From: a virus
Taxonomy: Duplodnaviria > Caudoviricetes
Strand: one strand, 5' to 3'
DNA: 64,000 nt
IMG/VR virus record: IMGVR_UViG_3300001525_000584
Coordinates: 1-64,000 of that record
The notes below the pieces were generated by a model. It was not told the origin of the DNA. It did not search any database and saw only the letters and a list, made by a program, of their open reading frames with translations. Shown in pieces: positions 1 to 64,000 of this stretch. The first letter of the stretch is position 1; every line of letters begins with the position of its first letter. The translations under genes and the position numbers were made by a program.

Positions 1-120
1 CTTTATAAAATCAAATTCTTTTACATAGTCTGAGAAGAACTCTGATGTCAAATTATTTAATGTTATAATACTGCTGTCTTTTGTATCAAGAATTTTATTA
101 AGCATCTGTTCCTGAATCAT
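1..120 (-). CDS. N-terminus of a probable DnaB-like replicative helicase (runs off the window)
   Basis: ATG at 120 after AGGGG RBS; reads MIQEQMLNKILDTKDSSIITLNNLTSEFFSDYVKEFDFIK; lies downstream of a DnaC-like loader. Helicase motifs are outside the window. Confidence 0.5.
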   Translation of the reverse strand, partial: MIQEQMLNKILDTKDSSIITLNNLTSEFFSDYVKEFDFIK

Positions 121-139
121 ATGCTAAGCACCCCTTTTC

Positions 140-541
140 TTAATTCTTCGGCCCTCTACCCTTTTTCCAATCTTCTTTTAGATAATTATCAAGAAGATTT
201 TTCTCTACAGACTTTACCTGATCGCCTTTATAAATATACACTCTGCCTTTATTAGGTGACGGTGCATTTAGACGCGCTTCTAACTTGCATATTTGCGTTT
301 TAAGCGCATTTATCTGTTGTTCATATGTTTCTGTACGGGTTTCCTTTTCATGCGCATATAACGCGTTTATGCCTGTTGTATCGCAGCCGTATTTTTGCTC
401 CATGGTTTCAAGCAACTGTTCGTTTGTACTATAATAAAGCGCCCCATAGTTAGCACAGCTGCAAAACAGTTGCCCTAAACGCATATCGGGCCGTGTTTCC
501 CAAATATACTTTACTTTTGCTAAAACTTCGTCTTTATTCAT
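140..541 (-). CDS. hypothetical protein with C-terminal NUMOD-like basic motif (KGRVYIY...WKKGR)
   Basis: ORF track; start moved to MNKDEV at 541 (GGAG RBS). Confidence 0.55.
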   Translation of the reverse strand: MNKDEVLAKVKYIWETRPDMRLGQLFCSCANYGALYYSTNEQLLETMEQKYGCDTTGINALYAHEKETRTETYEQQINALKTQICKLEARLNAPSPNKGRVYIYKGDQVKSVEKNLLDNYLKEDWKKGRGPKN

Positions 542-551
542 ATTTAACTCC

Positions 552-1235
552 TTATTGAATTTGCAGACCCCTTTTATCACCACCCACCAGTTGAATGCAC
601 TGTGATGCCGTGGCTATACGACTACCTAATCTAATATCCAAATAATTTTTCAAATCATTAGGTGAAACATTCGATGTATAAATGTTTGCTTTTCCATAAA
701 TTAATCTGCCATCGATAATACTAAGTAACGAACTGATCTCAAAATCTGTTCCTGTTTTATTTGATATATCATCCCAAATAACTAAGTCACATTTTGTTGC
801 GTTTTCTTTTATATGACTAATATATTCACTTTTTACTGATATATTATCCTTTAAAGCCTGTAAAAAATATGGTACATTAATAAATAATGCTCTGCAACTA
901 AGAGAGGTATTCAACCAAATTTTATTAAAATATGTCTGTAAAAGTCTAAGAGACCAAGATGTTTTCCCGTTGCCCGCCTGCGTTGACCAGATATATAAAC
1001 TGCTGCCATCATTTACAAAAGACATAATGTTGTTCTGAATATCGCTAAGCTGCCTAAAAGCATTTAAATCAGATCCATCTGCATCTACTACTAAAGATTT
1101 TTTTGCCCGTAAATTCAGTGGTACATTAGCTTCTTTATATAAAAAATCCAATTTAGTTAAAATCAAACAACCATTCGGATCGTTGCAGTGCTTTTCAGAA
1201 CAGTTACCATGCAACCAACAGTCTTTACTATTCAT
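552..1235 (-). CDS. DnaC/IstB-like AAA+ helicase loader
   Basis: Walker A AGNGKTS, Walker B VIWDDI, YTSN, RLGSRI; N-terminal Cys/His cluster. Confidence 0.8.
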   Translation of the reverse strand: MNSKDCWLHGNCSEKHCNDPNGCLILTKLDFLYKEANVPLNLRAKKSLVVDADGSDLNAFRQLSDIQNNIMSFVNDGSSLYIWSTQAGNGKTSWSLRLLQTYFNKIWLNTSLSCRALFINVPYFLQALKDNISVKSEYISHIKENATKCDLVIWDDISNKTGTDFEISSLLSIIDGRLIYGKANIYTSNVSPNDLKNYLDIRLGSRIATASQCIQLVGGDKRGLQIQ

Positions 1236-1292
1236 AAGCAGACCCCTCTTTTTTACTAAAATATCTTTACATATATAAATACAATTGCAAAC

Positions 1293-1365
1293 AAAAAAAG
1301 AAAGCCCAGATACTTAATTCAGGGGTATGAAAGGAAAAGTTACCCTGAATACCTGAGCTTTCCAC
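1293..1365 (-). ncRNA. candidate small RNA with pyrimidine-rich anti-SD loop, ending in a U-tract
   Basis: TGCTAAATT motif at 1371-1379 directly upstream; 13-bp and 7-bp stems with G-U pairs on the minus strand; loop UAACUUUUCCUUUCAUAC; U7 tail. Confidence 0.5.
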
Positions 1366-1387
1366 GGGTTAATTTAGCATCAAAAAT

Positions 1388-1714
1388 TTACTCAAATGCT
1401 AATAAACTGGGATATTTTAACTTCTGACCACAGTTGTTGCAGTGCGTTACGTTTCCCTCCAACTGTTGCTGACAGACCGATACCATCTCTATATAGGATA
1501 AGCCCTGGGGCAACTGTGCTATAATGCGATCACAGTGAGGGCAAACAACATACGGAGTTTTAATCTCCTGAACATGCTGCACCCCATTTATAATCATCTG
1601 TTGTTGCTGTACAGAATATTTGATAGGGGTTAGCTTAGAGAAAAAATGTCGATCAAAAGCTGTATCCCCAAACACTTCGCTTCTATAGTCAAAATCATAT
1701 AAATTTTCACCCAT
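1388..1714 (-). CDS. zinc-ribbon protein
   Basis: CPHC...CNNC pairs. Confidence 0.6.
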   Translation of the reverse strand: MGENLYDFDYRSEVFGDTAFDRHFFSKLTPIKYSVQQQQMIINGVQHVQEIKTPYVVCPHCDRIIAQLPQGLSYIEMVSVCQQQLEGNVTHCNNCGQKLKYPSLLAFE

Positions 1715-1801
1715 TTAATTAAATCATCCTTTTCTATGTAAAAGTATATAATTATATACAATAAGTTGAGCCGGGCTTTTTATCACCCGACTCTATGAAT
1801 T

Positions 1802-2281
1802 TTACATACTCATGAACTTTTTAAAAGCTTCCTGAAAATTCTTGAACTGATCCATGACATCAAATCTCTGGTTATAATAGGTATATTCTCTTGTGACTTT
1901 TCCGTCAGGTGATTTATAACTATAATGGAACCGTTCACCAGGATGTGCTTCAAGCCATGCATTAAGTTTTGCGTCTGCATCCTTTTCTGCAGCATTCAGC
2001 GACTTTTCCGCATCCTGAACCTTCTGCGCATATTCATCATATGCCTTTTTAATGGTTTCGTTGCAGGTTGTCTTAGCCTGTTCATAAGCATCGATGGCCT
2101 GCTCAACTACAGAAGCTTCATTTTTCCGAGCAAGTGATTTTTCACGCTTCTCAGCTTCAATAGCATCTGCCTTCTGCTTCTCGAGCTTTGCAAGCTCATT
2201 TTTCATCTCTGCGATTCGTTCATCAACGGACTGTTCATTTTTCTCAGTTTTTACAAACTGACCCTTTTCGTTTCTCATCAT
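1802..2281 (-). CDS. hypothetical coiled-coil protein
   Basis: AGGAG RBS; E/K/A-rich helical sequence; N-terminal RNEKGQFV motif. Confidence 0.65.
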   Translation of the reverse strand: MMRNEKGQFVKTEKNEQSVDERIAEMKNELAKLEKQKADAIEAEKREKSLARKNEASVVEQAIDAYEQAKTTCNETIKKAYDEYAQKVQDAEKSLNAAEKDADAKLNAWLEAHPGERFHYSYKSPDGKVTREYTYYNQRFDVMDQFKNFQEAFKKFMSM

Positions 2282-2349
2282 ACTTAAACTAACTCCTTTT
2301 TTAGTGTAAATAGATTTTTTAATTCATAAAGTCCTGTCTTTATGAATAC

Positions 2350-2441
2350 TGGCGGAGAAGAAGAGATTCGAACTCTTGCACGACTATACATCGTCTACCT
2401 GTTTAGTAGACAGGTCCCTTCAACCGCTTGGGTACTTCTCC
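2350..2441 (-). tRNA. tRNA-Ser with ACU anticodon
   Basis: GGAGAAG/CTTCTCC acceptor, G73, CCA; anticodon arm CCTGT-CTACTAA-ACAGG; long variable arm; GTTCGAATC T-loop. Confidence 0.9.
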
Positions 2442-2485
2442 ATATAAGTTATGAGCTGACTTTTCATCAGCTCATGTACATTTTT

Positions 2486-2588
2486 CAGATGCATTTTGAC
2501 ATATATGTTTTAGATTTTCAAAAATCAAAACACAACGTAACATTTGACTCCTAAAGAACTCTGTTATATTTATTGCGGTTAGCATCTG
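2486..2588 (-). ncRNA. CCGCAA hairpin RNA copy A
   Basis: CAGATGC-TAA-CCGCAA...GCATCTG. Confidence 0.65.
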
Positions 2589-2590
2589 TG

Positions 2591-2680
2591 CAGCTGCTTA
2601 TTATGTATTTAGATAAAATATCTAAATAAAGCTAAAGGCTCAATATCAATTTCTTCTCTAAAAGTTGCGGTGGGCAGCTG
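2591..2680 (-). ncRNA. CCGCAA hairpin RNA copy B
   Basis: CAGCTGC-CCA-CCGCAA...GCAGCTG; compensatory change in the stem. Confidence 0.65.
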
Positions 2681-2710
2681 TAAAAATTTTAAATAATATT
2701 TAGTTGTAAA

Positions 2711-2989
2711 TCACTCGGTAACTTCTGTAACAGTGGTTTCTTCTACTACAGTAACCTCTGCGGTAGTCTCAGCAGCAGTTTCAACTCCGGTGGTTTCTTC
2801 TACTACTTCTGTTCCAGTTACTTCTCCGGTCGCTTCTACTGTAGTCTCTTCAGCAGCAGTGCCAGTGGCCTCTGCCGTTGTTTCAACATCGGCGCCAGTT
2901 GTCTCTGCATCATCCTTTTCAGGCTTGCAAGCTGCAAAACAAACCAGTACCATAAGCAGAGCAAACATCAGACAAAACATCTTTTTCAT
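2711..2989 (-). CDS. small acidic Thr/Glu/Ala/Val-rich lipoprotein
   Basis: MKK + hydrophobic stretch + FAAC lipobox; ETT repeats; AGGAG RBS. Confidence 0.75.
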   Translation of the reverse strand: MKKMFCLMFALLMVLVCFAACKPEKDDAETTGADVETTAEATGTAAEETTVEATGEVTGTEVVEETTGVETAAETTAEVTVVEETTVTEVTE

Positions 2990-3022
2990 GTTTTAATGTA
3001 TACTCCTTTTGGGAATTTTTTA

Positions 3023-3077
3023 ACAGATGCTTTATGTAGCATTACTAACCAGCTCAATGATCGCGGCCAGCATCTGT
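3023..3077 (-). ncRNA. CCGCAA hairpin RNA copy C
   Basis: ACAGATGC-TGG-CCGCGA...GCATCTGT. Confidence 0.65.
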
Positions 3078-3082
3078 ATCAA

Positions 3083-3159
3083 TGGCTGTCGAAGATGGAT
3101 TTGAACCATCGAAATACCAGAGTCAAAGTCTGGTGCCTTAACCGCTTGGCTATTCGACA
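3083..3159 (-). tRNA. tRNA-Gln(UUG)
   Basis: Anticodon arm CCAGA-CTTTGAC-TCTGG; CCA encoded. Confidence 0.92.
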
Positions 3160-3166
3160 TTAAAAC

Positions 3167-3223
3167 GCAAGTGCATTATGTATAAAATCCTCATCATACT
3201 ATAATATTGCGGTGAGCACTTGC
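3167..3223 (-). ncRNA. CCGCAA hairpin RNA copy D
   Basis: GCAAGTGC-TCA-CCGCAA...GCACTTGC; compensatory changes. Confidence 0.65.
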
Positions 3224-3231
3224 AAAAATAA

Positions 3232-3292
3232 ACAGATACATTTAAGATTAGAAATTAGCAGTTTCCTCTTATAAATAGCGGTAAGTATCTGT
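3232..3292 (-). ncRNA. CCGCAA hairpin RNA copy E, carrying a Ser(GCU)-like anticodon arm
   Basis: ACAGATAC-TTA-CCGCTA...GGAAA-CTGCTAA-TTTCT...GTATCTGT. Confidence 0.7.
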
Positions 3293-3315
3293 ATTATGTA
3301 TATTTTAATATACAA

Positions 3316-3387
3316 AGCTGACGGAGGGATTTGAACCCACAACCTACTGATTACAAATCAGTAGCGCTACCGTTGCGCCACGTCAGC
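3316..3387 (-). tRNA. tRNA-Thr(UGU), no encoded CCA
   Basis: GCTGACG/CGTCAGC acceptor; ACTGA-TTTGTAA-TCAGT. Confidence 0.92.
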
Positions 3388-3390
3388 ATG

Positions 3391-3465
3391 TGGTCCAGCC
3401 CCACTGGATCGAACAGTGTGTGTGCGCTTATAAGGCGCATCCTCAAACCATCGAGGACAAGCTGG
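3391..3465 (-). tRNA. tRNA-Ile(UAU)
   Basis: TGCGC-CTTATAA-GCGCA; T-arm CACTG-TTCGATC-CAGTG; A73-CCA; two G-U pairs in the acceptor. Confidence 0.8.
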
Positions 3466-3591
3466 ATATCAAATAGTGAAAATGAGAACAGTACCACTTC
3501 ACTCAGGCCCATATTCATTTATATAGCGCAGCCAAATCTTTAATAAAAGATAAACTGATCAGGTTTGCTGTTACGGCCATCCCTGCGCTTT

Positions 3592-3667
3592 TGGTGTATC
3601 CTCGGAGGTTCGAACTCCGGGCTTCACGATTAAAAGTCGTGTATTCTCCCTGCTGAATTAAGGATAC
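3592..3667 (-). tRNA. tRNA-Lys(UUU)
   Basis: CACGA-CTTTTAA-TCGTG; CCA encoded. Confidence 0.92.
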
Positions 3668-3848
3668 ATATAAACTTTTCAAGGGCTTTCTCACTGCCTC
3701 CGTAGAGTCCACCGAGCTTTCACGGACATCCTAAATAGGAACCCGAGGCCATAAATATTATCATTCAGGGCCAGTGAGTCCTGGCCGGCTGCACATTTAG
3801 CCTTTTAATTTAGGGGCGGTGGCTCATTTTGCTTCATATAACCGCCCA

Positions 3849-3922
3849 TGGCTGGGGATAAGAGAATTGAACTCCTGTGGGGTGGTTAACAGCCACCTGC
3901 CAAACCACTTGGCGAATCCCCA
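3849..3922 (-). tRNA. tRNA-Asn(GUU)
   Basis: GGTGG-CTGTTAA-CCACC; G73-CCA. Confidence 0.88.
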
Positions 3923-3929
3923 AAGTTAT

Positions 3930-3989
3930 CAGATGCGTTAGGATGAAAAGTTAACATGCTTTTTCCATAATAATTGCGGCGTGCATCTG
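3930..3989 (-). ncRNA. CCGCAA hairpin RNA copy F, with an Asn(GUU)-like loop
   Basis: CAGATGC-ACG-CCGCAA...AAAAG-CATGTTAA-CTTTT...GCATCTG; AATGTATAAT motif just upstream. Confidence 0.68.
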
Positions 3990-4015
3990 TATATTATATT
4001 ATACATTTTAATTTT

Positions 4016-4357
4016 TTACATTTGCCGAAATCTTAATTTTAATTTTTTATTTTGTTTAGAATCATAAGAACTCGTCAATTTTAATTTTCCATGGTTACCT
4101 ATAGAAACTAAAGTAACTTCATTTTTATCAAATTTATAAATGACTGCAATATCAGACGCCAGGTGAAAATCCCAACAGCCCTGAAATTCTCTTCTAGAAT
4201 TTTTGGACAACTTGTGATTTTGAGTTTTTGCCGGCAGCTTTTCTCCGTTACAAAGCATCGTAGTATACTTTTTCAGCAGTTCTTCGTCGAAATCAGGGTA
4301 TTTGCAAACATCTTTGTATTGTTGCACATATCTATTTGAAAATACTAAATTCTTCAT
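4016..4357 (-). CDS. yafQ: YafQ/RelE-family mRNA interferase toxin
   Basis: NHKL, WDFHL, SD, IGNH match YafQ His/Asp catalytic positions; ATG at 4357 overlaps the upstream stop (ATGA). Confidence 0.8.
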   Translation of the reverse strand: MKNLVFSNRYVQQYKDVCKYPDFDEELLKKYTTMLCNGEKLPAKTQNHKLSKNSRREFQGCWDFHLASDIAVIYKFDKNEVTLVSIGNHGKLKLTSSYDSKQNKKLKLRFRQM

Positions 4358-4539
4358 TTGTCGTCCTCTGCATGCAGAAAAGCCCATGCATCGTCTACAG
4401 AATCAAATCTATAAAGCTCTACCGAATCCGGATCCATAACGTAATCCAAAATAGATTCAATAAGTTCAGGACTATAATTTTCTTCTACTCGTAACTCTTC
4501 TGCAAGTTCTTCTCTGAGATCTGCTTTGGTCTTTTCCAC
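4354..4539 (-). CDS. putative acidic antitoxin
   Basis: 61 aa, acidic, coupled to the toxin; FDSVDDAWAFL resembles DinJ/RelB C-termini. Confidence 0.6.
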   Translation of the reverse strand: MEKTKADLREELAEELRVEENYSPELIESILDYVMDPDSVELYRFDSVDDAWAFLHAEDDK

Positions 4540-4647
4540 GATCCTTAAGCTCCTTTAGATAAAAACTCTTTGAATCTAATTATTTTGTCAATCTCGTTGA
4601 GGTGTCGATTCTAACGCTCAATTCATCCTAGGCGCTACCCAGGCACC

Positions 4648-4727
4648 TTGCATGATCAGCTGGACTTGCACCAGCATTTACAAATCATATATACAATTTG
4701 TTGTTCTGCTTTTTGAACTATGATAAT
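4648..4727 (-). pseudogene. tRNA-like element with 10-nt anticodon loop
   Basis: Intact D-arm (GTTC/GAAC) and T-arm (GCTGG-TGCAAGT-CCAGC); acceptor has one mismatch; ends G-CAA. Confidence 0.6.
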
Positions 4728-4837
4728 ATGCACTAGTTGTTTTTAAGTGGTAACTAGGGAGCCACTATTCATTTTTCTTTGGTATGAATAAACAAAACCT
4801 TTGCAACGTTGATTTTTACTAAGCTATCAACAAACTT

Positions 4838-4914
4838 TGGTGGCGGAGGCAGGGCTTGCACCTGCGACCTCCGGGTTATGAGCCCGACGAGCTACTAACT
4901 GCTACCACTCCGCG
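4838..4914 (-). tRNA. initiator tRNA-fMet(CAU)
   Basis: Unpaired C1:C72; three G-C pairs closing the CTCATAA loop; CCA. Confidence 0.93.
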
Positions 4915-5019
4915 TAACTTAGTTGAATTTAGCTATGTACGAAGTAACTTTAACAACTTAATTACCTCGTACATAGATATTATACAATTATATTTTCAAA
5001 AAGGCCATTCAAATAAAAA

Positions 5020-6861
5020 TTATTTTGATTTTTTAATATTTACTATGCCATTGCATTTTGGATATGTGGAACAACCATAAAAGGCTCCAAAACGACCTTT
5101 TCTATAAATCATAGGTGCGCCACAGTTCGGGCACTTCATATCGGTTTCTGTATCTTTAGAAGCTTTTTTTGCATTTTCTTCTAAATCATTAAAAAACCCT
5201 TTTAGAAAAGTTAATTTATTTAATTTACCTGAAGCAATCTCATCTAAAGCATTTTCCATTTCGCTAGTATATTCAACACTAATAAATTTTGGAAAATTAG
5301 TCTTTAAAAAGTCGTCTTCTTTTAATCCCAGTCCTGTAGGCTTTAAATATTTATCTTCAACTAAACAGTAGCCGCGGTCAGCACTCTTAATGGTTTCTAT
5401 AGTAGAAGCATATGTTGAAGGTCGACCTATGCCGGCCTCCTTCATCTCTTTTACAAATCCCGCTTCAGTATAGCGAGGCTTAGGCTTAGTTGTCTGAGAT
5501 ATAGCATCAAAAGAACAGTCCTGCAAAATCTCATTTTCTTCAAAAGTTTCTTTTACAGTTCCTTCTTTGTCTGCATCCTCATCTTTATAAGTATACATTT
5601 TTCTATAGCCATCAAAGCGCAATTCATTAGAATTTAAAATAAATTTATGATCGCCATTATGAATGGTATAGACTGTTTGTGATATAATAGCAGGAGATAA
5701 AGCTGCAGCGACTGTTCTATTATATATAATCTTATATACCTTTGTTAAAAGTTCACTCGGAGATTCTTTAGCAAAAAGTTCTGGAGTTAAAGTTAAATCT
5801 AGTACGTGTAAAGCTTCATGTCCTTCTTGCGAATTTTCCTGCTTTTTACCTTTAACAACAGTTCCAGATACATATTTTTTGGGAAAAGTTTCTTTTACAT
5901 AATCCATTAAAATCTGAGAAAATTCATCCATTAAATACTCTGTATCAGTTCTGTGATAAGATATTTTACCTGCATCGAAAAGCTTTTGAGCACAATCAGC
6001 AGACTGTTTTACAGTTAGTCCTAATTTATTAGCGCACTCTTGCTGGAAAGTTGCTGTAGAAAAAGGTGGCTTAGGATTTTCCTTTTTATCTTTTTTCTCT
6101 ACAGATGTTACTATGAAGGGATGACCTTTACACCCGGAAAAAATAGTATCCACCTGTTCCTGATTTTGAAGTCTTTTTATAGGTGCAGCATCAGTGCCCT
6201 GATATTTTGCTTTAAACTCTACATTATTTTTTACAAACTTCAGATAAAGATCTATATACTGCTCGGGGATAAAATTCAAAATCTCATGCTCCCGATCACA
6301 AATCATTCTTAACGCAGCAGACTGAACCCGACCCACAGATTTACCTAAGCCTTGCTGACGCGATATTTGACTTAATCTATAACCTAAACCTTTATCCAGA
6401 ATGCTTCGACTTTGTGCAGCATCTACTAAATCCATATCTAGTTCTCGGGCATTATCTATGGCTTCAAAAATAGCCTTTTGATTAATGGCCTGATAAGTGA
6501 TACGCACGTATTTATTTTTAGGGATATCTAAATAATGTAAACAGGACCAGGCTATAGCTTCGCCTTCACGATCGGCATCTGAGGCTATTAAAATCATATC
6601 TGCAGCTTTAACCTGCTCTTTAAGTTTGCGTACATTTGTAACTTTATTAGGATCTATTATATAATCAGTTTCAAAATCTTTATCAGGATAAATACCAGTG
6701 TTATAATAACCTGACCCATCTTTTAATTTTATAAAATGCCCCACAGTAGCCATAACTACTACATTTTTATATTTAGCATCTTTAAAAATTTTTGTAATAG
6801 TTTTTGCCTTTTCCGGAGATTCGCAAAGTAAAAGATATCTATTTTCTTTATCCAATTGCAT
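5020..6861 (-). CDS. topA: type IA DNA topoisomerase I
   Basis: CESPEKA, ASDADREGEAI, SVGRVQ, catalytic ISYHRTD, GIGRPSTY, one C-terminal Zn ribbon. Confidence 0.96.
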   Translation of the reverse strand: MQLDKENRYLLLCESPEKAKTITKIFKDAKYKNVVVMATVGHFIKLKDGSGYYNTGIYPDKDFETDYIIDPNKVTNVRKLKEQVKAADMILIASDADREGEAIAWSCLHYLDIPKNKYVRITYQAINQKAIFEAIDNARELDMDLVDAAQSRSILDKGLGYRLSQISRQQGLGKSVGRVQSAALRMICDREHEILNFIPEQYIDLYLKFVKNNVEFKAKYQGTDAAPIKRLQNQEQVDTIFSGCKGHPFIVTSVEKKDKKENPKPPFSTATFQQECANKLGLTVKQSADCAQKLFDAGKISYHRTDTEYLMDEFSQILMDYVKETFPKKYVSGTVVKGKKQENSQEGHEALHVLDLTLTPELFAKESPSELLTKVYKIIYNRTVAAALSPAIISQTVYTIHNGDHKFILNSNELRFDGYRKMYTYKDEDADKEGTVKETFEENEILQDCSFDAISQTTKPKPRYTEAGFVKEMKEAGIGRPSTYASTIETIKSADRGYCLVEDKYLKPTGLGLKEDDFLKTNFPKFISVEYTSEMENALDEIASGKLNKLTFLKGFFNDLEENAKKASKDTETDMKCPNCGAPMIYRKGRFGAFYGCSTYPKCNGIVNIKKSK

Positions 6862-6880
6862 GAATTAATATCACCTCCTT

Positions 6881-7807
6881 TTAGCGTTTGTTACCCAAAT
6901 TAATTAACTGCAAAGTGATATATTCTACAAATTTTCTGTTATTTTCTCTGTTCTCAGATTTGAAGGATAATTCACCATTTTTTAATCTATAATCTAAGCC
7001 TGTTATAAACTCATACATGTTTATTAACTGTTCATTTGTATATATACCTTTATTTTTACTAATAACATAAAACTGGCCTGGTTTCATATTTAAAGAAGTC
7101 GCAGTACTTCGAGGATCCATCTGAATGTCTATTAACGATCTTAGTTGTTTTGAAAAAATCGTAATAAGCCCAGGACCTTCTATATCTATATACTTTAAAT
7201 CACTTAGTACGGCATGCACGACATTATAGTCTTTTTGCATTATAGCATTTGTAAAATTAAAAATGCCTAGGTTATTTAAATCAGAAAAAGCGTTATCATC
7301 ATCTAGTTCTTTAAAGATGATTTTTTGCATAGGCGGATCGAAAACGCCTATTTTGTTACATTCATTTTCTAATCTATAAATATCATATTTAGATATATCA
7401 CATAACCACTTTACCTGATCAGCATCTAGCCCGGGCAGTCTATATTTTACATAATCTTCAACCATCCAGGGTTGTTGTTTCATGACCTCAGTATAGTCAA
7501 CATCTAATTTATCAGGAACTTTTTTACATATGACTATTAAATTATACATATAAGGTGTTACATTTTCTTCTAATTTTTCTACATCTAATACATACAAATA
7601 ATTAGAAGAACTAAAAACATCATCTACAACCATAGTATCAGGTAACTCTGTAACACTATTTATATGCAAAATCTGGAGCTGCTTAATTTTTGCAATTTCG
7701 TGCGTATACTGCCAGCATATAAAACTATTATCATCGTACTTAAAGATAATAGGATCATTAGGCACGGTATTAGATAAAATTAAATTTTTTAGTTGCTTTA
7801 AATCCAT
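6881..7807 (-). CDS. holA: DNA polymerase III delta-like clamp-loader subunit
   Basis: RLENECNKI and IFNFTNAI segments typical of delta; third gene of the clamp-loader cluster. Confidence 0.65.
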   Translation of the reverse strand: MDLKQLKNLILSNTVPNDPIIFKYDDNSFICWQYTHEIAKIKQLQILHINSVTELPDTMVVDDVFSSSNYLYVLDVEKLEENVTPYMYNLIVICKKVPDKLDVDYTEVMKQQPWMVEDYVKYRLPGLDADQVKWLCDISKYDIYRLENECNKIGVFDPPMQKIIFKELDDDNAFSDLNNLGIFNFTNAIMQKDYNVVHAVLSDLKYIDIEGPGLITIFSKQLRSLIDIQMDPRSTATSLNMKPGQFYVISKNKGIYTNEQLINMYEFITGLDYRLKNGELSFKSENRENNRKFVEYITLQLINLGNKR

Positions 7808-7808
7808 T

Positions 7809-8603
7809 TTACCTCATACTCCTCGATGTTTTCCACAAAAGCGTTAAAAGATGGTTCATAAAATGTTCTTTGTTTAAACGTGTATCTTTTAATCTCTGTT
7901 GCTGTTCCTGAGTAACTCTATATAGCTCATATCCTGTGTTTGTCTTCAAAAAGTGCTCATATAAAGTATCTGTTAAAAGATTCATAAAAGCATATAAGTC
8001 AAATTTGTCATACTCATCTTTAAAGTTTATTTTATTAGATATAGATAAAGTATTAGGAAAACTAGCCTGAGATAACTTTTCAGACATTTTAATACATACA
8101 TTTCGCATGTCTTCTAAAGTATCCATATTCATGCTTTTTATTTGTCCAGGAGTTCGGGCAACTTTTAATAACAGATCTTTATTTACATCTGATGTTATAA
8201 ATGTTTGCAACTCTTCTACTGTATAGAGATCCATATAAAAAAGAATGCATCTATTTTCTATAGTTCGCAAAACATTAAAAGTATTTTCTGCTAGTAAAAT
8301 AACAAAAGCATTATTTAGAGGCTCTTCAACAAATTTTAATAAAGTATTCTGAGCAGCTTCAGTTATTTGCGATAAGTCAACTATATATACATTAGGATTA
8401 GGGTTTCTGTAAATAGCATCTATAAGTTCATCCGATACATTAGAAGATATATCTGTTAAAGGTAACTTTAATATATCAGATGCTATATAATTAGAGATAA
8501 GATGTTTTCCGGAACCTTTTTCTCCTAAAAGCAAAACAGAATGCGGAAAAGTATCTATGGTAAATGTATTCAGTTTATTTAATAAAACTTTTTGACCCAC
8601 CAT
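7809..8603 (-). CDS. holB: DNA polymerase III delta-prime-like subunit
   Basis: GEKGSGK, AAQNTLLKFVEEP, TIENRC. Confidence 0.8.
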   Translation of the reverse strand: MVGQKVLLNKLNTFTIDTFPHSVLLLGEKGSGKHLISNYIASDILKLPLTDISSNVSDELIDAIYRNPNPNVYIVDLSQITEAAQNTLLKFVEEPLNNAFVILLAENTFNVLRTIENRCILFYMDLYTVEELQTFITSDVNKDLLLKVARTPGQIKSMNMDTLEDMRNVCIKMSEKLSQASFPNTLSISNKINFKDEYDKFDLYAFMNLLTDTLYEHFLKTNTGYELYRVTQEQQQRLKDTRLNKEHFMNHLLTLLWKTSRSMR

Positions 8604-8606
8604 AAA

Positions 8607-9626
8607 TTATACACCTCTGCAAATTCTGATTAACATCGCTTCTATAGTGATTTTTGGATTTAAATCATATTTTACGGTTGTTTTAATATTTAAAATTTTA
8701 TCTACTAAATCATTTGAAAAAGATAAAATGTCGGGTACGTTTGAATATCCTTCACAACGAGGCATTAAACTGCCAGGTATTTTAACCATTTGCATATCTT
8801 TAAATAAACAAAATTTAGTTAAATCCAAACAAAATTCGAGATATGAATCCAAAAAGACTTTTAAATCGCTGCCGGCATTATAATAATTTTCTATACACTC
8901 TAATACAAAAGCTTCATCCCTATTTAGAATAGCACCTGTTAAATCAAACATGCTATCGTAACTTAAATTGCCCAGACATGTCAAAACATTTTCGATACTT
9001 AGATCTGTATTATATGCTGCACACTTCTCTAAGTATGCGATAGAATCTCTGACACCTCCTGCACCCAACTTTGCTAAGTAGTCGCAAGCTTCGTCATAAT
9101 TAGTAAAGCCTTCGTTCTGACAAATATACTTTAAACGATCTCTGATAAGTCCTGTATCCACCTTCGATAAATTGAAGCGCATCATTCTATTTAGAATAGC
9201 TTCAGGGATCTTTTCCGGATTAGTGGTGCAGAACATAAATATCGTATACTGCGGCGGTTCCTCTAAACACTTTAGAAAAGCACTCCAGGCAGCACTCGTA
9301 ATAGCATGACACTCGTCTATAATATAAATTTTATATTCAGAGTCGATGCTTCTGTTCTTTGCATCTTCTATAATCTCACGCACTGCATCTACACCGTTAT
9401 GCGATGCGCCATCGATCTCATAAGGAGTACCTCTGCCTCCATTTATCTGATAAGCCAAAGCTTTACTAATAGTAGTTTTACCATCACCACTAGGCCCTGC
9501 AAATAGATAGCAGTTACTGATTTTACCTCTTTTCAACTGCTCTTTTAAAGTCTTAATAACAGTTTTCTGACCTAACATAGAATCAAAATCTTTAGGTCTA
9601 TACTGTACTGCTAACGATTTACCCAC
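8607..9626 (-). CDS. dnaX: DNA polymerase III gamma/tau clamp-loader ATPase (gamma length)
   Basis: YRPKDF, GPSGDGKTT, EIDGAS, IIDECH, LKCLEEPP. Confidence 0.92.
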   Translation of the reverse strand: MGKSLAVQYRPKDFDSMLGQKTVIKTLKEQLKRGKISNCYLFAGPSGDGKTTISKALAYQINGGRGTPYEIDGASHNGVDAVREIIEDAKNRSIDSEYKIYIIDECHAITSAAWSAFLKCLEEPPQYTIFMFCTTNPEKIPEAILNRMMRFNLSKVDTGLIRDRLKYICQNEGFTNYDEACDYLAKLGAGGVRDSIAYLEKCAAYNTDLSIENVLTCLGNLSYDSMFDLTGAILNRDEAFVLECIENYYNAGSDLKVFLDSYLEFCLDLTKFCLFKDMQMVKIPGSLMPRCEGYSNVPDILSFSNDLVDKILNIKTTVKYDLNPKITIEAMLIRICRGV

Positions 9627-9640
9627 GTATTTTCATCTCC

Positions 9641-9994
9641 TCATACTTTACTCAAAATATCTATATTATCTATTTGCAACCAACCAGACCAAAAACTATT
9701 TAATACAACTTTATTATTTATATCATATCCCACGCCGACAACTTTTATCATATTAGGCATTATTTTACTGACTTCTGCCTTCATATAACGCTCTGTAGGC
9801 GCTTTATTGCCGTTCCAGTTTATATTTATGGGGTTGGTAAAGGCCTGAGGTTTTAACGCGATTATATAGCAGTTATCCTCTTCTATTTTAATACTTTTTC
9901 TTTGTGGTATGTGATAAGTATTAGTTGCTGCGTCAAAATTAGATAAATCAGCCTCAGTAACCTTTTTTAACTGCTCTTCTATAACTTTACTCAT
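9641..9994 (-). CDS. hypothetical protein
   Basis: Translationally coupled ORF. Confidence 0.6.
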   Translation of the reverse strand: MSKVIEEQLKKVTEADLSNFDAATNTYHIPQRKSIKIEEDNCYIIALKPQAFTNPININWNGNKAPTERYMKAEVSKIMPNMIKVVGVGYDINNKVVLNSFWSGWLQIDNIDILSKV

Positions 9995-10626
9995 TTTACG
10001 GCACTGTCTTTTTCGTTAATAAAAGTACTTAGAAAATCTGCGGTATGCAACAAAGTTAATAGAGGGTATTTATTTAGATGCGCGCTCAGATCTCTAAACT
10101 GGCATTCATCATTCATGCCGCAGTGATGGTGCATGACTGCAATAGTTTCCTCTAAGGTTAGTGGAACAAAAGTACCGAGCATCAGTGCAGAAGCTTCCTC
10201 ATGTGTACCTAAAAGAGAACGTTCGGTTGCATCCTTTACTCTATAAGTTTCTTGTGAAACCCAATCAAAGTTACCCATATTATCATGTTTACTGCCGTTT
10301 TCATTATAGACTTTTTTATTAATCATAGTCTTTTCATAATAATTTGCCTTCGAAATATCATGCATTAGGGATACTACAGCTAAAGTGTCGGGCGTATACT
10401 GCCCCGGACAGTAAATAGAGGCAAGTTGCATAATATTATTATATACATTCAAACTATGTTGACAAAGTCCTCCATCATAATTCGAATGATACATAGTGGA
10501 TGCAGGTGCAATATAAAAGTCGCTATTATCTAGCCAGTTCAAAAGTCCCTGAATATCAGCACCTTCGATTTGCACCTGAGATAAAATGGTTATGACCCGG
10601 TTTCTATTTTCTTCAATAGTTGGCAT
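9991..10626 (-). CDS. HD-domain phosphohydrolase (YhaM-like HD)
   Basis: APAS..YH...GGL..HS, MHDISK, HHH, LHTAD; start moved to MPTIEE at 10626. Confidence 0.85.
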   Translation of the reverse strand: MPTIEENRNRVITILSQVQIEGADIQGLLNWLDNSDFYIAPASTMYHSNYDGGLCQHSLNVYNNIMQLASIYCPGQYTPDTLAVVSLMHDISKANYYEKTMINKKVYNENGSKHDNMGNFDWVSQETYRVKDATERSLLGTHEEASALMLGTFVPLTLEETIAVMHHHCGMNDECQFRDLSAHLNKYPLLTLLHTADFLSTFINEKDSAVK

Positions 10627-10672
10627 GTTCTTATACCTCTTTTCTTCACTTCTATACATATAATAATACAAT

Positions 10673-10702
10673 AGAAAAGAGCCTGATATAACATCAGACT
10701 CT
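10673..10702 (-). terminator. intrinsic terminator closing the NAD operon
   Basis: AGAGTCTGAT-GTTAT-ATCAGGCTCT then TTTCT. Confidence 0.65.
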
Positions 10703-10717
10703 AAAATAGTAAAAATT

Positions 10718-11458
10718 TTACTTTTTGAATTTAGGCATAGGCTCCAGCTTGTGAAGATTTTTAATATGCCTGTCCTCAATATTTTTAAGTGTTTGTTCTT
10801 CAGGTTCAACACCAAACAAAAGATAATTATCCAATTCACTATAAGTGAATCCGAGATTTTCTTCATCTGTTTTTCCTGATAAACCATCTTCAGGAACCTT
10901 TTCAACAAATTCTTCAGGTACTTTTAACTCTTTTCCGATTTGCTTTACTTCTGAAACTGTTAAATCAGATAAGGGTGAAAAATCTCCAGCCGCATCGCCA
11001 AACTTCGTTGCATAGCCAACATAATCTTCGGATTTGTTGCAAGTATTTACAACACGTGCATCGCCTAAAGCTGCTGCGATACCATAAAGAATAGTCATGC
11101 GGAGACGTGCAGGTGTATTAGATGTATATACAGGAGCTTTATTAATAGGTAAAGCTGTTGTAAAAATCAGCGTGTCCGTAAGGGTTTCATACAGATATTT
11201 AATATCAATCTCGTAGGATTTAGTACCTAGATAATCACAGACAGCCCTGGCTGTTCTGAGATCATGCTGGTTACCCTGAGGCATTCTTACACAAATCACT
11301 CTATTTGCGCCTACGGCTTCTACGCAGATCTTTGCTGCAATAGTCGAATCTTTACCGCCTGAGATACCGATCACAGCTACAGTGTCTCCACCAAAACTGT
11401 TCAGATATTCACGCACCCATTCTACTACTCGGGCGCTTAACTTTTTCTTTGCTGCCAT
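10718..11458 (-). CDS. nadE: NH3-dependent NAD+ synthetase
   Basis: ISGGKDS PP-loop, ARLRM, NKSE..VGYATKFGD, PEDGL..TDE. Confidence 0.93.
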   Translation of the reverse strand: MAAKKKLSARVVEWVREYLNSFGGDTVAVIGISGGKDSTIAAKICVEAVGANRVICVRMPQGNQHDLRTARAVCDYLGTKSYEIDIKYLYETLTDTLIFTTALPINKAPVYTSNTPARLRMTILYGIAAALGDARVVNTCNKSEDYVGYATKFGDAAGDFSPLSDLTVSEVKQIGKELKVPEEFVEKVPEDGLSGKTDEENLGFTYSELDNYLLFGVEPEEQTLKNIEDRHIKNLHKLEPMPKFKK

Positions 11459-11476
11459 AAATTAATTTTCTCCTTT

Positions 11477-12022
11477 TTACAAATCACTTCTGCTTACATT
11501 TATTTGACATGACTTCATAACCTCTAAAGCGGCTTTATGTTTTTCCTGTGTACTGCCCGCACAAAGATCTTCATATACGACGATATCCGCTCTAGGAAAA
11601 CGTGTCTTCAAAAGCAAAGCATTTGTAACAACACAGATATCTGTACAAGTACCTACTAAAACGATCTTATTTGGATCAGTGCCAAAAACCTGTTCTAAGT
11701 ACGGATCATCCCAGTTTGCCCCAAACGTATTTTTCTTTACTGTAATGCCTAAAGTCTCTGTTTTAAGCGTGCGATACAAAGATTCATCGATACACCAGCC
11801 CACAGTCCCTTCTATACAGTGTGGGACCGGAAGCTTACATCCTTCAGGAGTATTCAAATAATTATAAGAATGTGTGTCCTGAGTCATAATTATCGAGGTC
11901 CAGTCCGCGCTTTTCATCAAATTTCTAATCTTAGGTACCAAAGCTAAAGCATCAGGATTAGCCAAAGAACCTGTTAAAAAATCATTTTGCATATCAACAA
12001 CGATCAAAATGCTGTCTGCCAT
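11477..12022 (-). CDS. pncA: nicotinamidase (isochorismatase family)
   Basis: VVDMQNDF, TQDTH, PHC..GT.G, K, GTCTDICV (Asp-Lys-Cys triad). Confidence 0.88.
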   Translation of the reverse strand: MADSILIVVDMQNDFLTGSLANPDALALVPKIRNLMKSADWTSIIMTQDTHSYNYLNTPEGCKLPVPHCIEGTVGWCIDESLYRTLKTETLGITVKKNTFGANWDDPYLEQVFGTDPNKIVLVGTCTDICVVTNALLLKTRFPRADIVVYEDLCAGSTQEKHKAALEVMKSCQINVSRSDL

Positions 12023-12603
12023 TCTTTATTCACCTCCAAAATAGTAGCACGCATAGAATTATAATCAGGATATAGTGAGCGATCAACCAAAGCCTGAAAA
12101 GTATCTACATCATCTTTTAATAGAGCTTCTCTAACAGCGGTTGCCGAGATATCTGGGATATTCTTACTAAGGCCTCTGCGGCTAATACTTAAAATATCTA
12201 TACCTGATAACATCTCAGGAGTAAACCAGGAACTTCTAATGTTTTCTGAACCGGAAACCAATAGATCAGGGTATCTGTCGAAGTCTCTTTTAACCTGATC
12301 TAGATAATATTTTCCCCAGTCAGTATCATCAGAGATGGTTGCTCGATCACTAAGAGCTCCCACAAACAAAGAACTATCAGTATTGCCGGCTAAGTTGCCT
12401 GCATAAGGACCTAAGGCTGCTAAAATCATATCTCTGCGCGCATAATAAGTAAAGGGATTTTTTGGGGTACCTGATTTATTTGCCGAGCCTATATATACTA
12501 CGACATTCTCAGCCACATCCAAGGCTTTTTGAATCATGTATATATGCCCTTTATGCAGGGGCTGAAAACGTCCACATATGGCGGCCAACTTATATTTACT
12601 CAT
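12004..12603 (-). CDS. nadM: NMN/NaMN adenylyltransferase (NadM-type)
   Basis: GRFQPLHKGH, IGSA, NPFT, ISATAVR. Confidence 0.85.
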   Translation of the reverse strand: MSKYKLAAICGRFQPLHKGHIYMIQKALDVAENVVVYIGSANKSGTPKNPFTYYARRDMILAALGPYAGNLAGNTDSSLFVGALSDRATISDDTDWGKYYLDQVKRDFDRYPDLLVSGSENIRSSWFTPEMLSGIDILSISRRGLSKNIPDISATAVREALLKDDVDTFQALVDRSLYPDYNSMRATILEVNKEWQTAF

Positions 12604-13804
12604 GAATGCCCTCCCGATTTAATCTAAAAGCTACCGAATCTCTTAGATATTTTTCATATGTTTCATCCTGGCACATGGTTTTACCAGGTTCATCAGACAA
12701 CTTCGCTACAGGTTTTCCATTTACATACTGCAATTTGATTACGATGTTAAGAGGTGTTGCCGCAGTATTATTAGATACATAAGTTCCGATGCCAAAAGAA
12801 ACCTTTGTACGTCCTCTAAAATAATTATAAAGTCTTTGTGCTTTATCAAAATTCAGGCTGTCTGAAAATAGAAGCGTTTTGGTCATGGGATCGATGCCAT
12901 ACTTTTTATACTGCTTAATAATCTTTTCGCCCCATACATAAGGATCGCCAGAGTCATGTCTGACCCCCGAATAGTTATTTGCATTAGCCCGATCAAAATC
13001 CAGAAGGAAAAGATCTGTACTTAGAGTATCTGTTAAAGCTGTTCCCAAATCTCCCTTATACTCATCGTACCAGTCCTGCAAAGCAAATTTATTAGTATAA
13101 GCAAGAGGTATAGAATCGATACCCTGATACATCTGTACATATTCATGTGCGTAAGTTCCAATAGGCGTTAATTTATACTTCTTCGCAAGATATACATTAG
13201 ATGTGCCGACTAGGTTATTCGGGATATTTTCTGCAAGAGTCTTTACAACAAAATCCTCCCAGTCCCTGCTGAGTCTTCTACGGCAACCAAACTCTGCAAA
13301 TTTAAAATCATAAGTATGATCTTTGAATTTGGTCAAATTCTCTGCTAATTTTTCTCTTGCGGAATTTTCCAAATAAGCATATTCATAAGTCGGATGCATT
13401 CTAAAATAAACTTCATTTACGATCTCGAGCAGATAAATCTCAAACTGCATACAACTAAAGAGTGGCCCTTTTACATGAATAATAAGCTCGTCACCAACAC
13501 AATCTACATTTACATAATCTCTAATAGGATGCCACAGGCGAAGAAACTCTACGAAGTCGTTTTTAATAAAACGAATGCTTCTTAAATAATCAAGTTCTTC
13601 TTCAGTAAAAGTCAGCGTGCAGAGGTGATCCACCTGTGCCTCAATTTCACGAAACTGAAGATAAGTAAATTTCACATCTTTATTACGACATTTAAAAATA
13701 TATTCGCCACAAAGATCAGTATGCTTATGGAAAATAGTCTGATTCATAGTCAACTTATAAAAGTCTGTGTCCAGTAACGAATTAATAATAGGATCGAGTT
13801 TCAT
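12596..13804 (-). CDS. pncB: nicotinate phosphoribosyltransferase
   Basis: LLDTDFYK, EFGCRRR, GTSN, GTYAHE, RHDSGDP, FSDSL, FGIGT, KLSD. Confidence 0.93.
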   Translation of the reverse strand: MKLDPIINSLLDTDFYKLTMNQTIFHKHTDLCGEYIFKCRNKDVKFTYLQFREIEAQVDHLCTLTFTEEELDYLRSIRFIKNDFVEFLRLWHPIRDYVNVDCVGDELIIHVKGPLFSCMQFEIYLLEIVNEVYFRMHPTYEYAYLENSAREKLAENLTKFKDHTYDFKFAEFGCRRRLSRDWEDFVVKTLAENIPNNLVGTSNVYLAKKYKLTPIGTYAHEYVQMYQGIDSIPLAYTNKFALQDWYDEYKGDLGTALTDTLSTDLFLLDFDRANANNYSGVRHDSGDPYVWGEKIIKQYKKYGIDPMTKTLLFSDSLNFDKAQRLYNYFRGRTKVSFGIGTYVSNNTAATPLNIVIKLQYVNGKPVAKLSDEPGKTMCQDETYEKYLRDSVAFRLNREGIHE

Positions 13805-13836
13805 TTTAAAAAATTCTCCTCTTCATGTTCTGTTTA

Positions 13837-13846
13837 TATATACAAT
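13837..13846 (-). promoter_or_regulatory. AWTGTATAWT-type promoter motif upstream of pncB
   Basis: ATTGTATATA between the upstream terminator and the GAGGAG RBS; the motif recurs before most left-arm transcription units. Confidence 0.55.
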
Positions 13847-13872
13847 AAAAAGACCCTGATTAGAGGGTCTTT
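13847..13872 (-). terminator. intrinsic terminator upstream of the NAD operon
   Basis: AGACCCT/AGGGTCT hairpin with T-tract. Confidence 0.65.
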
Positions 13873-14275
13873 ACGAACTTTTTTGTTCTAAATATTCGAG
13901 AAGCGTTTTAAAAAGATATTCGTCTATAATATAATGATTTTCATTATAAGGTTCATCAGGGCCGAAATTAATGACCAAAGCTGTGTGAGCTTTTCCCATC
14001 TCAGAAGCTTCGTAACGATTTTTTTCAAACCATTCTCTTTTTATAGATATAGATTCAGAATTAGTGGTTTTTGTTTTCGCTTCTATTAAAAAGCTCGAAT
14101 CGTAAGAGCCGCCATTTGTTAATACATCGCCTTTTATAGATGCTGCGCCGCTATTAGGCGTTCTTTTTCCGCCAACAGCTTCGGCGATACTTTTCTCCTG
14201 TTTTGAAGAAAAGTATCTCGTAGGCTGTTTTTCTGATTCACCTTCTTTAATTCTCTTTTTTACTCCGAGAGCCAT
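13871..14275 (-). CDS. PD-(D/E)xK Holliday-junction-resolvase-like nuclease
   Basis: QE, SGA..KGDV, IEAKT. Confidence 0.7.
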   Translation of the reverse strand: MALGVKKRIKEGESEKQPTRYFSSKQEKSIAEAVGGKRTPNSGAASIKGDVLTNGGSYDSSFLIEAKTKTTNSESISIKREWFEKNRYEASEMGKAHTALVINFGPDEPYNENHYIIDEYLFKTLLEYLEQKSS

Positions 14276-15441
14276 TATTCAACACTCTTATCTACAGCAT
14301 ACTGATTATCAACCGCACGCTGCTGCGCATCGATCTCCGCATTAATACGATCATCCAAAATGTTGCCATAGTTATTATCCTCATTCGAGATAACTCTATT
14401 TAACATAGCCAGGTATGTTGCCTGAAAACCTGGATTGCCTTTAATATAAGCTAAAAGATCATTTTTACGTCCTGTTAAGTCGTTGCCCTCTTCATCTTTA
14501 TATGCTTCTCCTGTTTCCAGGTTAATTAGAGAATATGTAACATTATTAAGACGCTTAATAAAACCAAAGCCTAAAGCGATCTCTAACAAATCATTAATCC
14601 AGTCTAAACCGGTTTCATATCTAAAGGTTAAAAATCCACCACCACGGTTGCATGCGCCGCATTTATTCTTTAGAATTTTAAAATGCAGTCTGAAGCCATC
14701 GGCACCTTCACCATTCTTCTGTCCGCACGCATCCATATCATCCCCTAAAGTAAATTTACGTGTTCCGAAGCGTACGATAATAGAAGAATAATATGCAGGA
14801 GCTGCGCCACAAGGCTCCTTAAACTTCTGGATACCCGTAAATGTTTTACCATCGTCACGCACCTGGTTAATGCCGATGAATAAATTATTTTTATTAGAAA
14901 CCATAGCAGCCATCTGTGCATAAAAAGGATATAGAGGCTTAGCCATAGAAGCACGCATGCCCGAGTCTTTAGTCAAATCATTTTCCATGACGATCTCAGG
15001 TACCAAAGCCGGCAAAGAATCGAGAACAATAACTCCGATATCATCCTGATCCTGCATCTCTAAAATCATCTGTAAAATCTGCTGACCGGACTGCCCATCC
15101 GGATTAACATAATAAAGAGTGTTTAAGTCTAATCCAGTCATTTTTGCCTGAAACCGTAAATCCAGAGAATGCTCTACATCGATATATACACAGGCTTTTT
15201 CAGGATATCGTCTTTGATATGCTGCAACTACTGCACAGGCTGCCGTTGTTTTACCTGAATGTTGCAAGCCTGAAAACTCAATAAGTCTGCCTAGAGGAAT
15301 ACCTCCAGCTAAAGGATAATCCAAACCTAAAGCATTAGTAGCCAAACGTTCATAATTAGGACGAATGTTACTAGTAGTCATTAAATTAGGATCTTTAAAT
15401 TCTTTACAAATTTTTGCTGCGTATTGCGCTATAGTACCCAT
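14275..15441 (-). CDS. recA: RecA/UvsX recombinase
   Basis: GGIPLGR, Walker A GLQHSGKTT, YIDVEHSLD, VLDSL, INQVR, KNK. Confidence 0.93.
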   Translation of the reverse strand: MGTIAQYAAKICKEFKDPNLMTTSNIRPNYERLATNALGLDYPLAGGIPLGRLIEFSGLQHSGKTTAACAVVAAYQRRYPEKACVYIDVEHSLDLRFQAKMTGLDLNTLYYVNPDGQSGQQILQMILEMQDQDDIGVIVLDSLPALVPEIVMENDLTKDSGMRASMAKPLYPFYAQMAAMVSNKNNLFIGINQVRDDGKTFTGIQKFKEPCGAAPAYYSSIIVRFGTRKFTLGDDMDACGQKNGEGADGFRLHFKILKNKCGACNRGGGFLTFRYETGLDWINDLLEIALGFGFIKRLNNVTYSLINLETGEAYKDEEGNDLTGRKNDLLAYIKGNPGFQATYLAMLNRVISNEDNNYGNILDDRINAEIDAQQRAVDNQYAVDKSVE

Positions 15442-15451
15442 GCATATCTCC

Positions 15452-15943
15452 TTATTCGATAGATGTACCTAAATTCATGAACTTAGCCTCTTGCATGCGA
15501 GACATTAAAATACTCTTTAATGAATCGACCAGTCTAAAGCCTCCATCCAGTTTCGTTTTTAAAGAACTAGCTACTAATTCATAAAGTGCTTCTACAATAA
15601 TCTCTTCAGAAGAAGCTAAAGTAGCTTTAGTATCTTTAATATTTACAGTGCCTTCAGCCTCGAGCAACGCTGAAGAATATTTTTCTTTTCTTAGAGCCTC
15701 AGATAAATTACTCTTCATAGCTGCCTTATCCTTAGGTTCACTAAGTTCATAACAACGAAGCTGTAGACGAATAATATAATCTCTAATAGCTTCTATAGGC
15801 ATATTAGCAGAGTTATCCCTGATCTCCTGTACTAAATCATCCATAGGCTTCGTGATGGGCGCCAACATGCTATTCGCAATTTCTACCACGTCCTGATATG
15901 TCAGCTCAACATTTTCTAAAGCCTTTGTTAAATCTTTTGCCAC
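15452..15943 (-). CDS. helical hypothetical protein (possible UvsY-like mediator)
   Basis: Size, helical character and position next to recA; function inferred only. Confidence 0.45.
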   Translation of the reverse strand: MAKDLTKALENVELTYQDVVEIANSMLAPITKPMDDLVQEIRDNSANMPIEAIRDYIIRLQLRCYELSEPKDKAAMKSNLSEALRKEKYSSALLEAEGTVNIKDTKATLASSEEIIVEALYELVASSLKTKLDGGFRLVDSLKSILMSRMQEAKFMNLGTSIE

Positions 15944-15954
15944 GGTATCACCCC

Positions 15955-16161
15955 TTATTTTCTAAGTACTATAGTTATACAATTAGGCTCATTAGTATAA
16001 TGCTTTATATCATTTATGCTTATTTTAAATACTTCATAGTCTAATAGATCTGTTTTTAAAGCGTCTTTTTTAAAGGCAGAATCCAAAACAACATTCTGCA
16101 GATCTGTTATTTTTATAGGACAGTTAGCATCCACCATTCTTAATAGTTGAAAAAGTGTCAT
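15955..16161 (-). CDS. hypothetical protein
   Basis: In-operon ORF. Confidence 0.55.
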   Translation of the reverse strand: MTLFQLLRMVDANCPIKITDLQNVVLDSAFKKDALKTDLLDYEVFKISINDIKHYTNEPNCITIVLRK

Positions 16162-16165
16162 AAAA

Positions 16166-16642
16166 TCATTCTCCGTCCACTAAAGTTTTTAATACAGTAT
16201 AATCAGACTCCATAAAAATTCTTTTTTTAACGGAGGGTATAGGTAAAATTTTATAGGTGTTTTCTTTTAACATTTTAATATTAAAAGATTTGCAACCGTC
16301 ATTCATCATGGCTGTTACAGAACTGATGGGTAAATATATAACAGCGTCGTGATCCTGCATCCACAAAATAACGCCTGCGCGAACACCTTCTATACCCACA
16401 TATTTAGTTAACTTATCATACTGCGTTAGAGCAGTCCATGGAAAAGTGTTGCCTTTATGTGATTTACACTCTAATAAGTACAAATTCGGCTGTACATATC
16501 CTATGAAGTCACAGGGGTTTTGTGATGTTACTTTATAGCCTGATACCTGATCATAAAGTCTTAATAAAAAACTATGGGGGAAAGCTTTTGCCCAGTCTTC
16601 TTTAAACTTCGCTTCAAACTTTTTACCATTATTCAGCGCCAT
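16166..16642 (-). CDS. RecU-like Holliday junction resolvase
   Basis: GKKFE, PCDF, LECKS, LTQ. Confidence 0.75.
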   Translation of the reverse strand: MALNNGKKFEAKFKEDWAKAFPHSFLLRLYDQVSGYKVTSQNPCDFIGYVQPNLYLLECKSHKGNTFPWTALTQYDKLTKYVGIEGVRAGVILWMQDHDAVIYLPISSVTAMMNDGCKSFNIKMLKENTYKILPIPSVKKRIFMESDYTVLKTLVDGE

Positions 16643-17102
16643 TAGTATCTCCTACTAATGTAACATCTCCGGCATTAAGAACTCCGGACAGCTGCTTTTT
16701 TATTTTATTTAAAGTTATGTTGTCGATATTTTCTGTGGCTTGTAGAAAATAAGCTTTTTCTACATCTTTAATAAAAGGTAGATTAAAGGGGATGCACATA
16801 TCGTGCATTCTTAATAGTGCAGAAACTCCATCAGCGTTAAATCTTAATTTATAAATATAATAATCTAGATTCTGCTCTGCCACGTACTCTTGAGCTAAAT
16901 ATTTGTTCCAGGACTCTTCTGATTCAGGATTTTCCTCGGGGCACCATTTACACCAAATTAAAAAATTCTCGGCCCATTTTACGTGCAGCCATTCTTCAAA
17001 ATACTTTTTAGCATCCGCAAAAGTTGCAGCATAGCCAATGTATGTATCAGGATCTTCTGCTGCAGCTACTGCATAAATAGATAACGTCTTTTTTCCAAAC
17101 AT
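16629..17102 (-). CDS. hypothetical protein
   Basis: Overlapping in-operon ORF. Confidence 0.6.
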   Translation of the reverse strand: MFGKKTLSIYAVAAAEDPDTYIGYAATFADAKKYFEEWLHVKWAENFLIWCKWCPEENPESEESWNKYLAQEYVAEQNLDYYIYKLRFNADGVSALLRMHDMCIPFNLPFIKDVEKAYFLQATENIDNITLNKIKKQLSGVLNAGDVTLVGDTNGAE

Positions 17103-17329
17103 TAGTTATTTTTGCTCGCTTCCTGCATAACTAGAGAAGCCGTGACATCCCCATGTGCAATGCGTCTGTGATAAAAGTCTGATGTAGCATCGAGATCTGC
17201 TTCATAAAAACCCAAAGTTCTATGATAAAAATCCATGGCAACTTTATTGCCTGTGCGTGTATCTGTCTCAATAAATCCAATAACTCTATGATAAAAATCG
17301 TAAATAGGTGTTTCAACTTTGACTGGCAT
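17102..17329 (-). CDS. small protein with three DFYHR repeats
   Basis: YDFYHR, MDFYHR, SDFYHR. Confidence 0.6.
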   Translation of the reverse strand: MPVKVETPIYDFYHRVIGFIETDTRTGNKVAMDFYHRTLGFYEADLDATSDFYHRRIAHGDVTASLVMQEASKNN

Positions 17330-17709
17330 TAGAATGTATCCTCCGATAAATTTATTAAATAATCTTTTAATTCTCTAAACTGAGATATAGATTCTTCAAA
17401 ACTGATTAAACGAGCTTCTGTTAATAACCTGTGCTTATCATTTAAAAACAAATTCAGGAACTTAGTCATCTTATCTTCTCTAAAAGGTGTTTTAGACAAA
17501 CTCATAGAAAATCCAGAGGGCAGTAAGTCGACATCAGGGATAATAGGACCGCAAGTTGCTATAACAGCCATGCCCTGAAAACATCTGACGGCTACATAAT
17601 AATAGTAACCTTCATCGTTAATGGCCTCTAATCCAAAATCCCCTAATTCATCGATCTCTACAACACTCTGGGGCATCAACTGGTTGTTAAACTCTAAAAC
17701 AGTGCTCAT
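17329..17709 (-). CDS. hypothetical protein
   Basis: Coupled ORF. Confidence 0.6.
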   Translation of the reverse strand: MSTVLEFNNQLMPQSVVEIDELGDFGLEAINDEGYYYYVAVRCFQGMAVIATCGPIIPDVDLLPSGFSMSLSKTPFREDKMTKFLNLFLNDKHRLLTEARLISFEESISQFRELKDYLINLSEDTF

Positions 17710-18398
17710 TCTGCCCCGTCCTCAACCTTTGTCATAATAGGTTTAATATCACCTAGTAGAACACCTTTATTAAATTCAATAGTTTTATTCATATGATTAA
17801 GTACAGGGTCTTTTTCTACTTCTTCAGCTAACTGTGTATTATACTGTTTTAGCTGTTCTATATACATTTGCAGGACCTGTGCTTTATCTTTTTGTACAGC
17901 TTTATCAAAAGCTTTAGCGCCACCTACATCATCCAAATCCAGGCCATAGTCGAATAATGTGATGCCATCAAGCATTTCGATCATCTGCTGAACTACTTCT
18001 GCATAGGCACCTATAAAAGACTCAGAATTTACATAGCCTTCAGGTGTTTGATAAGCAACATGCACTTCATCGCGACGAGGGATAATAAACTGTTTATTAG
18101 GAAAACTAATATTCGCTTCTCTACTTAGATGCAGGCCTTTTGACTGTACCACGATCGGATTCAAAAAGGCTTTGAAACGTGCTTCGTCTTTTTGACCATT
18201 CTTAACAACAAAGATCCGGGTCTTTTCACCGATCTGAGGTGCGCAAAGTGCTGAGACATCTTTATATTCATAAAGAGCATCTTTTAGTCGTGCAACAACA
18301 CCTTTAACATAATTATAGTCTTCACCACCAAGAATTTCGTCGTTACGTTCCTGAAAAGCTTCTACATCGGTTACGATATCTATATGTGTATTCTTCAT
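17706..18398 (-). CDS. peptide deformylase-like protein lacking metal ligands
   Basis: ALCAPQIG, FLNP, EANIS (for EGCLS), QQMIEMLDG (for QHExxHLxG). Confidence 0.8.
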   Translation of the reverse strand: MKNTHIDIVTDVEAFQERNDEILGGEDYNYVKGVVARLKDALYEYKDVSALCAPQIGEKTRIFVVKNGQKDEARFKAFLNPIVVQSKGLHLSREANISFPNKQFIIPRRDEVHVAYQTPEGYVNSESFIGAYAEVVQQMIEMLDGITLFDYGLDLDDVGGAKAFDKAVQKDKAQVLQMYIEQLKQYNTQLAEEVEKDPVLNHMNKTIEFNKGVLLGDIKPIMTKVEDGAE

Positions 18399-18766
18399 TA
18401 AATTTTTCCTTCTCTAATCAACTGCTTCAGATGTGCTAAACAGTCCTTAGTATTATCCGGTATGCATTCACGAGTTTTTGTTTGCAAAGTTTTAAACCAG
18501 GTCTGCTCTGTGGTCGACATTTTCTTTTCTCTTCTATTAGGCTTATTAAGTTCATAAAGCATCTCGGCCCAAACAAAATACTGCGTTTTAATTTTATCCA
18601 CTTCTTCTTCGATAAGAGGTGCTTTTTCATTATAATAATTCACATCTATAGCATTTTTTGCTAAATCTTCTTTAAGTTCCTTCAGCAGAGCTACCATCTC
18701 TGTATAGTCCTGCTCGATCTGAGCATATCTTAAAATAACATCTCTTTTCGCCATAACAAACTCCAT
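18398..18766 (-). CDS. hypothetical protein
   Basis: ORF downstream of a promoter motif at 18786-18795. Confidence 0.6.
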   Translation of the reverse strand: MEFVMAKRDVILRYAQIEQDYTEMVALLKELKEDLAKNAIDVNYYNEKAPLIEEEVDKIKTQYFVWAEMLYELNKPNRREKKMSTTEQTWFKTLQTKTRECIPDNTKDCLAHLKQLIREGKI

Positions 18767-18804
18767 ATTTTTGTATTTATGATAATATATACAATTTACG
18801 TATA

Positions 18805-18830
18805 GAAAAAGAAGGGTTTTGCGCCCTTCT
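18805..18830 (-). terminator. intrinsic terminator
   Basis: AGAAGGG/CCCTTCT hairpin with T-tract. Confidence 0.55.
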
Positions 18831-18843
18831 CTTCTTTTTATTT

Positions 18844-20088
18844 TTAATCTGCATATAAATCGATATCTGCAACATCGTTTTTATTTATAATAAGTAACTT
18901 TTGTGAAGGCTTAGTAAATAATCTTCGTCCTAAAGCATAATCACATGTGCCGCATAAAGATCCATTTACATACAGCTTCATATCCTGAAAAGTGTGTTCT
19001 GCGGGGTTGTGCCAGTGAGCACAACAAACGATATCAACCCATTCACGCACAGCACCTACTACATTTTGCAGCGTTTGTGATTTTGAATCCTGATGCCCAT
19101 GGAAAAATACCACATTTTTACCATTCAGAAGTTTGAATTTACCAAAGCCCTGATCCAAGTTGTCGGACTTCATTTTAATAGAAGAGTTTTTTAAGCGTTC
19201 GGCAAGCCACCAATCAGTGATACGATTCAAATTTTCTAATTCGATACTTTGATTTTTATCAGCAACCATTCTACTGTGATTATCTGAACAACTTCTATAA
19301 GTCACTTCAGAGGCAGCGGTTTGAAGTTCATTTAAAGCAACGGCCATAAGCTCTGTTGCAAAAATCAACTGACTGCAAACATCCATCTGTTGATTAATCC
19401 GACCATTCACATGAATAAGTCCTTCTATAAGATCACCCAGATTCAGAACGTTCAACCTATAGACTTTATTTTGTCTGCAATAGAATTTAACTTTATCTAC
19501 GATCGCCGATACTCTTTTTATAGCAACATCATGATCATAAGTGTTATAAAAGTTTGCAACGTCTGGACCTATATGCCAGTCACTTAAAAGCAAAATGGCC
19601 TCTGTATTAGAATCAGTACACACATCGAGAGTAGAATCTAAGCGAATAGGCAGCTGACTCTGTTTTCGGGCGCATTCTTCAATGAACTCTTTAAAAGACG
19701 CTATTCGCGCATCTTCTCTTAAAGAGGCTCTATAAGCATTATAGACATCTCTAATTTGAGTTTTATCTTTATACTGTTCCTGATAAACTTCTGATTCTGT
19801 TTTTTCAGGTGTCATCACAGGTGTTTTATATTCACCTGAAAATTTTAATTCACGCAGGACACGTTGCCTATATGCCTCTCCGGCTCCTTTAGGCGTATCA
19901 GATATAGGCGTAAAACAACCATAGCCAACAGCATCAGCTAATTTATCCCAGTTCCTTTCCTTCAGGGGTAAAGACCGATGCTGTTTGCCGATGGCATATA
20001 AAATAGCCGGATCAAAGTTACTTCTAACCTGACCCAGTGATCTTATCTTATCAAGTAACTCCGCTAAGGTATTCGATGTTAAGTCCAT
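18844..20088 (-). CDS. calcineurin-like metallophosphoesterase
   Basis: SDWH, LGD, DNH, FHGH, AHWH. Confidence 0.85.
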   Translation of the reverse strand: MDLTSNTLAELLDKIRSLGQVRSNFDPAILYAIGKQHRSLPLKERNWDKLADAVGYGCFTPISDTPKGAGEAYRQRVLRELKFSGEYKTPVMTPEKTESEVYQEQYKDKTQIRDVYNAYRASLREDARIASFKEFIEECARKQSQLPIRLDSTLDVCTDSNTEAILLLSDWHIGPDVANFYNTYDHDVAIKRVSAIVDKVKFYCRQNKVYRLNVLNLGDLIEGLIHVNGRINQQMDVCSQLIFATELMAVALNELQTAASEVTYRSCSDNHSRMVADKNQSIELENLNRITDWWLAERLKNSSIKMKSDNLDQGFGKFKLLNGKNVVFFHGHQDSKSQTLQNVVGAVREWVDIVCCAHWHNPAEHTFQDMKLYVNGSLCGTCDYALGRRLFTKPSQKLLIINKNDVADIDLYAD

Positions 20089-20089
20089 A

Positions 20090-20677
20090 TCACTCCTCCT
20101 CGTCTTCAGAGTTTAAAGTATTATAATCAGGATTCTCTACTAACTCTTGCGGCTCTTCGCGAGGATATAAAACTACATCTTCTTGAGGCTTTTTAGCTTT
20201 ATTCAACTGCTTTAATAGAGACGCTACTGCATCCATAACTTCACCCTTTTCATCGCGCGTGAGATTAGGAGTCATGTTAATATTAACTTCAGTTTTGTTA
20301 TGCTGCACCGCTGTTATAGAGGGCTTAGTTTCTTCAACAAACTTATCATTAAATTCATTAAGGCGTTCCACCTGACCTGACACAACATTCATGATATCCA
20401 AAATATCTTTTGTTGTAAGCTGGTCAGGCCTCTTTTCTAACCTATTTATTAGTTGTTCATCAGCCTGATTTAAAAGACCATTTAGACGAGTCAACCTTAA
20501 AACATTTTTCTTAGTCTGAGACAAATTAAAAAGTTCCAGTTGCTTCTCTAATTCTTTTTTAGATTCAGCCTCCATTATAGCATTCACAGTAGTAGCCTGA
20601 TCTAATGGTATAATACCATTTTGAGGAGTTGTAAGAGCCATGTCCTCGGCTTTTCCTTTTACATCCTCAGTTAGCAT
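20090..20677 (-). CDS. hypothetical helical protein
   Basis: In-operon ORF. Confidence 0.6.
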   Translation of the reverse strand: MLTEDVKGKAEDMALTTPQNGIIPLDQATTVNAIMEAESKKELEKQLELFNLSQTKKNVLRLTRLNGLLNQADEQLINRLEKRPDQLTTKDILDIMNVVSGQVERLNEFNDKFVEETKPSITAVQHNKTEVNINMTPNLTRDEKGEVMDAVASLLKQLNKAKKPQEDVVLYPREEPQELVENPDYNTLNSEDEEE

Positions 20678-20997
20678 ATCTCTTTATAAACCTCCATGAA
20701 GCCGTTACGCAGAGCATTCATTAGTTTAGGCATAATAGGTGCTGTATCAGATTTATAAGCTTTTTTTAATTCTTTACGAAATTCATCGGAGGGTTCAAAA
20801 GCGAATTTAAATTCATTATCCACACGCTTAAGACGTAAAATACCAATACCTGTATCCACTTCTGTTAGTGCGTTGCCGGACTGCTTATTTTCCCAAACAC
20901 TGGTACAAATAGACATAATAATTAAATGTGCCATCCGATCTAAACTTCGCTCAGGTATGTTGGTTAATACGTTCAAATCGTTCATTAGGGTCGTCAT
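20671..20997 (-). CDS. hypothetical protein
   Basis: Start moved to MTTLMN (GGAGG RBS). Confidence 0.6.
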   Translation of the reverse strand: MTTLMNDLNVLTNIPERSLDRMAHLIIMSICTSVWENKQSGNALTEVDTGIGILRLKRVDNEFKFAFEPSDEFRKELKKAYKSDTAPIMPKLMNALRNGFMEVYKEIC

Positions 20998-21289
20998 AAT
21001 GTTCCTCCAAATATATTCTCTTAGCCACCTTAGCATCTACTAAAGGCTCTATTTGTTTATACTGCTCTTTTTGCCGTTCAGCGATGGCTTTATAAATATA
21101 CGAAGCCGGTAAATCAGATAAATAACCGGTGGCTTCATCCAGCTCTACTTTATAGCGATTCATGGCGAATAGTAAACGTTCTTTAACAGCCTCAGTCATG
21201 ATCTGTTCTGAATTCATAGCTTTATAATGGTTACAAAGTTCATCTATTCGCTGTAATTCATCAAAAAAATTATTTTGCAGCAAAATCAT
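20951..21289 (-). CDS. hypothetical protein
   Basis: Overlapping in-operon ORF. Confidence 0.55.
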   Translation of the reverse strand: MILLQNNFFDELQRIDELCNHYKAMNSEQIMTEAVKERLLFAMNRYKVELDEATGYLSDLPASYIYKAIAERQKEQYKQIEPLVDAKVAKRIYLEEHYDDPNERFERINQHT

Positions 21290-21686
21290 AGTTACGCACC
21301 ACCTCTTTTACCTGAATATAAGCTTTTTTGATGTCGTCTTTTGACCATTCACTCTTATCCAGTTCTCTAAGAGCTCGGTCCATAGTAAAGCCTTCAAAAT
21401 CAACAAGTCTATATAAAGTAAAAGCCTGAATAATTAATCGTAAATCTTTAGAGGCAGGTATCGTAATAGTTAAACCTTCGAAGTGCTTTAAAAATCTAAC
21501 TAAGTCTTTAGAATCCATTAAATAGGCCATTTCGCTTAGTGTTAGCCATTCTGGGTTGTCTCTAAGTTTATATAGAGCAAATAAAATTAATCCCCAGGTG
21601 TCCTGTTGCTCCATGACATTTAAACGTTCTCTTATATGGTCTGGTTTATATGCAGGTGCTTCGGGTGCATCATTATAATCGCGCAT
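21270..21686 (-). CDS. hypothetical protein, possibly a transcription accessory factor
   Basis: HFEGLTITIP recalls Mor-like domains; next to the candidate sigma factor. Confidence 0.5.
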   Translation of the reverse strand: MRDYNDAPEAPAYKPDHIRERLNVMEQQDTWGLILFALYKLRDNPEWLTLSEMAYLMDSKDLVRFLKHFEGLTITIPASKDLRLIIQAFTLYRLVDFEGFTMDRALRELDKSEWSKDDIKKAYIQVKEVVRNYDFAAK

Positions 21687-21689
21687 TTA

Positions 21690-22586
21690 TTAATCCTCCC
21701 CCTGTGATAAATCATAAGTAGCATAAGCAGTATCAATTACCTTAGCCACCAGGGACGAGGTTAATTCACTGCCGTGAATATATTCTTGCGTTCTTTGGGA
21801 TAAAAGAGTTTTTGTTTTAGCTGTTAACACGTTAACATAATTCGCAAAAGATGAATCTAAATGCCACAGTCGCGCAGGTCGACCCACAGTCTCATGGGCC
21901 TTCATAAACTTCAAACTTAGTTCCCAACTTAATGTGTTATGGTTCCTATTCGTTATCTTCTTTTTTAGTGTTTGCGGCAAAGTAATTTGATCTAATAAAG
22001 TCAAACAAATAGAAGCTTTTAGTCTGTGTTTCATAAGAGATTCTCTGCGAAAAGGTGTTTGTTGCATAACCTGTTCAACAACATCTGCGATCTCATCCAA
22101 AGCCATACTAAATGAATCTATTAAGCGGCCTCTATAATCTGACTGGATACCCTCCTCCATCTTTTCTTTAAAGAGGGACGTATCATCAGCCATGGCTGTG
22201 TTAACTATTTCGCGATATGTTTCTTGCTGATAGTCAACTTTAAAAGGGTAAATAGTGGCCTTAATATAATTCAAAACAGACTTTACCGGTAAAATAGGTT
22301 TTTCATGATACATTTTACCCGCATTATAAGCCATTCTCCGCTTTATTAAAACCATATACACATTAGAGGCCATGTAAAGAGCAAAGTCATCATAAATGTG
22401 TTCGTTGCGTCCGAAGTAGTGCGCTTTAGTAGCTAAAGCGTGACAAATCAGATAAATGTAACTATACACAGTGTCCTCTACTTTTGGATCTATGTCGGGA
22501 CTGCCCAGCTCAGGCTCATGCGAATCTACATATATAGCTAAATCTGTATATTTTAAACCTTTTGGTTTTTCAAAAGTTCTTTGCAA
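21690..22586 (-). CDS. candidate gp55-like late sigma factor
   Basis: Adjacent to the gp46/gp47 homologues, as gp55 is in T4-like phages; YIYLICHALA...YDDFALY...LNYI loosely resembles sigma region 2. Confidence 0.4.
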   Translation of the reverse strand: MQRTFEKPKGLKYTDLAIYVDSHEPELGSPDIDPKVEDTVYSYIYLICHALATKAHYFGRNEHIYDDFALYMASNVYMVLIKRRMAYNAGKMYHEKPILPVKSVLNYIKATIYPFKVDYQQETYREIVNTAMADDTSLFKEKMEEGIQSDYRGRLIDSFSMALDEIADVVEQVMQQTPFRRESLMKHRLKASICLTLLDQITLPQTLKKKITNRNHNTLSWELSLKFMKAHETVGRPARLWHLDSSFANYVNVLTAKTKTLLSQRTQEYIHGSELTSSLVAKVIDTAYATYDLSQGED

Positions 22587-22621
22587 AATCAGCTCCTTTT
22601 TATATAGAAAAGATTTTCTTT

Positions 22622-24499
22622 TTAATGATATAAAATGCTGCTAATACCCTTTGCATCTTTTACAACTACAAATTCAGAGTCATATGGGATCTCTAATTCA
22701 TCTGCTCTATGCGAAATGATATAGACGCTGTCTAAATCTGTAAAATGCTTTGCTATTAAGTTCAGTACACTGTTGCAACCATTAATGTCTAAAGCATCGA
22801 AAATCTCATCCATGACTAAAATATTCGAGGAAAATCCTAAATACTGCTGCATCATATCTCTTATGGAAAACTGAATGATTAAATCAACTTTTTGCTTTTC
22901 TCCCCCAGACAGATTTTCAAAAGCTTTGTTACAGTAAGCTATATTTATGTTGTTTCCATCTAAAGCAAAAGTTAATTCATCACTGCCGAAGAGCTCAGAA
23001 GAATAAATCTTAGCTCTTTGTTCTATATAAGAGATAATATCCTGAAGTAAATATCCTCTAAAATCTCTTTTAATAAGAGTGCTCATCTGAGACACCACTT
23101 TACTATGTGCAGCTATATCATCATGTCTATTAGATATATACATTTTTTCTTCATCAATTTTGCTCAGCTGTTGCTCTATATTAGAGATCTCCTGTAGCAA
23201 CTTTTGATGAGAAGACTCATAGGAATCTTTTTCTAATTTAACTTTGGTTGCTTCTACACTGATTCTGTTAAAAGTATCCTGATCTTTATTAATCTGCGAA
23301 TTAAATAAATGTTTTTTATCTACAGATTCCTGCAAGGCCTGTTTTGCTCTTGCGGAATCTTTAATAGCTTCGTCTTCTATAGCTCTTAGTTCCTGATCAT
23401 GAATAGCTTTATAATCTGTGAATTTGTTATTTAATTCGGCTAACTGCCCCATAGCCTCTTTACAGCTCTGCTCCAAAGCTGTTGTATCAGGTTTTAATAC
23501 TCCGGGGATCTTTTGACCACATGTAGGACAAACTTCTCTGATATTCTTTATGTCATTAATCTGCTTTTGTAAAGAACTGACATGAGCAGTTAACTGGCCC
23601 TTCTTTTCAGAATACTGACTTTGAAAAGTTGCAAAAGCACTATTCTCTGTTACTATAGCTCTTTGTTTTGCTTCATTCTTTTCATTAAGCTCTGCGGATC
23701 TTTGGGTTACTTTTTCTTCTTCTATGCTTAAAAGCTTTTTAGTTTCCGTCAGCTTCGTTGTCAACTCTTCTAATTGCTTTTCGTAAGTTGCAAGCAGAGC
23801 ATCAAAATCTTTGGGCGTTTCAAAAGCTTTTAAAGCATTTTGTTTCTGTACCAGCTGCTGTTGTAAAACATTATACGACGTTATTTTAGCCAGTAACTCA
23901 TCTTCATTCGTTCTTAGTTGATTCGACAGTTCTGCCGAGCGTTTTGTTATACGATCTTTTAAATCCTGAATCATAAAATCTGATTTAGACAACTTCTCCA
24001 GAACTTCTTTTCTGCCGCTAGGCGTATTAGCAGTAAATTTATTAGGTAACCCCTGGCCCAAAATAACTATAGAAGCTAATAGTTGACTATTCAAATCTGG
24101 TAAATGTTTTGCTAAAATAGTTTCCGATTCTCTGATGCCTTTACCGGATATATCAGAGCCATTTAAAAAAATCTTTAAATCTGCTTTGGGATTTTTTTGT
24201 CTGAGGACTTTAAAAGAATCATTATTAACTTTAAAAGTTAATTCAACCCAACATGCATCTTCTTCTACATTAATGTTTTTAATGTTTGATGTTAATCCCT
24301 GGACAGTGGCTCCTGTCAAAGCCCAGCATATAGCAGATGTCCATGAAGATTTACCAGAGCCGTTACTAACGGCGTTATCTAAAGGATTATTATTAATGCC
24401 ACTGACCATGCAATAGTTGTTACCATTTAGAGGGATCTCGGCATGTCCATAACTCAAAAAATTATGGATAATAACTTTTTCAAAATTTAATTGCAACAT
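22622..24499 (-). CDS. sbcC: SbcC/Rad50/gp46 ATPase
   Basis: NGSGKSS, Q-loop LGQG, CPTCGQ zinc hook, LSGGE, MDEIFD, ISH; start at MLQLNF. Confidence 0.93.
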   Translation of the reverse strand: MLQLNFEKVIIHNFLSYGHAEIPLNGNNYCMVSGINNNPLDNAVSNGSGKSSWTSAICWALTGATVQGLTSNIKNINVEEDACWVELTFKVNNDSFKVLRQKNPKADLKIFLNGSDISGKGIRESETILAKHLPDLNSQLLASIVILGQGLPNKFTANTPSGRKEVLEKLSKSDFMIQDLKDRITKRSAELSNQLRTNEDELLAKITSYNVLQQQLVQKQNALKAFETPKDFDALLATYEKQLEELTTKLTETKKLLSIEEEKVTQRSAELNEKNEAKQRAIVTENSAFATFQSQYSEKKGQLTAHVSSLQKQINDIKNIREVCPTCGQKIPGVLKPDTTALEQSCKEAMGQLAELNNKFTDYKAIHDQELRAIEDEAIKDSARAKQALQESVDKKHLFNSQINKDQDTFNRISVEATKVKLEKDSYESSHQKLLQEISNIEQQLSKIDEEKMYISNRHDDIAAHSKVVSQMSTLIKRDFRGYLLQDIISYIEQRAKIYSSELFGSDELTFALDGNNINIAYCNKAFENLSGGEKQKVDLIIQFSIRDMMQQYLGFSSNILVMDEIFDALDINGCNSVLNLIAKHFTDLDSVYIISHRADELEIPYDSEFVVVKDAKGISSILYH

Positions 24500-24501
24500 G
24501 C

Positions 24502-25548
24502 TTATCCCCCACAAATCGCTGACAGCTCAAAAGATAAAACTTCTGTATTCTCTATATTTTCTTTGCAAAAAGTTACAAACTTCTCTAAATGATCTCCTGA
24601 AGTCCTAATAGGTTCTTCTGCAATTTTCTCTTCTATAGTTTCCTGAATGGTTACTATTCTGTACTGCAAAATATTAGGACGGTCATTTAAAAATTCTTTT
24701 AAAGCAGGTACTAAACTACTAAGACATTTAAAAGATACTACAGCATTATTTTTCAGAGTCTTTATAGTTGTTAAAGATTCTTCTGTGAATATATCTAGCT
24801 GGTAAAAATTAAACGCAAAAGGATTTTCTACAAAAGTTAATTCGCCTGTTTCAGTATCTAAAATGCACGCATTATGGCTATACTTCATAGCATCTTCACT
24901 AAAGTTTTGTCCGGTTAAGTTGCCTAAATTCAAACCGTTAGAACAAATTTTTAAACCATTATGTAAATGCCCATTTATGAATAAATCACAGTTTTGTTCT
25001 ACATCTGCTACGTCTATGCCTACTAAAGAAGGAACTTTACCAAAAGATATGCCCTTTACCGAATTATGACTTAGAACTATTTTAGAAGAGTTTACATCAT
25101 AATCAGTTGCCTCCCAGTACTGGTCTAATGTCTTTAAGTTTTCCTCTTCATAATAAGGGATGAAAAGAAAATTAACTCCTTCTACTTTTTTAAGGGTAGG
25201 TTTATCTACAATGTCAAAGCCTTTTAATAGTGCAAAAGCATTTATACTATTCTGATCTAATCCCCGCGTATCAGCTTCGTGGTTACCTACTAAAAAAGAT
25301 TTAGGTAAATCGTTCCACTCTATATCTTTTAATGCAGATATCTCCGCAGCGTTTAAAACAGGTTTATCGAAAAAATCGCCTAAATAAAACTCTTCATCGC
25401 AGTTATATTCTTTTGCTAATTTTTCAAACCAGTTTACTGAATTTAAACAGTGCTTAAGACGTGTTGAATACTTTTCTCCTGATGCCCAGGTCCTAATAAT
25501 ACTAGAAAATTCCGACCAGTGGACATCAGTCGCCATGGCTATTTTCAT
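24502..25548 (-). CDS. sbcD: SbcD/Mre11/gp47 nuclease
   Basis: TDVH, LGDFFD, VGNHE, SHN, GHLH. Confidence 0.9.
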   Translation of the reverse strand: MKIAMATDVHWSEFSSIIRTWASGEKYSTRLKHCLNSVNWFEKLAKEYNCDEEFYLGDFFDKPVLNAAEISALKDIEWNDLPKSFLVGNHEADTRGLDQNSINAFALLKGFDIVDKPTLKKVEGVNFLFIPYYEEENLKTLDQYWEATDYDVNSSKIVLSHNSVKGISFGKVPSLVGIDVADVEQNCDLFINGHLHNGLKICSNGLNLGNLTGQNFSEDAMKYSHNACILDTETGELTFVENPFAFNFYQLDIFTEESLTTIKTLKNNAVVSFKCLSSLVPALKEFLNDRPNILQYRIVTIQETIEEKIAEEPIRTSGDHLEKFVTFCKENIENTEVLSFELSAICGG

Positions 25549-25608
25549 AAAACATATACCTCAAATTCTCAAATCTTCTTTAAAAAGATATACATTTTGT
25601 AAAGCTTT

Positions 25609-26676
25609 TTAACGCCTTCTTCTCAAAAGAAAAGTTCTACCTTCGGGATTATTTATGACATCTATTTGAGGTAAAGAAACAGATTTAAAAGAACTGTTCA
25701 TCTTTTCTTCTCTTAGTTTCTTTTTTTCTTTGCGTCTTAAAAAGTCCTCCATAATCTCTGCATGATGCTCCATGCCAAACCACTCATATTCTTTTGTCCA
25801 GTCTTTTCTATTTTCTTTTGTCCAGTGCGAAAAATAAGGACACAGATTTTTTGCTTCTTCAGGTTGATCAGGATTAGTTTCACTAAAAGGACAAAAGGCG
25901 CATAAAGGACTAGGCTTAGGCGTATAATCTTTTTCTGCAATTCTTTTTAACAGTCCTTTTAATTTTTTTGTACCTCTGGTCATGAAACTTCTCGTACCTG
26001 CTGCATATCGTTCCATAGCTAAAGGTAAAGAATAGAAACACTGAATCTTATCTTCTGGTACATTATAAAGTTCTGAGGCAGCTTTTACATAAATAACAAA
26101 CTGTAGAGGTGCTGCTAAGTCATGCGAATCTATAGTAGGCCACGTCTTTATATCTTCTACTATAATGTCTCCTGTATTTGTATCTTTTAAAACTCTATCG
26201 ATAAAACCACTAAAAGTTACACCTTCATAATCTATGGAGAATGCTTTTTCTGTATCTAAAACAATTAAGTTTCTATTTGCATTTAAAAAGTCCTGTAAAA
26301 AGTATATGCCATTATTCAGATAATGATTTGCTTTTTCATTATAATTCATACCTGATTTATCAGCCTGGTAAAAAGTTTCAGGAAACTTTTCTTTTATCTC
26401 TTTAATGCCTAAAACATGCTCTGTATCATCTTTATAACCATTTATAAAGAGGTCTATATACTTCGACATGTCGATCATGAAGACAGGTTCATTATCATTC
26501 TTTTTAATGTCATTTGCTATAGTCTCTTCTACAAAATGGACTAGTGTTCCAAAATCTGTTGCAACACTGGAACTATCTACATAATGCCCATCTTCATATG
26601 TTAATTTGTATCTCCATGCACAGGTTTCATAGACGTTAATTTTTGAATAAGAAAATTTTTTCGCAGGCGTTTCCAT
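25609..26676 (-). CDS. Cas4/AddB-like PD-(D/E)xK exonuclease with probable Fe-S cluster
   Basis: FSYSKI, TC, GTLVH, GFIDRV, EDIKT, Q..Y, CAFC...C; start at METPAK (GGAGG RBS). Confidence 0.85.
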   Translation of the reverse strand: METPAKKFSYSKINVYETCAWRYKLTYEDGHYVDSSSVATDFGTLVHFVEETIANDIKKNDNEPVFMIDMSKYIDLFINGYKDDTEHVLGIKEIKEKFPETFYQADKSGMNYNEKANHYLNNGIYFLQDFLNANRNLIVLDTEKAFSIDYEGVTFSGFIDRVLKDTNTGDIIVEDIKTWPTIDSHDLAAPLQFVIYVKAASELYNVPEDKIQCFYSLPLAMERYAAGTRSFMTRGTKKLKGLLKRIAEKDYTPKPSPLCAFCPFSETNPDQPEEAKNLCPYFSHWTKENRKDWTKEYEWFGMEHHAEIMEDFLRRKEKKKLREEKMNSSFKSVSLPQIDVINNPEGRTFLLRRRR

Positions 26677-26788
26677 GATTGTTTCCTCCACTAAACTCTG
26701 AAAAAAGTTGTCCACAATTTACGTATCTATTATACAAGTAAAAAAATTCTTTTAACTTCTTTTTAAAATGTTACAATAATTTTTACAA

Positions 26789-26941
26789 GCATATATAAGC
26801 ATATTATAAGCTTTTAATAGCATATAAAAGCATTTATATGCATATATAAGCATATTAACATGTTAAATACAAGTCACAAGTAAGAGACTAATTTATAAAT
26901 AATATTTTAAATTTTATTTAAAATATTATTTATAAATTAGT
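26789..26941. repeat. direct repeats plus a 26-bp perfect palindrome; candidate replication origin
   Basis: GCATATATAAGCATATTA at 26789 and 26840; inverted repeat 26887-26941; lies at the strand switch. Confidence 0.6.
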
Positions 26942-27119
26942 AGAAGTTACCCTCATATACTTTTTAAACGCTTTACACTTTTCAATACATTTTTGAAACA
27001 TGTTTTCAACTGTTGCATGCATGTACTTACATGTTAAGTATACAATTTTTTTCTTCAAATACGCCATTTTTTCTGCAAAATCTGAAAATTTTTTTAGAAA
27101 AGTGAAAAAATTTTTTTGT

Positions 27120-27128
27120 TGCTAAATT
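27120..27128 (+). promoter_or_regulatory. TGCTAAATT putative late promoter (first of 9 plus-strand copies)
   Basis: Also at 29183, 31422, 38810, 43535, 48523, 55521, 60750 (CGC variant) and 61592; each is shortly upstream of a start codon. Confidence 0.7.
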
Positions 27129-27170
27129 TTTTATCGTTTAAAAGTAAAAATTTGAGGAGTTATTAATCCT

Positions 27171-28118
27171 ATGAAACTTAGATTTATTAGTGAAGCTGCT
27201 TTGAATGAAGTTAGCTTAACTCAGAAGGTATCTCAGGCCATCAGTCAAAAAGGCAGAGAATATGATAATGCTAAGGCTGCGTCAGAGGCTATTAAAAAGC
27301 AGGGCGAACTTTTACAGCAGGCTTTAACGGCAGGTAAAAAGGCATGTAAAGTTACCCTAAAAGGTTCTAAAATAGATGTAACAGATTCTCACGGCAGCCT
27401 TTGTGCCATTAAAATAGAACCAGGCAAGGACGGTAAACCTGAATGGTCCTATAGAGCATGCGGCGCAGAATGGGGTTCTGCAGAAAAATCCGCTTTTGAT
27501 GCAGACGCTGTAGATGCAGATGCCATCGCTACTATATTAGTTGAACTTGTGCCTAGCATCAAAGAAGGCGAAGTAAACGTTTCTGAAGAGTATTTAACAG
27601 AAGGTCCTGTTGGAAAATTATTCGGTAAACTCGCTTCTACTATAGCTAAGTCTGGCGAAAAAAGGGCGCAGCAAATAAAAGCAGGCAGCGACATGGGCAA
27701 ACTCGTAGCTGATGTAAAGCCTTTATTAACAGAAGTTGTTCAAAAAGTTAATTCTATGGCGCCAGGTGTAAAAGCTGTGTTTAGTAGTAACACTAATGGT
27801 GCTTTTGTCGAGATTAGAGCTGATTATGCTTTTGAGATCGATGCTTCTGAGCCTAAAGCCATTACATTATCCGGTGCTATTAGTGGACAAAAAGTGGCAT
27901 GTAAATCTGTCGAAGAGGCTGTAAGTGCCGTGGCAACTGCTTTTAAAGTTACCGTAAAGCAACCTGAAGTTGAAAAGCCTGAAGAAGCAGAAACAGAGAC
28001 TGATGAAAATACTTTATCAGTAGAGCAGCAAAAAGTTTTAGATACGTTAAAAGAGATGGGTGTAGATTTATCTAAAGTTGATATGAATGCCCTGTTACAA
28101 AAATTAAAAGCAGAATAA
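27171..28118 (+). CDS. hypothetical virion-associated protein
   Basis: GAGGAG RBS; ISE/LNE/LTE motifs; two similar halves. Confidence 0.65.
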   Translation: MKLRFISEAALNEVSLTQKVSQAISQKGREYDNAKAASEAIKKQGELLQQALTAGKKACKVTLKGSKIDVTDSHGSLCAIKIEPGKDGKPEWSYRACGAEWGSAEKSAFDADAVDADAIATILVELVPSIKEGEVNVSEEYLTEGPVGKLFGKLASTIAKSGEKRAQQIKAGSDMGKLVADVKPLLTEVVQKVNSMAPGVKAVFSSNTNGAFVEIRADYAFEIDASEPKAITLSGAISGQKVACKSVEEAVSAVATAFKVTVKQPEVEKPEEAETETDENTLSVEQQKVLDTLKEMGVDLSKVDMNALLQKLKAE

Positions 28119-28132
28119 GGTGATTTTTTACT

Positions 28133-28558
28133 ATGCATTGCATATATTTAAATCCAAAATATCACAATGCAGAGTTTGCAAAAACTTTTCTCCCGCACTA
28201 TATAAATGTTTGTGCTCAAAATTCTGTAAAAAAGAATCCTACAAAATATAAGGCTATATCCGATTATTTAGAACAAAATTATAAGTTGACTTTATCTCAG
28301 GCCATTAGAATGTGTTGTAAAAATTTTGAATATGTCTTAATAGGACCGCAGCAAGCTGAATTTAGACAAAACCAAAATAGGCGTTATAAAATATGGACTA
28401 TAAAAAGTTTGTATAATTTAATCGATGATGGCAACTTAGAATTAAAGGGCACAAACATTTTTAATAACCTTTTAAAGAAGATAAATAGTAACCTACAGGG
28501 CTATTATAGAACTTTTTTATTGTATAATACTTATGGAAAAGGTACAAAATGGCAGTAA
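28133..28558 (+). CDS. hypothetical protein
   Basis: In-operon ORF. Confidence 0.6.
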   Translation: MHCIYLNPKYHNAEFAKTFLPHYINVCAQNSVKKNPTKYKAISDYLEQNYKLTLSQAIRMCCKNFEYVLIGPQQAEFRQNQNRRYKIWTIKSLYNLIDDGNLELKGTNIFNNLLKKINSNLQGYYRTFLLYNTYGKGTKWQ

Positions 28559-29172
28559 CATTTTATGATGAAGCTTTATTTAACAAAATAAAAAAGTGGG
28601 TTAAAGATCCCAACATGCAGATATTAAAACCTGAGGAAACCTCCCGCCTCTTCGAGATAAACGCAGATGAGACCTTTGACAAACCTTTAACTTTACCCAT
28701 TATAGCATTATCTAGAAGTAAAGATATAGAGCTTTTATCAACTAAAAAGCAACCCAGATCTTTTGCAGGGGCCACTACAGAAGATGGAGCTTTTATGTTA
28801 AATGTCATCCCCATGAAGCTGGGATATCAGTTAGATATCTACACTAAAGGGATGTTTGAAGCGGATGAATATGTTAGAAACTTTGTTTTTAACTTTGTTA
28901 ATTATCCGCATTTAACTGTTGATATACCCTATAATGGAAAAAATTTAAGACATAATGCCACCATCTCTTTAGAAGAAAGCATAACAGATAATAGTGATAT
29001 TAAAGAGCATTTATTTGCAGATCAGTTTGCGAGATTTACTTTAAAGCTTCAAATAGATGATGCTTATCTGTTTAGTGTACCAGGTTCTCCCAGAGTTACT
29101 TTAGAGGGTTTTGAATTAGAAGTGCAGGACAGAACCACGGACGAGATCGTAGAAACACACACCATCCCGTGA
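28549..29172 (+). CDS. tail terminator / sheath-stabiliser-like protein
   Basis: LPIIAL and YQLDIYT strands; directly before the sheath gene. Confidence 0.55.
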   Translation: MAVTFYDEALFNKIKKWVKDPNMQILKPEETSRLFEINADETFDKPLTLPIIALSRSKDIELLSTKKQPRSFAGATTEDGAFMLNVIPMKLGYQLDIYTKGMFEADEYVRNFVFNFVNYPHLTVDIPYNGKNLRHNATISLEESITDNSDIKEHLFADQFARFTLKLQIDDAYLFSVPGSPRVTLEGFELEVQDRTTDEIVETHTIP

Positions 29173-29239
29173 CGGATTTTTTTGCTAAATTATACATAAA
29201 ATTTGAAGAACTCTATTTTTTGAAGGAGAGCTATAACCC

Positions 29240-30703
29240 ATGCCAAAGATTCTTATAAAGGAAGTGGACAGTACTTTAGCTAGTGCTGAAGCTGCTTTAT
29301 CCCATACTGTATACATTCCCGGCAGGGCAGCTGAGGCTACAGGTCCGGTGATGTGCTACAGCGAATCCGCATTAAAAGAGATAAAAGGTTTAGATACAGG
29401 TTCTATTGCATTTGCATTAGCAACTATTCTATTAAATCAGGGCATTTATGTTCTATATGAAGGCTTTACTGGAGAAGGTCCCACAGAAGACACCTGGGAT
29501 CGTTTGAAGGACAAAGCAAATTATGATATTAGATTTTTATGTGCTGGTGACTTCGCTAATACAGAGAATAACAAAGCACATTTACAGGACATGATCAACT
29601 GTGCAGCAGTTCGCGGTGACTGTGTGGCGCTTCTCGATCATGCCTTAACTATGGATCCGTCCCAAGAAACCGAGAACATTTATAGACTTCTGGTTACTAA
29701 GCCGGGTAATTTCGACGAAGATCCTACAGCGTATTTTGTCCGCAAAGATACTTATACAGCTGTCGAAGGAGAAGAAGCCCCGAACTTTGTAGCAAATTAT
29801 TATTATGTTTCTGCAACCGTCGGTAGTGCGACACTTTATTTCGTATTAACCGAAAAGCCGAGTGACTGGGATACAAAATATAATACGTATTTTGTTGCTA
29901 CTACAGTTTATGAAACTGCAGACGCCGGTGCTTCATGGGCTGAGAATACTTATTATGCAGAAGAAGCTGTACCTAATACGACAGTTGCAAGCGTTAGAGA
30001 ATATTTTAGTGGTTTAACAAACGGGGCTTTTGCCGCAGCATTTACCCCCTGGTTCGTTACAAAGAACGCTAAGTTCACTAACGGCGCTGAAGAAGTTTCT
30101 TTACCTGCGTCCTTTGGTTATTTATCAGCTTACGCAACAGCCGTAAAGAATTATAATGAGTATGAAGCTATGGCGGGTTCTGCACGCGGACTTATCGACC
30201 TAATGTATGAACCTACTATTAAATACACATCTGCTGAATGCGAGATGTTGCAGGCTCGTGCAACAAAGTACGAAGTTGATTTAGATCATCCTGAAGATAA
30301 TGTCGGCGTAGCCATTAACCCGATCGCATATGTTAGACCTTTTGGTTACATTATCTGGGGCAACAGAACGCTCACGAATAATAGTGGTGCAACCAAAGCT
30401 ACTGCATTTTTAAATGTCCGCAACCTGATCTCCACTGTTAAGAAGAGACTTTATGACACTGCTCGTAAATATACTTTTGAGCTCAACTCCGAAGTACTGT
30501 GGACGAGATTTAGTAATGATATCACACCTCTATTAGATGACATGGTTTCTGGTAATGGCTTAGTCGGATATAGATTTAGTAGAGTTGCTACGAAGCAAAA
30601 GGCTCGTCTAAAGGCTCGTTTAACTATTATCCCGATCGAAGCTGTTGAAGATTTTGATCTGACTATTGAATTAACAGATTCTTTAGATGTGACTGAACAA
30701 TAA
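29240..30703 (+). CDS. tail sheath protein
   Basis: MPKILIKEVD, RGDCVALLD, AGSARG, INPI, WGNRT, LNVRNL, FELN. Confidence 0.93.
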   Translation: MPKILIKEVDSTLASAEAALSHTVYIPGRAAEATGPVMCYSESALKEIKGLDTGSIAFALATILLNQGIYVLYEGFTGEGPTEDTWDRLKDKANYDIRFLCAGDFANTENNKAHLQDMINCAAVRGDCVALLDHALTMDPSQETENIYRLLVTKPGNFDEDPTAYFVRKDTYTAVEGEEAPNFVANYYYVSATVGSATLYFVLTEKPSDWDTKYNTYFVATTVYETADAGASWAENTYYAEEAVPNTTVASVREYFSGLTNGAFAAAFTPWFVTKNAKFTNGAEEVSLPASFGYLSAYATAVKNYNEYEAMAGSARGLIDLMYEPTIKYTSAECEMLQARATKYEVDLDHPEDNVGVAINPIAYVRPFGYIIWGNRTLTNNSGATKATAFLNVRNLISTVKKRLYDTARKYTFELNSEVLWTRFSNDITPLLDDMVSGNGLVGYRFSRVATKQKARLKARLTIIPIEAVEDFDLTIELTDSLDVTEQ

Positions 30704-30715
30704 TATAGGAGGTGA

Positions 30716-31339
30716 ATGAATATGGCAAATGTAAAAAAGACTAGCATCGCTGCTAATATGATTGGTCGTCACATCGCGGATCATCCTGAGGTTTTTGAAC
30801 CTGCAAGAAGTAACTGTTTCGAATTAATCATAGATGATGCTTCACAACTTTTAAAAGAAGGTGTAAAAGCTGCTACAGCTAAGCCGTCTGATTATATTAA
30901 TAACGCATTAGATGTTATTAGATTATCCTGTGAGAATTTTCCTGTTCCGAACTATTCTTTAGGGACTATGGAGGTTCGGAGAGTTAATTCAACTATTAAA
31001 TTTGCATCTACGCCTACATGGGACAGCGGTAAATCCTTTAAATGCACTGATTTTATCGGTGCTAAAACGAAGGATGTACTATTAGCATTAAAGGCACGTG
31101 CATACGATATTAATAATGATACTCTTAGAGAAGCTTCTGAATATAAGCACACGTGGACTGTAAATGAATATAATGTAGATTTTACTAAGAAGCTTCGGTC
31201 CTGGAAAATTTATGGTGCATTCATCACGAAGCTGGATGAAAACGATTTTTCACACGATGATACAGCACTTAGAAGTATCACAGTAACCATCGAATATGAT
31301 CGGGCTGTTCCTGATTCTTCTGAAGATCTTAGCGAATAA
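30716..31339 (+). CDS. tail tube protein (gp19-like)
   Basis: Follows the sheath; W.IYGAFI...ITVTIEYD. Confidence 0.8.
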   Translation: MNMANVKKTSIAANMIGRHIADHPEVFEPARSNCFELIIDDASQLLKEGVKAATAKPSDYINNALDVIRLSCENFPVPNYSLGTMEVRRVNSTIKFASTPTWDSGKSFKCTDFIGAKTKDVLLALKARAYDINNDTLREASEYKHTWTVNEYNVDFTKKLRSWKIYGAFITKLDENDFSHDDTALRSITVTIEYDRAVPDSSEDLSE

Positions 31340-31357
31340 TTTTTAATTATAATTTGA

Positions 31358-31391
31358 AGAGGAGGTTGTAAAATGCCTCCTCTAATTTTTT
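31358..31391 (+). terminator. intrinsic terminator
   Basis: AGAGGAGG/CCTCCTCT followed by a T-tract. Confidence 0.6.
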
Positions 31392-31470
31392 ATAAGCATT
31401 TATAAAGTCTTATAAAATCGGTGCTAAATTATTTAAAGAAAAGCTTTTGAAAGGAAATTTTAGCTTTACT

Positions 31471-31662
31471 ATGGATGTAAAAATAAATGAAACAGGCGGC
31501 ACCTCTAAGAAAAAAATGATTGCTTTTGAGCTACCTGAATTATGGTATCAGGCATTAAAAGAAGGTGCTGATGAAGACTTATTAACCGTATCTAATCTAA
31601 TTCGAATCGTCCTTTACAAAAACTATATAGAGGCAAGATTAAATAGCAGAAAGGAACTATAA
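31471..31662 (+). CDS. ribbon-helix-helix DNA-binding protein
   Basis: MIAFELPE...LTVSNLIR pattern. Confidence 0.55.
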   Translation: MDVKINETGGTSKKKMIAFELPELWYQALKEGADEDLLTVSNLIRIVLYKNYIEARLNSRKEL

Positions 31663-31664
31663 TC

Positions 31665-32411
31665 GTGCAACATACTATTTATGAAGGATTTGAGCTGCCC
31701 TCAAAGGGCCTAATTTATGATAAACCTATTAATCCCCAGGTTACTTTAACATCCATGACCACAGCAGAAGAGATGCAGAGATTAAGTCCTACATCCACAC
31801 CTTATAAAGTTATGTCAGACATTATAGAAGAGTGTATGAAGGAAAAGCCCGAGATCCCTGTATACGATATGTGCATAGGAGATTATCAGTTTTTACTTCA
31901 TAAGCTGAGAATAGTAACTTATGGTTCTGCTTATTTGATGGATATTAGATGTCCTAATTGCGGTGAGATCACAAGTGTTGAGGCAGATTTAGAGACTTTA
32001 AAAGTTAGAGAATGGTCTGAAGATTTTGTTGATGCTAAAAGAATCACTTTACCTCGTTCTGGTAACATTATAGAATTAAAGCCTCAGACACCCAGAGATT
32101 TAGACACTATAGAGTATAAAGCAAAAGAACTGGCAAATAAAGCAAAAACAGGTTTATCTTATAAATTCTTATTTACAGTCATGGCAAATATTAAAACTGT
32201 AGATGGACGAGTTTTAAATAGTGTGCAATTGGAAAACTATGTCAGAGAGTTGCCATTAAGGGACGCGAACTTTATTTTAAATAAAGCAAACGATTTATCA
32301 GAGAGGGTAGGGCTAGACACAAATATTCGCGTTATGTGTCCTAAGTGTGGTTACGAACTCGTCACACCGTTTCGCATCACATCTGAATTTTTTGGACCCA
32401 CAAACTACTAA
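31665..32411 (+). CDS. baseplate hub / tail assembly chaperone (T4 gp26-like)
   Basis: LPSKG, MTTAEE, LRIVTYG, CPNC and CPKC. Confidence 0.75.
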   Translation: MQHTIYEGFELPSKGLIYDKPINPQVTLTSMTTAEEMQRLSPTSTPYKVMSDIIEECMKEKPEIPVYDMCIGDYQFLLHKLRIVTYGSAYLMDIRCPNCGEITSVEADLETLKVREWSEDFVDAKRITLPRSGNIIELKPQTPRDLDTIEYKAKELANKAKTGLSYKFLFTVMANIKTVDGRVLNSVQLENYVRELPLRDANFILNKANDLSERVGLDTNIRVMCPKCGYELVTPFRITSEFFGPTNY

Positions 32412-32628
32412 TACAGGCGAACCATATGGCCCCATTAGATACGAAGAGCTGGTAAAAGAGTGTTATATAATTAGTAAAAATTTACATACATCTTATGCTG
32501 ATGTTTTGTGCATGACCCCTATAGAACGCGGATTTATTATATCTTTTATGCGCGAAGAGATCGAACAACAAAAAGCAGAGATGGAACGTAGAAAAGCTGA
32601 ACGAGAAGCTAACCGAGCGAATAGGTAA
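32392..32628 (+). CDS. small tail-assembly protein (gp51-like), possibly frameshift-fused to the upstream gene
   Basis: YADVLCMTPIER; directly before the tape measure; no evident RBS. Confidence 0.55.
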   Translation: MDPQTTNTGEPYGPIRYEELVKECYIISKNLHTSYADVLCMTPIERGFIISFMREEIEQQKAEMERRKAEREANRANR

Positions 32629-32642
32629 AAAGGAGTTGACTA

Positions 32643-35012
32643 ATGCCAGAAAAACCAACAGATAATGAAGAGGCTAAAGTACAAGACCTTATAGATAACA
32701 TGGGTAAATATCTGCAGCAAACTCTGAATAGTGTTTTCAAAAGTGCGGGTAAAGAGTTTAAAAAGCAGATGAAGGAGGCTTCGGACGCAGCTGGAGAATC
32801 TTTTAAAGAGCAGGTATCAGGCGTAACAAAAGATGCAGCAAAAGCCATAGAAGAAGCTGCAGATAAGCTCGATAAACTAAATCAAAAAAATAAAGACAAA
32901 GATAAAGATAAGGATAAGAAGGATAAAGACTGGCAAAAGGCTGCTAAGGACAGAGGCTTATCCGGTAAAGAATCCGAGGCGTGGATATCTAAGCAACAGG
33001 AAAAAGATCAAAAGCAGCAAGAAAAAGCTGAACGAGAAGCTCTAAAAGACATTTATAATATAGGTACGCCTCAGGAGAAAAGAGAACAACGTAAAGCAGA
33101 AGCTAAAGAAGCTAAGCAGGCGGCACAGGACGACGCAGCTATTGCGGCGGCACGCAAATCTGCGGCGGCAGATGAAAACGTGGCTGAAAAGAAAAAGAAG
33201 CTGGCGGAGCAAGAAGCTTCCGGTAGTGATGAAGATATAAAGAGTGCAAAAAAAGATCTTAAAGACGCCGAGAGCGCTGCGGCAAAAGCAAAGTTCCAAG
33301 AGAGCTTAGTAGGAGCACTTAACAACGTACAAAATAAGCTCGATGACATGGGCGATAAAATGGTTGCTGCTATAAATGATGGCATCAACCAGTCTATTAA
33401 AAATTATTCTGATTATCAGGGTAAAATAGAAGCCCGGTTGCAAGGTGTTACAAGCATTCAAACAAAAGCCCTTAGTATGCAAACAACACAGTTTGGCAAA
33501 TTAACAGAAAATTTATCGGAGATAGCTTATTCACCGCTGCTGAGTGCTTCTGATCTATATACTAATTTAATGACATTAATAGATGAAGGTGTTGCTTCTA
33601 ATTTGGAGCAAAAAGCCCTTTTAATGACTATGCGCGATGATATTATATCTACTTTTGATGTAGATTCTCCGGTCATTCGAAAACTTATTCGAGTGCAACA
33701 AACTGATTCTACTGCCATTCGAATGGGTATGGAAAGCTATTTGAACAGATTTTTAAATGAGTTTGTATCCAGTACTGAATATTTAACATCTACTTTTGAC
33801 AGCGTTGCATCCAGTTTATATGAAGCCAGTGCTTTGATGAGTGCTGACAGAGCTGCAGAATTTGAATATATAGTTCAAAAATGGCTGGGTACTTTAACAG
33901 GCGTAGGCCTAAATGAAGATACGGCACAGGCTATAGCAAAAGCTATTGGTGAATTAGGTTCTGGTGATATTAATAACATAGGCACTAGCGGCATAAATAA
34001 TTTATTAGTCATGGCTGCAGCAAATTCAGGATTATCTTATGCAGATCTCTTATCAAAAGGTTTAACAGCTCAGGATACTAATACTTTATTAGCCAGCTTA
34101 ACTACTTATTTAAAAAATCTAGGTACACAAACAAAAAGTAACAACGTCGCGAGAAGTCAACTGGCACAAACTTTTGGATTAAAGGTCAGTGATTTAACAG
34201 CTGCAAACAACTTATCTGTAACTGAGATAGAAAATGTTTCTAAAGAGATGATGAGTTATGCCGACATGTATCAGGAACTACAGTATCAGTTTAATCAGAT
34301 CACGACTATGTCTGGTCGTACAAATGTTGGTAAATTAGTTAATAATGCTCTAAAGAATTATATTTATCAAACAGGCCAGTCTATAGCAGCTAATCCTGTA
34401 TGGAACACTATGTGGCAAATAACTGATTTAGTACAAAATGTTACAGGCGGTATAAATATACCCTTCGTTACAGCTTTAGGTACTGGTGTAGATTTAAATA
34501 CAACTGTTGAAAATCTAATGAAGCTGGGCATAGTAGGTGTAAATACCATAGGACAAATAGGTGGTATTATTAATTCATTATCTTCTGTTGTCCGTGGCGA
34601 TACTTTATTAAAAGCTGTAACGTCAGAAAATTCTGCGCTCACGCATCTTAGTAGAGGTACAGGTTTAGGAGAACATACTCCTGGTGGATCACCCAGAAGA
34701 CCTAGTGGTGAAGGAACGTCTGCTTCAGACTTTGTAGGCAACCAGGAGGGTACTGACTATGCAGACAGTGCTGTGAAAAAGGCGCAGGACGCATCAAAGA
34801 ATGATGTAGAGAATGCTAAGACAGAAAATAAATCCGAAGATGAAACAGCACAGTATCTAAAAGAGATGCAATTTGCAAATCAAATGACTGCCATAAAAGA
34901 GGATGTGCACGATATAATTAAAAAAGGCATATCAGTAAACAACTTCGATTATCTAAGAGATAAGAACATTATCTCAGGTAGCTTGCAGGGCTTCTTTGTG
35001 TCGGGCGAATAA
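32643..35012 (+). CDS. tape measure protein
   Basis: Long helical A/K/Q-rich protein between the chaperones and the baseplate genes. Confidence 0.7.
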   Translation: MPEKPTDNEEAKVQDLIDNMGKYLQQTLNSVFKSAGKEFKKQMKEASDAAGESFKEQVSGVTKDAAKAIEEAADKLDKLNQKNKDKDKDKDKKDKDWQKAAKDRGLSGKESEAWISKQQEKDQKQQEKAEREALKDIYNIGTPQEKREQRKAEAKEAKQAAQDDAAIAAARKSAAADENVAEKKKKLAEQEASGSDEDIKSAKKDLKDAESAAAKAKFQESLVGALNNVQNKLDDMGDKMVAAINDGINQSIKNYSDYQGKIEARLQGVTSIQTKALSMQTTQFGKLTENLSEIAYSPLLSASDLYTNLMTLIDEGVASNLEQKALLMTMRDDIISTFDVDSPVIRKLIRVQQTDSTAIRMGMESYLNRFLNEFVSSTEYLTSTFDSVASSLYEASALMSADRAAEFEYIVQKWLGTLTGVGLNEDTAQAIAKAIGELGSGDINNIGTSGINNLLVMAAANSGLSYADLLSKGLTAQDTNTLLASLTTYLKNLGTQTKSNNVARSQLAQTFGLKVSDLTAANNLSVTEIENVSKEMMSYADMYQELQYQFNQITTMSGRTNVGKLVNNALKNYIYQTGQSIAANPVWNTMWQITDLVQNVTGGINIPFVTALGTGVDLNTTVENLMKLGIVGVNTIGQIGGIINSLSSVVRGDTLLKAVTSENSALTHLSRGTGLGEHTPGGSPRRPSGEGTSASDFVGNQEGTDYADSAVKKAQDASKNDVENAKTENKSEDETAQYLKEMQFANQMTAIKEDVHDIIKKGISVNNFDYLRDKNIISGSLQGFFVSGE

Positions 35013-35024
35013 GGGGAGTTTTAT

Positions 35025-36158
35025 ATGATTAAACTAAATGATAATAACATAATGGTTGGGCAAATTAAACAAATTCTAAAAGATTTTAATTTGCCCAACT
35101 GCCCTGTAGTTTCTTCTACTTATACAGGTAACTCCCCTGTATATATAAAAAATAGAAGCTTATATAGAACTTCTAATAATCAGTTTATTCAACCCTATTT
35201 ATATAATGATAAACTATCTAATTTGACTACTAATCTCAGAATAGATAATAATTTATACGATATCTATACACATAGATATTTAGGGCATTATTTAAGGTTT
35301 TTAAAAGATTATGATGGCATGGATCTAATGAGCATGTATAATTGCTGTGATTATGAATCTGTTAACACCACGTTTTCTTATTCAAAAACATTTTTGAATT
35401 TTAATTCTTCAGAAGCTTTTATTTGTTATGCAGTGCCTATTATGCACACAGGATATACTCTTAAAGTAGACACGCGGTTGCCTATAGAACTTTGCGTATC
35501 TTCTATAGAAGAATCAGATAATCAAAGAGATAAAGTAGCCGCAGAAACACATGCTTTTATATCTGCTTCTCATAGATATTATTTAAACGTTCCTGAATTA
35601 GCTCCTAAAAAGCTTATCAGCGCTTTGCATAATTATGAAAAAAATCTAACCCTATTTATAAAAATACCTGCATCTTATCAGGGCAGCCTTGTTATATTAG
35701 AAGGTGATTATACTCAGGAGTATGCCACAAATAATAGTGGAAAACAAATAGAGGCTTTTATATATAAAGATAACCCAGGGAATAAAAATTTAAAAATGTC
35801 GGGCTTCTCTATTCAACCTCAACTTTTATGTTTCTATAATAATGATAAATATTTATTAGCGGATCGGTTAATTCAGTATTTAACTGGAAACGTCATAACA
35901 CCAAACAGTGAGCCTTATGACATAAAGAAACTTCAGGACTTCATGTTCGATGCACATGTAGGTAAAACATATGGGGGTGTCTGGCATCCGGATAATCTGG
36001 CACTTCTTCGTAAATTCATAATAGATAATAAATTTACTTCAAAAGCTGCTAATCTTTTAAATGCTCCTGATATATTAGGTTATGGCGATTCAGATGTAGA
36101 AGCTAGTTTAGAGATTTTATATCCTGTAGAAGGAGGTTTAGATGAGCGTTACATTTAA
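35025..36158 (+). CDS. hypothetical baseplate-region protein
   Basis: Position only. Confidence 0.6.
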   Translation: MIKLNDNNIMVGQIKQILKDFNLPNCPVVSSTYTGNSPVYIKNRSLYRTSNNQFIQPYLYNDKLSNLTTNLRIDNNLYDIYTHRYLGHYLRFLKDYDGMDLMSMYNCCDYESVNTTFSYSKTFLNFNSSEAFICYAVPIMHTGYTLKVDTRLPIELCVSSIEESDNQRDKVAAETHAFISASHRYYLNVPELAPKKLISALHNYEKNLTLFIKIPASYQGSLVILEGDYTQEYATNNSGKQIEAFIYKDNPGNKNLKMSGFSIQPQLLCFYNNDKYLLADRLIQYLTGNVITPNSEPYDIKKLQDFMFDAHVGKTYGGVWHPDNLALLRKFIIDNKFTSKAANLLNAPDILGYGDSDVEASLEILYPVEGGLDERYI

Positions 36159-36774
36159 ATTAAAAATACCCGACTGTTATCTATATTTATATCACACAGA
36201 TGAGTATTTTATTTTGCCGCAGTATCCCGAAAGCTTATCAGATTCTATGCAGGCTAATTTTGTAGCTCAAAACGCTTTAGGACGTACTGCTCCTGTGCAG
36301 AGCTATTCAAACTCCGGACCGCGTACTATGCAAATCAATTTACAGCTGCAACGGGATATCATGAACGATTTAAATTTAAAGGGCAGTAACGTTAAAGTCA
36401 GATATAAACAAACTGATGACATGGGTGAACAACGTATCATCACAAACCCGGGAGATGACTACGTGGATGTATTAATCAAAAAGTTACAGGCTATAGTGTT
36501 ACCTCGATATGTTGCGGACTCTAAAGAATTAATCCCCCCACGTATAGCCCTTAGATTTGGCAACGAGCTTTTTATAAAAGGTGTTGTTACAGGTGCTGTT
36601 GGTGTCAGATATAAGCTACCTCTAATACAAACTAAAGACGGATATTTAAAATATTCAGATGTTTCTATAGATTTTCCCATCACTGAAACGCAGCCCTACG
36701 ATGCAGAAAGCGTAGGAGCACTAGGCAGCTTTAGAGGATTAACTTCAGGATTAAAATCTAAAATGGGCTTATAA
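36142..36774 (+). CDS. tail tube initiator-like protein
   Basis: P..LSDS, GRTAPV..Y..SGPRT, LP.Y, PP...LRFG. Confidence 0.65.
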   Translation: MSVTFKLKIPDCYLYLYHTDEYFILPQYPESLSDSMQANFVAQNALGRTAPVQSYSNSGPRTMQINLQLQRDIMNDLNLKGSNVKVRYKQTDDMGEQRIITNPGDDYVDVLIKKLQAIVLPRYVADSKELIPPRIALRFGNELFIKGVVTGAVGVRYKLPLIQTKDGYLKYSDVSIDFPITETQPYDAESVGALGSFRGLTSGLKSKMGL

Positions 36775-36789
36775 AGAGGAGATGTAAAA

Positions 36790-37110
36790 ATGGATGTATT
36801 AACCAGTACTCAAAGCAAAACCTATGATTATATCTCGCGCTATACCCGCTTTAAAATCGCTTATAACACGCTCGACGGTAAATATGTATATGAATTAACA
36901 AGCCAGATTAAAAACGATTTACAGTGCGTTATACACAACGTAAAACCTACAGATGACTTAGACTTCTTAGCAAATAAATATTATGGTCGCCCTGACTACT
37001 ACTGGATCATAGCAGATTATAACAGAATTCAGGACCCTTTTATAAGACTATTTGATAAATATACTACTTTAAAAATACCTTCTATAACTGAGATCGAATA
37101 TGAGAGGTAA
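36790..37110 (+). CDS. LysM-type baseplate wedge protein (gp53/X-like)
   Basis: DDLDFLANKYYGRPDYYWIIADYN...LKIP. Confidence 0.8.
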   Translation: MDVLTSTQSKTYDYISRYTRFKIAYNTLDGKYVYELTSQIKNDLQCVIHNVKPTDDLDFLANKYYGRPDYYWIIADYNRIQDPFIRLFDKYTTLKIPSITEIEYER

Positions 37111-37113
37111 CTT

Positions 37114-38337
37114 ATGGCTGAGATCAGAAACAATTTAATTAGTTCAACCAGCCTCGTTCAGGTGCCTCAGGTTATAGTAAAAATAGGTGATTATGAATTT
37201 GGTTCTTATACAAAAATAAATAATCACGCACAGTATCCTAATTATGTACAGAATTTATCTGTAGTAAAAATAAATGGGCAAATAAATAAATACACATTAA
37301 ATATAAGTTATTTAATGACTGAGTATAATGATCCTAATTATTTTGAAGCTGTGTTTTCCAGTGTCAGTTCTACACGTAAAATAGAATTTACTTATGGCGA
37401 CTGCGCTCAGAAAAATTTTATGTATAAAAATGAAGAAGCCATTATAACAGGTGTCTCTTCAAACTTTTCTGCAGACGGTGCCAAAATAGATTATATAGTA
37501 TCAGCCGTTAGTGTGGGATCTTTAGCTGCTTCAGGCGTATATAATTTTCCCGCACGTTTTGCAAAGCCTAGTGATGTGCTATATGATTTAATAAAAGATA
37601 ATGGGCGCTATGGACTTCAGGATCTTTTTACAGGCATGCGCAGTATAAATTTATGCAAACAAAAAAATTTAATACCTACAGATGACATGGCTGTGCAATT
37701 AGAAGGAAAAACAAATACTTCTATTTTAGATTATATTCAGTATTTAGTAGATAACATGTCTTCGAGTGTTCCTAAAGAAGGCGTTGCAAAAGATATATTC
37801 TATGTTATTAAATACGTGGATGATACTACAGATGTTTTCCAGGGATCTTATTTTCAGGTGGTAAAAGTGGATGCTAATATAAAGCATCCTGAAGCTTATC
37901 AAATAGATTATGGATATCCCGGCAACAACTTAATCAGAGATTTAAGAATAGAGAAGAGTGAAAACTATTCTATTTACTATGATTATCAGAAAAAGTTACA
38001 TCCTTTAGAATATGTCAGCAGAATAAATGATGTAGGTGAATATGAAGAAGTTTATGCACCTATTTTATCTAGCGGTAATGATAGGTATTATACACGCGAT
38101 GTGGATCGAACCTGGTGGAGTAAAGTCAGTCAATTCCCATTAAAAGCTTCTGTAACAGTTAAAGGATTATTAAGACCTGCACTGCTTATGAGTTATTTGA
38201 GACTGAATATAGTATTCTTTGGTAAAAAGCATATTTATTCAGGTTTATATATTATCACGAAACAACAGGATACGATAAGTGATTCAGGCTTTTCAACTTC
38301 TTTAGATATGGTTAAAATAGCGGAGGACGACGAATGA
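37114..38337 (+). CDS. baseplate hub protein (gp27/gpD-like)
   Basis: C-terminal SGLYIITK..DTI...GF.T.L; position. Confidence 0.65.
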   Translation: MAEIRNNLISSTSLVQVPQVIVKIGDYEFGSYTKINNHAQYPNYVQNLSVVKINGQINKYTLNISYLMTEYNDPNYFEAVFSSVSSTRKIEFTYGDCAQKNFMYKNEEAIITGVSSNFSADGAKIDYIVSAVSVGSLAASGVYNFPARFAKPSDVLYDLIKDNGRYGLQDLFTGMRSINLCKQKNLIPTDDMAVQLEGKTNTSILDYIQYLVDNMSSSVPKEGVAKDIFYVIKYVDDTTDVFQGSYFQVVKVDANIKHPEAYQIDYGYPGNNLIRDLRIEKSENYSIYYDYQKKLHPLEYVSRINDVGEYEEVYAPILSSGNDRYYTRDVDRTWWSKVSQFPLKASVTVKGLLRPALLMSYLRLNIVFFGKKHIYSGLYIITKQQDTISDSGFSTSLDMVKIAEDDE

Positions 38338-38768
38338 TCACTACAGCGCAAATAACTGCTATAAATCAGACTAAAGGCAACTTTGTAAATAATGCTTATG
38401 AGATCGAATTATCCTTTTTGAATCAGCCTGGGGATTCACGAGAAGATATAATACGAAAAAGAATTTTAGCTACAGCGTGTGTCCCTGGAGATTTTTATAA
38501 TACTTATGAAGTAGGCGACACTGTTTATGTAGGGTTTCTACACAATGTCATTAATAGGCCGGTTATTTTAGGAAAAATATATAAAGGCTTAAATGAAAAT
38601 TATAGTGGATCTATTCATATAAAAGATTTATCTGTTGAGAATTCAGTACAGTTGCCTACAAATACAACTTTAGGAACTGTACCATTAGAAACTTTTTTAG
38701 CAGCTTTAGAAACTATTAAAGATCTACAGGATCGTGTTACAGCTTTAGAAGAAGCAAATAAAAAATGA
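38334..38768 (+). CDS. baseplate spike (gpV/gp5 OB-fold-like)
   Basis: VGDTVYVGF...RPVILG. Confidence 0.7.
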   Translation: MITTAQITAINQTKGNFVNNAYEIELSFLNQPGDSREDIIRKRILATACVPGDFYNTYEVGDTVYVGFLHNVINRPVILGKIYKGLNENYSGSIHIKDLSVENSVQLPTNTTLGTVPLETFLAALETIKDLQDRVTALEEANKK

Positions 38769-38857
38769 ATTAATAGCAGCGGTCAGATATCTAAGGGGTA
38801 AAAAATCGCTGCTAAATTTAATATAATTCGAAAAAAGATAAAGGGGAAAAGTTATAG

Positions 38858-43033
<4,176 letters not shown>

Positions 43034-43078
43034 AAATGTATATTATATAAATCTCTAAAAATTCGAAAGGAAACTTTT

Positions 43079-43465
43079 ATGATTAGACTCATAGATGCAG
43101 TTAATTTTAACGAGTTTTATAAAGCCATTAAAGATCAAAAGATGTCAGGGCTCTTAGCCTATAAGCTAGCAAAGCTCGTGTCGGTTTCTTTAGTCCCTGA
43201 ACAAAAAATTTATACAGATCGATTAAGAGAAACTGTTTTAGCAAAGGCAGAACTAGATGAAAAGGGGCAGCCAAAAGCAGCACAAAACGTTTTCGGTGTT
43301 CAAATTAAATCCGGCGAAGAAGTTACCCTTATGCAGGAGATTTTAGATCTACAAAATGTAGAGATCGATGTAAAACCTGTATTTACCATGGATGAACTTA
43401 GTGCATTAATGGCAACTCCAGAACAGTTCCAGACGGCTTTACCATTTATTATCGAAGAAGAATAA
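43079..43465 (+). CDS. hypothetical protein
   Basis: Own AATGTATATT motif (43035) and terminator; LAYKLAK. Confidence 0.65.
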   Translation: MIRLIDAVNFNEFYKAIKDQKMSGLLAYKLAKLVSVSLVPEQKIYTDRLRETVLAKAELDEKGQPKAAQNVFGVQIKSGEEVTLMQEILDLQNVEIDVKPVFTMDELSALMATPEQFQTALPFIIEEE

Positions 43466-43474
43466 AATACAAAG

Positions 43475-43503
43475 AAGAGGATCTTTAAATGGATCCTCTT
43501 TTT
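43475..43503 (+). terminator. intrinsic terminator
   Basis: AAGAGGATC/GATCCTCTT followed by T residues. Confidence 0.65.
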
Positions 43504-43572
43504 ATAACCCTTTATAAAGCTGTATAAATTTTTGTGCTAAATTTGATAATTAATACAGGGAGGTTACTATGC

Positions 43573-43941
43573 ATGAACTGCTTAGCCTGGCCCAAAATAT
43601 TTAAAGGAAACGCCACAACTATATTAACAGATAAAGAAGCGAGTAAAAAGTGTTTGCATCTTTTACTTTTATCTGAAGCGCGAGAGTTTTTTGGCGATCC
43701 CGATTTTGGGATAAAATTAAAAAAATATACCTTTGACCAAAATAACTATATTTTAAAAGATATTTTAATAGATGAACTATATACTAAAATAAGAACTTTT
43801 TGTCCGCAAATTTATTTAGAGCGAAAAAATGTTGTTATAAATCAGGACGGAAACAAAATAGTAGCAACTATTAACTGCATTAATAGATACGATTTTACAG
43901 TGAATAGTTATGACTTAGTTTTGTTTGAGCAGGAGGATTAA
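43573..43941 (+). CDS. gp25-like baseplate wedge subunit
   Basis: E.FGDPDFG.L; start at MNCLAW (GGGAGG RBS). Confidence 0.8.
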   Translation: MNCLAWPKIFKGNATTILTDKEASKKCLHLLLLSEAREFFGDPDFGIKLKKYTFDQNNYILKDILIDELYTKIRTFCPQIYLERKNVVINQDGNKIVATINCINRYDFTVNSYDLVLFEQED

Positions 43942-43945
43942 ATAA

Positions 43946-46900
43946 GTGGCTGTAACTGAACGCGATTTAACCATAAGTAACATAAGTTATACTAATAAAG
44001 ATTTTGGAACTATTTACCCAGAATTATTAGATATAGCAAAAAAGTTAAGTTATAAATTTGATCCAACTTCTTCAAACGAGAGCGACCCTTTTATTCTCTT
44101 ATTAAAGTTGCTAGCTTTTATGGGGGATAAAATTAACTATAATGTAGATAAGAATGTATTAGAGCGTTTTGCATCTAGCCTGACTCAGGAAACTTCTATG
44201 AAGGATTTAACCGATCGATTAGGTTATCATATGCATTATTATAAAACAGCCATCGCAGAAGTTGTTTTTAAATGCAACAAAACTTTATCTGCATCTATAT
44301 CCATCCCGGCCTTTTCTGTATTAAAAGATTCTACAGGCACTGTTCAGTTTGTTACCGTTAGTGCAGCGGAGATTAATAAAAATACACAAATAAGTGCACC
44401 TGTTGAAGCTTATCAGGGCGAATTGAAAACAGTAAATGTTTTAGGCGAAGAAGTTCTTAATGAATGGAACTTAGACGAAAATAACAGAATTTATTTTCCT
44501 GAAGCCTTTGTTGCAGAAAATGGTGTATTTATTTGTACATCTCAGGGTACCTATTTGGATAATGAATGGCGAGCTGTTCCTTATATAAACTCCGAAGTGG
44601 TTTATGGCGATAAAGTATACTGCTTTGGATATGATTCTGAACAGGTCAGACCTTATATTCAGTTCCCAGAATGGTTTGCAAATATAGTAGGAGATGGTAT
44701 TATTATCCGATATCTCGTCACTAAAGGAGAAGAAGGTAATGTATCTGCAAAAAGCATCACTACTATTAGTACTTTATCTCAGGAGGAGTTACCTGAAGAT
44801 ATAGAGATAAATGATATAGTAGTTCAAAATAATTCTGCCGCGGTGTCTGGTACATCTCCTGAAACTATAGATGAAGCATATGAAGGACTAAAAAGAACTT
44901 TAGGAACTTTTAATACTTTAGTAACGTGTCGAGATTATGCGAATGCTATTTATGAAGCTTTAAAATATGAAGATGATCAACCCTATGTTTCTAATGTGCA
45001 AGTAGGTGATCGAAGAAACGATATTAATTATAGTTGTCCTGTTATGACCTATGATGTAAATGGCGCAAAAACAGTTAGTGTTACAAATAAAGAAAATGTA
45101 ACACCTTATGATTTATGTTTATATCCTTTTACACCAAACACAGTATCCAGTGTTTCTTCAGAGATAATTTCGAGTTATGAAAAGACTTTTACAGGCCTGG
45201 CAAACATAGATACCATTAAAACTCTTTTAGAAGATGATACCAGAGATTTTAAAAAGAGTTTATCTCATGATTATAAAACTTTTAAACAGAATGATATTTT
45301 TGCTATTAAAAACTACTATAAGTTAACAGGCATCATATCTACAGTAAATAAAGTAAATAAATTAGAGCAAATAGAAATATTAGAAAAAATTAAATTAGCT
45401 TTAGCAAAAAAATATTCTGCGCGTGATGTAGATTTTGGTTATGAGATCCCCTACGATGAATTAGTAAAAACCATGACCGAAGCAGATGCACGAATCAAAT
45501 TAGTGACTTTATATGAACCCGAGTTAACACCTAAAGCTTATCTAGTAGATTATTCTGATGGTAACGTCACTCATTATGCTGAAACAGAATTAGAAGCACA
45601 TACAGATGCGAATGATAATGACTGGTTTAAATTTATAGTTGCAAAGAATATTTTATCAGGGCGTATCGAAGCCTTTACTTATGAAAAGACTTTTGAATAT
45701 GCCTACGATGAAAAGCTTATATCAGGACAAACAACCTGTTTACCCTGTGGTGAATTAGAAAAAATAGGTTCTTTTACTTCTGAAGCAAATATCACAGTTC
45801 CTGCAGGAGAAGAGGGATATACATTAAAGCAAAATGAAGTTATAGAGTTCACTGCAGATAACTATTTAACCACAAAAACATATCCTTATGGTATTAACTA
45901 TTATTTAAAATTAGCTTCAGGCGCTTCTTATATACCTAAAAATGCAGAGTATACTATAGCCGAGGGTGATGAAGTTACTTTTATCTACACAGATTCTGAA
46001 GACATCGCCAGAGCAGATATTTTAAGCGCAGGCACCATTATAAAACCTAATTTTGATTTTTATACTACAACTTATCGTACAGGTTCTCATGGTGAATATA
46101 CTTACGGCGAAACACCTAGAACAAAAGTTGTAAATGGTAAATCTTATGCATGTTTTCTTTTAGAAGCGTCGCAAGAAGTTCAAATTCGTGAATTAGCCGC
46201 ACAAACATTTACAGAAGGTCGAAGAGTTTACTGGCAGTTAAATGATGCCGATAATGTTATGTATTTTGATGCTAATGGTGAATATATATTAAAATCCGGC
46301 GAACAGTTATTTATCAGCGATAACCAGTTTATTAATTTATTAGCTTTTGGTTCGGGAACAAAATTAAAAGCAACTTTTAAGACTGATGAAGATAAAGTAT
46401 GGGCACCAAAATCTGATTATAGAAGAGTTACGGATATAGCAGCACTTTATACAGACGGATTAGCAGCTATGGCACCATATTTTGTATATAAAGATTTTTC
46501 TTCTACTAATCCCTTTACTGCAACAGAACAGTCTATTATAACATTATGTGAAGGCGATAAAATTATTAGTGATAAAAAAGTAACATTAAATAATAATGCC
46601 TTCACAGAAACAACTGCTCAGTTTTCTTATAAGTTAGCTAGCCAGGATAAAGCAGTTATGTTACCTGAGCGAAAAGGTGAAGAGCATCCATGGCGCGGTA
46701 GAGCAATTTTAGATATCTCCGCAGGACCTGATACCTGGCAAACTTTAACAGGTAACCAAAAGATCACTTTTAATAAAGTAAAGTGGGTCATCAAAGGAAC
46801 GCAAAGTAGTTGGCAGCCTGTAACAGATGGTTCTATAAGCATCGCAGCAAGTGATTCAGCCCAAAATTCTTTTAAGTTTGATAATTTAACTCAAAAAGAA

Positions 46901-47638
46901 GGCGGAGAAAATGTTTCTCTATTATTCATTAATGTGCTAGCAAAAGAAGACACAGTTACTTTAAATGATTATCCTTTAATTTATTGTGCTGATATAAAAC
47001 CTACAGCTTTAGCACCCAGTTCTGTAGAAGTTCATTCTTATGATACTGAGTACTATACAGTAAGCGTAAATGCAGATGAAAAAGGTACTATAAAGCCTGT
47101 AGAGTTGATAACACCTACTATTAAGGGTTATTCAAATCTATTTATGCTTTATGTAGATTCTTCAAACGATAAGTTGATTAAAGTAACTAATGCTGAAGAA
47201 GTTTCTGGTACAGGAAAAGATGGAAACACTCTTAATACAGGTGTACATCTGTTTAGAGTCATGACAATAAATAATTCTATGGCCAAAGTACAAATAACGG
47301 CCGATGATTCAGCAAAATGTATTATGAGCAGAGTAAAAATAATAAAGAGTGATGGTACTGAATTATTATTAAATGAACGGCTAGGATTAAAGGGTTCTAA
47401 ATATTTTAGTGATTTAAAAACATTTATCACAGGAGCTGACGGCATGAATAATGAAGAAGCTTTTAATAAATGTAACTTTTTAACTAAAATAGAATCTTCT
47501 ACAGCTATAGAGACATCTTATGATTTAGATGATGGCAGAATTTTCTTCGATGTAAATAACTTAGCAAATGCCTGGGTGTTACCTGAGATCGACTTTAAAA
47601 ACTATGATGTGCGCATAGCTCAAAACTGCAATAAGTAA
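43946..47638 (+). CDS. baseplate wedge protein (gp6/J-like)
   Basis: YTNKDF, SDP, Y.VT.GEEGN, G..PETI, LVT.RDY. Confidence 0.85.
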   Translation: MAVTERDLTISNISYTNKDFGTIYPELLDIAKKLSYKFDPTSSNESDPFILLLKLLAFMGDKINYNVDKNVLERFASSLTQETSMKDLTDRLGYHMHYYKTAIAEVVFKCNKTLSASISIPAFSVLKDSTGTVQFVTVSAAEINKNTQISAPVEAYQGELKTVNVLGEEVLNEWNLDENNRIYFPEAFVAENGVFICTSQGTYLDNEWRAVPYINSEVVYGDKVYCFGYDSEQVRPYIQFPEWFANIVGDGIIIRYLVTKGEEGNVSAKSITTISTLSQEELPEDIEINDIVVQNNSAAVSGTSPETIDEAYEGLKRTLGTFNTLVTCRDYANAIYEALKYEDDQPYVSNVQVGDRRNDINYSCPVMTYDVNGAKTVSVTNKENVTPYDLCLYPFTPNTVSSVSSEIISSYEKTFTGLANIDTIKTLLEDDTRDFKKSLSHDYKTFKQNDIFAIKNYYKLTGIISTVNKVNKLEQIEILEKIKLALAKKYSARDVDFGYEIPYDELVKTMTEADARIKLVTLYEPELTPKAYLVDYSDGNVTHYAETELEAHTDANDNDWFKFIVAKNILSGRIEAFTYEKTFEYAYDEKLISGQTTCLPCGELEKIGSFTSEANITVPAGEEGYTLKQNEVIEFTADNYLTTKTYPYGINYYLKLASGASYIPKNAEYTIAEGDEVTFIYTDSEDIARADILSAGTIIKPNFDFYTTTYRTGSHGEYTYGETPRTKVVNGKSYACFLLEASQEVQIRELAAQTFTEGRRVYWQLNDADNVMYFDANGEYILKSGEQLFISDNQFINLLAFGSGTKLKATFKTDEDKVWAPKSDYRRVTDIAALYTDGLAAMAPYFVYKDFSSTNPFTATEQSIITLCEGDKIISDKKVTLNNNAFTETTAQFSYKLASQDKAVMLPERKGEEHPWRGRAILDISAGPDTWQTLTGNQKITFNKVKWVIKGTQSSWQPVTDGSISIAASDSAQNSFKFDNLTQKEGGENVSLLFINVLAKEDTVTLNDYPLIYCADIKPTALAPSSVEVHSYDTEYYTVSVNADEKGTIKPVELITPTIKGYSNLFMLYVDSSNDKLIKVTNAEEVSGTGKDGNTLNTGVHLFRVMTINNSMAKVQITADDSAKCIMSRVKIIKSDGTELLLNERLGLKGSKYFSDLKTFITGADGMNNEEAFNKCNFLTKIESSTAIETSYDLDDGRIFFDVNNLANAWVLPEIDFKNYDVRIAQNCNK

Positions 47639-47652
47639 AGAAGGGAACTTTT

Positions 47653-48471
47653 ATGAAAATAGATAAATTAGTTCCTGAGGTATATTATAAAGAGTCCCGA
47701 GATTTTAGTTATATAGGACGACTATTCGAAATAGTTTGTAACTATATGAAGATGCAGGCTGATTTAGTAGGCGTACCTTTACAGAGCGAAAACATAAATG
47801 CAGATTTAATAGAGCTGGCTGCAAAAACAGTAGGTTTTGAAACAAAGCACACTTATGTAAATAAAGACCTTTTAGCTCTGGTAAACAACTTTGCCGATAT
47901 AGTAAAGGAAAAGGGCAGTTTATCATCTGTTGAAAAGGCTGTGCGACTATTATCTCGATGTCATGATTTAAAAGTTGCGTCTGTTGGTGCAGTAACTATA
48001 AATGCAGAAGATCCATATAAATTAAATATTTTGTTACCTTATGGTACTTCTGATGTTGTTTTATTAGAGGATTTATTAAATTATATTTTACCTGCTGGCT
48101 GGCTATACGAGATCGAATATGGCGATGCAGCAGAAGAAAATCCTGAAACAACCGTTCCTTCTAATGTTGATGAACTTTTCATCGTGCCTTATTCAGAAGA
48201 AGACGGTGCATATTTATCTTATGTTACTAAAGTTGCTGAAAAAGATGAAGGTTCTGTGGACAAAGAACGTCATACATGGCCTACAGGTTTGGTATATAAC
48301 GATGGTAAAAAAGATGAAGAAGAAGAAAATCATCAGTATGCCGTTACAGATATCAACACTGAAGTGGATGCTACTATTTATGAACAGGTAAAAAAGGGTG
48401 ATATAGTTGACAACGATGAAGGTGACTTCGATAAATTAGAGATCATAGATTTACGTGATTTGAATAATTAA
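47653..48471 (+). CDS. baseplate protein (gp7 / P2 gpI-like)
   Basis: LA...GF, KGS..SV, ILPAG. Confidence 0.7.
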   Translation: MKIDKLVPEVYYKESRDFSYIGRLFEIVCNYMKMQADLVGVPLQSENINADLIELAAKTVGFETKHTYVNKDLLALVNNFADIVKEKGSLSSVEKAVRLLSRCHDLKVASVGAVTINAEDPYKLNILLPYGTSDVVLLEDLLNYILPAGWLYEIEYGDAAEENPETTVPSNVDELFIVPYSEEDGAYLSYVTKVAEKDEGSVDKERHTWPTGLVYNDGKKDEEEENHQYAVTDINTEVDATIYEQVKKGDIVDNDEGDFDKLEIIDLRDLNN

Positions 48472-48480
48472 ATATAAAAG

Positions 48481-48506
48481 AAAAGACAGCCCCTGCGCTG
48501 TCTTTT
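48481..48506 (+). terminator. intrinsic terminator
   Basis: AAAAGACAGC/GCTGTCTTTT. Confidence 0.6.
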
Positions 48507-48561
48507 CGTATGTAAATTTTCTTGCTAAATTTTAAAAATATATGATACAGGCGAGGCGTTT

Positions 48562-49167
48562 ATGAAGTTCATGAACAAAGTAAAATTAATCGATCTCACT
48601 AAGCCCGCAGAAGTCGAAACGCCAAAGGCCGAGGTTAAAAAAGCACCTCAAATAACAGTTGGCTACAAAGGCGAAGTAACCATCAAAAGAGTCGATACAC
48701 ACAGTAAAAAAACAAAAACATATAGAACACATAATCATGGAGAAGCAGGTCTTTTCAGCTTTTTAATTCATGCTTTACAGGGTGAAAATATGAAGCAGTA
48801 CAGGCCACGTTACTTAATGTTATATGATGCTGAAGATAATGCATTATTAACACAAAGAGCCATGATCGCTTTTACACCCACAGCTTATAAAACACAAAAT
48901 AATAGATATATAGTATCTTATGATACTTGCGATTCTGTTGTGTTCAGTTTTATCATACCTTCTACACAATTTAAGGCAGGAGGTGCAACAGTAACTAAAG
49001 CAGCCTTATTTAATGATCGAAGTTCTTCAAATGCTTTAACAAATAATGATGGACTTTGTGCTGTAGCAGAATTAAATTCAGGTATTCAGGTTACGGCGGG
49101 TACAAATTTAATGGTCTACTGGAGATTAAAATTTGAACCTATAACATCCGATGACGTCGATGTATGA
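48562..49167 (+). CDS. tail-fibre attachment / hypothetical structural protein
   Basis: KGEVTI...HN...AALF...YWRLKF. Confidence 0.55.
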   Translation: MKFMNKVKLIDLTKPAEVETPKAEVKKAPQITVGYKGEVTIKRVDTHSKKTKTYRTHNHGEAGLFSFLIHALQGENMKQYRPRYLMLYDAEDNALLTQRAMIAFTPTAYKTQNNRYIVSYDTCDSVVFSFIIPSTQFKAGGATVTKAALFNDRSSSNALTNNDGLCAVAELNSGIQVTAGTNLMVYWRLKFEPITSDDVDV

Positions 49168-49188
49168 TTATAGTAAAGGAGAATTATA

Positions 49189-51378
49189 GTGCAGTATATA
49201 AATAGTGATAAAATTATAGTGTTTCCTTCTGCTTTTAGAGGCTCTCCTTATTATAAAAGTAGATTAACTTCAGAAGAAAATTTAACTCTATTAGGTAAAT
49301 ATTCTCGTAACGGTAATGCTGTTATAAAAGATGGCGATTATACTATTATAACCTTAGAGGGTTATGTCTTTAAAATGCTTACAACAGATGTACCTAAAGG
49401 CAACAGCTTATTTGCTATTATTTACATTAGAGAAGAAAACTCTATAAGGCACCTTAGTAAAGTTCCTAAAGCGGATGAAGATGGAACTTTAGACGATGAT
49501 ACCGGTAGTGGTGTTTTCCATGGTTTAGCTTTTGGGACTCAGGCTGAAGGCAACGATCATACAGCTTCTGTGCAGGTTCGGGATGCTTCTGGCGCCATCT
49601 CTTATACAAAAGAAAATGAGAGCTCTAAGACATATGATGCAGGCATGGCTGTTGTGACTGATGACTCGGGACATTTAGCAACAAAAAGTCTATACATGAG
49701 CCGATATGCAACCAAAGGTAGCACTTTAGGTTTCATGGATAAAGTATATATTTTACAGAACGATATCGGACAGGTAACCAGTTTAACAGCGTCCTTCGCT
49801 ACGCCTTCGCCTAAAGACTTAACTAGTACAGGATACGCAGTAGGCCGCATTTTAGGTATAGGTAGTGATGGCGCTTTAGCATGGCAAGCTCCCAGTACTT
49901 CTGCCGGAGCTAATGATGGCAGCTTCACTGTAAATGGTACTAAGATCTGGAGTGCAAATAGTTCTTCATCTGGCGGGTTAAATTTTTATGGGGATCATTT
50001 TACCACAACATATAGTAATGGTGTGGCTACGGTAAAGCTTAAAAACAGTGGTGGTAGTGGTTCTACTGTAGAGCCTAATAATGGCGAATTGCAAATAAAC
50101 GACAATGTTATTTTCAGAGCGAACCAGTCAGGCAACACTAATATAACGTTAGATTCTAATTATTTTACCTATGCGGATTATAAAGTCGGTTTAAATTTAG
50201 ATGCAATTCAGGCGGAGGTGACGGGGGATGTAAACGACGGAGGGTTTTATATAAATACCTCAGAGCTCTCTAAAAATAAAATCTTCAGTGCCAATCAAAA
50301 AGGTCAAACCGTTTTAAAATTTGATACTGATTATTTTGATTTTAATGGTGATACTAAGCAAATGAGCTTAAATCTCGACGGTCTGAAAACACAGTTAAAT
50401 ATAAATAATGCGGTGCTGAAAATACAGGCAAAAAATTCTGCTGGAAAAGTTGTAGATCATGAATTATTCACTGCTAATAGTGCCACAGATAAACAGCTAA
50501 GGTTTTCTCTGAGAGATTTTGAAATTAATACGGACCCATTAGACACCACGGGCAACACGTTCGCTTTAAAGTTGCAGAATGATTATTTATCGACCTTAAA
50601 AGCTTCTGATACACAGGGAGCATTAAGCTGTACACGATATGCAAATAATGGAACTATATATGAAGATACCGTTGCATTAAAAAACCTGGATGTCACAGGG
50701 GAGCCCACTTTTAAATCTTTAACATTAACCTCTGAAAATGATGCTGCAGGATCATTAAATATAGGTGTGAGCACAAGAGGCGGGATTATAGCATCTTCCG
50801 CGTTATATGGAGGCTTCGCGAGTATATACGTAGGTTCTAATGATACGACGCAAGTCGATAAAGCATGTATCACTTTGCAGGCGAATAATAATGCTGGGAT
50901 AGAAAAAGCAACTTTAAGTGTCACTAAGACATCAAAGTACGACACAGGCACCCTTAAACAGGCTGGAGTTTTCATCACGTCGGAAGATATAAAGTTAATG
51001 GGACGTGTTACCACGGGTACAGGATTAGGCGATTTAACAACACGTATTAGTTTAACGGCGGACAGTGGTGCTATAGAATGTGTTAAGCTTACGCAAAGCT
51101 CCGATGCACGATTAAAAGAAAACCTAGAGCCATTCTACGAACCCAAAAAATCCATCCTCGATTTACCTGTATATACTTATAACTTTATAGGTAGAGATGA
51201 AAAGATGCTGGGATGCTTAGCACAGGATCTGCAAAAGATTTGTCCGGAGATCGTAAATGAAGATACAAATGGATATTTAAGTATTCAGGAGTCTAAAATA
51301 GTTTATTTACTTTTAGAAGAAGTTAAGAAGTTGCGGGCAGAACTGGATATATTAAACACGAAGCAGGAGATTAAATAA
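49189..51378 (+). CDS. tail fibre/spike with C-terminal peptidase S74 intramolecular chaperone
   Basis: SDARLKEN, GCLAQDL..PE.V; NDG.F.IN...IFSANQ repeats. Confidence 0.85.
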   Translation: MQYINSDKIIVFPSAFRGSPYYKSRLTSEENLTLLGKYSRNGNAVIKDGDYTIITLEGYVFKMLTTDVPKGNSLFAIIYIREENSIRHLSKVPKADEDGTLDDDTGSGVFHGLAFGTQAEGNDHTASVQVRDASGAISYTKENESSKTYDAGMAVVTDDSGHLATKSLYMSRYATKGSTLGFMDKVYILQNDIGQVTSLTASFATPSPKDLTSTGYAVGRILGIGSDGALAWQAPSTSAGANDGSFTVNGTKIWSANSSSSGGLNFYGDHFTTTYSNGVATVKLKNSGGSGSTVEPNNGELQINDNVIFRANQSGNTNITLDSNYFTYADYKVGLNLDAIQAEVTGDVNDGGFYINTSELSKNKIFSANQKGQTVLKFDTDYFDFNGDTKQMSLNLDGLKTQLNINNAVLKIQAKNSAGKVVDHELFTANSATDKQLRFSLRDFEINTDPLDTTGNTFALKLQNDYLSTLKASDTQGALSCTRYANNGTIYEDTVALKNLDVTGEPTFKSLTLTSENDAAGSLNIGVSTRGGIIASSALYGGFASIYVGSNDTTQVDKACITLQANNNAGIEKATLSVTKTSKYDTGTLKQAGVFITSEDIKLMGRVTTGTGLGDLTTRISLTADSGAIECVKLTQSSDARLKENLEPFYEPKKSILDLPVYTYNFIGRDEKMLGCLAQDLQKICPEIVNEDTNGYLSIQESKIVYLLLEEVKKLRAELDILNTKQEIK

Positions 51379-52115
51379 TGTCTTCTTTATATACCAAACA
51401 GGACTATATAGATTACGTAAAAAGGCAGGTTTCTGGAGGTCTTTTAGAATTAGAGATCGAAGATGAGGTTATAGGGCGTTTTATAGAAGACGCCCTAGTA
51501 GAGCTCCGAAGATATTATGATATCCCTATTTTCATAACTGTGCCTTATTCTAATGTTATAGATTTAAAAGGCTTTGATCATAGCGCCGTTACAAATGTTT
51601 ATAGAGCCCAGTCTCCTCTAGGTCCTGATAATAGTTCCGGCTTTACAAATCAAACAGCTATGTCTGATCCTATGTATGTACAGCAGTGGGCAGTTTTTTC
51701 AGGTACCGGAATGATGTATAATTTACAAAACTATATAATGAATTATTTATCATATAGCACTTTAAATCAAATGCAGAATACCACGGGTGCTGACATGAGC
51801 TTCTTAGAAGATAAAAGAGCTAATAAATTGTATATTAACTGTAACAATAATATACCCTCTAATATAACTATAGAATACATACCTGTACTTAGAAGTGTAG
51901 AAGATATAACAGATGACTACTGGATCGATATATTAAAGAGATTATCTGTAGCCATGGTTAAAATAGCTTTAGGTCGGGTTCGTACTAGATTTACGCAGTC
52001 TAATGCTTTATGGACGCAGGACGGCGAAACGCTGTTAGCAGAGGGCAATGAAGAGATTAAAGAGCTAAGAGAAACTTTAAGAGTTAATAACAACCTCTTT
52101 ATACCTTTAGATTAA
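51378..52115 (+). CDS. neck / head-completion protein (gp13-like)
   Basis: DYV...GG...LE, LGRVR.RF, DGE.L..EG. Confidence 0.75.
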   Translation: MSSLYTKQDYIDYVKRQVSGGLLELEIEDEVIGRFIEDALVELRRYYDIPIFITVPYSNVIDLKGFDHSAVTNVYRAQSPLGPDNSSGFTNQTAMSDPMYVQQWAVFSGTGMMYNLQNYIMNYLSYSTLNQMQNTTGADMSFLEDKRANKLYINCNNNIPSNITIEYIPVLRSVEDITDDYWIDILKRLSVAMVKIALGRVRTRFTQSNALWTQDGETLLAEGNEEIKELRETLRVNNNLFIPLD

Positions 52116-52125
52116 TGGAGGCTCT

Positions 52126-53070
52126 ATGAACGAAAATGAATTAAATGGATTAAATCAAATAGATACTGAGTGCAAATACTATGATGATGACGATGATTCT
52201 TTTGGCAGCATTAAAATAAAGTCTAACGAAAATATAGACGCGGATGTTGACAGCTATAAAAGAGAAACAGGCGTCATTATAGATTTGTCTGATGATCCTG
52301 TACCGCGCGCAAAAACGCGTTATAACGAGTGTTCTTTTGATACCCCAGTATCTACTCGCGAAGAAGAACAAATCGCGGTAAAACCCAAATATGAAGGTTA
52401 TAACGCTATAGATACAGAATGCAAGTATTATGATGACACTGAAGAGCCTGATTTTCCAGAAAAAGAAGAGCCTGAGTTTGCAGGCTTAGTTGACGAAAAT
52501 ATGGTAACTGAAAAAAGAAAAGTTATTAAAAAGAATTCATCGAACGTTCTGCAACAGGCTCAAAAGAAACATGCAGCAACCATTAAAAAGGGTGCATATA
52601 ATAGTCATTTTCATTTTTCTGGAAACCCTGAAAAAGAAGCAGCCATGTTTAATAATTCTGTGGATTCTTCTGCAACGCCGAGTTTTTCACCCGTAGGGCC
52701 TGCTTCTGGGGGCATGGGTGAATCTTTAAAGAAAAAGAAAAACAAAAATAGAGAACTCTTAGAAGAGATGTTTTCTATTATAGGTTTTGATGTTATCCCG
52801 AATTCAGATGGCACTATAAATGCTTTTGATAACTGCGATCCTGAAAATGATATAAATGCAACAGATATTAATGATTTAGTAGAAAAATTATCTCCTTATA
52901 TTAATATGTGTATTATTTATCCTTTAGAGGCTAAAACGGGTCAGTCTTTTGAAAATTATGCAGGCTGGTGCGACTGGTATAAAAATAATGAAAATAAATA
53001 CCCTAATTGCAAATCTGATATAGAATACTGTAACATCTTAGCAAATAAATTAGGAGAATGTGATTTTTAA
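52126..53070 (+). CDS. acidic hypothetical protein with duplicated IDTECKYYDD
   Basis: Repeat visible in the translation. Confidence 0.6.
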   Translation: MNENELNGLNQIDTECKYYDDDDDSFGSIKIKSNENIDADVDSYKRETGVIIDLSDDPVPRAKTRYNECSFDTPVSTREEEQIAVKPKYEGYNAIDTECKYYDDTEEPDFPEKEEPEFAGLVDENMVTEKRKVIKKNSSNVLQQAQKKHAATIKKGAYNSHFHFSGNPEKEAAMFNNSVDSSATPSFSPVGPASGGMGESLKKKKNKNRELLEEMFSIIGFDVIPNSDGTINAFDNCDPENDINATDINDLVEKLSPYINMCIIYPLEAKTGQSFENYAGWCDWYKNNENKYPNCKSDIEYCNILANKLGECDF

Positions 53071-53818
53071 CATGATCAGTGTTTATGAAAAATTTGAAAA
53101 ACATGATGAATTAAATCCTAAGTTATTTGATTCAAATAATAAGATGTTGCCAGAGGTCAGAGAAAAGCTTTTACAAATAGCGGATAAGTTCGTAGAGACT
53201 TTAAAAGAAGATGAGATTGCCATAGAGCTTATAGATATAAAATTAGTAGGCAGTAACTGTTCTTATAATTATACGGATAAGTCGGATGTAGATTTGCATT
53301 TAGTAGCCGATACAGAATCTTTAGAATGTCCCGATAATTTATATCCTCTATTATATTCAGCATATAGAGCTATTTTTAATCAAAAATATGATTTTTCTAT
53401 TAATGATATCCCTGTAGAGATTTTTGTGGAAACTAGCGATACAAAGCAACTAGAATCTTTACGATTAAAAGAAGCTCGCAAAAATACTTCTCTTAGATCT
53501 AATGGTGTATATTCTGTTTTAAAAGATGAGTGGATTAAAGAGCCTGTTGAAGGAGACATCCCAGAGCTAAATGAAACAGAATTTGAAGAGCGGTATCAAA
53601 AATGGGAAAATAGATATTTTGATTTATTAGAAACAGCCACTATAAACACCATAGAAGATTTTATAGAAGATATATATGAACTACGCAAAGATTCTTTAGA
53701 AGACGAAGGTGAATATGGATATGGTAACCAGGTCTTCAAAGAGTTTAGAAACCTAGGCTATTTAGATGCCCTAAAAGATCTAAAAAATACTTTAATATCA
53801 GATGAGTTAAGTTTATAA
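53060..53818 (+). CDS. Pol-beta superfamily nucleotidyltransferase
   Basis: VGSNCSYNY..SDVDLH plus the PVEIFV third carboxylate. Confidence 0.8.
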   Translation: MIFNMISVYEKFEKHDELNPKLFDSNNKMLPEVREKLLQIADKFVETLKEDEIAIELIDIKLVGSNCSYNYTDKSDVDLHLVADTESLECPDNLYPLLYSAYRAIFNQKYDFSINDIPVEIFVETSDTKQLESLRLKEARKNTSLRSNGVYSVLKDEWIKEPVEGDIPELNETEFEERYQKWENRYFDLLETATINTIEDFIEDIYELRKDSLEDEGEYGYGNQVFKEFRNLGYLDALKDLKNTLISDELSL

Positions 53819-53831
53819 GAGGAGTAAATCT

Positions 53832-54635
53832 ATGTATCTTTTTGAAAATGCCTTTAAAGATTTAAGAGATGCTAATATAATTACTGAAGATTTAGATACA
53901 CGTTTCACAGAAGATCAGTTAAAATATTTTAAAAATACTGTCATTAAAGATGCACAGGGTTATCCTGAGGTCTGTTATCATTCAACTCCTTATGATTTTT
54001 CTTATTTTAATCGTGGAGATATAGGATATCATTTCGCTTCCGAGGGCATCGCCAAAGCTCATGCGGAGGCATATGAAGATCAGTTTTTCCAAGCCTGGGA
54101 GGACGAAGGCGATTTAGACGATTTTGAAACTGAATCCGACGAGATGATCTTTGATGAATTAGTAGCAAAGCGCATGAAGATTTGTTATTTAAATATTCAG
54201 CGCCCCGCGCATTTCGATATAGATCCCGGTAATTGGAACGACGGACCTGTGGTTGCAGGATTAATTTTATGTTCTAAAGTTCCCTTTACAAAAATAGAGG
54301 CGCAGCTGAATGCAAAAGGCATGAAAAACACAGAATACTTTTTAAGAAAATTAAAAAGCACTTTTGATGCCAGCCCTCTTAAACAAAATGCCCAGAGCTG
54401 CGTGGATATACCCTTAACTTCAGTAGATATAGAAAAGTTATTAGATACCATTCTCAATAATTCACCAATAACTGCAGTAAGAGATTTTATAAAGAGTAAA
54501 GGTTATGATGGTATTATTTATGTAAATTCGTGGGACGAAGCTGCTGGGGATTCTTCTTATATAATTTTCGATTCTAATCAGGCTAAATATATAACTAATT
54601 TACATCCCACTTCAGCAAAAGAATTAGACAAATAA
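53832..54635 (+). CDS. ADP-ribosyltransferase-like protein (polyvalent-protein ART type)
   Basis: VCYHST, GYHF, YLNI..P, GYDGII, YIIFDSNQ.K. Confidence 0.6.
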   Translation: MYLFENAFKDLRDANIITEDLDTRFTEDQLKYFKNTVIKDAQGYPEVCYHSTPYDFSYFNRGDIGYHFASEGIAKAHAEAYEDQFFQAWEDEGDLDDFETESDEMIFDELVAKRMKICYLNIQRPAHFDIDPGNWNDGPVVAGLILCSKVPFTKIEAQLNAKGMKNTEYFLRKLKSTFDASPLKQNAQSCVDIPLTSVDIEKLLDTILNNSPITAVRDFIKSKGYDGIIYVNSWDEAAGDSSYIIFDSNQAKYITNLHPTSAKELDK

Positions 54636-54653
54636 GGAAAAGGAGTCCGCAGC

Positions 54654-55451
54654 ATGCGTCATGAAAAATATTTACACGAAGCAACTAGAAAAGAGCTGCT
54701 GCGTAAATCCCGAAAAGCTAGAGGTTATACTAGTAAAATAGGTAGTCGTTGGATCGCAAAAGATAATTCATCTATAGCTAATACAGTAAAAGATTATAAT
54801 AATATAGACATGGATAAATTTTGGAAAAAAGATGAATTAGTATTTATAGTAAAAACTGAGGGTGAAACAGGTACTTATGATGTGACATTAGACTTTACTA
54901 ATATCTTATCTCGAATCAGAGAAGGTGTAAAGAATAATAAAAATCTTTTTGAAAAGAAAATAATATACGATGCCTTAGTTTCAGCTTTAAATAGTAGCGA
55001 TGTAAAAATATCTTGCACCTGTGGCGATTTTATTTATAGAATGGCTTATCAGGCAAGCAAACAGGGATATAAAGCCGGACCTCAGGAAACCCGAAGTTCT
55101 GATGTAACTAATCCTAATGATGATTTAGGTGCAGGTTGTAAACACGTCCTATATGTATTAAATAATGCAAGATGGATTAGAAACATAGCGTCCGTCATTA
55201 ATAATTATGTAAACTATGCAAAAGATCATATGGAACATCTTTATTCTCAGTATATTTTTCCCAAAATTTATGGCATGAGTTATGATAAGGCTGTGCAAAT
55301 GACTATAGATGATTATGAAAATGGAGAAGTAAAAAATAAATTAAATTCATCTCCGGAGCTGATTAATTTGTCAAATGCGCTAGGTAAAGATCGCGGAAAA
55401 ATTAAAAAGGGATCTAATAAAAATCCTGTTTCAGTCAAAAATAATAAATAA
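54654..55451 (+). CDS. SWIM zinc-finger protein
   Basis: CTCGDF...GCKH. Confidence 0.7.
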   Translation: MRHEKYLHEATRKELLRKSRKARGYTSKIGSRWIAKDNSSIANTVKDYNNIDMDKFWKKDELVFIVKTEGETGTYDVTLDFTNILSRIREGVKNNKNLFEKKIIYDALVSALNSSDVKISCTCGDFIYRMAYQASKQGYKAGPQETRSSDVTNPNDDLGAGCKHVLYVLNNARWIRNIASVINNYVNYAKDHMEHLYSQYIFPKIYGMSYDKAVQMTIDDYENGEVKNKLNSSPELINLSNALGKDRGKIKKGSNKNPVSVKNNK

Positions 55452-55458
55452 AATATAC

Positions 55459-55491
55459 GGGCAGAGCGACATAAAGGCTCTGTCCTTTATT
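55459..55491 (+). terminator. intrinsic terminator
   Basis: GGGCAGAGC/GCTCTGTCC followed by TTTATTT. Confidence 0.55.
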
Positions 55492-55587
55492 TATTGAGAT
55501 CGTTGATATTATGCATTCTTTGCTAAATTATAAAAAGTGATAAAAAATGTATAATTTATGTAGAAACTATGTAGAAAGGAAAATATC

Positions 55588-58380
55588 TTGGACGAATTAA
55601 ATTTATTAACGTCAAATTTGGATTTATCAGTCCTGGATAATTTGTCCCCAGAACAACGTGAATTAGCTTTATCTATTTTGCAAGAATATGCACAAACAGG
55701 TGATTCAAAAGCTTATTCTGAGTTGGTCATGGAGGATTATGCAGAAGCACCTGTAGACATTTTAACATTCGTAGATGATTATAATTATTTAGGAAACGCC
55801 TGGCACGATGCAGAAGGCAACTCTAATTTATATCCATACTGGAGAAAAGAATTATTAAAGATTTTCCCAGATAATTTGACTACTACTGTTAATAATGGCA
55901 TTTTTAGTGGCTCACGCGGACGTGGAAAAGAGCAACCTTTAAGCTCCTTAGTTTTAACAGAACATGGTTATATAACTATGGGCGATGTTGAAGTAGGGAC
56001 AAAAGTTTATGGACATGATGGTCAACTTCATCCGGTAACGGCTATATATCCTCAGGGCGTTAAAGATATTTATAAAATAACCTTTTCTGATAATACCAGT
56101 GCGCGGTGCGGCCTGCAACATTTATGGCAGGTAGAAAAAGATGGAAAAAGTTCCGTAGTAGATATAAAACAGTTATTAGAGTATTCTAAAAAAGAATCTT
56201 TAAAGAATTATTTTATACCCCTTTGTCAGCCCATAAATTTCGATGTTGATGGAAATGTAGATGAAGCATATCAAAAAGGTAGAGATTTTGTTTCAGGTAC
56301 AACTGATATAGCGACAGAAGATTTATATTCTAATATATCTATAAGAACAGCCTTGCTGCAAGGCATTTTAGATGAAGCCGGAGATGTTGTTGAAAAGTTT
56401 ATAAAAATATCTGACACAAATGCAGCATTAAAAAAAGTTGTCTCCTGGCTGGTACATTCTTTGGGTGGCATCATAGTAACTGAGGATGCTTCTTTAAAAA
56501 TCTTTTTGCCTGAAAATATAACGCCCTTTAGATTATCTAGAAAATTATCCTTATATAATAGTACTACGCATGTACAGCCATGCAGATATATAACTTCTAT
56601 AGAAAAGTTACCTTATAAAGAGGCATGCCAGTGTATTATGGTTGATAGCGAAGAGCATTTATATATAACAGATAATTTTATAGTAACGCATAATACAGAA
56701 GTAGCAACCTTAATAGCAGCTTATCTGTTGCATAGAATACTTTGTTTAAAAGATCCGATCGCATATTATCATTTAAAGCCTACAGAAAAAATAGTATTCG
56801 CTTTTATGAATATTAAGCTGGCTTTGGCTGAAGAAATTGGTATAACAAAGTTTCAAAATACTTTGCAATCTAGTCCCTGGTTCATGTCCCATGGCGAATT
56901 AGAAGGTCGTACTAGAAAAATATGGGTACCCCAAAAATATAATAATCAAATAGCTATAGACATTAAAATAGGTTCTCAGGCTGATGACCTCATAGGCCTG
57001 CCCATCTTTTTTTGCTTCTTCGACGAGATATCCTTCATCAAGAATCAGGATGTAGAAAAACAAAAGAAAAAAGCGTACGATATGTTAAATACTGCAGTAG
57101 GTGGTATGAAAACACGTTTCGTACATAAAGGTAAAAATCCTACATTCTTAGTTTTAGCCTCTTCAAAAAGATCAGACAAATCCTTCTTAGAGGAACATAT
57201 GAGGAAAAAATTAAAGTCTGAAAAGGCTAATGTTTATATATCTGATGGGCCCGTTTGGGAAGTAAAACCTAAAGGCACCTATTCTGATGAAACATTTAGA
57301 GTTGCTGTGGGTAATAAATTTTTACCGTCTTTAGTTATCCCAGATGATGATGAATCACAACCTTATATAGATAAGGGCTATAAAATCATCTATCCGCCCA
57401 TAGATTTTAGAGCAGAATTTTTAGATGATATAGATCGTGCTTTGTGTGATTATGCCGGCATATCTAGTTCCAGTATTAGTAAATATATAAATGCTGCCCG
57501 AGTAAAAAGTTTGATCACAACACGTATTAAAAATCCTTTTGTGCGCGAGGTCATAGAAGTAGGCGACGGCGAAGATGATGATGTACAGTATTATAACTTT
57601 TTTGATTTGTCTCGCGTAGATCCGGCTTTAAGATCGAAGCCTTTATTCATACACATGGATATGTCTTATACAGGAGACAAAACCGGTATCAGCGGTGTTT
57701 ACATAGCAGGTAAAAAAGCTTCTATTGATGAAGCATCTCAGGCGTCCGATTTATTTTATTCAGCGGCTTTTTCAGTCAGCGTTCAGGCACCTAAAGGCCG
57801 ACATATCAGTTTCGCAAAAAACAGAAACTTTATTTACTGGTTAAAAGAACAAGGCTTTAATATAAAAGGTATAACTACAGATACTTATCAGTCTTATGAT
57901 ACCGGCGAACAACTTAGAATGAAGGGTTATCCTTATCATGTATTATCTGTGGACCGGGTTGATACTTCTAAAATATGCTTACCTTATCAGTATTTTAAAT
58001 CTACTATTTATGAAAAGCGTTTAGAGCTTTTTGAGGATGATTTATTATTCAGAGAGATAACAGAACTCGACCGCAACATGGAAACAGGCAAGGTAGATCA
58101 CCCCGAAGGTGGCAGTAAAGATGCCTGTGATGCATTATGTGGCGCTATTTATAATGCCTCTTCTCATGCAGAAGAATACGCATATGACTATGGAGAATCT
58201 TCAGAACAGCTCTTGCGGCTAAATGCCAGTTACGATATGGATGCCACATATTCATTTAAAGAAGGTTTTGAAGAAGAATTAAAAATGATGGGTCGATCCA
58301 GAATGGGATTATTAGCCCCTCCGGATCTCGGAAGCATAGCAAAAACAGAACCCGAATATTTTGATATACCTATACTATAA
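55588..58380 (+). CDS. terminase large subunit with intein
   Basis: Walker A GSRGRGK/T, Walker B FFDE, LASS, nuclease HMDMS and DHP..GSKD..DA. Confidence 0.92.
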   Translation: MDELNLLTSNLDLSVLDNLSPEQRELALSILQEYAQTGDSKAYSELVMEDYAEAPVDILTFVDDYNYLGNAWHDAEGNSNLYPYWRKELLKIFPDNLTTTVNNGIFSGSRGRGKEQPLSSLVLTEHGYITMGDVEVGTKVYGHDGQLHPVTAIYPQGVKDIYKITFSDNTSARCGLQHLWQVEKDGKSSVVDIKQLLEYSKKESLKNYFIPLCQPINFDVDGNVDEAYQKGRDFVSGTTDIATEDLYSNISIRTALLQGILDEAGDVVEKFIKISDTNAALKKVVSWLVHSLGGIIVTEDASLKIFLPENITPFRLSRKLSLYNSTTHVQPCRYITSIEKLPYKEACQCIMVDSEEHLYITDNFIVTHNTEVATLIAAYLLHRILCLKDPIAYYHLKPTEKIVFAFMNIKLALAEEIGITKFQNTLQSSPWFMSHGELEGRTRKIWVPQKYNNQIAIDIKIGSQADDLIGLPIFFCFFDEISFIKNQDVEKQKKKAYDMLNTAVGGMKTRFVHKGKNPTFLVLASSKRSDKSFLEEHMRKKLKSEKANVYISDGPVWEVKPKGTYSDETFRVAVGNKFLPSLVIPDDDESQPYIDKGYKIIYPPIDFRAEFLDDIDRALCDYAGISSSSISKYINAARVKSLITTRIKNPFVREVIEVGDGEDDDVQYYNFFDLSRVDPALRSKPLFIHMDMSYTGDKTGISGVYIAGKKASIDEASQASDLFYSAAFSVSVQAPKGRHISFAKNRNFIYWLKEQGFNIKGITTDTYQSYDTGEQLRMKGYPYHVLSVDRVDTSKICLPYQYFKSTIYEKRLELFEDDLLFREITELDRNMETGKVDHPEGGSKDACDALCGAIYNASSHAEEYAYDYGESSEQLLRLNASYDMDATYSFKEGFEEELKMMGRSRMGLLAPPDLGSIAKTEPEYFDIPIL
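55930..56694 (+). mobile_element. class 3 intein (255 aa) with degenerate LAGLIDADG remnant
   Basis: EQPLSS...HLW...CQCI.V....LY...IVTHN/T; remnants RTALLQGILD and LVHSLGG. Confidence 0.85.
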
Positions 58381-58404
58381 AATGTAAAGGAGATTTAAAA
58401 TAGA

Positions 58405-60276
58405 ATGGCCAACGAATATACCGGCTTAACTATTAATGTGAAACCTAATACACCTCCTGAAATAGGTGCGGATACACAAAACACCTTAATGGATGATATT
58501 ATAGGAGCAGCGCAAGTAGGTAACTTTGATGCATCTGCTCTAAATGCCCTAGGCCAGTGGGCACAAAATCGAGAACAAACATATCAGTTAATAGATTCTA
58601 TGGCGCAGGACGGAAGAATTTCTGCAGTTTTAGAGTGTATAGCAGGAGATACTGTTCAACCAAATGATAATGGAAAAATAGTTTGGGCAGAAGCAGAAAA
58701 TGGTAGAATCTCCGAATATGTAAACTGGCTACTAGACACACTTAATGTAGATAAGCATATTTATAAATGGGCATACTGTTTAGGCACTTACGGAGATGTT
58801 TATTTAAGACTATTTAGACAGTCCGATGTTTCAGATGATTTACTATTTAAAAACGATAATATTAAAAATAGAAAATTAAATGAATCCAAAGAACCTGTAA
58901 ATGAAGATGTAGTTTTAAAGGCTTATTCAGCTTCTGATAAATATATCCCATATGTAAAAATGGTGGATAATCCCGGCGAGATGTTTGATTTACAGAAGTT
59001 TGGAAAAACACATGGTTATATAAAGGCTTCGCCTAGTGTTATGAATTATTCTACTGACGAGTTATATGCTTATTTAACACGATATAAAATGAAGCAGAGT
59101 GAAGTAGAAGTTTATGATGCTTTATCTTTTGTACATGGTTGTTTAGAGAGCACAAATCAGAGACAGCCTGAAACAGTAGATATTTTCTTAGATAAATATG
59201 GTGATGAAGAAAATGCTGATTCTTTAACTTCTTCTTATGAAGTCAAAAGAGGGCAGTCCATGCTGTATGATGCTTTTAGAAATTGGCGCGAGCTAAGTCT
59301 CTTGGAGATGTCTGCGTTATTAAATAGATTAACACGTTCTGCGGTAGTTAGAATTTTAAATATAGATGTAGGCGACATGCCTAAAAATCAAATAGAAAAT
59401 TATCTTCGCAGGCTGAAGGAAAAAATAGAGCAAAAAGCTGCCGTGAATACAGGTGATCCAGGCAGCATGAATGAATACAACATAAACGGCCCTATAGAAA
59501 ATACCATTTATGTTCCCACACATGAAGGTAAAGGCGCCATTAATGCTTCTACTATAGGTGGCGACTTCGATCCTAAATCTTTAGTGGACTTAGAGTACTT
59601 TAAGAATAAACTGTACGGTTCTTTAAGAGTTCCTAAGCAGTACTTTAATGAAACCGATGACAGCACGGGGTTTAACGGAGGTAGCTCTTTAACTATTATC
59701 TCTGCACAGTACGGCAAAAGTATTAGAAAAAATCAAAATGTTCTTTGTCAAATGATTGCAGATTTAGTAAATCTCTTCTTAATCGATAGAGGCCTGGATA
59801 ATTATGTAAACAAATTTACTATTAGAATGCAGGCTCCTATAACGCAAGAAGTTTTAGATCGAAGAGCTGATAATGATAATCGCCTGAATTATATTAATAA
59901 CATCATGACTCAGATGGACATTATAGAGGATCCTGTTGTAAAATTAAAAGTGTATAGAACTTTAATAGCTCAGGTTATTAATGATCCCAGTATCGTAAAT
60001 ATTCTTCAGGATTATATAGATGATTTGGAAAAGAAGCAGGAGGCTAAAGAGGCTGGTGCGCCTGCTGCAGAAGAAGGAGCTTCTGAAGAACCTGCTATGG
60101 ATTTGTCTATGTCCTCCGAAGAAACTTTACCGAGTTTAGGAGAAACTGAAGAGCCGGCACAGGAGTCTTTTGAAGATGATGCAGATAAAGAAATTATTAA
60201 TGAGGCGAATGAAGATGACGAAGAAAAGTTACCATCTCCTGAAGAATTAAATATGAACTTTTTAGATGAGGCATGA
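58405..60276 (+). CDS. portal protein (T4 gp20-like)
   Basis: G.S.L..A, L.LLE..LL.R..R, IDVGDMP, D.EYF..KLY..L.VP. Confidence 0.9.
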   Translation: MANEYTGLTINVKPNTPPEIGADTQNTLMDDIIGAAQVGNFDASALNALGQWAQNREQTYQLIDSMAQDGRISAVLECIAGDTVQPNDNGKIVWAEAENGRISEYVNWLLDTLNVDKHIYKWAYCLGTYGDVYLRLFRQSDVSDDLLFKNDNIKNRKLNESKEPVNEDVVLKAYSASDKYIPYVKMVDNPGEMFDLQKFGKTHGYIKASPSVMNYSTDELYAYLTRYKMKQSEVEVYDALSFVHGCLESTNQRQPETVDIFLDKYGDEENADSLTSSYEVKRGQSMLYDAFRNWRELSLLEMSALLNRLTRSAVVRILNIDVGDMPKNQIENYLRRLKEKIEQKAAVNTGDPGSMNEYNINGPIENTIYVPTHEGKGAINASTIGGDFDPKSLVDLEYFKNKLYGSLRVPKQYFNETDDSTGFNGGSSLTIISAQYGKSIRKNQNVLCQMIADLVNLFLIDRGLDNYVNKFTIRMQAPITQEVLDRRADNDNRLNYINNIMTQMDIIEDPVVKLKVYRTLIAQVINDPSIVNILQDYIDDLEKKQEAKEAGAPAAEEGASEEPAMDLSMSSEETLPSLGETEEPAQESFEDDADKEIINEANEDDEEKLPSPEELNMNFLDEA

Positions 60277-60302
60277 GAAGTATTTAACGAAAGGAAAATT
60301 AA

Positions 60303-60755
60303 ATGCTGACAAAAGAAGATTTACTTTTACTTTTAGATGAGATCGAACAAAGAGGAGTAGACATAAAAAATTATCCTTATAAATTAATGATGGGTGATCG
60401 AATACCTTCGGAGATTTTAAAATTTGTAAATGATAATAGACCTTTAGAGATAAATAACTTTTATGAGATGCTCCGCAAAAATCATAATAAAAAGAAAACA
60501 CCTCTATACAAGAACTTAGTAAAAGGTGAATTTGATTCTAATAAAGAAGCTTTAATCACTTTAGCTTCTTTACATCTTCAAATTTTACTATATGCAAAAA
60601 AATTAGAAGATGAAACTTTATTTTTAAAGCATAGTAGAGCAGAAGAGATCACCCAGGTTTTAAATAATTATTATAGAACTTATGATTTAATACCCTGTTT
60701 AAAGTTATTGAAGCTAATCCGGAACGATATGAAGTGTTTTGAACTTCTGCGCTAA
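60303..60755 (+). CDS. hypothetical protein
   Basis: GAAAGG RBS. Confidence 0.65.
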   Translation: MLTKEDLLLLLDEIEQRGVDIKNYPYKLMMGDRIPSEILKFVNDNRPLEINNFYEMLRKNHNKKKTPLYKNLVKGEFDSNKEALITLASLHLQILLYAKKLEDETLFLKHSRAEEITQVLNNYYRTYDLIPCLKLLKLIRNDMKCFELLR

Positions 60756-60801
60756 ATTAGACATTAAAAAGCAAAAATATAGTTGAGGAGATTTTTTACT
60801 C

Positions 60802-61515
60802 ATGATGAATATACAAGAGGCAGCTTTTAAAGAACTGAATAAAAAAGTTACCAAAAGAGATAAAGTTTTAGCAAAAAAACTAAACGAGGATATGAAAAAG
60901 CCTGAAAAAAGAAGCAGATGCGCCGAAGAAGAAGTCATTGAAGAAGCAAAAGAAACAGGACGCTTTGCTATTCAACATAAGAATGGTCGTTGGGTTTCTC
61001 GGGACTATGTAGTAGGCAGTGCTGATCGCAGAGCAAAATTTGAGAACGAAAAAGATGCAGAAGCTTTTATCTCTGATAATGGAAAAGATAAAGACTGGCA
61101 GGCATATTATTCTATAGTAGAGCTCGATGAAGAGCTGGACGAAGCAGCAGAGAGCAAAGGCCTGGTACGAGCTTTTGGTGGGCAGTATATCGATTTATAC
61201 GATGAAGTATATGATGCATTATCTCCGGATCTGGCTGGCATGAATCAAAAAGCAAAAGACCGCAAAGTATTAGTTAAGGCATTTACAAAGTATGGTGCAC
61301 CCTATACTGCGGATGAGGTATTTGCCATGGTCAGAGTTCCTAATCGTCCCGATTATGAAGGCATTAAAATTATCTCAGGCGATTTAGCCCGTGCAAAAGC
61401 TGTTGCAGATGCTTTTGGTCTTGAGTATGAGGTAAATGAGCGTCATCCTGAAGAGGCATATATTTACATCCCCGGCAATGCTAAGGCCATTAAAGCATTC
61501 GTAAATGAGCCCTAA
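60802..61515 (+). CDS. hypothetical protein (IQE/LNE/LDE motifs)
   Basis: GAGGAG RBS; late motif upstream. Confidence 0.65.
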   Translation: MMNIQEAAFKELNKKVTKRDKVLAKKLNEDMKKPEKRSRCAEEEVIEEAKETGRFAIQHKNGRWVSRDYVVGSADRRAKFENEKDAEAFISDNGKDKDWQAYYSIVELDEELDEAAESKGLVRAFGGQYIDLYDEVYDALSPDLAGMNQKAKDRKVLVKAFTKYGAPYTADEVFAMVRVPNRPDYEGIKIISGDLARAKAVADAFGLEYEVNERHPEEAYIYIPGNAKAIKAFVNEP

Positions 61516-61534
61516 TTAAAAATTTAAATATATT

Positions 61535-61562
61535 AAAGCCTTCTGTAAAAAGAAGGCTTTTT
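61535..61562 (+). terminator. intrinsic terminator
   Basis: AAAGCCTTCT/AGAAGGCTTT followed by TT. Confidence 0.65.
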
Positions 61563-61640
61563 GTTTGCTTTATGCGCGGGATAAAATTCTTTGCTAAATT
61601 AGTCAAATTAGAACGAAATTCAGTAAAGGAGAATGTAACT

Positions 61641-62936
61641 TTGCAAAAACGTTATAAGACCCTTCTGGAGGCGGTGCAACATCCCGGCGTAGAAGGATTA
61701 GAATCAAATAACTCCTATGATTTATATAAAATAAACACTTATGAAGGCGCTCAGCAATTTACTGTAAATGGTCGCCCGGCTGGTGCGGCTTATACACAAA
61801 ATGAAGGCCTGTTTAATAGAAACATAGTTGAAGGAAACTATAATTTATATTTTTTGACTGCGCACGATAATGCTAACGTTATGTATGGTATCTTAGAAAA
61901 TACTTCACATAATAATGAATTATCTATGGAGAATGCGGATAATGTTGCGGTTAGATTCGAAAATGTGCCTCGAGAAGTGCTGCTCTTTTTAAATAGCCAT
62001 TTTCCGCAGATCCCTGTAAATCAGGAGGCCATACAGGCCGCACAGACCGCAGAGGTCGAAGTTCCGACAGAAACAGAAACCCCTGAAGAAAATGATGAGA
62101 TCCCCACAGAATTTAATGCAGTGCCTGAAGATCAGATGGACATAGATAATGACGAACGCGAGCTCCAAGAGTTTTTAGATAATCTGATACATACACCCGC
62201 AGAACTGCAGACGATATTAGATACCGTGGATGCATCGCGTTTCAGAGCTTTACTTCGCATGCATCAGGTGAATATACCTGCAGAACGCGGCACAGGCATA
62301 CAGCACTTTAATCCCCTATATGATTACGATATGGATCAACCTCAAACTATTCGTCAGGCCTGGGCTTTTTATGATGGTACATTAGATTATTTAAATTTTG
62401 TAGATGGACATTATGACGAAATTCTTGATATGGTGCCGCAGGCGCAGAATGACGAAGTAACTGTACTCGCGGAGCCGGTAGATCCCACAGTAACTTCAAT
62501 AAATACACCCCGAGAAAGCCCTACTACAACACGAGCTGAGGCTCCACGTAGAAAAATACGGTTGGCTAATGGTACTATAGGTTATGGAGATGGAACCATA
62601 CTAAAAGATTCATCCAGAGATGATCAGTGGACTACAGCAAAAATCAGATATAAAAAAGTTAAAAATCATATTAAGATAACTAGCGTCAGAAGTGGTGCAG
62701 GTACTTTGGAGATCCCTGATACTATAGAAGGTCTGCCCGTAACGGAGTTAGAACAGTACAGTTTTTATGATTTAGCTTATAGAAGAATTATTTTGCCAGA
62801 TAGTATTAAAAAAGTTATGCCCTACACTTTTGTGGACTGTTCAGATCGTTTAACTATAAGCATAGGTCACAGTACAGAAGTTTATAAAAAATCTATTGTG
62901 CCTGCAGACCCTAACGCTTTTACACGTAGATCTTAA
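61641..62936 (+). CDS. protein with C-terminal BspA-type leucine-rich repeats
   Basis: TTG start after AAGGAG; LEIPDTIEGLPVT and IILPDSIKKV..YTF..C. Confidence 0.7.
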   Translation: MQKRYKTLLEAVQHPGVEGLESNNSYDLYKINTYEGAQQFTVNGRPAGAAYTQNEGLFNRNIVEGNYNLYFLTAHDNANVMYGILENTSHNNELSMENADNVAVRFENVPREVLLFLNSHFPQIPVNQEAIQAAQTAEVEVPTETETPEENDEIPTEFNAVPEDQMDIDNDERELQEFLDNLIHTPAELQTILDTVDASRFRALLRMHQVNIPAERGTGIQHFNPLYDYDMDQPQTIRQAWAFYDGTLDYLNFVDGHYDEILDMVPQAQNDEVTVLAEPVDPTVTSINTPRESPTTTRAEAPRRKIRLANGTIGYGDGTILKDSSRDDQWTTAKIRYKKVKNHIKITSVRSGAGTLEIPDTIEGLPVTELEQYSFYDLAYRRIILPDSIKKVMPYTFVDCSDRLTISIGHSTEVYKKSIVPADPNAFTRRS

Positions 62937-62958
62937 TGAAGGAGTGCTTAGTAAAAAT

Positions 62959-64000
62959 ATGAAGTTGAGATTAAGAGAAGCAAAATCTATAGAAGCTGAA
63001 TATCAGGCAAACTGGACCTCCATCCCCAGAGATGTTTTTGATACTATTATATCTTTAGATCCAAAAACAGATGTAACTAAAAATAATATAGGAGATACTG
63101 CAAAAAGGTTACTTTTACCTAAATATGCTGCCGGAGAAACAGCTTTTGTAGAGAATCCTGAGCTAACAGAATTAATAAATACTTATGTAAATAATAGAGG
63201 AAACTATAATATTAAAAATGTTGCTCAGTTTCCTTCTGTTGAAGTATTTATGAATTATGTAAAAGACCCTGAAAATACTCCTGTAGAAACCCAAGAGATC
63301 GTAAAAGAATCTAAAATAGATAAAATTTATAAACAGTACTATTCAGATATCCCCAGAGATATGTTCGACAGATTTATAGTTTTAGATCCCTTTACTAATA
63401 TAGAAAAAGAATCTATAGGAGAATATGCAAAGCAACTTTTACTGCCTTTACTCAGAAAATCCTTAAAAGGTGATACAGAGGCTTTAGGAGATTATAAATA
63501 TAAGCAAATCACAGACACCATTAACCAGTTTGAAAAAAGTAAAAAGGCATTAAATGTAGATGCTCAGGTTTTATCTAGTTACAATACTTTTGCAGAATTT
63601 TATGATATGGCTTATGGTGGTACTCCTTCTGAGTTTTTGACATATCTAAAAAATCATGAAGTCATGCAAAATGGCGATTTACGTTATATAGGCTCTACAG
63701 TACTTTATGATGTATTTGAGGCCGTGACTATGTATGGAGATGCCGTGGTATCGGGTGCCGAGAAAATCTTTGGTGGCCCAGGACTTAGAACACGAGGCTC
63801 AGATGTAAATGGCTCTATACACTATAGCGAGAACGCTTACGGGCACTGGTGCACTTCTGAATCTTTATACTGGTTTAATAAACCTTTATATAAAGGCGAA
63901 GACGGCAAAAATAAATATTATGTATTCATTTATAAACCAAATCCTAAGGCAGACGACCGAGCACACAATTATCAGTTAGCCATAGCGCCTTCAGGCGAAG
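62959..64000 (+). CDS. large hypothetical protein, runs off the window
   Basis: MKLRLREAK start after AGGAG; IPRD.FD....LDP.T repeated twice; GHWCT motif. Confidence 0.7.
   Translation, partial: MKLRLREAKSIEAEYQANWTSIPRDVFDTIISLDPKTDVTKNNIGDTAKRLLLPKYAAGETAFVENPELTELINTYVNNRGNYNIKNVAQFPSVEVFMNYVKDPENTPVETQEIVKESKIDKIYKQYYSDIPRDMFDRFIVLDPFTNIEKESIGEYAKQLLLPLLRKSLKGDTEALGDYKYKQITDTINQFEKSKKALNVDAQVLSSYNTFAEFYDMAYGGTPSEFLTYLKNHEVMQNGDLRYIGSTVLYDVFEAVTMYGDAVVSGAEKIFGGPGLRTRGSDVNGSIHYSENAYGHWCTSESLYWFNKPLYKGEDGKNKYYVFIYKPNPKADDRAHNYQLAIAPSGE

Follow-up and report, generated by a model that had tools for sequence, protein, structure and literature searches.

What is a cluster of four NAD+ biosynthesis genes doing in the genome of a jumbo phage, and is it part of the phage at all? 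The window analyzed here covers 64,000 nucleotides of the IMG/VR record IMGVR_UViG_3300001525_000584, which is a complete 217.6-kb jumbo phage genome with direct terminal repeats at its ends. A preliminary description of the window had read the cluster as a stand-alone pncB-nadM-pncA-nadE operon and as a new, third phage route for rebuilding NAD+ after NAD+-depleting defenses. We consider, with good confidence, that a jumbo myophage of rumen Clostridia took over the locus from its hosts as an accessory operon, which encodes the whole of nicotinamidase (PncA) plus Preiss-Handler NAD+ salvage.

The transcription unit and its enzymes

The four open reading frames were found at the positions previously given to them, all on the minus strand, in the 5' to 3' order pncB-nadM-pncA-nadE, with intact frames and conserved catalytic residues. 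They are closely packed, with an overlap of 8 nt between pncB and nadM, an overlap of 19 nt between nadM and pncA, and a gap of 18 nt between pncA and nadE. On the 5' side, the unit is bounded by an intrinsic terminator belonging to the upstream resolvase gene (13849..13872, minus strand; 9-bp stem, 6-nt loop, U tail), whose energy of -11.9 kcal/mol (z = -3.75) is equalled by none of 200 shuffles. This hairpin is retained, with a T-A to T.G change, in a 94% relative (L064), and a different hairpin occupies its position in L063. On the 3' side, a second intrinsic terminator follows nadE (10678..10702, minus strand; 11-bp stem, 3-nt loop, U tail; -13.4 kcal/mol, z = -4.41, again equalled by 0 of 200 shuffles). 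The spacing of the genes and the terminators on both sides, stronger than chance, agree with the preliminary description, but the promoter motif it placed at 13837-13846 stays putative: no sigma-70-like -35/-10 pair was found upstream of pncB, and the word TATTGTAT, common to this region and the next unit, has only 13 copies in the genome and is not enriched. The leader and putative promoter region (13805..13848, minus strand) has a Shine-Dalgarno sequence, GAGGAG, ahead of pncB, contains no Rfam riboswitch that we could find, and does not resemble the NrtR-type palindrome that precedes a bacterial operon (L014). From this layout, we infer that the four genes form one self-contained, terminator-bounded transcription unit.

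The first gene (12596..13804, minus strand, 402 aa) encodes PncB, a nicotinate phosphoribosyltransferase that makes NaMN from nicotinate and PRPP (with ATP). It scores 492.6 bits with NF003704 (cut-off 379) and 424.2 bits with TIGR01514 (cut-off 269.55), also matches PF04095 and PF17767, and carries a His, H220, that is invariant in our alignment (A1). The comparison of PncB and Nampt profiles proposed in the preliminary description comes out for PncB: since the PncB models pass their cut-offs, whereas the phage Nampt family phrog_448 scores 85 bits only, a Nampt identity is ruled out for this gene.

The second gene (12004..12603, minus strand, 199 aa) probably encodes a NadM-type (archaeal-type) nicotinate/nicotinamide mononucleotide adenylyltransferase. 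It matches PF01467 with 46 bits (cut-off 21), includes the motifs GRFQPLHKGH and ISATAVR, and has no Nudix domain. Models of NadM and of archaeal NMNAT give its best profile matches, every one under its curated cut-off, and the top 19 PDB matches of its AlphaFold model (pLDDT 89.2) are all archaeal NMNAT or NadM enzymes (TM 0.62-0.79), with 2QJT/2R5W among the best solved relatives.

The third gene, pncA (11477..12022, minus strand, 181 aa), probably encodes a nicotinamidase, releasing nicotinate and NH3 from nicotinamide. It scores 84.6 bits with PF00857 (cut-off 27), and its closest solved structures are the PncA enzymes of P. horikoshii and M. tuberculosis. We take an Asp/Lys/Cys triad and an Asp/His/His metal site as the mark of nicotinamidases; the corresponding D10/K97/C130 and the metal-binding D49/H51/H68 show at least 95% conservation among 36 homologues.

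The last gene, nadE (10718..11458, minus strand, 246 aa), encodes a single-domain NH3-dependent NAD+ synthetase, converting NaAD, ATP, and NH3 into NAD+ (possibly also NaMN into NMN), with 174.4 bits for TIGR00552 (cut-off 63.65), 179 bits for PF02540, a conserved SGGKDS P-loop, and no glutaminase domain. PncB and NadE thus pass curated equivalog or domain cut-offs. PncA and NadM fall short of the curated NCBIfam equivalog cut-offs, and it is their motifs, fold, and operon context that make the assignment probable. Profiles, motifs, and catalytic residues support the gene identities and the chemistry previously proposed, from nicotinamide through nicotinate, NaMN, and NaAD to NAD+.

The cassette appears to be the sole NAD-synthesis system of the phage, as no Prs-like/Adps, Nampt, Nudix, or PnuC gene and no PnuC-NadR pathway was found in the 217.6-kb genome. 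Outside the operon, the ADP-ribosyltransferase-like protein previously noticed at 53832 is confirmed as an ART-PolyVal protein (53832..54635, plus strand; PF18760, 33.8 bits, gathering cut-off 31.2). It occurs once in the genome and is the only NAD+-consuming, nicotinamide-releasing enzyme detected among those tested.

Origin and genomic setting

Compared with the PncB proteins of rumen Ruminococcus, Oscillospiraceae, and Lachnospiraceae genomes (Clostridia), the phage PncB shows 66-74% identity; identities to Clostridia proteins are 39-49% for PncA, 39-49% for NadE, and 28-37% for NadM. In the PncB tree, the phage sequences are long basal branches of the rumen Clostridia clade. Clusters on genuinely bacterial contigs of rumen Clostridia read pncA-nadE-nadM-pncB (L012/L013) or nrtR-HD-pncA-nadE-pncB (L014), the latter being under NrtR control. 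All four enzyme families of the phage cassette, the NadM-type transferase and the short NadE among them, are represented in these chromosomal operons of rumen and gut Clostridia, but the phage copy has its own gene order, lacks the NrtR regulator and any operator-like palindrome, and is bounded by its own terminators. The comparison identifies rumen Clostridia hosts as the source of the cassette.

Within the phage, the operon lies between a UvsX-like recombinase and a resolvase on one side and clamp-loader genes on the other, in a slot with the architecture o163-UvsX-resolvase-[cargo]-o117-clamp loader. One relative (L064, UvsX 98%) has the same left junction, from o163-UvsX-resolvase into pncB and the start of nadM, where its contig ends. 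In L096 (UvsX 83%), the slot holds a larger NAD island, with NadR-like, PnuC, pncB, nadM, pncA, NADAR, and nadE genes, and in three further relatives (L097, L098, and L099; UvsX 81, 76, and 73%) the syntenic slot has no NAD genes. Judged from this slot, the cassette is accessory cargo at a variable site between the UvsX/resolvase and clamp-loader genes. Of the 30 related IMG/VR loci covered by the survey of phage genomes that the preliminary description suggested, at least 18 have all four functions in a cluster, arranged in at least five different orders, and phage copies of pncB nearly always come with pncA.

The high identity of PncB to bacterial genes and the presence of the same cluster on bacterial chromosomes could also mean that bacterial DNA was mis-binned or mis-assembled into the viral record, or that the genes are a decaying passenger. 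We regard this as extremely improbable, given the complete record with its terminal repeats, the position of the cassette between phage genes, the junction common to L064, and a matching arrangement of the cassette near phage genes on the 216-224 kb contigs L063 and L096. The intact frames, the conserved catalytic residues, and a GC content in line with that of the flanking DNA argue against it as well.

Order of the last two steps

We infer, rather than show, that the enzymes are active in vivo, in which order the final two reactions run, and that defense is affected. The pathway would start with hydrolysis of nicotinamide to nicotinate by PncA and its conversion with PRPP to NaMN by PncB. 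The NadM-type adenylyltransferase would then turn NaMN into NaAD, which the ammonia-dependent NadE would amidate to NAD+. The reverse order, in which NadE acts as an NMN synthetase on NaMN and NadM then makes NAD+ from NMN, so that NaAD is never formed, seems unlikely to us. It would fit the ranking of solved structures against the phage NadE, in which the F. tularensis enzyme (3FIU, 124 bits) comes first, ahead of 2E18 from P. horikoshii (112 bits), as well as a NadM-NadE fusion in one related locus (L002). Nevertheless, at the positions of Tyr27, Gln133, and Arg236, which reportedly contact the phosphate of NaMN in the Francisella protein, the phage NadE has Phe22, Ala129, and Lys233, residues that are not conserved in the family. 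Moreover, a NadD-type enzyme (TIGR00482, 92-93 bits) takes the place of NadM in some sister phage cassettes whose PncB, PncA, and NadE are homologous, and bacterial NadD prefers NaMN, which implies that NadE acts on NaAD.

The F. tularensis NadE homologue is an NMN synthetase working with NadM, and the NadM family uses NMN efficiently, but NadM enzymes can also use NaMN, and the short NadE of M. jannaschii is a genuine NAD synthetase that lacks NMN synthetase activity (PMC3376133, which also summarizes the Francisella route of Sorci et al. 2009). As in Francisella, a transferase of the NadM family is paired in the phage with a short NadE of one domain, but the phage NadM has no Nudix domain; the NadD of the sister cassettes argues for the classical NaAD route, although substrate preference is not readable from sequence.

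Known phage NAD+ modules and the role of the cassette

Clusters of this kind have been known in gut jumbo phages since 2024, so the claim of novelty fails. Gut 'NAD-jumbo phages' have complete Preiss-Handler pathways and pncB-nadD-nadE clusters, for example in Kuafu_71, and counter-defense against NAD+ depletion was explicitly proposed for them, from sequence analysis only (Li et al. 2024, Microbiome, PMC11662467). Prior description as an anti-defense pathway, which the preliminary description had held would count against its reading, therefore exists as a proposal and not as a demonstration. Both cases concern uncultured animal-gut jumbo phages with clustered genes of the deamidated route and a proposed counter-defense role, and the published pathways are likewise host-complementary in some phages and redundant in others. 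The present operon differs in its NadM-type enzyme (archaeal type, no Nudix) instead of nadD, in a Clostridia host instead of mainly Bacteroidota, and in the inclusion of pncA, which makes nicotinamide the input. The present analysis adds the comparison of the variable slot among relatives and the bacterial operon from which the cassette stems.

The 'third route' label is also out of date, since NARP3 already names PnuC and NadR of phage Bas30, which restore NAD+ against Sir2-HerA (Yan et al. 2026, PMC13464706). NARP3 is likewise an NAD+-restoring phage module, and L096 has a PnuC and NadR-like pair directly beside a homologous four-gene cassette, but NARP3 imports nicotinamide riboside, needs no PRPP, and is missing from the present genome. 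NARP2 (Nampt and Nmnat of Vibrio phage KVP40; PRPP-dependent) abolished Thoeris and DSR2 defense and raised NAD+, even without a defense system (Osterman et al., 10.1101/2024.02.11.579819). Our cassette shares with it the conversion of nicotinamide and PRPP to NAD+, a HIGH-motif adenylyltransferase, and an NAD+ production expected irrespective of active defense. It takes four steps via nicotinate, NaMN, and NaAD instead of two via NMN, requires NH3 and more ATP, and uses PncB, not Nampt; NARP2 is experimentally validated, whereas the present cassette is known from sequence. The difference from NARP1 and NARP2 stated in the preliminary description is borne out by a genome without Prs-like/Adps or Nampt.

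The cassette may be dedicated to counter-defense, in effect a fourth NAD+ reconstitution pathway recycling the nicotinamide freed by Thoeris, DSR, SIR2-HerA, SEFIR, and pAgo, a reading that we place somewhat short of an even chance. Its presence or absence among syntenic relatives is typical of anti-defense cargo, the L096 slot also holds NADAR and a PnuC plus NadR-like pair (the PnuC-NadR pathway is validated as NARP3), and the near-constant company of pncA and pncB suggests that the cassette is meant to take in nicotinamide, which NADases release. NARP2 shows that PRPP-based salvage suffices against Thoeris and DSR2, and the same role was suggested by Li et al. On the other hand, the cassette simply duplicates a housekeeping operon of the host, unlike the phage-specific NARP1, and its four steps are ATP-expensive; a general metabolic benefit would explain the genes equally well, since NARP2 elevates NAD+ without any defense. 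A general auxiliary metabolic module, which we hold possible rather than probable, would boost NAD+ for replication whether or not a defense is present and recycle nicotinamide from ART-PolyVal, or compensate for shut-off of the NrtR-controlled host salvage operon. The location in the replication/recombination block, the single ART-PolyVal, the NAD+ overproduction by NARP2 phages, and the emphasis of Li et al. on NAD+-consuming enzymes in NAD-jumbo phages are consistent with this, and the phage copy, without NrtR gene or similar operator, would be constitutively expressed during infection. Nevertheless, close relatives with the same replication module have no cassette in the slot, so replication itself does not depend on it, and the phage's own demand for NAD+ looks small, because no NAD-dependent ligase, Tpt1, Macro, or Nudix gene was found in its genome.

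Host-type genomes already encode the same pathway, so the phage copy would add nothing unless the host genes are silenced or cannot keep pace. Each NAD+ made by this route consumes PRPP and up to three ATP, and NADases can still cleave it; that deamidated intermediates escape these enzymes is pure speculation, as the end product is still NAD+. By analogy with yeast Pnc1 and Sir2, removal of nicotinamide by PncA could, if anything, relieve product inhibition of sirtuin/SIR2-type NADases. An anti-defense role is a plausible hypothesis. Expressed as a single unit within the replication/recombination block, the cassette would keep or raise NAD+ in the infected cell by recycling nicotinamide from any source, and the likely benefits, which are mutually compatible, would be surviving NAD+-depleting abortive infection and re-using nicotinamide that the phage-encoded ADP-ribosyltransferase sets free.

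Layout of the operon and identity of its enzymes

The cassette consists of four minus-strand ORFs in the order pncB-nadM-pncA-nadE, which occupy 10718-13804 with gene overlaps of 8 and 19 nt and a remaining gap of 18 nt. The preliminary description of four genes with catalytic motifs enclosed between two terminators is borne out by the ORFs, the motifs and the hairpins: the terminators at 13872-13849 and 10702-10678 both combine a hairpin with a U-tract (z = -3.75 and -4.41, respectively), and in neither case does any shuffled sequence fold as well. The upstream hairpin is retained, with a wobble-compatible change, in the related phage locus L064 (94%), and another hairpin replaces it at the same position in L063, a further related locus. 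The promoter motif placed at 13837-13846 finds no such support, as no sigma-70-type hexamer pair occurs before pncB, the shared word TATTGTAT is not enriched genome-wide as a recurrent phage promoter motif, and an Rfam search for an NAD riboswitch upstream of pncB gave nothing meaningful.

Past the nadE terminator lies an HD protein (9991-10626), which was considered as a member of the NAD module, like the HD gene of bacterial nrtR-HD-pncA operons. The two proteins are unrelated (BLASTP E = 25), and the phage protein, which is located elsewhere in relatives and resembles Cas3-HD/MobH nucleases, was excluded from the module. The 305-aa ORF with a TTG start that overlaps nadE (9991-10908, minus strand) is over-extended; the likely start is an ATG at 10626, past the nadE terminator and with a Shine-Dalgarno sequence, giving a 211-aa HD-domain protein (phrog_28876/5889).

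The first gene, pncB (12596-13804, minus strand), encodes a nicotinate phosphoribosyltransferase. The choice between PncB and Nampt, left earlier to profile comparison, falls on PncB: two curated NCBIfam cut-offs are passed, those of NF003704 (492.6 bits, cut-off 379) and TIGR01514 (424.2 bits, cut-off 269.55), and both NAPRTase domains are present, the N-terminal NAPRTase_N (PF17767, 105 bits) and the catalytic NAPRTase (PF04095, 230 bits). The PRK09243/TIGR01513-type NAPRTase models all remain well under their cut-offs, and the phage Nampt family phrog_448 reaches only 85 bits, so that PncB is distinct both from Nampt/NadV and from Namat of NARP1. No second NAPRTase-family gene occurs in the phage genome. 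An alignment of 8 sequences from phages and bacteria shows no variation at H220 of the motif T-x-A-H-E, a candidate for the autophosphorylated active-site His of ATP-coupled PncB.

The 181-aa product of pncA (11477-12022, minus strand) is a nicotinamidase of the isochorismatase superfamily (PF00857, 84.6 bits). It represents a divergent short form, which scores 17.2 bits against the nicotinamidase equivalog NF008623/PRK11609 and so does not reach its cut-off of 174; its best solved relatives are the archaeal PncA of P. horikoshii (E = 7e-10) and the mycobacterial PncA of M. tuberculosis (3e-9). The Asp-Lys-Cys catalytic triad (D10, K97, and C130) and the metal ligands (D49, H51, and H68) are each at least 95% conserved among 36 homologues. 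D10 and C130 match the catalytic Asp and Cys of these two enzymes, and D49, H51, and H68 are the counterparts of the D-x-H...H ligands in 1ILW and 3PL1. K97 was placed through the K-x-x-F-G-A motif; the HMMER alignment put this residue in an indel region. An Asp/His/His metal site is the mark that separates nicotinamidases from other isochorismatase-like hydrolases.

The adenylyltransferase encoded by nadM (12004-12603, minus strand; 199 aa) is NadM-like, and not NadD-like, in predicted fold and motifs, and falls outside every curated equivalog. Residues 11-20 read GRFQPLHKGH (GRFQPxHxGH type) and residues 152-158 ISATAVR (ISxTxxR type), with H20 and S153 invariant and T155 nearly so in an alignment of NadM homologues. 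With the structure model (pLDDT 89.2) as query, Foldseek returned only the NMNATs of M. thermautotrophicum and M. jannaschii and the NadMs of Synechocystis and Francisella at ranks 1-19; PPAT first appears at rank 20, and NadD no higher than rank 39. The NadM and archaeal NMNAT models are also its best HMM matches, though under their cut-offs (58.5 against 127, 46.9 against 181.2, and 59.6 against 397 for the set NF002243, TIGR01527, and PRK05379). The Nudix domain, a feature of bacterial NadM, was found neither in this protein nor across the phage genome.

The last gene, nadE (10718-11458, minus strand), encodes a single-domain, NH3-dependent NAD+ synthetase of 246 aa without a glutaminase domain (TIGR00552, 174.4 bits, cut-off 63.65; PF02540, 179 bits), whose P-loop SGGKDS (S33-G-G-K-D-S38) is kept in 30 homologues. 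Among solved structures its best relative is Francisella 3FIU (124 bits), with the P. horikoshii enzyme at 112 bits.

With these identities, the chemistry claimed in the preliminary description (nicotinamide to nicotinate, NaMN, NaAD, and NAD+) is right as the best-supported reading of the genes. PncA would convert nicotinamide to nicotinate, PncB would combine nicotinate with PRPP into NaMN, NadM would turn NaMN into NaAD, and NadE would use ammonia to convert NaAD into NAD+. For the last two steps we consider this classical order, NadM followed by NadE acting on NaAD, to be quite probable from sequence. The sole indirect evidence on whether NadM prefers NaMN or NMN is the NadD-type enzyme that replaces it in sister cassettes; bacterial NadD is NaMN-specific, which argues for the classical order, as does the absence from phage NadE of three phosphate-binding specificity residues that Sorci et al. 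reportedly described in 2009 for Francisella NadE. It is less likely that NadM and the short NadE run a Francisella-type route via NMN, even though 3FIU, the best solved relative, is itself the Francisella NadE, and NadM-family enzymes use NMN too (PMC3376133). The Francisella NadE homologue is described as converting NaMN to NMN, which is adenylylated next by NadM (PMC3376133). Also against that route, the short NadE of archaea has genuine NAD synthetase activity (PMC3376133).

Phage genome and clostridial origin of the cassette

The record of 217,629 bp, of which the window represents the first 64 kb, has direct terminal repeats and is rated complete; its GC content of about 35% is even over the cassette locus. 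The left 26 kb of the window are transcribed on the minus strand and carry six tRNA genes and replication and recombination genes, and the right part holds tail-sheath and further structural genes. The phage is an uncultured jumbo myophage. Its tRNA cluster, which precedes the replication block at 2350-4914 on the minus strand, comprises Ser, Gln, Thr, Lys, Asn, and Met.

No close relative was found among deposited phage genomes, and the 3.2-kb cassette locus gave no megablast match in 50,697 phage records. With PncB as tblastn query, only 19 phage records were retrieved, at no more than 46% identity, most of them from huge phages, from uncultured ones, or from what are probably the edges of prophages; Agrobacterium phage Atu_ph07 has pncB without pncA or nadE nearby. 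None of the PADLOC models matched the four cassette enzymes. Searches of the phage genome for Prs/Adps and PnuC found none, and a single CTP_transf_like gene is present; as no other NAD-synthesis genes were found, the cassette is the sole NAD+ synthesis system of the phage. NADAR, Macro, NAD-dependent ligase, and Tpt1 were likewise searched for in the phage genome, and none was found. Among the structural genes lies a single-copy ART-PolyVal ADP-ribosyltransferase-like gene (53832-54635), the one phage enzyme identified from sequence that would consume NAD+, releasing nicotinamide. Its product could be an effector that consumes NAD+ and is delivered by the virion.

PncB shares 66-74% identity with its counterparts in rumen and gut Clostridia (Ruminococcus, Ruminiclostridium, Oscillospiraceae, Lachnospiraceae, and Anaerovoracaceae). 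In these bacteria, pncA-nadE-nadM-pncB lie side by side in two loci (L012, L013), nadE-nadM-pncB in four (L030, L040, L042, L044), and pncA-nadE-pncB in another four (L009, L014, L015, L058), all flanked by ordinary bacterial genes. As the same enzymes are adjacent on bacterial contigs, a NadM-type transferase and a short NadE belong to the native gene set of these Clostridia. In L014, a 388-kb Oscillospiraceae contig, the first two genes of the operon (nrtR-HD-pncA-nadE-pncB) encode an NrtR regulator and an HD protein, and a perfect palindrome, AATATGATA-T-TATCATATT, stands upstream of nrtR; the positions concerned are 2230-2260 and 2304-3694. This palindrome is likely the NrtR operator, and it has no counterpart upstream of the phage pncB. 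It overlaps a promoter-like TTGACA...TATTAT. The cassette is a captured host operon, rearranged to pncB-nadM-pncA-nadE and devoid of NrtR.

Phage sequences occupy several long branches at the base of the PncB tree, beside the bacterial clade, and cluster above chance (0/500 shuffles); this tree neither establishes nor rejects a single origin of phage PncB.

A variable slot and equivalent loci in other phages

Hundreds of proteins are related to the UvsX-like recombinase of the phage at 70-98% identity and lie on contigs of up to 224 kb; these were drawn from the protein database, an IMG/VR search with UvsX peptide patterns having returned none. Four contigs were set against the window, and the backbone o163-UvsX-resolvase-...-o117-clamp loader is conserved among the compared contigs, with the cassette lying between resolvase and o117. 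L064 (UvsX 98%) has the same left junction, where pncB and the first part of nadM come after o163-UvsX-resolvase before the contig ends. In L096 (UvsX 83%, 224-kb contig), a seven-gene NAD island (11646-17074) lies between the resolvase and clamp-loader genes and encodes a NadR-like protein (TIGR01526, 172 bits, under cut-off), PnuC (TIGR01528, 104.7 bits, cut-off 42.45), PncB, NadM, PncA, NADAR, and NadE. This island unites a NARP3-type pair, a Preiss-Handler cassette, and a NADAR protein. Its PncB is only 50% identical to that of the window, against 83% for UvsX, so the cargo was exchanged or diverged far faster than the backbone. In L097 (UvsX 81%) and L098 (76%), the resolvase is directly followed by o117 and the clamp loader, and L099 (73%) has no NAD genes in the slot or within 10 kb either side, the range to which "empty" refers throughout. 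L063 (216 kb, PncB 77%) keeps the order pncB-nadM-pncA-nadE among different neighbours.

Other features of these contigs were observed in passing. The NADAR protein of L096, of an ADP-ribose-processing type, weakly matches a "NADAR family anti-phage protein" model. In L096 (3097-6865), L097 (3185-7797), and L098 (2455-7066), GIY-YIG or DUF7487 genes interrupt the family-A DNA polymerase and divide it into two or three ORFs; in L099 it is one 822-aa protein. A ribosomal protein S21 homologue and a FAD-dependent pyridine nucleotide-disulphide oxidoreductase are found a few kb past the clamp-loader genes in L097 (15810-16001) and L098 (15685-15876).

The survey of phage genomes proposed in the preliminary description yielded 30 loci from an IMG/VR profile scan, tallied by tblastn with one truncated locus left out. 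All four functions occur within 7 kb in 18 of them, pncA-pncB-nadE in 5, pncB with pncA in 5, and pncB alone in 1, and at least five gene orders are represented. At one locus, recovered as both L002 and L067, NadM and NadE are fused, and PncB is extended at its C-terminus by about 120 aa. The fusion (L002:6001-8825, IMGVR_UViG_3300021387_000046) is a 415-aa protein with CTP_transf_like and NAD_synthase domains; the extra PncB segment has no Pfam match. Three loci carry a NadD-like adenylyltransferase with a GAFNPP motif (L005:1118-1777, L068:6364-6975, and L070:6381-6998), which scores 92-93 bits against TIGR00482 in L005 and L068. This replacement is a non-orthologous displacement of one step in an otherwise homologous operon. 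The shuffled order, the fusion, and the non-orthologous replacement at one step together show selection on the whole pathway.

Relation to known pathways and biological role

Depleting NAD+ is one of the means that bacteria use most often against phages. NARP1, NARP2, and NARP3 are the phage responses validated so far, all of them tested in Bacillus and enterobacterial systems, and the earlier account of the first two agrees with the literature. NARP1 relies on a Prs-like ADPR pyrophosphokinase and a Nampt-like ADPR-PP:nicotinamide transferase, whereas the present phage shows no Pribosyltran_N match genome-wide and has PncB as its only NAPRTase-family gene. NARP2 consists of Nampt and an NMN adenylyltransferase; the phage shares an adenylyltransferase but combines it with a PncB-type transferase and with the required PncA and NadE. 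NARP3, defined as PnuC and NadR (PMC13464706), joins a nicotinamide riboside transporter to a bifunctional NadR and also differs from the cassette pathway, the phage having no NMN_transporter match and one CTP_transf_like gene; a NARP3-like PnuC and NadR-like pair is found in the relative L096, not in this phage.

The idea that the cassette constitutes a new "third route" does not stand, since NARP3 already names PnuC and NadR (PMC13464706), and the cassette class appears in Li et al. 2024, who counted, among 668 jumbo phages from animal guts, 174 with complete salvage or Preiss-Handler pathways (PMC11662467). The "NAD-jumbo phage" of that study (>200 kb, with PncB, NaMN adenylyltransferase, and NadE) describes our phage, which has 217,629 bp with direct terminal repeats and holds these genes, together with pncA, in one operon. 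The viral NAD+ survey of Iyer et al. 2022 lists only NadV, NadM, and NadR and states that every NadM phage carries NadV as well (PMC9503650), a statement to which this phage, pairing NadM with PncB, is an exception. In full-text literature searches, no experiment testing a PncA/PncB/NadE pathway of a phage came up; the deamidated four-enzyme route is so far on record through sequence surveys of gut jumbo phages. The cassette is a clean and compact representative of a class described before, and specific to it are the NadM-type transferase paired with PncB, the demonstrable capture from a Clostridia operon, and the variable slot that holds a NARP3-like pair elsewhere.

We tentatively propose, at somewhat less than even chances, that the cassette is a fourth NAD+ reconstitution pathway against NADase abortive infection, located in a swappable anti-defence hot spot between resolvase and clamp loader in Clostridia jumbo phages. 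That it offsets NAD+ depletion by host defence, a possibility we rate a little short of even, is consistent with its presence or absence in a variable slot, with the PnuC and NadR-like pair adjoining the cassette in L096, with the experimental precedents of NARP2 and NARP3, and with pncA standing beside pncB in nearly every phage copy, as expected if the NADase product is the input. A general NAD+ boost or nicotinamide recycling fits as well, given that the cassette is plainly of host origin and has lost its NrtR control, that the phage carries an ART gene, and that NARP2 overproduces NAD+ also without a defence system. These roles are not exclusive, and the present data, which both fit, do not discriminate between them. 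The suggestion that deamidated intermediates escape NADases is unsupported; the end product is still NAD+, at the expense of PRPP and up to three ATP. Nicotinamide clearance might, for its part, relieve product inhibition of SIR2-type enzymes.

Compact and intact, with clear boundaries, the cassette could be cloned unchanged, and the slot in relatives offers a natural experiment: empty, with four genes, or with seven genes including the PnuC and NadR-like pair. Either outcome would be unsurprising to specialists, as the idea is already published. If no protection were seen, the view that clusters of this kind are general metabolic boosters would be supported. If the route works, NAD+ reconstitution would be extended to phages of strictly anaerobic rumen Firmicutes, and a housekeeping operon simply copied from the host would be shown capable of acting as counter-defence.
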